Source of the DNA: Bugula neritina
Taxonomy: Eukaryota; Animalia; Bryozoa
Reading direction: 5' to 3'
Assembly: GCA_964035545.1 (NCBI GenBank)
Contig: OZ037772.1
Coordinates: 186,001 to 250,000 of the forward strand
DNA: 64,000 nt
Of the stretch, positions 1 to 64,000 are shown in pieces; the stretch's first letter is position 1, and each line of letters starts with the position of its first letter. The position numbers were made by a program, and so were the translations under genes. The notes below the pieces were generated by a model. The model saw only the letters and a list, made by a program, of their open reading frames with translations, searched no databases and was not told the DNA's origin.

Positions 1-681
1 TCCCTTTAAGGGTGGATGGCTATACTATTTCATTTTATAACAACTTTAGTGCATGCATGTCCAAAAAACTTTCGGATTTCTAAGCTCTCAGTGCACACGT
101 ATTACGCCGGTTTCCGGTCTGCTTCGAGTCCTAGTTACCTTATAACTAATAGTAATAATTGCATACTTTCGCAGCGTGTTATTTTTAGCCACTGCAACAC
201 ACAGATAAATCACTATACTGACATAAATTTTAAAACACAGAGTACAACTAATGCTCAATGAAAAAAACAAATGATACCATTTTATTATTGATATTAGAAG
301 CTTAAGTTACTTCCGTTAGAAATTTTGAGCATCGGAAAAATGAAATAGCCTCACCCTCACGATGTAATTAGAACGGGTGGCTAAGTACGGTGATAACACG
401 ATATTGTTAAAAGAAATTAGCTAAATCCAACGAGTGGCAAACTTTTCTATAAAACCTTACAAATAATTGCATGTAACTTATTACGCTTCCAAATAGATTA
501 TCATTACCGTAACCGGATATTACCAATATAACCTGTGCCTAGTAGTACTACTACTAGTAGTAGTCGCTCGCTATCTATATAAATTCGATTTCATATTCAT
601 ATTGCCATTGGACTCTAATGAACAAACTTATTACCTATATTACTAGTTACACTTGCACTTACTGTCGGCATGACTACACGA

Positions 682-1841
682 ATGGCTTCAAGTTCTAAAG
701 GCAAATGCAAAAGAAGAGTGTGTGAAGCTGCAAAGTGCAATGTGTTCGTACAAGGAAAAACACATGTTTAAATGGCCTGCTGATACTGTGTGTGGTGAAA
801 AATGGACCAAGTTTGTCAATACGAAAAGAAAAAACTTTCTGCCTGATAACTCTCGTTTGTGTTTTCAGCATTTTGGTGATGAACAATTTACAAATATGGG
901 CATGTATAAAGCAAAACTCATTAACATGTAAGTGAACAACTCACTCAAACTCATAGTGATACTGACTTAGTGATTGTGATAGAATTAGACGATAATGATA
1001 GTTTTTTTAATGTTGATTTTCAACAATAAGTATAACTACAACTATTAAGTATTACTACAAGTTGGTATAAGTCAATAGGATTGTCATGACCGTGTTGATT
1101 CAATTTCATGTGACTATGACATAAACTTGCAAGTACAAGTTTGCATTTATGATTTACACGATAACCATTATTGTAAGGAAATTCATTTATAATGGCGATA
1201 ATATGAAAGACTTATGATTATCAGAATGTGTCATAGTCACTTGGATACATCCCATTAATATTATGATTCATACGCACTGATACTCATGCTATGAGTATGA
1301 TACTGGTAATGGTGCCCATCATCAATACCAGTAAAAATTAATGGTAAATATTGTTCACTTAGCTTATTGAAAGAATAAAAATTCATTGTCTTTGATTTAC
1401 TCTTTAGATTGCATTTAGAGAAAACAGCAGTCCCAACTATTCATTTAGTGGAAACTGAGGGTGCAACTGGATGCACTCCATTAACTCCTCGGAAACAAAG
1501 TCAGCAGGCAGCCACTATCACACCTAAAGAAGCTCGCTGGTTAAAAAGATCAGACCCTGGTTTTCTGTAAGGATTATAATATTGAAAATGCGATCTTGAG
1601 CAATAAAATTGAAATATGATATAGACAGCAATTGAGATTTTCTGCAGCTGTTTCAATAATACTTTTCCATTTACCTTCATATATAATAATATTTTAGAGC
1701 TTTGCCAAGTCAAACTAAAAAACCAGCTCTCAATCTTAAGCCAGAAAAGAAGGGCCTACAGAAAGGAATAGGACACAATAAATATGTGCAAACACCTAAA
1801 AGGATGCAGAAAAAGATTAGAAGCAAAGCTGTTCAATGCTG
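682..1841 (+). pseudogene. THAP-domain N-terminus of the Kolobok transposase, frameshifted and truncated (exons 682-927, 1408-1566, 1698-1841)
   Basis: CEAAKC...MFKWP...KW..FV...LCFQHF plus LEKTAVPTI in exon 2 is the C2CH THAP signature with the AVPT box. The ATG frame stops at 769-771 and a +1 shift near the A5 run (756-760) is needed. No catalytic DDE exons were found before the KolX stop. Confidence 0.8.
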
Positions 1842-2567
1842 GTATATAGAAATATGGCGAAATAGTATTGTTCACTTAGCTCAAAAACTGAATTCATAGC
1901 TTTTCTCCATATTTATTTTTATTTAAAATGCATGTTCTAATGCAACAAAAAAAACAAATATTTTTGTGTAATGGAAATAATATTTTTAATTTTCCACCTC
2001 AAGGTGTGTCAAAAATAAATTTGGACAATATATCTACTTGTAGTCTCAGTTTCCATTGAAATGTAAATATTCGTTTTCACTGTAGAGCAGCTGTATGTTT
2101 GGTTTTGTTGGTACTTTATTAGAGCCATAAATAGCAATGTGAAAACAATAAATAGCAATAAATAAAACAATATATTGGTAAAAATATGTAAAAAGTTATA
2201 CTATGTTACAAAGTTTCATAAAAACAATATTGTTATATTATATTACATTGTATAAGATATTCTAGTGTACTAGGAATATTGCAATACCTGATTGCTCTAC
2301 ATAACCAAGTAGTGAAGTAAATTCTATTTGTTGAATCAAAATTCAAGCTTTGTAGAATATGATCTTAGAGTCACTTGAAAAGTTCAGCGCAAAAATAGTC
2401 ACCATATTGAAGTATATTCACCATTATTGCAACTCAAACTCAACGGTAAATTAATTTCAAAGGTCAGGGAGATTGCAAATAATGAGGTTTATTCTCATAG
2501 TAAGCTGTACACACTACAAGAGGCAGTAGCAACTGACTGCTACTAAAAACCACCAGAGTGTTAATGT

Positions 2568-4289
2568 TCATAAATCTTCATTGTACACGAATTTGCTGAA
2601 CATCCATTCAGCAAATTCTTCCTCATCATCAGTTGGGGGGAATGTAGCTTGCACCCAATCATATAAGCAAGCTGGTAAAGGGCGTCTCTCACCTTTTTTA
2701 ATATCTGGAAACAGCCAGAACACCAAAAACCGGTAGCTGCAGAACCTTTTTTTAGTGTTGAGAGAATGGGCCTTCTCATCAAACAAATCATCTACAAAAA
2801 TAAATGATTGGCTAAATAATCAAGTAAGACTATCTAGAAAAACTAACAATGACAGTTACTGATATACAGTGGCAATTGACTAACCATGATATCTCAGGTA
2901 GCTGCTGTATGCAACTTCTAATACAGCTGGTTGCGTCAATTGCTGTACTCCCGGGTGCTGTGTTATACATTCCATGCTGCTATCTAATCGAAGGTTTGCA
3001 GCATGATCACGGCAACAAACAGACTGTTCCACTGTAGGCTGATTTTGGCAGCGGTGGCAAGTGCACCACTCCGTGGCTGGCCTTATACTTTTCTAAAAAA
3101 CAAACAAGCTTTTCTAAAAACGTTATTACCAGTATCATCCACATTAAGTCCATTAATTACTGTGTCTAAATTTGTTTCCTGTACTTTTCTTTGTATTGAA
3201 AATTGAGTCCAATGAGGCTGAAGTTTGAAAATACTTTAAAATCATGGGTTTTAAAATATTCCAAGTTTGCATTACTGTTCAGACTATTTTTATATTTATA
3301 GTTAAAAATTAATTAGATTTTTTATATTAAAACAAACTCATAATTTTTGCTATGAAATAAACTAATTTTCAGGAATTTTAAAATATTTTAATGTTGTTAG
3401 TACTATATGTTATACTATAAAAGCAGAAATTCAGAGAAATAGGGGGCTTAGAAATAAAATACTAAATACTATCATCGTGAATGCAAGTTTGACATGATTA
3501 TGTATGTGATTAACTTATTTTGTTAAGGATCGGTATAACCACAATTACAATAAAAGTGAATAATAATTATCATTATTATGCATTTATAAAAATACAGTCT
3601 TTCCCTTGACTTAAATTATCAGGTAAATCTAACTACAAATAATTAATACTAATACCTGTATTGGTAGTAGTAATAACAAAATTAGTATTGATCAAATATT
3701 TAATTACTTGACTGGAATTTGTAATCATTAAATTTAATGATTATCACATTATTATTAATAATATTATATAAACTGATAGCAATCATCAAATATTTAGCTT
3801 GTAATTTGATATCATGCTTGCTCTAAAGCTTTAGTAGCACAAAACTCAGCTATATTATTATTAACTAATTAAGCCAGGATCAATACGAGCATTGGCATTG
3901 AGCATTGGCATTACGATTACAAAATGAAAATTAAATATTATAATTATAATAATTTATAACTTATACTAGCTTATACTTATAAACTTAAAGTTAAAGTATT
4001 ACTATTAGTATTACGGTATTAGTACTACTATTAGTAACACTATAGTTTATAAAATTAAATCGTACTGATACTGTAAAATTATAAATATTATCACCTGTTG
4101 CTCATCAGTAACATTAAAATCCTTGTCATGACTATCATCTCCATTTTCATCTTGATACGTAAACGGCTCAAACTGATAGCCCATTACTTCAGAAATCCCA
4201 GTGACAGCGTGAGTGTGATTGTCATAGTCATACTCATTACGATTCTCACTGCGCTCTAAGTATTCTTCGTCAGAGCCAGATATGTTCAT
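2568..4289 (-). CDS. KolX / P2X7 cytoplasmic ballast (nanor-like) zinc-binding protein, ~208 aa, exons 4289-4095, 3092-2885, 2791-2568
   Basis: Spliced ORF is open with GT-AG introns in matching phase. Motifs: YQFEP, WCTCHRC, SVCC, CITQH, RFCSYRFLVFW and GERRPLPACLYDWVQATFP, typical of the P2X7 C-terminal/KolX family. Confidence 0.85.
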
Positions 4290-4753
4290 ATTGATATCGT
4301 ATTTATGTTATTTCTGTATTAGATTTAACTTTATCACAATTACACTGCACAGACTCGGACACGGTAAGTTAAAGTTGGTAGCTATGTCTTTATTGCCGCG
4401 AAATTTGTTTATGAAATAAAACCTAAATTCCACAAAAAAACACTAATTGGGGGGCTAGACAGACGTCCGATAAATTAAAAATGCTAAAACTAAGGTTACA
4501 TGCAACGGAAAATATAGCCTATATTTATTTTCCGAATGTCTTACAGGCGGCATTCCCATCTATTTCTCGCAACTGCGGTGTAATACGTCACAGAAAGGCG
4601 AAAAAAATTCTGGAAGTTTTTTGGACATGCATGCACTAAAATTATTATAAAACAAAATTGTTTAGACCTGAAACCCTAAAAGAGTGTTAAAATAATAGCC
4701 AAGACATAGATGGATATTTTCATGCTATATAAGTAAAGTGTGTCAGGAATTCT

Positions 4754-6478
4754 TTAAATTAATAAGTAAATAAATAATGCTACTAGACAAAGACAGACAA
4801 GATTTAGTCAAATAAATAAATTAATAAGTAAATAAATAAATAAATAGTGTTACTAGACAAAGACAGACAATATTTAGTCGAATAAATAAATTAATAAGTA
4901 AATAAATAAATAAACAGTGTTACTAGACTAAGACAGACAGAGTTAGACAATGAATTAGTAAACTGTCAAGTTGGTTAATATGATTACAATAATATAGCCT
5001 ACCCAGTGAGCCCACTCCCTCAACACCTCCAACTACCCACAGTCAGAAACAACCGCAGGGATCAAAAATTCACAGACGGAAAAAGATCTCTGTAACCCAG
5101 TACAATCTCTAGACCACAAAAATCTCCAACCAGCAGGCTGTGAATTCTGTGATTATGCTTTTCTTTGGCTCCACTCTTTTAGCACTACCGACGGTAGCAC
5201 AAGTCAAAGGAGGGGTAACGGTATGGAACTTCTCTATTATTCAATATTTTATTCTAGTTACAGTTAGTCGTAGTCATACTGGTCAAGTTTCACAACTTGA
5301 AGATAGACCAAAAAAATTGAAAGCATATATGTCTATTAGTGTGCAACTTGAAATGTAATTTAGAAAAGAGAGAAACAGTTAATTTTAACGCATGGTCTTC
5401 AATTAGCAATGCAAAATAAAACCAAATACTAATACAGTTATAGTTATACTCATACCGTAATAGTTATAGTAATAACCATCTTCATAATCATAATCATAAT
5501 GATCATCATCATGTAGCCTACTACTACTAGCACTACTGCTACTACTAGTGGTAGTATTACTATTAGTATTAGTATTACTCTAATACTATTACTATTAGTA
5601 GTATTTAGTACTGTGATTATTAGTACTAGTACTAGTAGTAGTACTACTAGTACTACTAGTAGTAGTACTAGTACTAGCTTAAATTATCTAGCAATAATCT
5701 GGCAAAGACTATCACTATGACTATGAGTATCAGACTCAGTATGAGATTGAGTATGGGATTGTCATTGAGTATCAGTATGAGTATCAGTATGTACTATGTT
5801 ATCTGACTAAGAGTAAGAGTAAGACGATGTGCAAGTGTTACAATAAATAAATAATACTTATTTAGATTGAGATTATTCTATATAGTCAAAATTGAATTTC
5901 CTACATTAATTATTTCATAATATTGATTGAATTAAGAACATTTATAATTGTATCGCGATAGCCCTGATGGCTGATACAGACATAAAATGGAAGCAAATAT
6001 TACTTCTCAGCAGTTTGAAAGAAATCAACTAAAATTCGCCTGAAATCAATACGGCGACGCTTATCGTACTTCCAGCTTTGCGGTCAAGTTAAAAGTTGTA
6101 GTTTGCGGGTTTACATGAGTACTCTTAGCGAGTCAAAATCGATCATTAATTTTTATCTAGCCTTGCTTCTCAAAAACGGATTTTAAAGTCATAAAAACCG
6201 TACAATTGGATATTGCTTAAGTACAATGAGAGGCGTAAGCGCACCGTCTAGATAATCTTGTCGCATTGTGAAATAAATTATGCTATATGCTTGCCGTACC
6301 CACTAGGATTAGTGATGACTGAGCATAAGTTGCTTTATACTTGTGACTTATAAGTTGTAGTTTTTAACTCAATTTGACGAAACTTATTATCCTTATTTTG
6401 CTTGAAAAGGATGCTACGCTTTAAAGATTTAATTCCCTTGCATAAGCAAGTTGTAAGTAATACTAATAGTAATAGTAA
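4754..6478 (+). repeat. ~1.7-kb dispersed repeat, copy 1 (direct repeat of 41747-43379)
   Basis: Near-identical collinear sequence in both places (roughly 95% by eye). Starts with ~70-bp sub-repeats and includes a CpG-richer segment at ~5950-6310. Confidence 0.95.
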
Positions 6479-6532
6479 TACTAATACTAATAGTAATAGT
6501 AAATCACTAAATGTAATACTCTAATTAATAAT

Positions 6533-6605
6533 TTATATTAACACTACAACTTACTTAAAGTTAATTTAATAAATTAACTTTAAGTAAGTTGTAGTGTTAA
6601 TATAA
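6533..6605. repeat. Perfect palindrome, 36-bp arms, 1-nt centre
   Basis: ttatattaacactacaacttacttaaagttaattta-a-taaattaactttaagtaagttgtagtgttaatataa. Confidence 0.95.
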
Positions 6606-7274
6606 TTTTTTATTCATTATTAATATGAATAAGAATCAATCAATTATAATTATTGAATAAGTATAACATGATATTGATATTCATATTGATTATGATCAAG
6701 ATTATCATTATGATTATGATTATCACTGATAAGCGATAAATGATAATAATAAATATAATCATTATGATTATGGGTTTATCAATTTTTTTTAAGTGATTAT
6801 CATTATCGTTATGAATATGATTTATCAATTTCATTAATCATAATAAAAGGTGATGAACCTAAATAAAATGATATAAATAAATTAAAAAATTATTATAAAA
6901 TAAAAATATAAATATTTATAATGCATATTTCATTTTGATTTTGTAGTAATTATATTTATTATTTTTTAATTTATGTTAACTCACCTTCAATTAGTTATAC
7001 TCAAGTTATAGTTTTTTATATTCCTAGTTATAGTCTCAGCCCTCACGGCTTACAGTTACTGATTGGGATAGACTTTCTACAGCTACTATGTCTACTGGTA
7101 CTTGGGTACTCCTACTAATATTGATAGTCATATTGATAGTCCTCTTACCTCTTACACGCATTAGAGCATGTAGCAAGAAGCACACCTCTACAGTTGCCGA
7201 TTACAGGCTAGCAAGTATTTTCAGTATGTTGCACATATACAACTCTGGTGTATTGACTAATTATTTAGCATAGA

Positions 7275-7655
7275 CTTAAGCTCTCGGGCTGTTTTTGGAA
7301 AGAAGCTGCTGTAGTAGGCTGCTGATTTTGCAAAAATGGTTGGGGGATCGTCCCTGCTTGATGCCTTAGTAAACCTAGTATTTTAGGTTTTACTGTTCAT
7401 CAGTTCATAGGAGTTGGTTAGAGATGCCTGATTTCCCTCATTAGATAGAAGTCGCAACAGTAACTTGTGCCTCAGCTTGAAGCGTCTGTCAGGGAGAGAT
7501 TCTAGGTTTAGTTTGTCACGCGTCACAGTGATACTGTCTTTGCCTTTCAATTTAGTAATGAATCTGATTGCATTATTTTGCACCTGTTCTATATCTTTGA
7601 TGAGGTATTGCAAACGGGGATCTCAAATTGCTGCTGCACCTTCTAGTTGTGGCCT
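7275..7655 (-). mobile_element. 5'-truncated non-LTR retrotransposon (CR1/L2-like) ORF2 C-terminal remnant
   Basis: RPQLEGAAAI*DP...IKDIEQVQNNAIRFI...LNLESLPDRR...YYSSFFPKTARE matches the post-RT region of LINE ORF2. Contains a W-to-stop change and a frameshift. Confidence 0.8.
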
Positions 7656-8596
7656 ACTCATACTCATACTCATGTCGATAATTCATTTAGTTTACCTTAC
7701 TATTTTAGTTTCAATAAATACAATTATATTAATTATATTTATAATAATATTAACTATAATATTTAATTCTATACCATGATTTGATAATTATTATTGTAAT
7801 CTAAAAATCAAATATGCCTATTAATATTAATTTGATAGTTATGATAATAAAAGTGTGAATTTAAATTACTTTTAGTGTTCATTCAATGATTTAAGTTTTT
7901 ATCATTAAAAAATAAATGGTTAATTATCGTAATTGATAGGTTAAAGTTGAGATAATCATAATGGTAGACATAATGATAATCGTGAATAGTATAATGATCA
8001 CCTAAAGTAAAAGGTAAACCGTTATCATGTTCATAATGACTACATAAAGTTGAATGTTATGATAGTAAGTTATACTTGTATAATTAAATAAAAGTAATAT
8101 TATTTAATTTTACATTTCAAGCTGCAATTACAAAGTTTGACCTTCGATGGTGAAAAGCAATCATCATCATCATGCTGATCACTTGCAATCTATTCATATT
8201 ACTAATTAATCATTAAGCATAACCGTCAGTCATCAGACTGAGTCATTTATGGTTGACCTTGTGATTAACATTGGCATTTCGATTTTAGCAGAATCTTTCA
8301 AATGACAATGATTATTATCATGTGATAGTCACAAAGTTGAAATGCAGTATCGTTTGTCTGAAAATTTCGTGATTTTTCATTAGAATCAGAAATGAGATGT
8401 CTGATCGTGAAAAGTCACAGTCTTTCATTATTGAACTGTGTGGTTTATAGGAGTTTTATCACTGAACCCCCACGCATAACTAAGGCAATACTGAGCTATT
8501 AGTTTATATTATTAGTATTAAGATATCTGTCTATAACTATAGTGGGTCAGTAGTTTGTATGTTTAGTCTACAACTTAGTATATTTATATATCAGTG

Positions 8597-8793
8597 CATA
8601 GTCACCATCCTTGTGAGAGACTCCTGGTGGAAAGCATTTTTGTTAAAACAGGCTAAGGACTTATTCAGATGAGGCACATGGGCTATTATGACTGAATGCT
8701 CTTCCTAACATCACCAATGGCTTTTGTCGGGGTTCAAACCCATGACTTTGTGCTTCATTGGCAGCCGCTCTAACCCCTAGACCACAGCTGCTC
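8597..8793 (-). mobile_element. tRNA-derived SINE-like element
   Basis: Minus strand has A-box-like TGGTCTAGGGG and B-box-like GGTTTGAACCC. Related copies share the tail atagtcaccatcc(c/t)tgtgaga at ~58868 and ~62015. Confidence 0.6.
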
Positions 8794-10384
8794 CCCTATA
8801 CTTTATAGTTTTCTATTCTAGACACGACGTGTCCCATGCCTGATTCTTACTCCCCGTCCTATGTGGAAGCTGCCTGGTACTCTTGGTGGGAGAAGGAAGG
8901 ATTCTTCAAACCTGAGTATAATCTCAAAGGTACACTTCTCATCATAGTAAAGTCTATAATGTATGATTGGTTACTTCTAACACGTAGAGGTGTGATTTGT
9001 TACTCTGTTGTAACAGGTACTGTGATTGGTTGCTTTTTACTTTGTAACCGAGAGAGATGTGATTGGTTGCTTTGTAACAGGTAGAGATGTGCTGAAACTC
9101 ACACCTGAAGAGAAGTTTATCATCCTGATCCCTCCCCCTAATGTGACCGGGACTCTTCACCTAGGACACGCCCTCGCGGGGGCGGTTGAGGATGCGATAG
9201 TTCGGTGGTAAGATGTTCATTCATATAGATGAGACAACTCCGTACTTACCTAGTCACTAAACTGGTGGTGTATGTAGCTTATAGCATGTAACAGTAGACA
9301 CCATTCCTCTGGTGGTGACTACATGACATTTCGGCATCTTGCCAAGTCACTTTGACATATTCCACAGACAGGCTATGAACATCTCCCTGTTAATTCTTTT
9401 TTGAATGCTGAGAAAATTTGTGTTAAGTACCGGTTGGCATAAGTCATTCATCTATCATATTGATGTTTTTTCAACCACAGATATTTCTCTCAGCACCTTT
9501 CCAGAATATCTACAGGTGTCTGATATGCTTGCGTTGTCAGGTGTCTGCAGGTGTCAGTTCTGTTGTATTATCAGGCACCGGATGAATGGGAAGGTGACAC
9601 TGTTTGTACCCGGATGTGATCACGCAGGAATAGCCACTCAAGTTGTCGTCGAGAAAAAACTCGCTAGAGAAGAGAATAAAACTCGACACGATTTGGAACG
9701 AGATGAGTTTGTGAGACGAGTGTGGGACTGGAAGAACCAGTAAGAGAATATTTTATCCTGAAATGCATTTCATAGCGACTTAGTATTCGGGTTTGAGTTT
9801 TTATTTTATCTTATTGGTGTGCAGTTGCTACAGTTTGATATAAGATAATATAATAGCGATAATATGATAAAATTATATATATAATTGAATATACAAAAAG
9901 TTAAATATAGGTTTACTTCATCACACTCTATCATTGGACTCATTATTTAAGTTGCTAATATAACTAAGTTTTGCAGCACAATGATTGGTCAGTGTTATTA
10001 TATAATTTCTATAGAAAAGGAGACAGAATCTACCATCAGTTGAGGAAAGTGGGCGGGTCTTATGACTGGGACCGATCTACGTTCACTATGGATGAGGTGA
10101 GGAGTTATCCTCTCTATACATGTATTATGTTTGAGTAGTGGAGTCTATATGCCGTGTCGGCTGTTTACTGACTCAGTGTGTTATCCTCTCTATGATTGGT
10201 TAATCATGAGGCCTGGTCTCCAATCAGTTCACACTTGACACATGACTCATATATAATTGTTTATTAGAAATCTGTGAAAGCGGTGAACGAAGCGTTTATC
10301 AGAATGCACGAGAAAGGTGTGATCTACAGAGCTAACCGACTGGTCAACTGGTCCTGTACTCTCAACTCTGCCATCTCTGATATC

Positions 10385-10630
10385 TTCGGATGAATACGAA
10401 CGGATCTGTGGTTGCGGTTTAGTTCGATTGACCTCCCGAACATCCAATGAAAAATCCATCATAATGTGAAGCAATCACTATGTTTCTAAGCTTTTGTGTT
10501 ATGTGAATGGATTTCTCATGCAATGTTTGGTAACAGTTACAACAATGAGACCACAACCACAAATTCATACGTAGGAGCTTCCTTTCCTCTCACACAATGT
10601 GAACTAATAGAGAAGAATCGGAATGCAGTG
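10385..10630. mobile_element. Degenerate MITE related to the 23994-25184 element, truncating a VARS exon
   Basis: Shares tatg.gaatggattt..cat...aaaaccgca motifs with 24010-24090 in both orientations and ends in ggaatgcagtg, like the family TIR. Confidence 0.55.
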
Positions 10631-11237
10631 ACTCACAAGCACACACTACAGTTTAACCTTTGACCTGTATAGTCTGAGAGAGTTGTATCACTGATTGCAG
10701 GTAGACAAAGTAGAGTTGACAGGAAGGACTATGCTCTCTGTGCCGGGCTACAAGGAGAAGGTGGAGTTCGGAGTTCTCCTTTCCTTTGCATATAAAGTGG
10801 AAGACTCTGACGAAGAGATCATTGTGGCCACAACTAGATTAGAAACTATGTTGAGTTAGTAGACATCAATGTCACTAATAGCTTTGTTGCTAAGCAACGT
10901 AATAATGGCTGACTCTTGCTGCCAGTTGAAATAACTCCAGTAAATCTTTCTAACTATTCTTACTTTCTCACTTAGGAGCAATAGTGGAGAACTTGAGATA
11001 GCCTAAGTTCTTTAATTTTATTATTGCATTTTGGTTTAAGGTGCGGGTTGAAGTTTCAAGAAAATAACTTCTTGTGCTATATTTCTAATCTAGAACACAT
11101 GTTTTCCTCAATTTTTCCATTACTGCACCTACCTCCACCTACCGCCGTTTCCTGATCAGGGGGCAACAACTCTGCATAAAGTCCTTAAAGTAAAACACTA
11201 ATCATAAGGTCCTCCATCTTGGTTTTGTGAGTTCTCT

Positions 11238-11840
11238 GTTGTCCTGTATATTCATAGCCCGTTGTCCTGTATATTCATAGCCTGTTGTCCTGTATATTCA
11301 TAGCCCGTTGTCCTGTATATTCATAGCCTGTTGTCCTGTATATTCATAGCTTGTAGTCCTGTATATTCATAGCCTGTTGTCCTGTATATTCATAGCTTGT
11401 AGTCCTGTATATTCATAGCCTGTTGTCCTGTATATTCATAGCCTGTTGTCCTGTATATTCATAGCCTGTTGTCCTGTATAGTCATAGCCTGTTGTCTTGT
11501 ATATTCATAGCCTGTTGTCCTGTATATTCATAGCTTGTAGTCCTGTATATTCATAGCCTGTTGTCCTGTATATTCATAGCCTGTTGTCCTGTATATTCAT
11601 AGCCTGTTGTCCTGTATATTCATAGCCCGTTGTCCTGTATATTCATAGCCTGTTGTCCTGTATATTCATAGCCTGTTGTCCTGTATATTCATAGCCTGTT
11701 GTCCTGTATATTCATAGCCTGTTGTCCTGTATATTCATAGCCTGTTGTTCTGTATATTCATAGCTTGTAGTCCTGTATATTCATAGCCTGTTGTCCTGTA
11801 TATTCATAGCCTGTTGTCCTGTATATTCATAGCCTGTTGT
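11238..11840. repeat. 23-bp minisatellite (tgttgtcctgtatattcatagcc)n
   Basis: About 26 tandem units seen directly. Confidence 0.95.
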
Positions 11841-13539
11841 GTTTCTTACATGGTAATTTCAGAAGTTGACCGGCCCAACTATTTTCAAAGACTATTAACT
11901 AATTATTTCCATCACTAAACTATCATTTCATTTGATTTGTTTTGTTTGGGGCAGTGCTTCCACTATATCTTATGTTTCTAGTTCATATGAAATACCACAG
12001 GTCATGAGAATGGCTTTGTCCTTTGTTTTGTGGCTTATGTTATGTGTATTGGAACAAATTAGTTTAAATTAACAGATCCGTGTGTTAAATATGGTATTCT
12101 GCTATGGTTAGAATTCTACTATGTCATGAATTGAGGTGTCAGGTCCCTCAGCTTACTGAGATACGGAGGGAGAACTAAATTGGAGTCTATTCGTACAGCA
12201 ACGAGTACTGTTTGTAATATTCATAGCCTCAGAGCTTCTCACTTCCCATCTAATTGTTGATAGGGGCGGTGAAGATAACCCCCTCACATGATCCCAAGGA
12301 TTACGACGTTGGCCTCTGACACAAACTCCCCTTCCTCACAATCATTGACGATGACGGGTTAATATGTGGAGACTCCGGCGAGTTTGTGGGAATGAAAAGG
12401 TGTGTGAATCTAGTATTCTGTGTTTCTGACAATGAGGTGGCATAACTCCTAATTGTGTGACATATTTCTAAGTTGAGATGGTTCTTCCTTGCATTATATA
12501 TGCTACCTCGAAGGAACAAGTAACTTTTACCTTTTTGCGTTTATGAAAAGAAACACAACTCCATGTTGTTACTCAAAGGTGGCGTAACTCCCAATATTAC
12601 TTATAGTTATTTACCAAAATGAAGCAGGTCTTTCTTCTGTAATGCAACATGTTAGAGTTGTATGGCTTGAACTTGCTTTGCTCACTGCACTACAAGGTCT
12701 TATTTTCCTATTTTGGCTGTTTCACAATTAGTCAACTTAATAGCAAGAAAATATTGATCTACATAGGTTTTAGTGGTTTAATACCATTTGTGTACAGGTG
12801 ACAGGTGTGTACAGGTGACAGGTGTGAGCAGGTGACATTTGTAAGCAGGTGACAGGTGTGAGCCTATTAGCAATTTATACTCTGTGTAAGTTTTATGTGC
12901 AGGTGTTCATAAAAGGCTGGAAGACTTGAGGCCATACAAAGGAAAGGAAGACAACCCTATGGTAGTTCCTGTATGTAGGTGAGTCGTCTTCTCTCTACAA
13001 TCTTATCCCAACTTGTTAGATTTCTACAGGTTCCATTACATTTTCTTCATACACGTCCAGTTAGATCCTGAACTTTTTCTAGTCATGTTTACTTGTGAGT
13101 CATTTTACTTAGTTTAGTACACACCATATATCTGGTTCTTAGCTATTTTCACAGTTTAGCTGCTATTGTGTATAGTTTCTTACATTAAAATGTTGAATTA
13201 GCAGCTCAACTGTGAACAATAGCTAAAAGCTAGAGGTATATAGCTTTGTGTATTAAATTAAGTAAAATGACTCATAGCTGCAGATCTCGATGTAATAGAA
13301 GTTGTCCTCTCTTGTTCTCCTAAAGAATAGCTCCATTAACATATCCACTATATTTTACAATGCTGTTGAGTTGAACTGTTACTATGTGAGTCTGTCTTTT
13401 AACAATGACCTCCACAACGTGTTCTCTTGTGTTATAGTCGATCTAAAGATATCATTGAGCCGATACCCAAACCACAGTGATATGTGGCATGTGACGATAT
13501 GGCAGCCAAGGCTGTAGAGGTACTTGTATTATATATTAT

Positions 13540-13853
13540 GTATAGTATATAATATATTAGTACTGTGTATAGTATATATGTTAGTACTGTATAGTATATA
13601 ATATATTAGTAATGTGTATAGTATATAATATATTAGTACTGTATAGTATAATATATTGGTACTGTGTAGTATATATATTAGTACTGTATAGTATGTCTAT
13701 AGCATAGTATATCTATAGCATAGTATATCTATAGCATAGTATATCTATAGCATAGTATATCTATAGTATAGTATATCTATAGCATAGTATATCTATAGCA
13801 TAGTATATCTATAGTATACTATATCTATAGTATAGTATATCTATAGCATAGTA
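13540..13853. repeat. AT-rich minisatellites, including 16-bp (tatatctatagcatag)n
   Basis: Tandem units filling a VARS intron. Confidence 0.85.
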
Positions 13854-14144
13854 TGTATACTGCAGGTAGTAGAATCAGGCAAGCTAAAGATCATACCAGA
13901 CTATCATACAGTCACTTGGTACAAATGGCTGAGGAACTCCAGGGACTGGTGTATCTCCAGACAGCTATGGTGGGGGGCACAGAATACCAGCCTACTTTGT
14001 GCAGATCCAGGGGCAACCTAAGGCTGAGGTATGAGTCATTCTTCATTTTGTCTTGTGTTATTTACAGAAAGCAAGTGGGTTTAGGACAGACCTAATATTC
14101 ACCACAGACTATGTTTATGTTGATAAACTATGAATTCCCTCTAA

Positions 14145-14363
14145 TGTGGCCATTTCTGAAGTGGGTGTGGCCCTTTCTGAAGTGGGTGTGGCCCTTTCTG
14201 GAGTGGGTGTGACCCTTTCTGGAGTAAGTGTGGCCCTTTCTGGAGTGGGTGTGGCCCTTTCTGGAGTGGGTGTGGCCCTTTCTTGAGTAGGTGTGGCCCT
14301 TTCTTGAGTGGGTGTGGCCCTTTCTGGAGTGGGTGTGGCCCTTTCGGGAGTGGGTGTGGCCCT
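14145..14363. repeat. 21-bp minisatellite (ccctttctggagtgggtgtgg)n
   Basis: About 10 tandem units. Confidence 0.92.
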
Positions 14364-14628
14364 TGCAGATTATTAATAAACTTACAGGACTGTTAGGCTT
14401 AAAATTACAAAGGAAATAGCTAATGAAACTGAGTTTTAATATAGTCATTTGAACTCAATTTAAATTCTCCCATTTTTTTTACCTTCTTCTGCATATAATT
14501 GAGTTTTCTTAATCATTGTACTGAAAGTCAAAGTTTTGGCATCTGAAAAGGCGGCTATCATGATTATTTAATACTTTGCTTAGTAATTATCAATAAGTTA
14601 TCATTTTTATTAGCAGACAACATTGTAT

Positions 14629-14813
14629 CACACAGTCTTTTTCTACTTCTCAGATCGATCTGGTGTCTTTCCATGGTCTTATTGACATGAGATTGATCTG
14701 AGTTCGAGCTCCACAGACCGACCAGCTCAGATCGACGGAGATCGATCTTTGGCGTCTTTCCATGGATCGATCTCGCTGAGATCGATCTGAGATCGGTACA
14801 TGGAAAGCCGGTG
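14629..14813. mobile_element. MITE remnant with GATCGATC sub-repeats
   Basis: Right end catggaaagccggtg|ata resembles the atggaaacgcagtg|ata terminus at 25184. The left end is degenerate. Confidence 0.5.
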
Positions 14814-14942
14814 ATAGTCTGGTGACCTCTTGACCTCTATATATTTTACATAGTTTAGTGACCTTTTAACCTCTATATATTTTACATAGTTTAGTGACAA
14901 CAACTACTGGGTGACTGGCAGATCCTATGAAGAAGCGCTGTC

Positions 14943-15075
14943 ATACTACTACTACTACTACTACTAGTACTACTACTACTACTACTACTACTACTAGTAC
15001 TACTACTACTACTACTACTACTAGTACTACTACTACTACTACTACTAGTACTACTACTACTACTACTACTACTAG

Positions 15076-15110
<35 letters not shown>

Positions 15111-15111
15111 G

Positions 15112-15143
<32 letters not shown>

Positions 15144-15249
15144 GTACTACTACTACTACTACTACTAGTACTACTACTAGTACTACTACTACTACTAGTA
15201 CTCCCATTACTACTGCTACCGCTACCGCCATCACCACCACCACTACTTC

Positions 15250-15296
<47 letters not shown>
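14943..15296. repeat. (ACT)n tract followed by its reverse complement (AGT)n
   Basis: Trinucleotide microsatellites seen directly; begins where the last VARS exon breaks off. Confidence 0.95.
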
Positions 15297-17016
15297 TAAT
15301 AATTAGTAGTTGAACTTAGCATTAGGCGTTAGTTAGTCTTAATATCAGTATTACAATTACTGAGAATGAAGATGAGACTGAATGGCACATTAGCTATTAG
15401 TGTCAGTAGGACTATAAGTTAACTATAACATTAAGTCATCAACTAATAATCACAATGACTCAGTAAGTAAGTTTGAGACCGAGTCACTGGTATTAGTACT
15501 TCATTTTCAGTCACTGGAGTAACTGGTGGAAAATTTCCAGACACCAAGAAGAACCTAGTGAATGATGTCATCATGCGGTGACCTCAGCTCAGGCCAGACT
15601 CGTTAAGATGGAACTGCAGGGGAACCCGGACTGGTTTCCGTTACAAAGAAACTTCTAGTAACTCACTAACTATAAGTTGATATTCATGCTACATGTGATG
15701 CTAAGAGGAATAATATAATTTAATATTTCCTTCAAACACAAGTTTTTATATATATAAAAGATCTCTCCACACTACTCATACTAGTTGATATGCTGAAGAA
15801 CAACGTAGTGTTTTGTTTAATTCAACTTGTATAAGCCATTGAACTTCAGCAGCTCCAGTTGTTATGTGTATTGAGATATTTTGTGTAGTGAATGAATATT
15901 GATGTACTGTATGTCATGTTATAACAGGTTGCTATATTGTGTGCTATAGCAGGTTTTTATAGTTGGTTATTCTCTTGTTAAAGTAAAGAACATTCATGTG
16001 ATGTAGAATCATGACTCTGATAGCTGGAATATAAACTGTATGTAGAGGAGATTGAATATGGAGTCTGCACAATGTATTGATTTGGTAGAGGAGAATAATT
16101 TGATGATTAGTGAGGAACAGTTAAGAGGTTTCACTAGGATAATGTTACAGTTGAATAATATAGTTTGATAATTTCATTGAATAGTGAAGATGCTGCTAGT
16201 TGATTGGTTAAGTTTCTCATACAGATATCCCAGATGACATATTGCAGAGATTTTGTATATTATGTTATTATATCGAAAGGACAACTCCATGCACACACTT
16301 TAACTAGAGGACATGATGCATTTTGCAGCATGCAGATCAACTAGTGTGATGGTGCCATCGTGATGGCCAATCAGTGACTGTTAATAATTAGTAGTAGGCG
16401 GAGCTGAATACTTGTAGTGGGCCCTAGTCTATTTGACTAGCAGGCAGAGAGCACTTGGAATTGTTATTGTAAAGTCTTGTATATTCTCTCTCTTATTATG
16501 GAACGTGTTTTTGATAGTTGTACAGTTTTATTAGTATCTTGAAATAAATAGAATAAAGTGTTAGCAATCACAAACCTGGTGAAATAGCTTTGCCTAAATA
16601 GACCCTATAATAACAAGTAAAGCATAAATTCACAATAATATTCCACCCCCACCCCTTGCATGAGGATAGTTTAATTAAGTGAACTTACATCAACAAACTG
16701 TACAGTAAAAAGGGTGAAGTTGGGTAATAAGATCAATACTCAACACATTAACTTTCAACAGAATAAATCAACTGTTAGATTTTTCACTTAGCTCTGATGT
16801 AACTAGATATTCTAGGTGCAAATCCTACACAGTAAACTCTGTGAACAGTTCATATTGGTTCATCAAGCTTACCTTCAAGTGAAAATATATTATTGTGTCA
16901 AAATGTGAATTCCTTGCTTGACTTTTAATGCTATTTTCACATTTCATATGTATTATATTCATGTAAATCTCAACAAGTTAAATTAGTTGAATCTTGTAAG
17001 TTGTGCTGTTAGCAAG

Positions 17017-17555
17017 ACTATTGAGGCCAAACAAGGTAGTGTACCATCTATACTATTGAGGCCAAACAAGGTAGTGTACCATCTATACTATTGAGGCCAA
17101 ACAAGGTAGTCTACCATCAACACTATTGAGGCCAAACAAAGTAGTATACCATCAATACTATTGAGGCCAAACAAGGTAGTATACCATCAATACTATTGAG
17201 GCCAAACAAGGTAGTCTACCACCAATACTATTGAGGCCAAACAAGGTAGTATACCATCAATACTATTGAGGCCAAACAAGGTAATGTACCATCTATAATA
17301 TTAAGGCCAGACAAGGTAGTGTACCATCAATACTAGTGAGGCTAAACAAGGTAGTCTACCATCAATACTATTGAGGCCAAACAAGGTGATATACCATCTA
17401 TAATATTAAGGCCAGACAAGGTAGTGTACCATCAATACTAGTGAGGCTAAACAAGGTAGTCTACCATCAATACTATTGAGGCCAAACAAGGTAGTATACT
17501 ATCAATACTATTGAGGCCAAACAAGGTAGTGTACCATCAATACTATGGAGACCAA
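17017..17555. repeat. 35-bp minisatellite (tactattgaggccaaacaaggtagtgtaccatcaa)n
   Basis: About 15 tandem units without unique spacers. Confidence 0.95.
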
Positions 17556-18269
17556 ATGACAACAAGCTGTACTATTATATTCAAGATGAACTGGAACCTA
17601 CTGAAAAAGTTTCTGTTAGTCATTACAACTTGTCTGTGCACACAAGGTATTTCTACCAGGTGAATGGGGAACATGTCATAATTAAACTGCAACCAATTGA
17701 ACTAAACTCATCAAATTACACACAGTTTACAAAACAGCTGTATCATAGACAGCTCATGTGTAGAGTAATACAGTGTTTATATCTAGTTGATTGCCTTATA
17801 TATTATTTATCAGATTCCTGATTGCATGACAAGAAACAATTTGATTGGCTACTCAATGCTGTTGTACACAGCAATGGAATGTATATTATTATGAATGGTT
17901 GGAATAAATTTACTTAGTCATGTTGGAGGTACTTGCACCTGCATGTCAATTCAGTGAATAAATTCTCCCACAAACAAGTCATTTACAGTTACTGCTCCAG
18001 TATAGATTATTTTTACTAACCAAACTCAACTTGAACTAAAGCTAATAAGGCATGAAAACAGACTATATTTTCACTAACAAATAAACTTTATTAGATAGTA
18101 AAATAGCAACAAATATTTGATACAGTAAAACATCTCATATCCAACTATAAATACAGAGTGTGTGTATTGATGAGTTGTAATGAATATAATTATGTTGATG
18201 ACAAATATTATCCATTTTATCTCTCAGTACCTCACTGAGCTGATTATTAGTAAACTGTAGCTGATAAGC

Positions 18270-21200
18270 TTAGTATTTTATTGTGTATCTCCTCAGTCCA
18301 TCTCTACATGCTAGAAACACTGTGTCTCTGTTATACGCAGCAATGTCCCCCACCCAGCCACTCACACCAAGACTTTCTCTGGGAACAGTAAGCACCAGTT
18401 GACCTGTAAATAATAGCATCATATTGTATCAGTTGGTGTGTATTGAGAGAAACAGACAGACTGCCTTTAAAGATGGAACTAAGCAGGTTACATGCATGAA
18501 GTAAATATTCAAACAGCAGAAAATAGTGTCTCCTTATACAACTGTATTGACCTTGACCCACAAACTTAGCCTGTGGCTCTGAGCAAGAACACACCCACAT
18601 GTCTACTTCTAATAATACTGCAGCTACTCCAACATTATCACATATTAAATACTTGACAAGAACCAACCACAGCCACCTGAGTCCCACCAGCAAACACTGC
18701 TCTACCAGCCATCATCAAATTACAATAGTCTCAGCAATGGCAGTCAAAAAGTATCAAATTATTTACATTTAAATTATCTGATGACCAAAACAACAGCAGC
18801 ACTAGACTGAAGCCAAACTACAACTTATAACTCATGTGTAGCTGGCAGTCTGTACAGTTGTTAGACTGAGCACCTCTAAAATTACTGTAAAACACTTGCA
18901 TAGTATACTAACTAGACACGCTGATAGGTGGGTTTGAACCCCTTGCAGCACCAACTCACTTAGCAGTGCGGAGTCCCTATCCTCTACACTACCAGGTGAA
19001 CCCTTGAAAAGGAAGACTGAATAGAGAGTTTACTAAGAGCTCACTGCACACTACACAGAGTACACCTTAAACCTATACAGTATAATATACACTTCTACCT
19101 GTGCTTACATCCTGCATGTTACTGCAGCTGGAAATAAACTTATTGCAGGGAGGCAGTATTATTCACTAATATTATTATTAGCTACAAGTCATGTGATGAA
19201 GAATATAGCATCTACTATCAGCATGTTACAGTCTTTATTACATAACTTTTAGCTGAAAATAACATCAGTGACTTGATAAATACTAACAATATCATAATAT
19301 ATCTTATGAGTGGAAGTTGTTTACTGTTAATTATTAAAATATATTATTTACTACAACATAATTATATATAAAATAACTAAACTTACTATAATAAACAGAG
19401 TATTTACCTTCAAGTGAGAGGATGAGGAGAGGTCCTTCCCATGTACAGATGTGAATCAGTTCAGATGTTGGATCAAAGGAAATACCAGATGGTTCTGAGA
19501 TGTGAGGGAACTCCCACATTAGAGTGAGAGTTGTGTTCTCCACTTTATATCTTCTCACTGCACCATCTTCAGTGTGGTCTCCTATGAGGAGAGTTGAGTC
19601 TGGGAGGATGCATACAGGTCGAGGGTCCTTCATCTCAGGAAGTGGGAACTTCTGTATTTTATTGTCAACTAGGTTACAGACTACCAGCTGTTTCTCTCTC
19701 TTGTCTACAATACAGAGCAGTGAGTCGTGCTGAGCTATTCTATAGGTTGTGGGTTTATCTACTGAATGCTTGTAGAGAGAGCGAGTCTTCTCAAAGGAGT
19801 TCGGATCAAGAAGTGAGACTTCAGCTGTTCTCTCCTCTCTGTTATACGAGCTGCCAACCATCACCCCTTCAGGTTGGATTATCTCCCCCCACCATGTAGT
19901 GTTGGTGTGTTTCACTGAGCTGATAGTATGCAGAGTGTCTGTATTTATTACTTCTACAGCTTCTCGTGTCCAACACATCAGATGTCCATCAGCTGAGATG
20001 TTTACTGTCCAACACAAGTCACGTACAGGAAGTCCATCAGACTGGAGAGAAGATGGTGGCTGCAGCAGCTTCAGTCCCAGACTGTCTTCACTGTCTGCAA
20101 CAACAAAATAACAATTCTATAACTTGAGAATCTCATCACCTGAGGAGGTGGGAACAGCTTTTCAAACTTAAAATAAAAAGATGTTTTAAATACAAGCAGT
20201 CTGTAGTTACTACAAGTTGCTACGTGATGCACAGGTCTAAGTGAGAATATCTTGTTAATACTGACAGCAGGTAGTCAGCATAACACAGTTTAGCAGCTCA
20301 CTTATACATCATAAACTCTGAAACACTGCAGAAATGTCTCATAATGTGAGAGTAGAACAAAACTCAATTCTCTAATAAATAAACTCTATCTACTTATTCT
20401 ACTATTTAAATATTCAGTGAAAGCAACTCACATGATTACAAGCAGAAAGTTATTTATAGTTAGTGTTACTATTTATAGACTCCACCTACATGTTGGTACC
20501 AAGATGGTGTCTGGAAGTACACACTTCTCTATTACACCAATATCTGTAGCCTTTTCCACCTTCTCACTCATCTCTTTGTAGTCTCTCACAATCCCTGCAT
20601 CATTGAACTTATCAACTGCATGTTGTACTGTGTCCAGCAGAGACTGTCTGCCCATTGTCTTACTCAAGGCCAGCTCTATTCTATAATTATCCACTATCTG
20701 TGTGCAGCTCTTCAAATATCCATATATTTCTAGCCTCAGGTTTGTAGCTCTCTTTCTAATCTCTTCTATCTAATAAATAGTAACACAGTGTAACCACATC
20801 TGCACCTCACAACCTCTGCACTCGAAATGAAAGTGACAGATCACCCACTGAGTGGACAATGACTCAGTCACGTGACACTCTATACACAGCAGAGAGCTAG
20901 TACATCACGTGACTAGTCTCCTCCTCCTGACACCTGTCAATCACTCACACAGCCAACCTCTCTGTGTGAGTGATTGACAGTTGCAGAAGGATGAGTGAGT
21001 CACCTGTATTGACAGGTTCCTCTGCACTGAGTAACATGTGATGAATGACTACTGCTACTTGTTCACAGAATGATAATACTTTAATGGCCAGTTAATTCTA
21101 GTGGCAAATGAAATTCATTTCTATTTACAACTCAAAGACCAGATGCAAAACCTAATTTCAGACAAACAGAAATAATATTACATGACATCACCATGTCAGC

Positions 21201-24200
21201 ATACCTGAGCGTCAGCTACAGCGTTTACTCTGGCAACCATCTTCTTCACTTCATCTTCTATTTTACTCAGTTCTTTCCAGGCATCCTTTGAGATGGCATT
21301 CAACTCTGCAACTTTCTCAGACAGAGTCTCTATTCCACCAGTCAGACTTTCTCGTAACTCACAAGACAAATCACTCAAAGATGCCAAGTCATGGGATGCT
21401 ACTGTCTCCTCTGTATACATAATATGACACGATTCATAAAAGCATTTTTAGATATGATATTGTACTTATTCTACACCTACTATACTTCTAACTACAGGTT
21501 GATGATGTATCACTACACACATACTATGTAATAACTAGACAGTTGGTTGGACTAGAAATATTTCACAGTTTAGCTCATTAATTGCTGCACTTGGAATAAT
21601 ATAATTGAAAATGTTAGAGCAGTGACTCCCAACCTTGGGGGATTCCCCTTGCAGGGAATTCGGGCTTTTCAGGGGTTTTCATTTCTAAAATTTCACAGAG
21701 TTTGTTATCAGCTTTTTGAGCTCTTGCCTTGTGTTCCAGGTTACATGAATATGTATAATTATAACTCCTTCATTTTATGTAGTTCATTTATTTATCCACA
21801 CTACACTCTATAATCTAAGTTTACTTCTACATCCATGTGTCTAATATTCACTCTACTCTAGCTGCTACCCCTCCTACTACAAATGGAGGCTAAAAGGTTT
21901 ATTGAAAGTAAAAACCAACAGGAAGTTTTTGCAGCCAGTCAAACTGATCTCCATAAACTACTTACTGCATACCTATGGTATATATATTTGCTGTACTAAA
22001 AACTCTGAACCTAAAATGAATGATTATAATCATCAACTCACTGCTTTTAATAGCAGCATCAATGCTTTCAAAGCTGAACTGAAGCTGTGGCAGACGCTGG
22101 TCCATGTCAAATACAAAGTGCTTTTTTCTACACTCAATGAATTATTAGGAAAACAACCTGTCCCAGATTTTCTTTATAAATGAAATTACAATTTTATCAA
22201 AGAGGCGGAAACTTATAAGAAAACATTTATAAAAAGAGGGAGGGTATAAAAAAGGTGGGACACCACTGAGTTAAAGCTATGCCTATACCATCTTATCAAG
22301 GAAACAGACACTTGAAGGATGAAATATACTAAATATTCAACATAACAGTGAGAATATAAACTCCTGCACTATTCACTTCTGTCTCACACAAACCTTAATG
22401 CTGTCAAACTTACTTCCTCTTTTACTGTTACATAACTCACTTTAATAATAAAATAATAAATAACAGGTTCTTGTAACATTTCTCAGTTTCTCTCTACAGA
22501 AATAGAAACAGCAAGTAAATACCTGTCTCATCCTTACAGCCAGTCCTCATATCACATCTCATACAGAATATCTGGTGACACTTGGAACACACTTCTGTCA
22601 GCTGTTCCTCTTTATGATGTTCACATTCAGTTATAGTATATCTTTGGGGAGAAGCTCTGTAGACCTCAATGTCAATAAACTGATGTCTATCTCCCATCAG
22701 CTCTCTGTGAGTCTGTATAATAAAGGTCAACAGTTTAGTTGGTTGTATTTTCACCAACAAGTCTGTCATAGTTGACTCACTGCACTGTGAAACTGTGTGT
22801 TTAGTATAAAAAGTCACACAGACTCAACATTTCTTTTCAATAATATTCTACACACAAACCAGAACAGGTTTAGTAACCAATCTTGAGAAATGATATAAGA
22901 AAGACTCACTTCTTGATGCTGCTGACACAACTTTTTTTGACTCTCAAGACAAAACACAGCAGCTTGTGTTCCACCTTTACACACATCGCAGGGAATGGGT
23001 GCAGGTTTGGGTGGAGACTTGTATTCTAAGGGGTCTCCATGCTGAGCTACTGGTAGTGTTGTGGGATCTGTGATGTCATAGTGATCTTTCCTACAATATA
23101 TAGCAATCAGTATGTTACCTGTGTTAGCTGTGCTTAGTATATCTCCAGTAATGAAATACTCCATCCACACACACAGCTATGTCCTTGACAAATAGTCAAA
23201 TAAATACTCATCACTCATCAACACACATTCATTATATAGACCACAGGCTATCACACAAACACACTTGACTATATTATGTACCTAATATGCTGGAAAATAG
23301 TCACTCATGACAAAGAACTGCTACTCAACAAATAGACTCAACTGTAACTTGTATTGTAAAATGACAAGACAAATTACTAGTTAACTACTGAGTGGAGGCC
23401 ACATTGTCAATAATTATTCACTTTTGTTGCAAGTTTGTGCAATGCAGCTAATTACTGAGGAGTGAATTCTGAGGAGCCAATACTACAACATACTACAACT
23501 ATTCCCTGCCACTCTTAGCCTAGGGCCACACTGTGCGTATTTTCGCATGCGAAAATTAAAATCACGGGTAGCAAAGGTGTCCACTGTAGCGTCAGTGATG
23601 CGTGATAAATAAAGCTTTCATTTTTAAATCGCACTTGCTTTCAATAAAACGCAATTTACTGGAATATAGCACTAAATAAAGAAATTGGACTCGCTGAATA
23701 ACTACCAGCCAATTAGGTGACGACGACAGAGACGATTCGCACTTGCGTTGAAAATGCAGAGCGACAAGTGCGAAGGTTTTCTCAACGCGCACAGTGGACA
23801 CCTTTGCTACTTGTGATTTCAATTTTCGCATGCGAAAATACGCACCGTGTGGCCCTAGGCTAACTGCTAGGAGTGGTGCGAAACTGTCATTTCATCATCC
23901 TTGGCAATGTGTCAAGAGCTAGTGCACCGTGAGTGCGTGTCACGTGTGAGTGTTGCCTATCTCGTGCAGCTATCATAAGAAGAGTGAGTCATACACTGCG
24001 TTTCCATTATCGCATTATGCGAATGGATTTTCTCATTCGCTCTATGGAAACAGTTGCATCGAAGCAAAACCGCAGCCGGAAATTACACCGAACGGCTCCT
24101 TCGATAAAAAATTTTCCTTCGCATTATGCGCATCATGGAAATGGTTCCTTCGGTTAAATCGAATGAAACCTTTTGTGCTGGAGGCAGAGATCAGCATTTG

Positions 24201-26969
24201 TGGCGGCTAGTTACATAGTTACGCGATGCTAACAATAATTATAGGTTACAACCTACGCTAAAGTGTACTTCGACTTTTAAAAATTTAAATTATTTTATTT
24301 ATCCTAGCTGCTATTATTTAAAATAATTACTAATCATCTTAAATTTATAAAACTATTCTGCAAGCCAAAGCTTTCTCAAGCTAAAAATAAGTTGACAGCT
24401 AATTTCATTTTGAAAATTTAAATTACTTTTAAGTTGCGTTTATACCTCTGCTGAAAAAAGTACCGAGTTTAAGTTAATAATGCTTGTCCGGGTACCCCTT
24501 TATAGTCAAACTGAAACTCGTTGAAATCATATTGATGCGGTTGCTCACTTTCTGAAATTGAAATTTGACTCGCATAATAGCTATTTGATGCCCTTTGTAA
24601 ACGTCGTGAATTAGTGAAGCGGAAAGCATAAAAGCTATTATTGAGAAAGCGTAGGCTATATAATTATAACCGTATAAGTACGTTGTCTAATCGCCAAAGT
24701 AATAACTAAATAACGATGTTTACAAGGAGTTATTACTCCTATTCTAAAATTGGCCGATTAAGTTATCACAGTACAAAAATTTCAACGAGTGGCTTTTACA
24801 ATGCAATGCAACTAGGAGAAATTTCAACCCGGCCAAATTGAAATTTTGACCGAAAATAGTGAAGGTATAAACGCAACTTTAAGCTTTTGTTTATCGATCA
24901 AGAAATACGTTATGCTTTCATTGGTTTATAGTTTAAATAAACTGACTCAAAGTTTGTGTATTTAGTTGATTTAATCTATCAAAAATGGGAACAGAATTAA
25001 AAAATTGTCGTTGTGCATGAACTCAAACTCAAAGTTGGCCATATTAATTATCATTTTAGTTCGGCGTCACAGTTGCAAAGAGAAGATAACTTCGTAGGGA
25101 TTGCATAGGAACGTGTGGTTTTTCCTTCGATGTAATCCGTACGGGCATCCGTACGCATTCATTCGCCTTCATGGAAACGCAGTGATAGGATAAGTTGTAG
25201 TTAGTAATCCATTTAACTATCTTCAGTGTAGTACTACTATGTATGTGCAGCAGGTTGGGTCACAGTCTAAGTCAGAGGGGGGGGGGTTGGCATAATATAG
25301 GCTCAAATCCTCAACACTATTCATGACTCAGTACAAAGCAACACTTAATACAACTGACTGATGGTAGAAGAAGTACCAACTCATCAAAGCTAAAGGAAAC
25401 ACTCAATTCACAGATTATATTAGACATTGATTGACACCCCCATAATATTACATTGTACCAAATACAATTGTGATGGCTATCTAATATTCTATCAAAATTT
25501 CAGCCTTGAATTTAACTAAATAGGTCACAGAGTCACTGTTTCCTGTCTAAGGGACTGACTACTAATTCTCATAAGACATGCTCTTCAGTCAAATAATTTC
25601 CCAGTGACTGCTTGGCCTTGTCAATGGCTATTATGCTTTGGCAGCCCGGATGTTGGCAGAACTTTGAACAGCTAGTGGTAATAGTAGCAGCTGCTAGACT
25701 CTAGACTCTAGAGCTATGAGTCTATCGCATAAGAACTAAAGCTATTGAGCAAACTGCCATCATAAAAGTACCTCTCTCAACATTATATTAAAATAATATA
25801 ATTCTATTCCTTACAGATCACACATAACCATGGACAATAACCAGACACTCCATTCTCACTACACAATCACTACATACTAGTAAACTGTATTTTGTGCCAC
25901 AGCAACTCTGTTGTCATGACAACATCATACATGTTTCTAATTGCAGGAAAGAAGATAGTAAACACAAGTCAATCCAACACAGTGGTTCCCAACCTGGGAG
26001 AATCCCCCTATAAGAGGGAATTTGGGCTTTTAAGGGGGAGCCTGGATTTCGATTTTGAAAATTTCAAGCAGTTTGTTAAAGACTTTTGAGCTCTTGCAAG
26101 TTACATGTACATGTATATCTATAAGCATTCATCTTAGCTTATCTATTTAACCAATTCTGCCATCTCAGTCTACTTCTACATGAATGTGTTTTTAATTTCA
26201 ATATTGGGGTTGGGGTTTAAGGGTTGGGGTGGGAGGTTTGAAAGCAAGCTGACACAATGTCATCAGCTGCAGCCATAATATTAATAATTGAACTGCTCTG
26301 TGTTTTACACATGCATAATATAATTATCAGAAATAACTATATTATATTCAAATGTAATAGGAAAAATATTGCATAGTAATCTATATTATCATTATGTCAG
26401 TCATAAATTTTTTCGTTTTATAAAGGGGGGATAATTAATAGTAAACATTTATGAAAGTGGGGATGATATGAAAAAGGTTGGCCTAACAAGTCTTGTACTG
26501 TATGAGAACAAAATAATATAATGAGGAGACAACCCCAATCCCATGACATCCAACAGCACCACAATTCAACAAGAGAGGACAGCTGATGGTGCAATCTACA
26601 TAACAGTTACTTTCTCTACCTAATGAAAAGATATCCACACACTCCACAAGTTAGTAACCAGAGTCCACATAGAATATACAGTATTGTTTGCTTTTCATAG
26701 ACACAGATCAGACAACTCCTAGATGATAGTGAGAAAAGCATATGCAAGCCTATGACATGATATATTGTGTTATGTACTGTAACTCACCTACAATAAGCAC
26801 ATCTGATATGATCCTTCCTACCACCGATGTCAGTCTTCAAACATCTCATGCAGTACACATGCAGACAGGGCAGAGTTCTGGGATCTTCAAGTTTGTTGAA
26901 GTACTGCGAGCAGTACCCACAGCGATACGAATTGTTTAGTCTCTTTTTCACGACTCTGGATTCTGCCAT
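18270..26969 (-). CDS. TRIM-like E3 ligase (RING, B-box1, B-box2, coiled coil, NHL-like beta-propeller), ~619 aa; exons 26969-26788, 23090-22910, 22712-22523, 21410-21205, 20769-20490, 20094-19408, 18403-18270
   Basis: RING CGYC...LPCLHVYCMRC...CAYC; B-box CDVC...FCLES.KKLCQQH; B-box CEHH...CSKCHQIFCMRC; helical linker; propeller repeats (PRPVCILPD, PSGISFDP). Exons total 1860 nt with consistent phases and no internal stop. Confidence 0.88.
21620..22268 (+). mobile_element. hAT (Charlie-like) non-autonomous element
   Basis: Termini cagtgactcccaacct...aggtgggacaccactg with similar 8-bp flanks tgttagag/agttaaag. Internal INAFKAELKLWQ...FSTL resembles a Charlie-type transposase C-terminal segment. 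Confidence 0.65.
23517..23861. mobile_element. 345-bp MITE, copy 1 (PIF/Harbinger-like termini, unclassified)
   Basis: ~45-bp near-perfect TIRs AGCCTAGGGCCACAC.GTGCGTATTTTCGCATGCGAAAAT plus sub-terminal inverted repeats. Near-identical copy at 45908-46252. Confidence 0.92.
23994..25184. mobile_element. Non-autonomous TIR element with CACTG termini and 3-bp ATA TSD, hosting a nested MITE
   Basis: ata|CACTGCGTTTCCAT ... ATGGAAACGCAGTG|ata: 14-bp perfect TIR. Confidence 0.8.
24432..24878. mobile_element. Kolobok-like MITE nested in the CACTG element
   Basis: ttta|AGTTGCGTTTATACCT ... AGGTATAAACGCAACT|ttaa: AG..CT termini with a TTAA-like target. Confidence 0.75.
25980..26482 (+). mobile_element. 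hAT element of the same family as 21620-22268
   Basis: cagtggttcccaacctgggagaatcccc...gggaatttgggctttt and 3' gaaaaaggttgg; collinear with 21620-21840. Confidence 0.65.
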
Positions 26970-28974
26970 CTTGGTTATATAATAAGGAAGTGCTGTGAAA
27001 GATACACATACTCTTAGCATAATATTTCACACTACATCTGTGAAGGTTTCCAAATCAAAGACTTAACCATTAACAATAAACCATACAAAATAAAGTGAAA
27101 AATAATGTTAAACAAATGCAGTTAATAACACTGGTATACATGAGAGTCAGCTACAACATGCTGAGCTCACAGCTTTAACTGTCTAACAAAGGCTGTATTG
27201 TTTACATTGTAATCACTGAATAGGTTTTTGCTGGTGACTCAAACTCCATATACAGTAAATATGAAGCAATGTTGTGTGCTTCAGTGAACACTATTATTCT
27301 ACTTCTATTGAACATCACTAACCAAGTGTTTCCAATATATAGAGGAGAAGTGAAACACGAATACCAGTGAGTTATTTATTAATTTTATGAACAAACAGCA
27401 CAATTGGGCTCAGCTGCTTATCCCCTCATTCAAAAATATCAGCCATTTTTACAATGTTACCTGCCCATTTTTGGGCTAGATACATTGCGTGGGCTCACGC
27501 CAAGACACAAAATAAGGGGAAACATAGCAGTGGGAGAAAACATAGTTTCATGAAATATTTTGTGCTGGGTGTTGAAAATACTTGTTTTCTCCATAATCTA
27601 AATGACAAAATTCATTTCAACATTTCTGCAGTGTTGGTGATGCATGATTTAATATGTTACTTAGATTCACTCTTCCACCAGCCAGGGAAAAAGCCACCAA
27701 CCGCTAGTTTGCTATTAAATCATCTAATAGAAACTATGGTGGTGTGAAACATACTAATTTAACATGTTTGTGCTTCTGTTAGGTCAGGTGTAGTTGTTTC
27801 ATGAGTCGGCAGCTTCTACACTCACTCTAGTCAATTATTTATTCTACACTCTTACCTAGCAAATGATTTATTAACACTAACCTCATATTTTTTATGTTTA
27901 CAACAATAGTAGATCATATAAATGTGGCTAACCTAGTCATATGAGTCAATATTGGGTGATAATCACCAAGATTATCATTATAAATAAATTTAATGATGGT
28001 AGGGGACCTGGCAGTAAAACCCACTGCAACACTAAATCTAATACTGATAGTTATAGTAGAGCAATAATAGTAACTTACACTTTATAGTTATACTTATAGT
28101 AAATGTAATGCAATGAGTAAAAATTACTAATACTAATTAGTAATTACTCATACAACAATACTAATATTAATAACAGTAATCCTAAAAGGAGATGCAATAT
28201 CAATACTAATTGTGATTACTAATAGTAATACTTGAAGTTAATACAAATATTTATATAAATAAAATAGTGCGAAACTGAAATACTTAGTCTCAATTCCTAT
28301 ATACTAATATAGTTATACCAACAGTAAATCGAATAGCAATACTAAGAGTAATCTAATAGTACATTCATGATGTATTACGAATAGACTAATACTTATAGTA
28401 CGTAATAGTAATCTGTAATCGTAGGCTACTACTACTAATACTCTATTACTAATACTACTGTAGACGTAGTAGTATAGTAGTAGTACTAGTACTACTACTA
28501 GTAGATCAATTTTTCAGTATTAAAACTTGAAGTCGATTAAATTTTTTATAATAATAATAAATTTAATATAATTAATACGATATTCATATTTATATTATTC
28601 GATAAATCATTATAATTAATTAATTATTGATCATATGCCTATGGGCTATGATATTACTATGTCTATTGAAAATTTCAAATCAAAGACTCAAAGAGAAATA
28701 ATTATATTTAATTAATATTATAACATTAACTGTAAGAATTTTAATTTATATAACTTATAATTTAAATATAACTTAGTCTTAAGCTTAATCTTATATTGAT
28801 ATTATATAAGTTATAAGCCTAGACTTAAACCTAAAGCCTAAAGGCTAAAAGTAGAACTAAAACTAAAAGTAAAAGTAAATCTAGAATTAAAATAGTAAAA
28901 TACTAAATAGTAAATACTAACATAGTAAATCTAACTGATTAATTTGAGAAATGATGAGATGACTAAAACTGTTC

Positions 28975-29220
28975 TCACCTCACGAGAGTCAATAGTGTCA
29001 GTCTGTAAACTGGTAAGAAACTTGGTAACTAGTAAGTACTAACTGAGAAAAGGCACAATAATTATGAATAAAACCAAAATAACGAGGAAGTTCTGCGCGC
29101 AGAAGGATTATTACACGTCACTCAACTACAAAGGTCGGCTCTATAATAATCGCGTGAAAGAAAATATGTTGCATTCAGTGAGCGGAGCGCTATATTGTAG
29201 CGTCGAAGAGAGACAACTCT
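28975..29220 (-). promoter_or_regulatory. Probable TRIM promoter and non-coding first exon
   Basis: Locally CpG-rich (gcgcgc, cacgtca, cgcgtg) in a CpG-poor background, with a minus-strand donor GAG|GTGAGA at ~28978, upstream of the RING exon. Confidence 0.45.
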
Positions 29221-29605
29221 AAGGTTGAAATCTGAAAAATTATCCAGGGCATCAGGTGTGCATGTTTTTCAATTGAGCTATTTTAGAATATCCAATTCCG
29301 GTCCTGTATATTTTCAAATTACAAAAATACCGATAACATCTATGTCCTTTTTAGTAGCAAAATCTTTACAAGGACTTTGTCTCTTATTAGTAATCTTGAG
29401 TGTCAGCTAGCACTTGCATCTTTTTGTTTGTACTTTCATTATGTAAAATATTTTTATTATGTTTAAGTTGAGCTGTTTAGTGCTAGCATATTCAGCGACA
29501 TCACTGAACATCTGATTAATCCTGAATTTTCTTAACTGGCAGGCTGCAATCAAGATGGCAGAGGGATGTGATTGCTAGGGTAGAGGTATGGTGGTTCCTC
29601 TAGCT

Positions 29606-30420
29606 CAGTGGTTCCAAACCTTTTTCATACCATATCATCTCCCCTTCCATAACTGTTTACTATTGAGTTCCCCTTTTTCTAAAAGTGCAATTTATGAGTG
29701 ATAGGCATAATATACTATAGAAGGCTATATTTGTTCTAGTATATATTTGATTATAATATAAGATTATGATTATTATATTATGCATGTAAAAAGCACAGAG
29801 CAGTTCAATTATTAATACTATGGCTGCAGCTGGTGAATTTGTGCTGCAGCTTGCTTAAGTCTGACTTGGTTTTTGACAAGCTGTACATTGTAGGCACTTT
29901 GCAGGTCAAGGCAGTTTATTTGCTGATTCCTAACCATTAGCATATTAATTGCAGGAATCCTATCTTATATAAAAACGTGGTGCTGAATGGCACTAAAACT
30001 GTTAAAGTACTATCAGCAATGTGTGGGTAGAGTTTGCTTTTTTGAGTTCTGTGTTTTCACAATTGTGAAAACACAGAACTCAAAAAATCATCCTTCACTG
30101 CAAACCAGCTCAATGACACTCTCATGTAACTCTCTTATGAAGGTAGCTCAGAGAAATACTGTCAAATAATGTTAAAAGTTCAAATATATTCGCAGAAATG
30201 CTTTTTGAAAGATATCTCTGGAACAGGGTCTTTTTCTAATAATTTATTGAGTGTGAGGATAGTTGTATCATAGAATTATGTCAAGGTCACAACTTGAGTT
30301 CAGCTTTGAAAGGATTGATGCAGCTATAATGAAGAGTGATGATGTGATGATTGTACTGGAACACAGGAAATATATCCACTATATGTATGCAGTGTGTATA
30401 GTTTATAGAAATGAGCTTGC
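29606..30420 (-). mobile_element. Longer, inverted member of the same hAT family with decayed transposase sequence
   Basis: Terminus cagtggttccaaacctttt. Reverse complement of 30280-30350 matches 22030-22095 (gcatcaat.ctttcaaagctgaact). Confidence 0.55.
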
Positions 30421-30616
30421 ATTGCTGCTTAAACTTCCTGTTGGTTTTGCTTCCAATTCAAACTTCCGAATCTTCATTCGTAGTGGGAGAGGTAGCAGCT
30501 AGGGAAGATCTGGTCCAGCTGAGCTGCAGTGAGGGGAGGTGAGAGAGTAACCCAGTTCCAGTGTATAATATTCATCATTATAGACGGACAAGAGCATCTT
30601 ATTTGTATGTTGATTA

Positions 30617-31212
30617 ATATAACATAATATACTGTATAACATAGTATACTGTATAACATAATATACTGTACATAACATAGTATACTGTATAACGTAGTAT
30701 ACTGTAACATAATATACTGTATAACATAATATACTGTATAACATAGTATACTGTATAACATAATATACTGTATAACATAATATACTGTATAACGTAGTAT
30801 ACTGTATAACATAATATACTGTACATAACATAGTATACTGTATAACGTAGTATACTGTAACATAATATACTGTATAACATAATATACTGTATAACATAGT
30901 ATACTGTATAACATAATATACTGTATAACATAATATACTGTATAACGTAGTATACTGTATAACATAGTATACTGTATAACATAATATACTGTATAACATA
31001 GTATACTGTATAACATAGAATACTGTATAACATAATATACTGTATAACATAATATACTGTATATCATAGTATACTGTATGACATAATATACTGTATAACA
31101 TAATATACTGTATAACATAGTATACTGTATAACATAGAATACTGTATAACATAATATACTGTATAACATAATATACTGTATATCATAGTATACTGTATGA
31201 CATAATATACTG
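30617..31212. repeat. 17-bp minisatellite (aacataatatactgtat)n
   Basis: About 35 tandem units. Confidence 0.95.
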
Positions 31213-31334
31213 AGCTGAATTAAAACAGCTTTATATATTTTGCATTTCCGCTTTTTTAATATCCGAACTACTTTGCCCGGTGACGCTGTTTAAAAACAAA
31301 CGTCTGTAGGCGAGCAGTAAAGTTTAACGCTAAC

Positions 31335-31745
31335 ATCATTTGCTAATAATATTTTGCACTCGCAACACACGCACTGTGTGTGGCAGGTCACTAGCATGGA
31401 ATTCTCACACTTCGCTCTTTGCGTTTGTTGAGAGTGGATAACTCCGGTTGTTTAAAAATTACATATTTCTCATCGCTACATAAGTTACATCTGTTGATTA
31501 GGTTTGAGTATGATTTACAAATTTTTAAAATGATCCATTTTAGGCTGAATTTCGTGTTGTTTTTGTTCTAAATTCCGGATGTGTCTGCTGAGTTGCGTGC
31601 TGTTAGTTTTATCTGCATGTAGGAAAGAGGCTTTATGGTTGCTGAGTCTGGCTTTGAAGGTAGTTGAACAGAGTCCTATGTATGATTGGCTGGAGTTTTT
31701 GTCATGCCTTGTCACAGTTGCTTGGTATGTTAAGTCTTTGCAAAC
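31335..31745 (-). mobile_element. Penelope-like element GIY-YIG endonuclease remnant
   Basis: LTYQATV...SYIGLCSTTFKARLSNHKASF...TQLSRHI and, after a frameshift, YSNLINRCNLCSDEK...STLNKRKE: the PLE GIY-YIG pattern. Confidence 0.8.
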
Positions 31746-32777
31746 CTTATTATATATTAATAACTTAATGCCATTTGCTTATATACTTCATAGCAGCCAA
31801 AGTAAAATTTAAAATGTTGATATGGTCAACACAGTTGGAACTAAGTAACTAAAATTTATGTTAAATTCCATTTTAAACTAACAATGTCTCATTTCAGGAT
31901 AAATAGGTTAAATAATCAGATCTGAAAACTGCAGCTTATCAGAAATCTGTGACCAACATTAGTACTATAGTAATTTTGATGATGAAATTTACAAGCTGAG
32001 AAATAAGTTGTGTAGTGCTGTATGGTAAAATATATTTTGCAATATTAGAGAAATGATTGGATTAAATAAATTCAAAAATGTAGCACCAACAGAATTACTA
32101 AATTAACAACAGTTTCTAAATATATAAAGTCACAGGGAGGGGCATAACACCCTCCCTACCTCATTCTAGAATGACTACTCACAATCTAAGGTTATGGTGG
32201 AGTAATTAATGAAAACAGTATAAACCCTATAGCTAAACTCCTTCAAATTTATATGTACAAAAATCACCATCACTGCCTTGGAAGTCTCGGATAAATTTAT
32301 TTAGAGTAATCAAATCTTTCATTTAAAAATTAGGTTATATAAAAATCAGACTGCTGGTCTCAGCCAACCAAACATTGATTGCATTCTTTGATTGGCCACT
32401 AATTATCTAATCAGGGACAGTTTTACAAATCAGACAAATAAAACTGTTGTTAGATATGAGCCTATGACAAGCAGACTTCTCCAAGCTGAACCCCAAACTC
32501 TTTGTGGGTGGTCCCGATGCCACCAGGAGCAATGTCAATAATAGACAAGTGGGTGGTGGTCTTGGTGTCAATCCCAATCACTGTCAGAGCTTCTGATAGT
32601 ATTTGGAATACTACAAAATGGCAGAGGGCAAACTCTAAATTCTAAACTTGCACAGAAATCAAAGTGGCTTTTGGGTTGAACTCATAAGTAGTTGTTAAAA
32701 AGCCTCAAAGGCAAGCTATATTGCATTTTAATAGAAAAAAAGATGCAACTATCGCAATCATGTTCATATGTAGGTAG

Positions 32778-33005
32778 AATTTACACTATATAGATTAGAT
32801 TTACACTATATAGGTCAGATTTACACTATATAAGTCAAATTTACACTATATAGGTCAGATTTACACTATATAGGTCAGATTTACAGTATATAGGTCAGAT
32901 TTACAGTATATAGGCCTGATTTACGCTATATAGGCCTGATTTACAGTATATAGGTCAGATTTACAGTATATAGGTCTGATTTACACTATACAGGTTAGAT
33001 TTACA
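32778..33005. repeat. 20-bp minisatellite (ttacactatataggtcagat)n
   Basis: About 11 tandem units abutting a minus-strand donor. Confidence 0.9.
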
Positions 33006-33389
33006 TACCTTGCAATCATTCTGCAGCACGGAAGATTGGAAGCTGCTAAATGTCGCTGTGTATTCTTTATCACCAACTGTATATAAAATGACTGACTTAT
33101 TCTTCCCACCGCATGCATCTTGTACTGCCACTGAGTTTATACATCTACAATCAGCAAAAGGAATAGTCATACCAACAACTCGCTCAGCTTAAGAAGAAGC
33201 CAGTGATTGTTCAGATTATCAAGTGACTAGCAACATAGTGGAGGACTAGTATCTGGTGACTAGCAACTAGTGACTATTTGATAAGCTGCTAGCAGTGACT
33301 ATTACCTGTAAGTCAGGGTTTGCTTTGCTCTCTCAGAGTGAATTCAAAGGAAGTTGAGTTGGGAAAACTCTGCCTGATACTCAAACTAC

Positions 33390-33615
33390 AATCCATACAA
33401 TAAACCAACATGTTACTATAGCAACACTTATCAACATCCATACAGGAAATCAACATGTTACTATAGCAACACTTATCAACATCCATACAGGAAACCAACA
33501 TGTTACTATAGCAACACTTATCAACATCCATACAGGAAATCAACATATTACTATAGCAACACTTATCAACCTCCATACAATAAACAAATATGTTACAATA
33601 GCGACAATGCTCAAC
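33390..33615. repeat. 45-bp minisatellite
   Basis: About 5 units of caacatgttactatagcaacacttatcaacatccatacaggaaat. Confidence 0.88.
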
Positions 33616-36600
33616 AAAAAAACTTTTAGATATTTTAAAATAATACTGAGAAAGTCATGGTTGATACAAGATAAACACTCACGAGTGCTGTTTCCATGTG
33701 TTTAGCAACAAATGGCTGATTATCTAGCTGCTGGGTGACGTACGATTTGGTGGCAAACTCAGAGGTCTTGGCATTGATGCAAGTGCTCTTCATTTCCTTG
33801 CGACAGTAAGCATGGATAGCATTAGCTATGGAGCCACCATCTGGATCCACCTGACAACAAACGATAGAGAATACAACTTCTCTATTTCACACTAACATAA
33901 TGCTAATATCAAATAAAACTACTAAAACATGTTCAGCTGTTGAATATACAGAATTATATAATACAGGCAACTCAGGGGGAAACTCTTTTTCCTAAACAAC
34001 AATTCATTAAATATCTGTAGAAACTTCACATGACATGATATTGACACCTCAGGAGTAGTAATTGTAGAATATAAAACATGTTCACAAAATTTCAGTCATC
34101 AGACTTGGATACAGATTTCCTCTGAGCAGAGAAAATAGAAACATATCAGCATCTTCTCTCACCCAATAAGTTCCACTCTTGAACTCTGGGATTTCAGTGA
34201 AGAGTTCTCTACAGTCTCTAACAGGGCTGTCTTTGGACCCGTCTCTTACTTTTGTTTCTAGAGAAATAAGGTGGAAGTAGTGATGTAAGCTAACAGCAAG
34301 AAAACCAACATTATATAATATGTCAGAATGTAGCAACATTTAACTGAAGAAACAAACTAAATAGGTGACTCATCAAACAAGAATGTCAATCATCAATGCT
34401 AGGAGGAGAAACACATTATAACAGCTGTCTATATTTTTATTACAATAGTTTCTAGCAGTTAATTATAAAATTGTTTGTCCGCAAATACATACAAACAATT
34501 TGAAACGAGTCTTTCATTTGAGTTCCAAAACAGCATTTAAAACCTCTACAAAGCAACGTCAAAGCACATCATGGCTATTACTCACTGAGGTACATATTAT
34601 AGAGCTCATTGTTGGCGCCTGCATCATCTGCTTGTACACCTTTACCGTTGGACATCATTGCGCTCATAATCATAGGGGGCACACCTAACATAACCCATGG
34701 TAGAATAAAATAAAAGCTTTAATCACAGGCTACGGATGAAATTCCCAAAAGATCATCAATACACAGTTGAAAGAAAATAAAAAAAGATACAAGTAATGAA
34801 CAATGATTCAGTTTTACTAATAACTAACCAAATACTGGGCTTTACCAGGAGGTCCAGGTCTGCCAGGACTACCCATTTCCCCATCTCTCCTTTGTTCAGC
34901 CTAGAAATACAGACTATTGGTTTATTACCACCAAACTAACAAGATGAATAACAATAACCTGCGAACAGTGCAAGTGTTTACCTTAGCACCATCAGGTCCA
35001 GGTGGTCCCGTAGCACCCATAGCACCAGAAGAACCAGTTATTCCTTGTTTGCCATCAGCACCCCGTAGCCCGGGTGGTCCAGCAATACCAAGTGATCCGA
35101 CATCTCCCCTTTCACCATCAATACCGGGAGCTCCGGGGAATCCCTGCGGTCCCTGGAAACCAGTGAGTCTTACAACAGCAGCAACATTCATATTATAATG
35201 ACTTAGGAGTTGCCTTATCTTCTTACCAAGTAGGATAACTCTTAGAGCCATGATTCTGTTGATGGCCAATAACTAAGGACAAAGATTGATTCAACCTAAT
35301 CCATACCTTTAGTTCCATTTCGCCAGCAACTCCCTTAGCTCCCTGGGGTTCCTGAGGACCAGTTGGCCCATGTGGACTCGCTGGCCCAGACAATCCAGTT
35401 GGTCCAGAAACACCCTGTGGCCCAGCTGGCCCCTATAGTAATGAATATATTTAGGAGACACCTTAGCTGTGAGATATTATTGAATAATATTTTCTGTAAT
35501 ATTATTGTATTGTATAACATATTATATTATGGTGTATTATACTGCACTGTTATGTAATATATTGCATGATGTGATGTCACTGAAGCAACTCTAGTATTAA
35601 CATAAAAAAACTAAAACAAATAAACAACTACAGGATTGACTAGTGGAAAACCAGAGAACTGAAATAAAAAGAAAACTGAATAAAGAATATTCTTACCTTA
35701 TCACCCTTGTCTCCTTGAGCACCTTCAGCTCCCTGGTTACCGGGGATTCCCACTAGACCAATGGAGCCAGGAGATCTTCGAACGCCCTGCTCCCCATGTT
35801 TACCATCAGCACCCAGTACTCCAGGTAAACCGTTTCTGATAAAATTGATAACAAATTATAAAAAACCAAATCAGGGAAAAAGTTCCAAGAAGCTGAATAA
35901 GGCGAAGTGAAACACAAAAAATACCTTCCATCAGATCCGGGTTCTCCAGTGACCCCCCTTGAGGCGATTGGACCAGGCATACCAGTTCGTGCAGTTTCTC
36001 CTGTCTTTCCATTTCTGCCATCCAGACCGGGTTCTCCAGCTTGTCCGACAGGTCCTATGAACCAAGCAGCACCAGTATGCACTACAAGTGGTCATTTATT
36101 AATTCTGGAACACAAAATTTCTCAACATTTCTGGTATATTTCTTCGTTTCCTTGTTTTTACTCAGACAATGCATCATGTGGTAAACAGTATGGTAAAAAT
36201 GATCCATGAAAACCAGTCAGAGTAACTATCATACATAGTAATCCTGTCAGTTGAAGTAACAAGCACTGCTGGGATTCAATATGATTACTTAGCCTACTCC
36301 CTTCCTTAGTGCAGACTAGCTGTGAGGGAAACCCCAGCATATTATAGAATACCTAAAAAGAACAGAAATACACAAGCAAGGACGAGTAACTCCTCATTTT
36401 TACCAGCAGGACCTTGATCTCCTTGTTTACCCTGATATCCGATCTCAACAGGTCCAGGCACTCCGTCTCTACCTGTAAGCACCCATTGATAGCATCACAA
36501 CAGGTGCAACTAGTTTTCAACTTGATTTCTCTGTTGCTATAATAAACAGTGTGACTGGCCACTATAGGATAGCCTACTAGAAATCTGCTCGCTAAATAAA

Positions 36601-37383
36601 AGTCAAATTATAGGAGAGAATAGAGACGTCATGACAGCATGACACAGGGTAGTTATAGGTTCGTAGTAGGTTTAGTCTGTCTACACCCCTGTGTTGTTTA
36701 GTCTGTCTACACCCCTGTGTTGTTTAGTCTGTCTACACCCCTGTGTTGTTTAGTCTGTCTACACCCCTGTGTAGTTTAGTCTGTCTACACCCCTGTGTAG
36801 ACCATAATCAAATAATCCAAAGCTCTCTGAAAAAACAAAAATGCTCCGTGACAGAGTTTTTTCCCCTTTCCACGTAACAAACATAAAATAACGAAAACGA
36901 AAAAGATCCCAACTTAACTTGACAGATTGAACTCAATTGATCATAAACATTACCTGGTTCTCCAAGAACTCCGGTATCTCCTGCAAAACAAAGTGGTCTC
37001 CTTTCTCCTGCATCTCCAGGATTGCCGGATATACCAGGCATGCCATCAACATCGGGTGAACCCTTCCTCTCCATCAGTTCTGTAAGATCCTGGGTGTCTT
37101 TTGGGACCCATTATCCCTTTCTGTTCACTGCAAAACAAGATTAACACATAATACAAGCAGGCATGGCCCTGCAGAACAGAACAGAGTAGCCAATCACATC
37201 ACTGCATTGATATTGTCAGGTCAATCAATATTCTTATTACAATATTCAGGCAATAATAAACTGTACAATGTCAAACAACAAGTTATTTTAAACTTATTAC
37301 CAAATTAAAGTTTACTTCTAGTAAAAACATGGTGGAGAATACATCTAGACCTTGAACAAAAAAGTATGAGTTTCATAATAAAC

Positions 37384-37649
37384 CAGGGTTGGGGTCAATC
37401 ACATGCAATTTCACTTCTAGGGTCCAACTAGCAGGGGCAATTTTGACAGTGGGGAACCTCCTTTGTTCTCAACACTGATACTATACTACATTGACTTAAC
37501 CTGAACTTGTTATTTAACAGTAGGCATGTTAAAAAAAAATGAATTTCTTAAGATTTAAAAGGTTGAAGTAATTGAGATGTAATTGTAAAAATCAATTACA
37601 TTAGTAAAGTAATTAATTACAATTACAATTACATGTTTATACAACCCTG
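37384..37649. mobile_element. hAT MITE, 266 bp, with perfect 8-bp TSD
   Basis: taataaac|CAGGGTTG ... CAACCCTG|taataaac. Absent from the corresponding intron of the + strand collagen. Confidence 0.88.
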
Positions 37650-38611
37650 TAATAAACTGTGAAACACCTAGACGTGGCTAACTGATAATACAGGGCAAGG
37701 AACTCAAGCTATACTTCCAAATATTTCAGAGGAAACAACTCCCACACAAGCAGTGAGCCCCACAAAGATACTATTCACCAACCTCGGTTCTTGCAGGTCA
37801 GAATAACCAGGAGCACCGACTGGTCCGAGGAATCTCTTGAGCCCAGTCGACCGGCTCTCTCCCATTGGACATTGAGGTCCGGGTTTTCCAGCATCCCCTA
37901 CAGCACAGGGCAATCCCGTTTCCCCTCTTCTCTTCTGAAGCCCTGCAGAACAGAACAGAGTAGCTAATAGCATCCCTGCTTTGATATTGTAAAGCTAATC
38001 ACATCGCTGCACTGATATTGTAAAGCTAATCACATCACTACTCTGATATTGTAAAGCTAATCACATCGCTGCACTGATATTGTTAAGCCAATCAAATCCC
38101 TGCTCTGGTATTGTTAAGCCAATCACATTGCTGCTCTAATATTGTCAATATTCTTATTACAAGATTCAGGCAATAATAAACTGTACAATGCGAAACAATA
38201 GTTTATTTTAACTTATTACTGAAATAAAGTTTACTTCTAGTAAAAATATGGTGGATAATACATCTAGACCTTGAACAATAAAAGTATGAGTTTCAGAATA
38301 GTTTGTGAAATACCTGCTATGATAGAGACATGTATGCAGTGTCTAACCTGGTTGGATGCACACTCAGAGTCACTTTTACACGTCAGTGTGCACACCTCGT
38401 TAACACAGATCTGATTGGGTAGACATTCTTGATGAGTCTTACACGTGAGTAGAGTGAGTCCATCTGATGGAACTATACTTTGTACAGTGAACTGTAAACA
38501 CATTGTAGAAAGATATCATATACCAGTATCAAAACACAGTCTGGGTCTCGGTTGGTAGCTTCGCTATATATCTGATCGATATTTACCTATCTGTTTATCT
38601 GCCTGTCTGTC

Positions 38612-38702
38612 CAGTCAGTCAGTCAGTCAGTCAGTCAGTCAGTCAGTCAGTCAGTCAGTCAGCCAGCCAGTCAGTCAGTCAGCCAGTCGGTCAGTCAGTC
38701 AG
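38612..38702. repeat. (CAGT)n microsatellite
   Basis: Seen directly. Confidence 0.92.
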
Positions 38703-38957
38703 TTCATCTGTCATTCTGCTAATATATGGTAATGGTATAACTTATACTAGGCAATACCTATACCTCTGATCCAAGTTGTCTCCACTCTCTTCCAACACTG
38801 CTGCAAGCTGACCACTCGTACTGTAGGAGACATATGAGTCATTACTCAAGTCACTAGCAGGATATATAGACACCACTTTGGTTGTGGCTACAAGAGATGT
38901 AGAATAACTTGTTAAGTAACTAACAGTGCAAGTTATTATGACTAGCAAACTGCTACT

Positions 38958-39218
38958 GTAACTATACTAACAGAGTAACTATACTAACAGAGTAACTGTA
39001 CTAACAGAGTAACTGTACTAACAGAGTAACTATACTAACAGAGTAACTATACTAACAGAGTAACTATACTAACAGAGTAACTATACTAACAGAGTAACTA
39101 TACTAACAGAGTAACTGTACTAACAGAGTAACTATACTAACAGAGTAACTATACTAACAGAGTAACTATACTGACAGAGTAACTATACTAACAGAGTAAC
39201 TGTACTAACAGAGTAACT
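38958..39218. repeat. 17-bp minisatellite (taactatactaacagag)n
   Basis: About 15 units, ending at a minus-strand splice donor. Confidence 0.93.
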
Positions 39219-40257
39219 TACCATCATTCTGTAGATCCAGCGGATCATCAAAGAGTCTGTCCTGCTCAGTATCAGAAAGATCTGGGTTGTTGAGAGGATA
39301 AAGCTGATAGCATATGTTGGATATGCATTCAGTAAACTCAGATCCACATTGTTCATCTTCAGTACAGTCTATTAATAGAAACAAAACTCTATAAATAGCG
39401 AACTAGTCACTAAATAACCTCACATATCTCACATACACAACAGATCTCTACTTCTTTGCTGTTTTTGATAATTGACTCACAGTATAAGTGATTTCAGTTA
39501 GTCATGACTCACAGCATAAGTGATTTCAGTTAGTCATGACTCACAGCATAAGTTACAGCAGCTACTTGGACTCGCAGTATAAATTATAGTAGGTAGTCAC
39601 AACTCATAGTATGAAAGTCATCAATAACTCGCAGTGTAAGTCATAGCGACTACTCACCTGACAGCCCTCTTTACAGACACCATGGCGACATATCTGTCCA
39701 TCACTAGGACAGGCTGTGTTGTCAGTACACGGATAGAAGCACCTGCAAAAAATGCTGATAATCACACCAAGTGTGATGCATCGTTTCTACTGAAAAATCG
39801 CAAACCAAAATATGTAGAAAATAAAGCAAATTCAGCTTTAAGGTTACACTCTGTTATGTAAATACATAACAAAAATCATTCAAAAATCCTGGCCAGCACA
39901 GATATAAGTACAACAGAAAGCAACACTTTTAAACTCTAATAGAGTTTAGAACAAAGATTTCGCATTCAAACCTGAAGAACATTCTACTAGTTCAGAGTGA
40001 TAAAGATCCTAGACAACAGTTCTGTCATCTGGTGAGGCCTGCTGATAACATCTTTTCTCCAAACAGATCTGCAGCTTCCCACAGTCTCGGTCAAGGTCAC
40101 ATACCCCAACACAGGCACCACACTCGCAGGTGAAGCCACACGCACAGTTCTCAGGGTCTGAAGAGTTCAACAAAAACTATAAACTATACGGATGATTAGT
40201 CAGCTTAGTTGTGTCAGAGTTGAGATGTGCTGGAGGGTAGTTGTTGAATACTAGCAG

Positions 40258-41740
40258 TATAAACTAGTAAGATAACTTGGTGATATAAACTAGTAATATA
40301 ACTTGGTGATATAAACTAGTAATATAACTTGGTAACATAAACTTGTAATATAACTTGGTAATATAAACTAGTAATATAACTTGGTAATATAAACTTGTAA
40401 TATAACTTGGTAATATAAACTAGTAATATAACTTGGTAACATAAACTAGTAATATAACTTGGTAAAAATTAACTAGTAATATAACTTGGTAACATTAATT
40501 AGTAATATAACTTGGTAATATAAACTAGTAATATAACTTGGTAACATAAACTAGTAATATAACCTGGTAATATAAACTAGTAATATAACTTGGTAATATA
40601 AACTAGTAATATAACTTGGTAATACAAACTAGTGAGATAACTTGGTAATATTAACTGGTAATATAACTTGGTAATATAAACTAGTAATATAACTTGGTAA
40701 TATAAACTTGTAATATAACTTGGTAATATAAACTAGTAATATAACTTGGTAACATAAACTAGTAATATAACTTGGTAAAAATTAACTAGTAATATAACTT
40801 GGTAACATTAATTAGTAATATAACTTGGTAACATAAACTAGTAATATAACCTGGTAATATAAACTAGTAATATAACTTGATAACATAAACTGTTAATATA
40901 ACTTGGTAACATAAACTAGTAATATAACCTGGTAATATAAACTAGTAATGTAACTTGGTAATATAAACTAGTAATATAACTTGGTAACATAAACTAGTAA
41001 TATAACCTGGTAATATAAACTAGTAATATAACTTGGTAATATAAACTAGTAATATAACTTGGTAATACAAACTAGTGAGATAACTTGGTAATATTAACTG
41101 GTAATATAACTTGGCAATATAAACTAGTAATATAACTTGGTAACATAAACTGGTAATATAACTTGTTAACATAAACCGGTAATATAACTTGGTAACATAA
41201 ACTGGTAATATAACTTGGTAATATAAACCAGTAATATAACTTGGTAACATAAACTAGTAATATAACTTGGTAACATTAACTAGTAATATAACCTGGTAAT
41301 ATAAACTAGTAATATAACTTGGTAATATAAACTAGTAATATAACTTGGTAATATAAACTAGTAATATAACTTGGTAACATAAACTAGTAATATAACTTGG
41401 TAACATAAACTAGTAATATAACTTGGTAATATAAACTAGTAATATAACTTGGTAACATGAACTAGTAATATAACTTGGTAACATAAACTAGTAATATAAC
41501 TTGGTAATCTAAATTGGTAATATAACTTGGTAATATAACTTGGTAAAATAAACTAGTAATTTAACTTGGTAACATAAACTAGTAATATAACTTGGTAACA
41601 TTAACTAGTAATATAACCTGGTAATATAAACTAGTAATATAACTTGGTAATATAAACTAGTAATATAACTTGGTAATATAAACTAGTAATATAACTTGGT
41701 AACATAAACTAGTAATATAACTTGGTAACATGAACCAGTA
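40258..41740. repeat. 26-bp minisatellite (taatataacttggtaatataaactag)n, made of two related 13-mers
   Basis: About 57 tandem units. Confidence 0.95.
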
Positions 41741-41746
41741 ATTTAA

Positions 41747-43379
41747 TTAAATTAATAAGTAAATAAATAAATAAATAGTGTTACTAGACAAAGACAGACA
41801 AGATTTAGTCAAATAAATAAATTAATAAGTAAATAAATAAATAAATAGTGTTACTAGATTAAGACAGACAGAGTTAGACAATGAATTAGTAAACTGTCAA
41901 GTTGGTTAATATGATTACAATAATATAGCCTACCCAGTGAGCCCACTCCCTCAACACCTCCAACTACCCACAGCCAGAAACAACCGCAGGGATCAGAAAT
42001 TCACAGACGGGAAAAAGATCTCTGTGACCCAGTACAATCTCTAGACCACAAAAATCTCAAACCAGCAGGCTGTGAATTCTGTGATTTTGCTTTTCTTTGG
42101 CTCCACTCTTTTAGCACTACCGCCGGTAGCACAAGTCAAAGGAGGTGTAACTGTATGGAACTTCTCTATTATTCAATATTTTATTCTAGTTACAGTTAGT
42201 CGTAGTCATACTGGTCAAGTTTCACAACTTAAAGATAGACCAAAAAAATTGAAAGCATATATGTCTATTAGTGTGCAACTTGAAATGTACCTTAGAAAAG
42301 AGAGAAACAGTTAATTTTAACGCATGGTCTTCAATTAGCAATGCAAAATAAAATCAAATACTAATACAGTTATAGTTATACTCATACCGTAATAGTTATA
42401 GTAATAACCATCTTCATAATCATAATCATAATGATCATCATCATGTAGCCTACTACTACTAGCACTACTGCTACTACTAGTGGTAGTATTACTATTAGTA
42501 TTAGTATAAGTATTACTCTAATACTATTAGTATTACTATTACTACTGTGATTATTAGTACTAGTACTAGTAGTAGTACTACTAGTAGTAGTACTAGTACT
42601 AGCTTAAATTATCTAGCAATAAATGGCAAAGACTATCACTATGACTATGAGTATCGGACTCAGTATGAGATTGAGTATGGGATTGAGTATGAGTATGTAC
42701 TATGAGTATCAGTATGTTATCTGACTAAGAGTAAGAGTAAGACGAAGTGCAAGTGTTACAATAAATAAATACTACTTATTCAGATTGAGATTATTCTATA
42801 TAGTCAAAATTGAATTTCCTACATTAATTATTTCATAATATTGATAGAATTAAGAACATTTATAATTGTATCGCGATAGCCCTGATGTCTGATACAGACA
42901 TAAAATGGAAGCAAATATTACTTCTCAGCAGTTTGAAAGAAATAAGCTAAAATTCGCCTGAAATCAATACGGCGACGCTTATCGTACTTCCAGCTTTGCG
43001 ATCAAGTTAAAAGTTGTAGTTTGCGGGTTTACATGAGTACTCTTAGCGAGTCAATATCGATCATTAATTTCTATCTAGCCTTGCTTCTCAAAAACGGATT
43101 TTAAAGTCATAAAAACCATACAATTGGATATTGCTTAAGTACAATGAGAGGCGTAAGCGCACCGTCTAGATAATCTTGTCGCATTGTAAAATAAATAATG
43201 CTTGCCGTACCCACTAGGATTAGTGATGAGTTGCTTTATACTTGTGACTTATAAGTTGTAGTTTTTAACTCAATTTGACGAAACTTATTATCCTTATTTT
43301 GCTTGAAAAGGATGCTACGCTTTAAAGATTTAATTCTCTTGCATAAGCAAGTTGTAAGTAATACTAATAGTAATAGTAA
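41747..43379 (+). repeat. ~1.6-kb dispersed repeat, copy 2 (direct repeat of 4754-6478)
   Basis: Collinear near-identity with copy 1. Confidence 0.95.
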
Positions 43380-45724
43380 GAACTAAGAGGGTGCTATTTG
43401 ATAATCGCAATCAAAATGAAAATTCAATTCAATATGATATTGATAGTGCTATAATGGCATTGTCATTTGACTTTGTGATTGTAATACTTATACTGATAGT
43501 GATTCAGTCATACCGATTGTGATTGCGATTGCCCCTGGCATTGGCCTGGCTCTTATCAGTCACACTCAGTCAGTCACTCACAGTTATACTTAGTTATTGT
43601 CGTTGGGATTGCCATACTCATTAAATCATACTCATAATGATAATCATTGTGATTCACAGTGAAAGCTTGCGTGAATGTGATAACATACTAGGCATTGTGA
43701 TTAACTGATTAAATGATCATCTCTTACCTCGTTGGGTTGAACTTAGTCTTCGTTTTGAAAGTTGAAGCGTGAATAAAAGTTGTTAGTTTTGTTTTGTTTT
43801 TATTTTTGGAATTTAATTTCATAGACACTATAACTGACAGGCTTTAAGTTTAATTTTATGTCATAATGCTAATACTTGATAATAATATAAATATACTTAT
43901 AGATAGTGTTACTGTTAGATTTCGTTGCTTTAAGCCTGAAGGCCAATGTGACACTAAGCATGGATCACTGAATGAGCAATGTGAAACTGAATGTCAATTT
44001 TCAAACTTAATAGAATTCTCTATGGCACAATTATACTGACAATTATGATAAATCAATATGAGGTAATCAAGGTGACCAGATCATGTTCAGTATTCTCATT
44101 TGAATGATACACATTATAACTCACCAATTCAATCATAAAATAATTTATCAACATTTGCAAGTATTTCTCATTGTGGACGAATCAATACCATATAAAAGCC
44201 CTACTATTGAAAATGAAATATCACTACTAACTTCATAATGTCAGTGTCAATATGAACAGTTATGAGCAACACTTTCAGTACGAGATCAAGTACCATTCAC
44301 GACTGCAGTTTATGAGAACAGTGTGAGAATGTGTGTGGTGATGATCAGCCACTGTTATGTGTGCTTCAGCTCACTTAAGCTATGAATATGAATATGTGAC
44401 TAGCACAAGGGGTGGGCTTATATCTAATTATTTTCAAGCTTGGTGTAGGCCATTAAATGTTTTCATTTAAACATTAGCTAGTTGTCTCCAAATCTATTAT
44501 AAAACTGCAACTGGAGTATATTTAAATACTTTTTTCAATTTACAAAAATACATAGCTACTGCGCCCCATAATATAAGTATTATACAGAGAGTTCGAGACG
44601 GAGGGGTTAAAGAAGTTGAGTCCACCCTGTTAACAATTCATGGGCACACTATATAAATACTCAAAACTTTATAGCTGGCCACCAGTTAGAAAGACTTAGC
44701 TCTCTGTAGTATGAGAGAGAACCATGAGACTAGCTGATTGTAGTTAGCCTAGTGTGTGCTGATTAAATGTGTTCTGCAATGTTGAAACATAAAATGTGTG
44801 ATTCAAAGTCAGATAACTGTATTAGCCTTGGGTTTATTTCCTGCTGGGTTTGTCCTATCATGCTGAATAGACTGAGGAACTCTGTTTAGTGAATATAGAG
44901 GGTAGTTCTAGATATGTGTGGGTGTATTTTGTAGACCGTGTTCCTCAATGCTCCTGAGAAGTTAAAACTGGTGAGAGCTTTGAGTAGTCCAGTCCTGACA
45001 TCCACTAAGGAAAAGTGTGTTTGTATTCTTTAGATTACAACTTCATTATATAAACAGGGGAGAGTATCAGCTATGTTTGTAGCTAAGTAGAGATTTTGGT
45101 GCACATTAGAACACAAGTTTTCTTGTTCCTTGTCTAGTACAGCAGAGTAAATATAACGATTGTATCATCTCCCTGTAACTTCTCAGTATATTGACTCAGT
45201 TACTAAGAGTGACATACTGGTAGGCTGCTGTCTGCCAACATTATTCATACATTATACCTCTATTCTGATACTTATTCAGGTGATAGCAAGTAACATTTGA
45301 TAGTAATAGGATGTTAGTTGTTACCATGGTTACTAGTAGTCAACTAGTGATAATTATGAGTCAGTAGTCGACAACCTGGCTTTCCTGTGAGCTGTTCTTA
45401 TCATAGAAATATTTACTGGTAAAAAGTTATCATTTATATACACGCTGTTCTCAGACTGTGTATTAATATATATTGACAGAAATGTTACTAGTTTTACATA
45501 TGGTTTATAGTAGTGGGGGCAGAGACTGTATTAATATTGACCAGTTAGTAACACCACAGTATACAATAAAGATATATCTGAATATGTGCCATTGTATACG
45601 AGAGAGAAATTTTTTCTTTCTGTACAATACATAGTATAGTTGACTAGCTAGCTCACAGTAGACAAACCGTTATATCCATCAAATCTGTACATGTCTGAAT
45701 CGATGTACTGTACATATCCCACAG

Positions 45725-49805
<4,081 letters not shown>

Positions 49806-49819
49806 ACATGCCTCCGGCA

Positions 49820-50250
49820 ATGCTAGCAGGTGCACTGTGGTTATGCTAGCAGGTGCCCTGTGGCTATGCTAGCAGGTGCCCTGTTGCAATGCTAGCAGGG
49901 GCCCTGTGGCTATGCTAGCAGGTGCCCTGTGGCTATGCTAGCAGGTGCCCTGTGGCTATGCTAGCAGGTGCCCTGTGGCTATGCTAGCAGGTGCCCTGTT
50001 GCTATGCTAGCAGGTGCCCTGTGGCTATGCTAGCAGGTGCCCTGTGGCTATGCTAGCAGGTGCCCTGTGGCTATGCTAGCAGGTGCCCTGTTGCTATGCT
50101 AGCAGGTGCCCTGTTGCTATGCTAGCAGGTGCCCTGTGGCTATGCTAGCAGGTGCCCTGTGGCTATGCTAGCAGGTGCCCTGTGGCTATGCTAGCAGGTG
50201 CCCTGTGGCTATGCTAGCAGGTGCCCTGTGGCTATGCTAGCAGGTGCCCT
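49820..50250. repeat. 23-bp GC-rich minisatellite (ggctatgctagcaggtgccctgt)n in the presumed 3' UTR
   Basis: About 18 units starting ~15 bp after the stop codon. Confidence 0.95.
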
Positions 50251-51629
50251 CTGCTTTCCTCCGAGTTGGAAACTTCTAGAAGTTAGTCAAGATATTTCTC
50301 TTCATACACTGACACTCTCAGTTCATCTCCTAGCTCTTGTATGTGTGATGCTGTTGTCTGCACATTGTTTGTATTAAATACTTTATTCATTTGATTTTTT
50401 CAACCATTTAAAGTTAAGTTAATCTAACCCATTGCAATGCACCGCTCTGGACTTTGATTGCTTTGAAATTGTTGAGACTTTTTCTAAGCAACTTTTAATG
50501 ATATTTCAACCTCCGGAGCCTGAATAAAGTATTATATAGTATACCACAATATGATATATAATGTAATACAGTATATAGTATATAGTATATAATGCTATAT
50601 CACACAGCTCTCTCATATTCCACATAGTATATAATGCTATATCACACAGCTGTCTCATATTCAGTATCCTTCTAAATCAGACCTTTCGAAAAGCCAGCGG
50701 ACATTTTTTGTCTGCCCAATAAAAGTCTTTCACACACCTGCGCACCTTGTCAGTAGGTTATGAGGGGAAGTATAAGGTTATGAGTGTACGCAGTGGAACA
50801 AGCACCTTGCAGTGTCAGCTAGTGGGGTTAGTCAGTGTAGCAAGCACCTGTTGGATGTTGCCTTATGCCCATAGTCTGCTTAAGTACCACTGCATGTGTG
50901 CAGAACAACCACCTTGTAAATATTCTGCTAAATTATTTTGGTTTTTCTTACTCTTGTACGGGTCTTTGTCAAGTTTTGCCAAACTATTTCCCTATATAGA
51001 TAATTTAAATCCACTCCTTCTGTCAAAAAGTTGAGCTCACATTTGATTGTTACGTAGTAAATGCGAACACATGTTGGGTCTGTAATCAATTAGCTGTGCA
51101 TTCCTTGGAACAGTCGGACAATTTGACATGTTACCATGTGATTGGCTAACATTATGCTATCTCCGCCTATGAAACTGTAGTGAGTGACACTTGCAGGTCA
51201 GCTCTTGCAGGTGCTTGCAAAGTGATATTGTGGGAGATAGCTTAGAGACATATAGAGTGTGACAGAGCTGGGTACGTACATACATCTACTCTCTATAGTC
51301 AAACATCTTTTTTCTCTTTATTATATTTTATACTTTTTCTGTTTTTTTCCACCAAGTATATTCATTGTTTCTAAATCCAACCCATAATTTTTGATGATAA
51401 AAGAAATAGTTTTCATGTTGATGCAGTTGAAATATAAAATGACAATTTGAATTGGTCAGTAAATACATCCCACCGTATATGTATTTATTACGACACAACT
51501 TTCGAGGATATTTTATATTTCTACCTGCGAGTGAAAGTTTACCGTTATTTAATTTTCAAATTTTATCGAAATCAGCTTTTAGCTGTTCAACCTTACAACT
51601 ATATTGTTGCTATTTCATACTATACTATG

Positions 51630-51857
51630 ATTATTTCCTAGACTACATTACAACTATTTCCTAGACTACATTACAACTATTTCCCAGACTGAATTACAAC
51701 TATTTCTCAGACTGTATTACAACTATTTCCCAGACTACATTACAACTATTTCTCAGACTATATTACAAGTATTTCCCAGACTATATTATAGCTATTTCTC
51801 AAACTATATTACAACTATTTCTCAGACTATATTACAACTATTTCTCAGACTGTATTG
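51630..51857. repeat. 23-bp minisatellite upstream of the collagen ATG
   Basis: (ctatttcccagactacattacaa)n, about 10 units. Confidence 0.88.
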
Positions 51858-51984
51858 TGCATTTCTTTTCTAGAAAAGGCATAGCCCAAGTGTCAAGTCT
51901 TTAGTCCAGATTCTTCAACTCTAGTCTCCTATTGCGGTGGTGCAATAGGCAGAGGTGGTGGCATTGTTGAGGACTCAGTCTAAA

Positions 51985-54900
51985 ATGGCGTCTCAAGCTA
52001 AGAGCGCCCTTCTGCTATTGGCCGTTGTAATTATTGGTACTCAGGCTAGAAATGGTGAGTCTTTCCTTACTTCTGCACACAAGAGTCTGAGCTCTACTGA
52101 CTTTATTTCTAGAAGTAAAGACTAGAACATCCTTATCACAGCACAGTATTGTTTGTAGCCTTGGGTCTTCTATCCGTCTTAACAGCTCAAGTTTAAAATG
52201 TATGTCGGTTTCAGAGTAAATTATCTTGATGGATTGGAAGGAAGGAAGATCATACTAATGTTTCACAATAGTCTATTCAATCAGTCAGTTCAAAACTATT
52301 GTATGCCAACTCAATAATGACAATATTTCCACGTGTTTTAAGAAAGTCACAAATTAGAATTTAAAGTTTGTTCTGTTTTGCAAGATTTGAAGTTTTTTGA
52401 CACAATTTCTAGCATAAGAAGATTTTATTGTCAATAGCTGATACAAAGAAAAGCAGTTTTGGGTCTGTTATATGAGAAATTCATTTGCAAACATAAATGT
52501 GAGGTTTATGGGAGAGCTGTGTAAGATATGTGTCAGTGTGGAGGAAATGTTATCACTGAGTTGATGGCCTCTGCTACAGCATAATCACATGAATATGTCA
52601 CTAAATACCTTGACTATGTTATCTATCTCTGGCACTCAGTCTATGCACTTTGAAACCTGATCCATGAGAGGAAATAGCTTTGCTCTGTTCCACTTATTAC
52701 TTGCAGGTATTTTTTGTCTGAAGGTTAATTAAGTAACAGGCCACATTGATTAGCATCACTTCCCATGATGGCATGTGATAACATGTGATAGCATGTGCAC
52801 CCAGGCAGCTACAAGTAGTCAAATGACAACCACATGTCTATTGTTTTATACTTTCATTACACTCAGCACACCTGTCTGCTATCATCATATCCATGCCCCT
52901 ATTTCATGGGCAGGGCAGACAACTTCCTAACCCAGCCTGGTGTATTGACTCTCTGAGTCATCTCCTCTCAGTATATGTAGCATATGTTAAACTCAATGAC
53001 CCTAACAGTATTGATGTGCTCACCTAATTGACTCATACCTTATAACATGTGATTTTACAGTGGATGTAGAGGTTGAGCGGGTAAAGCGACAGGTTGGACA
53101 GGTGAGTCACATGTTCTTGTGTCACATGTCAAATGTCATGTCACATAGCTGGAGTGTTTACTTATAATACAGTGATATATCTTCCCTCCCTATTAACATG
53201 TTAGTAGTAGACCCTTTCCAATCTCTCTACAGTCTATAGGCCCAGTAGGCTATGATATTACGGTAGCCATTCATGAATCAGCTTATATTTTACATGTAAA
53301 GGCATCAATAAATCTAAACAATGGGACTTAATTTTGAAAATTTGACATGTTTGGACGAGTTTGAGTAAGATTCAATAGAGTTTCCTCTAATACTTTTCTA
53401 TTTGATGCATGCCTTGCAAGTTTTGGATTGATTACTTTTATCTTAATCATTTTTATTATCCCCCCTACAGTAGTTTGTATTTATCTCCCCTGCAATAGTT
53501 TGTATTTATCCCCTGCACTAGTTTGTATTTATCTCCCCTGCAATAGTTTGTATTTATCCCCTGCACTAGTTTGTATTTATCTCCCCTGCAGTTTGGCTAT
53601 CAGACTGGCAAAGGATACGTGCCAGCTGCATCTGGTTATTATTCCCCAATGCAAATGATGTTACCGGTGGGTATTACAACGCCTCCTGCACTTTAGCATG
53701 GTAGCTACTCGTAGAACTTAGGCTTATATCTGCTTACAACTAAACCTGCTGTTTGATTGTTTTGGTTGAGTCACTGCTGCACTCGGTGCTTCTGCACTCA
53801 GTGCCACTCTGTAGTTTAGCCAGATTCTAGCTGCCTCAGCTCACATGCAAATGCATATCATCGTAGGCGGGACGACCCCCTATCCCCGACATTGGGGTGT
53901 CCTCTGGAACTTCAGCCGTAAGTTTCATTATTTCCATCTCCTCTTCCTTTCTCTTTCTTTCTCTTAGTGAATAGCTTTACATCATATCAACAAATAGGAA
54001 TTCAGAATTTTAAAATAAATTTATTTTTTCCTGTAATATAAATTTCTGGACAAAGTTTAGTTACCTGATTGTATATAAATTAGAATTTCGAAAGTTGATA
54101 AAATTGTTTGATGAATTGCTGGGTGCCTCAGGCTGAGTCGAACGCCTGGGGTCTCTCGGAGAACCGCGCCATGTCTCTGCTCCGCCAGATCATGCAAGTG
54201 GCTGAACTCAACAACGTAGATTTAGATCCTGAAAGGCTGTCAGAAATAGGGGCGTCACTAGACTCCTCCTTGGGCTACGCACCGGCTGATGAGTTGGCTG
54301 AGCTGATGGAGATGGTTCCGGAAGGACTGAGTCTGGGTGACGCGTGGATCATGAAACACGCCGGCATCTCGCGACACCAGCTTGCCTTCATTCTGAGTCA
54401 TGGGTTTGTGTTGGTGAAGGGACCTCCCGGGGAGGACATGCTGCCGGCACTGCTGACCGACCATGACCTTCAGCTCCTCGAGGAAACTGACTTTGATGTT
54501 GAGCCAATGAGAAAGCTGATGAGTCTCGGCTACAGTATAGTGTTCACAGACCAGCCGTCTACTCTGCCCCACGTTGAGAGAACAACTCCTAGACTCCCTG
54601 TCAGTGCAGACGACGAGCTTGGCAGACTAGACCAGGCCGGCTTCGATATCACCACTCTCAAGTTCTTATTGAATAAGGGGTACGCCTTAGTCCCGGCCCA
54701 ACTCGGGAGTGTTATGCCTCTGAGAACAGGACTATCATCAGCTATAACCACTCGACTAACACAGGACGGGTTCGTTCTGATTGAACCTCCCAAACTCAAG
54801 GATAGCCCTCCATTTTTCCCAGTTGGTTCGCCTGTTCCGGTTGTGGGTCCACCGTCTCCTCCACACATACTTGAGGTTCAACAGGCTAACGTAGAGCCTC

Positions 54901-57433
54901 CGCAGAGTATTCGTCTGTCCAGGGCTGACACTAAAGGCAGCATTGATGCCTCTATATATAACCCACGCGTCTACACCAACACCCTCCCACAGCCAAGACC
55001 CAAGGCACATGTTGCTGCGGCCTTGCCAAGGTCATCTGCTGCACACTATAATCAACAACTGTACTCTGTGAGTCTCACTTGACCTTTAGTTGACCTCTAC
55101 CACCCTACAAACACCTTCACCAACCTCTTGCTTCTGTCTCTCTAAACAAATATGTGTGACTTGGTAACTGTTTACTCAAGTCTGTCTGTCTGTCTGTCTG
55201 TCTGTCTCTGTCTGTCTGTTAGTTGTATATGAATGCACCATAACCACGCCCACTTTGTATGACACGTCCACACAGAGCCTGTGACCGACAGGTTGTACAT
55301 AAGAAGTTTGTGCAGTTAGCATGCTACCTCCTTGTATACTAACTCTCCCCCCCCCCCGCCACCCCTCCACATGCATGATGCAATTGTAGCATAGATTCAT
55401 CAGCTTCCTTAGACTCAGTTCCCAGCATCTAATAACTTACCTACGCATTATAACTACTGCATATTTATACTTTTGTGCTGATACTGGCTATGTACTCCGT
55501 CAGATTAATGGGTTCGTTGTGACTGTATATATTTCTCTCATATGCTGTCAACTGTATATAGTTCTCTCATATGCTGCCAACTGAACTAAGTTGCTGACTC
55601 TCATCTGCAGGGTCCGCAAGGTCCTCGTGGCCCAGTAGGAGCACCGGGGCCTGTGGGTGCTGCCGGCTTTCCCGGACCTCAAGGACCAGAAGGACCACCT
55701 GGGCCAATGGGACTAGCTGGAGAGAGAGGACCTCAGGGTGCAGTCGGTAATCCTGGTAGACCAGGTGAACCAGGCAGAGATGGAGATACTGGACCAATTG
55801 GTAGGTTGAGTGTGAGAGAGATGGACATCCTATGACATTGTGACATGGTGGTTTGTGTACTATGCTTTGATATATATGGTATGATGTATTATCAGTTTCA
55901 CTCTAACATTGTGTATGCAAGTTGCAAGTAACTAATGGCTTTCCTTTGACTGAAAGGTGCACCTGGTGTCGCTGGGGAAAGGGGATCCAATGGTATGCCC
56001 GGTATGCCAGGTATTAAAGGACACAGAGGACCAACTGGTGCTCCTGGACAGAAGGGAGATACTGGAGCTCCCGGTGATAATGGTGACCCCGGTGCCCAGG
56101 TAAGAGATGAATCGTGTACCTATATCACCTGTATTCACCAGTATCTGTATCACTTGTATTCACCTGTATTCACCTGTATCTATATCACCTGGTGACGCTT
56201 GCAGGGACCACCTGGATCAACTGGTGTAGCCGGAGCACCTGGTGAAGCTGGAGAGAGGGGTGCTATCGGCCCAATTGGTGCTCCTGGTTTGTCGGGAGAT
56301 GATGGACCACCCGGACCCCAGGGACAACAAGGTGAATGCTTTGTGTTACGTGTTATTTATTATTCAATTCTCACTCAAATTTTAGAGTTGTCCTCCCTAA
56401 TTGTCTGCTCCTAATATCCAGCCGATGTGTTGTGATGTCACCAGGTGAAGTTGTAGTATTTAATTTGTCAAATATGTTTGTTTAAAGTGATCTTATTATT
56501 TTCTAAGAGAACAGATGAGTGAAATAAACAGCGTGGTACTGATTATTTTATGTTGATTTATTTCTTATCTCTAACTTTGCTGCAGGCGCAATGGGACCTC
56601 CTGGAGTACCTGGAATGCCGGGTGTCACAGGAGATAAGGGACCTACAGGTCCAATCGGTGAAGATGGAGATCGCGGAATGCCGGGACCACCCGGTTCAGA
56701 TGGCAGACCTGGTGAGATGGGACCTCCTGGTGAAAACGGAAAAGACGGAGTAGACGGTAATACCCCATCTACTCGACATCTTATCTTGTATTTGAACTGA
56801 CTGTGTGCTGTGTCAAGGTCGTTCTTATATTTCTTTGCTCTTTGCTCTGCAGGAACTCCTGGAAAACCCGGAAAGGACGGACCAACTGGTGCTATTGGAC
56901 CTATGGGTGCCGTCGGAAGACCTGGTATGCCTGGTCCCAGTGGTGATTCTGGTTCCCCCGGTGCTCCCGGAGAAAGAGGAATTCCAGGACCTACTGGTGA
57001 GCTCTGACACATAACTATTATACTGATAGTATATTACATACGTATGACTATTATACTGATAGTATATTACATACATATAACTATTATACTGATAGTATAT
57101 TACATACGTATAACTATTATACTGATAGTATATTACATACGTATAACTATTATACTGATAATATCATATCACAGTGTAGCATGAGTACAGTTGCATTGTA
57201 GGGCCTCAGGGAGAAATGGGACCTGTCGGAGAACCTGGTCCACCAGGTGCCAATGGGCTAACTGGACTCCCTGGAGATCCTGGACCTCGGGGTGACCAGG
57301 GTGCTGTCGGACCAGCTGGAATTCAGGGTCCTCAAGGATTTAGAGTAAGTGAAGCTAGTCTGAGTTAGACGTGAGGTGTAAGTAGCTTGTAAGAAATACA
57401 TTGTGTAAGTGGCGTTTGTCATGTGCTTATTTA

Positions 57434-57488
<55 letters not shown>

Positions 57489-60400
57489 GTAATCTATTGT
57501 TATCCTATTGCTCTACTTCAACTCCCTCTTGCCTAATTTTTAATTTAATTTGCCTTATTTGTGTTGAATTTCTTTAATTGGTAATAGTAATTGCACATTG
57601 TTATATATTATTGACATTGGTTAATGCAGAGCTGAACTATCTTAATGTCCTTATGTAGGGTGAAGTTGGTGCACCAGGAATCAATGGTAAAGATGGAGCT
57701 CCGGGTGCAACTGGTACTACTGGAGCTGATGGAAAGCCAGGTATACGCGGTGCTGTCGGTAGACAAGGACCTCGAGGTGCCATGGGAGACCGTGGTAAGA
57801 GAGGCAACCCAGGTAGACCCGGTCGACCAGGAGATGACGGAGCAGCCGGACCACCAGGTTTGTATATGTTTATATAACTTTAGTTATTATTTCAACTTAA
57901 TGGTTTTGTTTAGAATTAAGAATAAATTTCTTGTCAGTTGATTGGCTGATCTTTTATTGAATAGTTAATAATAGGCGGTCCTGTGATATCAAGTTGCTAT
58001 CATTTGATATAAATTTGTTATCATGTGATAAAGATAACATTTGTAGGAGCTCCTGGTGCCAACGGAAACGATGGCGCTCCAGGTTCAACTGGAGATCCCG
58101 GACCTCAGGGAAATCCCGGACCTGCTGGCCAAGATGGAGCTACTGGTGCCCAGGGTGCTCGCGGACCAGTAGGAGATCAAGGTTAGCTATATTATTTATT
58201 TTACTTAGTATTATATACTCTGTATTATATACTGTGTATTATATACTATGTATTATATACTGTGTATTATATACTGTGTATTGTATACTGTGTATTGTAT
58301 ACTGTGTATTATATACTATGTATTATATACTGTGTATTATATACTGTGTATTATATACTCTGTATTATATACTGTGTATTATATACTGTGTATTATATAC
58401 TGTGTATTATATACTGTGTATTGTATACTGTGTATTATATACTGTGTATTATATGCTGTGTATTATATACTGTGTATTATATACTGTGTATTATATACTC
58501 TGTATTATATACTGTGTATTATATGCTGTGTATTATATACTCTGTATTATATACTGTGTATTATATGCTGTGTATTATATACTCTGTATTATATACTGTG
58601 TATTATATGCTGTGTATTATATACTGTGTATTATATACTGTGTATTATATGCTGTGTATTATATACTCTGTATTATATACTCTGTATTATATGCTGTGTA
58701 TTATATACTGTGTATTATATGCTGTGTATTATATACTGTGTATTATATACTGTGTATTATATACTGTGTATTATATGCTGTGTATTATATACTCTGTATT
58801 ATATACTCTGTATTATATACTCTGTATTATATACTGTATACTATCTAATATAAAACTCATGCAAGTTTATAGTCACCATCCCTGTGAGAAACCTCTGGCG
58901 GAAGGGGTTTCCCACATTACCAATGACCAACGTGTCCGAACCCATGACTTCGTGCCTACTAGGCAAACGCTCGAACCCCTAGACCATGTCTGTTGTATAT
59001 TATATATTTACGTGGGTGTTAGCGTAAAGTTCTGTTTTGTAGGAGAACCTGGTGAAATTGGACCACAGGGACCAAGCGGGCGAGATGGAGAAGATGGAGC
59101 TCCTGGTTTACAGGTATTTTACAAACTATTCTGAAACTCATACTTCTATGGTTCATTGTTTATGTATTTTCCACCATGTTTTTACTAGAAGTAAACTTTA
59201 ATTCAGTAATAAGTTTAAAATAAATTGCTGTTTCGCATTGTACAGTTTATTATTGCCTGAATCTTGTAATAAGAATATTGACTGGCTTGACAATATCAGA
59301 GCAGCGACATGATTGGCTTAACAATACCAGAGCAGGGATTTGATTGGCTTAAAAATATCAGTGCAGGGGTGTTATTGGCTACTCTGTTCTATTCTGCAGG
59401 GCCCCAGAGGAAGTCGAGGAGAAATGGGGTTGCCCGGTGCTGTAGGAGATGCTGGAAGACCCGGACCTCAAGGTCCAATGGGAGAGCGCGGGCCAACTGG
59501 ACTCAGGGGGTTCCCCGGACCAGTCGGTGCTCCTGGTAATCCTGGCCTGCAAGGACCAAGGTTGGTAAATAGTATCTTCCTGGGGCTCACTGCTTGTGTG
59601 GGAGTTGTTTCCTCTGAAATATTTGGAAGTATCGCTTGAATTCCACGTCTCCCTGTATTTTCAGCTAGCTATGCCTACTTGTATTATTAGTTAGCCATGC
59701 CTACTTGCATTATGCTTTAATCTTGTTTTGTAGAGGACAGAAAGGGAGACTCGGTCCCAAAGGACAGCGGGGAACTGACGGAACTGATGGAGAGGAAGGT
59801 TTACCCGGTGTTGATGGCCTACCTGGTATACCCGGCAATCCCGGAGGTGCAGGAGAAAGAGGACCACCTGGTTTTCCAGGAGATACCGGAGTTCTTGGAG
59901 AACCAGGTAATGTTTATGATCAATTGAATTCAATCTGTCATTTTTATTATTTTATGTTTGTGTCGTGGGGAGGGAGAAAACTCTGTCTTGGAGAATTTTT
60001 GTTTCTTCAGAGAGCTTTGGATTAATTGATTATGGTCTACACAGGGGTGTAGACAAACTAAAAAACACAGGGGTGTAAACAGACTAAACTACACAGGGGT
60101 GTAAACAGACTAAACTACACTGGGGTGTAGACAGACTAAACCTAATACGAACGTATAACTACCCTGTGTCATGCTGTCATGACGTCTCTATTCTCTCCTA
60201 TAATATGACCTTTATTTAGCGAGCAGATTTCTAGCGGGCTATTCTATAGTGACCAGTCACACTGTTTATTATAGCAACATAGAAATCAAGTTGAAAACTA
60301 GTTGCACCTGTTGTGATGTTTTCATCTGGTGCTTACAGGTAGAGATGGAGCACCTGGACCACAGGGTTCACGAGGTGTTGAGGGACTACAAGGTCCACCC

Positions 60401-63400
60401 GGTATTGACGGACAAGACGGCTCTGACGGTGCACCTGGTGCCCCTGGAACTCAAGGAGAACCCGGGCCCGTTGGTAAATACTAAATGCTACTCTTTGTAT
60501 AACACAGGCTGTATTTGCTATGAGTTTCCTATCTCAACAACTCATCACTTCGCGTTAAACATTTCTACTCTCAGATACAATCTTGTTGTACAGGTAAACC
60601 CGGTGAAGATGGATTTGACGGAGAACCCGGACCTAAAGGTGCTGCTGGAGCTGCTGGTGAACCTGGTCCAGCTGGACCTCCAGGTCCTACTGGATTCCCT
60701 GGTCCACGAGGAAACACTGGCCCAGTTGGTCAACCAGGAGATGTCGGCCCTGTCGGTTTGAAGGGTGCTCGTGGAGAGGCTGGACCTAAAGGCCCAAGAG
60801 GTACGTTCAGCTTATGTAAACACATTTCATATACATGACTCTTCTATTAACTGCTAATAACTCAGTAGGTTTTCATTCCAAACATTATGAGCTGAGAATG
60901 TGACAAGAGGTGACCAAATATTACAGGACCAGCTGGTACTGACGGCTTTAGCGGAGAGCGTGGACCTAAAGGAGAGCCCGGTGCAACTGGAGTTACTGGA
61001 CCACCTGGTCTGCCCGGTCCTGCTGGTCTTGATGGAAAGCCTGGTGCACCAGGTGTTGATGGACAACCAGGACCAATGGGTATTTTAATCAATTGTTGTT
61101 ATTGATCTATATATTGCTGAATTACCTTGTCTACTGCTACCATCTTATATTCTGCTACCATCTTATCTTCTGCTACCATCTTATATTCTGCTACCATCTT
61201 ATCTTTTGCTACCATTTTATCTTCTGCTACCATCTTATCTTCTGTTACCACCTTATCTTCTGCTACCACCTTATCTTCTGCTACCATCTTATATTCTGCT
61301 ACCATCTTATCTTCTGCTACCATCTTATATTCTGCTACCATCTTATCTTTTGCTACCATTTTATCTTCTGCTACCATCTTATCTTCTGTTACCACCTTAT
61401 CTTCTGCTACCATCTTATCTTCTGCTACCACCTTATCTTCTGCTACCACCTTATCTTCTGCTATCACCTTACCTTCTGCTACCATCTTAAATTCTGCTAC
61501 CATCTTACCTTCTGCTACCACCTTATCTTCTACTTCCACCTTATCTTCTACTTCCACCTTACCTTCTGCTACCACCTTACCTTCTGCTACCATCTTGTCT
61601 TCTGCTACCATCTTATCCTCTGCTATCACCTTATCTTCTGTTACCATCTTATCTTCTGCTACCACCTTACCTTCTGCTACCACCTTACCTTCTGCTACCA
61701 TCTTGTCTTCTGCTACCATCTTATCCTCTGCTACCATCTTATCCTCTGCTACCACCTTATCTTCTGCTACCAATTTATCTTCTGCTACCATCTTTTCTTC
61801 TGCAGCCATCTTACCTTCTGCTACCACCTTATCCTCTGCTACCAATTTATCTTCTGCTACCGTCTTATCTTCTGCAGCCATCTTACCTTCTGCAGCGTCC
61901 TGTGTTCAGTTAGTAACATCTAACATTTGTTATTGCAAGTAAGTCACAGAAAATACATTCAAATTATTAAGTCATGTTCATAGTGTAAACACTTTGAATA
62001 AGCTTCCGTCAGTTTATAATCACTATCCCTGTGAGAACCCCTGATTGAAAGGTGCGTAAAGCGGGCTGAGGACTATTTTGTAATGTGCCACACGAGCAGT
62101 TATGACTGGGTGCTCTTCCCAACATCTTTGCTGGTGTTTTGACTCAACCTACTGCCCTCATGTTTCTTCAGTCAGCACTCTAGCTACTACACCATGCCTG
62201 ATTCCTGGAAACTCTGAATATGACTTAAATTTTGATTTCTACTATCGTCGCAGGTGCCATCGGTTTGGACGGACCTCGGGGTAAACAGGGAGAGCGCGGA
62301 CCACCCGGAGTTAGAGGAGAAATGGGCTTAGAAGGCAGAGTGGGACCTGAAGGCAAGCAGGTAATGACTTCTGGTGACCCCTGGTCATGACCTCTGTAAC
62401 TTTTGGCCATAGACCTCTACGTGTAGTTTAACAATTCAGTGTAACTCCACTTGCAGTGTCCTACACTGGGAAGTACATTTTCAAGAAGAGCGTAGAAGAT
62501 TTGTTCACAATATATAATTATATCTATATTTTTTTTTATATATCTATATAGATATATGAATATATCTATATAGATACATGATAATATATATATATATATT
62601 TTGTAATTATTTTTCTATTTCCTCATTTCCTATTGCTCAACGTGAAGTTGTGTGCCCTCTTTATTCCATGTTAAAAGACTTCATAAAATCGCCACATGAA
62701 ATATTTGAGTTGAAGTTTGATTTTCACAGGGAGAACGTGGACCAGATGGAGACCAAGGTCCTGTTGGCCCACCTGGACCCACTGGACCAAACGGTGCTCC
62801 TGGTAAAATGGGATATCAGGGTAAACAAGGAGAGCAAGGTCCTGCAGGTAAGAACGAGGAGTTACTCACTCTTGTTTGTGTATTTTGTTCCTTTTAGGTA
62901 TGCTATAATATTCTGGGGTTTCCCTCACATCTATGATATTTTCTGGGGTTTTCCTCACAGCTAGTCTGCACTAAGGCAGGGAGTAGGCTGAGTAATCATA
63001 TTGAATCCCAGCAGTGCTTGTTACTTCAACTGACAGGATTACTATGTATGATAGTTGCTCTGACTGGTTTTCATGGATCATTTTTACCATGCTGTTTGCC
63101 ACATGATGCATTGTCTAAGTAAAAACAAGGAAACAAAGAAATATACCAGGAGTGTTGAGAAATTTGTGTTCTGAAATTATTAAATGACCACTTGTAATGC
63201 ATACTGGTGTTGCTTGGTTCATAGGACCTGTCGGACAAGCTGGAGAACCCGGTCTGGATGGCAGAAATGGAAAGACAGGAGAAACTGGACCAGCTGGTAT
63301 GCCTGGTCCAACTGGCTCAAGGGGAGTCACAGGAGAACCCGGATCTGATGGAAGGTATTTGTTGTGTTTCACTTCGACCTATTCAGCTTCTTGGAACTTT

Positions 63401-63974
63401 TTATCTGATTTGGGTTTTATAATTTGTTATCAATTTTATTAGAGACGGTTTACCTGGAGTACCGGGTGCTGATGGTAGACCTGGGGAGCAGGGTGATCAA
63501 GGACCTCCTGGCCCCATGGGTCCAGTGGGAATCCCCGGTAACCAGGGACCTGAAGGTGCTCAAGGAGACAAGGGTGATAAGGCAGGAACATTCTTTATTC
63601 AGTTTTCTATTTATTTCAGTTCTCTGGTTTTCCACTAGTCAATCCTGTAGTTGTTTATTTGTTTTAGTTAATTTATGTTAATACTAGAGTTGCTTCAGTG
63701 ACCTCACATCATGTAATATATTACATAACAGTGCAGTATAATACACCATAATATAATATGTTACACAATACAATAATATTGCAGAAAATATTATTCAATA
63801 ATATCTCACAGCTAAGGTGTGTCTCCTAAATATATTCATTACTATAGGGACCAGCTGGGCCACAGGGTGCTTCTGGACCAACTGGATTGTCTGGACCAGC
63901 GGGTCCACGTGGGCCAACTGGTCCTCAGGGACCCCAGGGAGCTAAGGGAATTCCTGGCGAACAAGGACCTAAAG
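51985..63974 (+). CDS. Fibrillar collagen alpha chain; multi-exon, continues beyond the window
   Basis: Signal peptide [21 protein letters not shown] (exon 51985-52054); RVKR furin-type site (53061-53101); telopeptide-like exon 53591-53665; exons 53866-53916 and 54132-55067; then Gly-X-Y exons from 55611 with no interruption in those translated, including the cross-link motif GIKGHRG and an RGD. The COLFI end is inferred from the inverted duplicate. Confidence 0.93.
57436..57487. repeat. (CT)n microsatellite
   Basis: Seen directly. Confidence 0.95.
58208..58838. repeat. 14-bp minisatellite (tgtattatatactg)n in a collagen intron
   Basis: About 45 units. Confidence 0.95.
58868..58995 (-). mobile_element. 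tRNA-derived SINE-like element (internally shortened copy)
   Basis: Matches both ends of 8597-8793. Minus strand has tggtctaggggttcgagcg and gggttcggac boxes. Confidence 0.55.
61130..61897. repeat. 18-bp minisatellite (tctgctaccatcttatct)n in a collagen intron
   Basis: About 42 units between the donor at ~61080 and the acceptor at 62253. Confidence 0.95.
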
Positions 63975-64000
63975 GTATGAATTAAGTTGAACCAATCTTT

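Follow-up and report, generated by a model that had tools for sequence, protein, structure and literature searches.

Among the known controls of fibril diameter, the main one is the N-terminal region of fibrillar collagens, which, according to reviews, combines a minor helix with Cys-rich modules drawn from a small, fixed repertoire. The locus studied here, found in a 64,000-nucleotide stretch (the window) of the 216-Mb Bugula neritina assembly, raises the question of what is encoded by two exons that lie between a telopeptide-like peptide and the first Gly-X-Y exon of a fibrillar collagen gene, and what they may do in the protein.

The collagen gene and its N-terminal exons

The host gene is a canonical, COLFI-bearing fibrillar collagen. 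A COLFI (PF01410) frame on the same strand, just downstream (C8:252550-252684), scored 46.2 bits, above the family cut-off, and a second one (C8:251451-251606, same strand) scored 25.2 bits, slightly below it. The major helix is uninterrupted Gly-X-Y, in 21 runs from 55611 to ~64453 (window plus contig L015), and comprises ~1,000-1,040 residues, a rough count since some exon ends are unrefined. The 5' part of the gene is organised as follows:

51985-52054, + strand: exon 1, with the ATG and signal peptide and a phase 1 donor (gtgagt)
53061-53101, + strand: exon 2, which encodes a short, acidic pro-piece; its terminal RVKR, with Q next, is a furin-type site
53592-53666, + strand: telopeptide-like exon, encoding 25 aa that include Gly-Lys-Gly-Tyr and finish with Met-Met-Leu-Pro, in phase 0
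53867-53917, + strand: mini-exon, 51 nt, phase 0/0, bounded by tag and gtaagt, encoding a 17-aa Gly/Pro/Ser linker
53918-54131, + strand: intron, 214 nt, cleanly missing from contig L002
54132-55067, + strand: large exon, 936 nt, phase 0/0, bounded by cag and gtgagt
55611-55800, + strand: first exon of the major triple helix, starting with GPQGPRGP
55957-56099, + strand: second helix exon, containing KGHR, conserved in L003 and L009

An earlier note on this DNA had described the signal peptide, the RVKR/Q site and the telopeptide-like exon, all of which are present in the sequence, followed by two phase-0/0 exons of 51 and 936 nt before the first Gly-X-Y exon. This layout was borne out, except that two coordinates had to be moved by one base (53665 to 53666 and 53866 to 53867). 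A signal-peptide segment homologous to exon 1 and a TRVKRQ-type exon (~2147-2290) were also found in L003, and homologues of the telopeptide-like exon lie 5' of the large exon in four other taxa (L003, L007, L008, and L009). The first helix exon, which shows 85% identity between the window and L003, lies 3' of the large exon in five taxa (L003, L004, L005, L007, and L009). The Lys of KGHR, counted from the translation, is helix residue 84, as previously claimed; a cross-linking site is expected near residue 87. No Gly-X-Y run was present on the + strand 5' of 55611, which agrees with the claim that there is no minor triple helix. A vWC or TSPN module, with or without a minor helix, as would be expected of a clade A, B, or C N-propeptide, was not found either. 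In the C9 paralogue, no recognisable telopeptide motif was detected in the 10 kb 5' of the helix exon.

Boundaries, splicing and conservation of the two additional exons

The mini-exon is the sole open phase-0 candidate bounded by AG and GTRAG within its intron. Candidates of 45-54 nt with a similar composition were found in L003, L007, and L008, and constraint on this exon is weak, with three amino-acid changes compared with the sibling taxon. Evidence for its splicing to the large exon came from one public contig, L002, which joins 53917, the last base of the mini-exon, exactly to 54132. Apart from the intron and a few short indels, L002 shows at most one mismatch with the intron-bearing contigs L010 and L012-L014 of the same taxon, in which the counterpart of the 214-nt intron is 218 nt long. 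The intron is also carried by SRR4020080, SRR4020081 and SRR4020084, sister runs of SRR4020085; if SRR4020085 is the rRNA- and poly(A)-depleted RNA library of Miller et al. 2016, L002 would be a splicing intermediate. No paper mentioning the SRA runs was found.

Both exons can be removed in frame, as they are in phase 0/0 and the telopeptide end and helix start are in phase 0 (window and L003; the donor of the telopeptide exon is in phase 0 in L007 and L008 as well). The earlier suggestion that skipping is frame-compatible was therefore confirmed, and in each species with both flanks seen the result would be a canonical junction of telopeptide and helix. Public sequence collections yielded no junction from the large exon to the helix exon or from the telopeptide exon to the mini-exon, and none linking telopeptide and helix exons directly, as skipping would; the searches, run exon by exon, carried length limits, which weakens the absence of a spliced long form as evidence. 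A word search with the whole large exon retrieved only two clusters, neither of them spliced, and one with the 100-aa tail gave zero matches. The first helix exon also gave zero matches at E 1e-10, a threshold too stringent for a biased query of 64 aa to make the blank informative, and a pattern scan of JGI metagenome DNA with this exon found no match, near-identical records being probably outside the scan.

The large exon is single-copy in the genome, and a transposon or repeat origin was rejected on this basis. Because it is single-copy, has a dN/dS of 0.18 relative to the sibling taxon, and is kept in seven more taxa, its open reading frame is not due to chance. The same neighbouring exons were found wherever the flanks were covered. 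Divergence is deep (35-46% identity), while the open frame and core motifs are nearly invariant. In 9/9 loci an AG immediately precedes the conserved peptide and there is exactly one in-frame GT[AG]AGT, at the exon end, appearing as a conserved GTGAGT; the exon length varies from 870 to 1044 nt and is always a multiple of three. It is very improbable that the large exon is a non-functional pseudo-exon or an ORF taken from a mobile element, with no place in any stable protein. Such an origin would fit with the fact that the searches performed yielded no mature spliced transcript, but it is at odds with the single copy, the purifying selection, the near-invariance of the frame and core motifs and the absence of any transposon-type Pfam domain.

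We also considered an independent gene nested on the same strand in the collagen intron, starting at Met14 or Met21, ending at the stop just past 55067 and encoding a cytosolic protein of ~300 aa with no relation to collagen. Met21 is invariant in 9/9 loci, a stop occurs 2-29 codons past the putative donor at every locus, and the large ORF has neither Cys nor a signal peptide of its own, all of which would suit such a gene. Furthermore, the databases call it only as a stand-alone ORF, every protein containing the large exon (cluster members included) running past the donor into the intron, and L002 retains intron sequence on both flanks, as an independent transcript might. However, conservation begins at the acceptor, at a conserved AG, rather than at a Met: Trp6, 5' of the first conserved Met, is invariant, Met14 is substituted in L006, L007, and L008, and the differences in codons 1-13 show a coding pattern (0.46/0.42/0.67 at codon positions 1/2/3). 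No locus departs from the in-frame GTGAGT, yet the residues past it are unrelated from locus to locus and differ in length, and in L002 the open mini-exon upstream is joined in frame to the ORF by splicing. N-x-S/T sequons are strongly depleted (1 in eight orthologues versus 13.0 +/- 3.3 expected, with 0/2000 shuffles giving as few), which fits passage of the module through the ER, as judged from sequence, and is unexpected in a cytosolic protein. Finally, in all taxa with flanks the ORF is found between the same two exons of the collagen gene. We consider a nested gene improbable. By their sequence features, both exons (51 and 936 nt) are genuine, coding and part of the fibrillar collagen gene, and we infer that they are included in the mature mRNA.

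The encoded module and its possible relatives

Together the two exons encode a 329-residue non-collagenous segment consisting of a linker, folded repeats and a disordered Pro-rich tail. In the large exon, residues 1-62 are predicted to be helical, 63-219 contain the repeats, and 220-312 form the tail. The repeat unit is a helix-turn-helix-strand, present three to four times per large exon. The earlier note had counted about four copies. Profile-profile comparison with hhalign supported the repetition, R2 (105-139) matching R3 (154-189) with a probability of 96.6% (E 5e-10), and did not support equal copies: R1 matched R3 with a probability of 59%, and R4 is a half unit (30-53%). By this measure two of the copies are clear, a third is probable and the fourth is only half present. 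In the AlphaFold2 model, most pLDDT values for the repeat segments between residues 60 and 220 fall within 70-89, and overall confidence is only moderate (mean pLDDT 60.9, pTM 0.36). As claimed for the window, the large exon encodes no Cys, and the count is also zero in the eight other copies. An extracellular globular domain devoid of Cys is unusual.

The module belongs to no known family. The large exon and its orthologues (nine sequences) had no significant Pfam match, and a profile search against PDB sequences gave a non-significant best match (1q1h, E 0.33). Structure searches with Foldseek against the PDB (two models, best E 0.27) and, more widely, with VIA-align (best Z 4.1) found no match, nor did the ESM Atlas contain one. 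The four-Cys pattern of SURF and the eight-Cys pattern of WAP are absent from 9/9 exon copies, and the reviews of fibrillar collagens consulted describe no similar N-terminal domain. The earlier statement that the module differs from vWC, TSPN, and SURF thus stands and extends to WAP, and neither Pfam, PDB, Foldseek nor the reviews identified it with a known collagen domain. Eight module-bearing protein clusters have so far been found among 1.84 billion proteins, and the module is probably restricted to bryozoans.

There is a weak resemblance between one repeat and the Pfam HA 'helicase associated domain' (PF03457). R3 aligned to repeat-unit positions 3-30 of the HA protein P0010 with an hhalign probability of 94.9% (hmmsearch E 3.4e-4 against 1.84 billion proteins), both sharing a Leu-Asp-x-x-Gly-Phe-Asp ... 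Gly-aromatic pattern. However, the match leaves half of the 64-residue HA unit uncovered, and the Pfam HA model matched none of the nine proteins (E up to 10) and nothing in the genome. To our knowledge no HA protein occurs in collagens, and the resemblance may reflect convergence on a short helix-turn-helix motif. There is also a likeness to winged-helix/HTH domains (archaeal TFE, HTH_11), which have a helix-turn-helix, a short strand and a Leu-x-x-x-Gly-aromatic end; the PDB match 1q1h is of this kind, and HTH_11 reached an E of 0.07 in one member of the module set, neither of them significant.

Possible role of the module

Our best explanation, which we hold to be probable, is that the two genuine exons add a module, similar to an N-propeptide and slightly more likely optional than constitutive, between the telopeptide-like peptide and the major helix. 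The 329-residue segment would begin after the telopeptide-like peptide, which bears a Lys and is exposed by furin, and would end where the major helix starts. Fibrillar collagen chains being trimeric, three copies of the module would therefore lie at the N-terminal end of the rod. They could act like the N-propeptides that collagens V and XI retain, by sterically limiting lateral fibril growth, and could keep the upstream telopeptide Lys apart from its helical cross-linking partner.

Alternatively, both exons might always be included and the module, as a constitutive, lineage-specific N-propeptide, removed by a cut in its disordered tail. In that case the final 20-30 tail residues would serve as the actual N-telopeptide, with the telopeptide-like exon upstream encoding only the propeptide's N-terminal end. 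In L005, L006, L008, and L009 the end of the tail does carry Lys-Gly / Tyr-x-Gln motifs, which are similar to the telopeptide exon upstream and have basic clusters before them. Constitutive use would also agree with the presence of the exon at the same position in every recovered locus despite the low sequence identity, flanks permitting, and with the fact that no skipped junction was found in public sequences. However, the tail Lys-Gly motif has been lost in B. neritina and L003, while the upstream exon keeps its Gly-Lys-Gly-aromatic motif, its Met-rich Pro end (Gln in L009) and phase 0. That end would abut the helix as canonical telopeptides do, and the RVKR followed by Gln would already yield a telopeptide-style N-terminus. 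The lack of a spliced long form in public assemblies also speaks, if weakly in view of the search length limits, against constitutive inclusion. Both the removal of the module as a propeptide and the reassignment of the telopeptide seem to us rather unlikely, and we slightly favour optional inclusion, giving long and short chains, over constitutive inclusion with cleavage in the tail.

The preferred, optional cassette has precedents among known systems. Sea-urchin fibrillar collagens have optional N-propeptide modules, which, like the Bugula module, are non-collagenous, located at the N-terminal end of a COLFI-bearing chain, encoded by frame-neutral exons and proposed to exert steric control of fibril growth (PMC2852846). 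In gene structure, the Bugula exons are as removable in frame as a COL2A1 exon 2-type cassette. In contrast to known systems, the Bugula module is devoid of Cys and is not a vWC, TSPN, SURF, WAP, or VWA domain, the gene has no minor triple helix, and the module lies 3' of the furin site and the Lys-bearing telopeptide-like peptide, abutting the major helix. A folded module between a cross-linking N-telopeptide and the major helix is described for no fibrillar collagen that we found in the literature.

A splice switch for fibril assembly or cross-linking, as the earlier note had proposed, is plausible but putative. The fuller proposal, a splice-controlled module inserted in bryozoans that regulates both processes and perhaps derives from an HA-type helix-turn-helix repeat that a matrix protein took up, is made tentatively. 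If inclusion is optional, one gene could yield cross-linkable and blocked chains. The gene presents a further N-terminal solution for fibrillar collagens: it lacks a minor helix, its telopeptide is exposed by furin, and a repeat module devoid of Cys lies directly against the rod. The module itself is a candidate new compact fold for structural work.

The collagen gene around the large exon

The exons of the gene, with the two candidate exons between its telopeptide-like exon and its first helix exon, were placed as follows.

Exons of the fibrillar collagen gene
51985 (ATG)-52054, + strand: exon 1, signal peptide
53061-53101, + strand: exon 2, short acidic piece ending in RVKR then Gln
53592-53666, + strand: telopeptide-like exon (75 nt), with a Gly-Lys-Gly-Tyr motif and a Met-Met-Leu-Pro end, phase 0
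53867-53917, + strand: mini-exon (51 nt), acceptor side tag, donor side gtaagt
54132-55067, + strand: large exon (936 nt), acceptor side cag, donor side gtgagt
55611 (start), + strand: first helix exon
C8:251451-251606 and C8:252550-252684, same strand as the gene: COLFI-matching exons, just past the window end

This layout agreed with the earlier note, except that its positions 53665 and 53866 were each one base low (53666 and 53867 were read). From the first helix exon onward, about 1,000-1,040 Gly-X-Y residues are encoded in 21 runs, and the Lys of KGHR is helix residue 84, as the note had estimated. No Gly-X-Y run was found upstream of 55611 on the same strand of the window, and therefore the minor helix is absent, as had also been proposed. 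The gene around the large exon is a canonical fibrillar collagen.

The telopeptide exon was found 5' of the large exon in the related contigs L003, L007, L008 and L009, together with the RVKR exon and signal peptide in L003, while the first helix exon lay 0.3-0.9 kb 3' of it in L003, L004, L005, L007 and L009. Judged from these contigs, the order of collagen exons around the large exon is conserved. Mini-exon candidates (45-54 nt, phase 0/0, rich in Gly, Ala, Pro and Ser) were present in L003, L007 and L008; each was unique within the corresponding intron, but because about one per intron is expected by chance, their support is mainly compositional.

In intron 1, about 125 nt of non-coding sequence (52644-52767) show 74% identity to L003:1358-1482, compared with a protein identity of only about 40-46% for that taxon; this block may represent either an exon that has gone unrecognised or a regulatory element conserved within the intron. 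A tandem repeat of about 24 nt (about five copies, 53460-53590) lies directly 5' of the telopeptide exon acceptor. Public contigs from the sibling taxon end between about 53770 and 53880, i.e. 3' of the telopeptide exon.

The large exon and its product

The large exon is genuinely protein-coding. Present as one copy in the assembly of 216,009,554 bases, it shares about 96% amino-acid identity with the copy in the sibling-taxon contig L002 (dS 0.097, dN 0.017, dN/dS 0.18), and third codon positions account for 23 of the 33 differences. When 1.84 billion representative proteins were searched with a profile, only eight related clusters (P0001-P0008) were recovered, although full-length annotated chains with the large exon could be missed by this search, which used 50%-identity representatives and exons queried singly. 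Each of the eight was a stand-alone ORF call of 281-384 aa. We retrieved the contigs of these clusters and compared them with the window for exon borders. At all nine loci (the window and eight other copies), an AG immediately preceded the conserved peptide and exactly one in-frame GT[AG]AGT was found, at the extreme end of the exon, past which the sequences were unrelated and reached a stop within 2-29 codons. The exon length ranged from 870 to 1044 nt and was always divisible by three.

The evidence favours an exon over a nested gene translated on its own inside a collagen intron, although the latter keeps a small probability because Met21 is invariant. Conservation starts at the acceptor, upstream of this Met: Trp6 is invariant across loci, and at position 14 Met gives way to Ile or Leu in three of them (L006, L007 and L008). 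Differences among taxa in codons 1-13 (0.46/0.42/0.67 at codon positions 1/2/3) match the pattern inside the domain. Furthermore, eight non-redundant orthologues contained one N-x-S/T sequon in total, compared with 13.0 +/- 3.3 expected from shuffles, a count that low being reached in 0 of 2000 shuffles, with the reservation that the orthologues are related sequences. This avoidance fits passage through the ER rather than a cytosolic product, as supporting evidence rather than proof.

AlphaFold2, run on the nine-sequence alignment, predicted four units, each with two helices joined by a turn and followed by a short strand, with a pLDDT mostly of 70-89 in the repeat segments (residues 60-220), below 50 in the linker (residues 146-156), and disorder in residues 222-312. 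Profile comparison confirmed R2/R3 strongly (96.6%) and R1 moderately, while R4 was a half unit, so that the "about four copies" of the earlier note did not hold for R4 as a full copy. The module core is nearly invariant among taxa (for example, in one 12-residue stretch), and in the tail short motifs alone are retained. Searches against Pfam families, PDB sequences and solved folds, as suggested in the note, gave no match. The single lead came from R3, which partially resembles the Pfam HA repeat over that repeat's first half; membership was rejected, as the HA family model itself gave no match. As far as these libraries show, the domain is new at the sequence and fold level, in line with the unrecognised module described earlier.

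Splicing and possible role of the module

Contig L002 (Logan, SRR4020085) reads intron, mini-exon, large exon, intron, with base 53917 fused exactly to base 54132; the missing intron is 218 nt in that taxon. Apart from this intron and a few short indels, L002 showed at most one mismatch to intron-bearing contigs (L010-L014, from SRR4020080, SRR4020081, SRR4020084 and two JGI B. neritina metagenomes), and we therefore rejected intron loss in a different species. L002 is most simply read as derived from a partly spliced RNA. If it came instead from an allele lacking the intron, the segment would be identified as a true intron all the same, and the junction 53917>54132 is supported in either case. 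RNA of B. neritina ovicells has been sequenced after removal of rRNA and poly(A) RNA (Miller et al. 2016, PMC5041132), which would enrich partly spliced intermediates; SRR4020085 may be this library. In L002 the intron 3' of the mini-exon is removed and the one 5' of it retained, which gives a hint, though only that, that the flanking introns are spliced slowly, as happens at regulated exons. Among the public sequences searched, none joined either candidate exon to the flanking collagen exons.

Divergence of the contigs L010-L014 and L002 from the assembly is about 7-8% in introns and about 3.5% in the large exon (dS about 0.1), consistent with an origin from different members of the B. neritina sibling-species complex. 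The intron that follows the large exon contains a (GTCT)n microsatellite (55178-55220), whose length in the window differs from that in the sibling-taxon contigs.

The observation made in the earlier note held up, and the domain sits inside an otherwise canonical fibrillar collagen. Procollagen chains trimerise via COLFI and then zip toward the N-terminus; a long chain would thus leave each rod with three modules at its N-terminal end, downstream of the furin site. With the module in place, about 330 residues would separate the helix from the telopeptide Lys upstream, and the fibril surface would gain bulk. In this the module would resemble the retained N-propeptides of collagen types V and XI (PMC2852846). 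If both exons were skipped, the Met-rich telopeptide end (last residue Pro) would meet GPQGPRGP in a canonical junction; such a junction would stay in frame wherever both flanks were seen, and would give the short chain that the earlier note had envisaged. A serious rival to the splice switch proposed in that note is a constitutive propeptide, always included and cleaved within the tail, because in L005, L006, L008 and L009 a separate Lys-Gly / Tyr-x-Gln motif closes the tail of the large exon.

Collagen copies elsewhere in the genome

A paralogous fibrillar collagen lies on contig C9; its first helix exon (C9:8558192-8558383) is 66% identical, and its COLFI exons follow 7-9 kb further downstream. 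The 10 kb upstream of this helix exon contained no recognisable telopeptide-like motif. The first helix exon has only two copies genome-wide, whereas the last COLFI exons gave about 100 matches along C8 (about 0.13-4.3 Mb, spaced 30-70 kb). Of these, the window itself carries a truncated, inverted 3' fragment of the collagen gene described above (36055-32471, - strand), containing only the last five Gly-X-Y runs and COLFI. Judged from these matches, a large dispersed or tandem duplication seems to include the 3' end of the gene.
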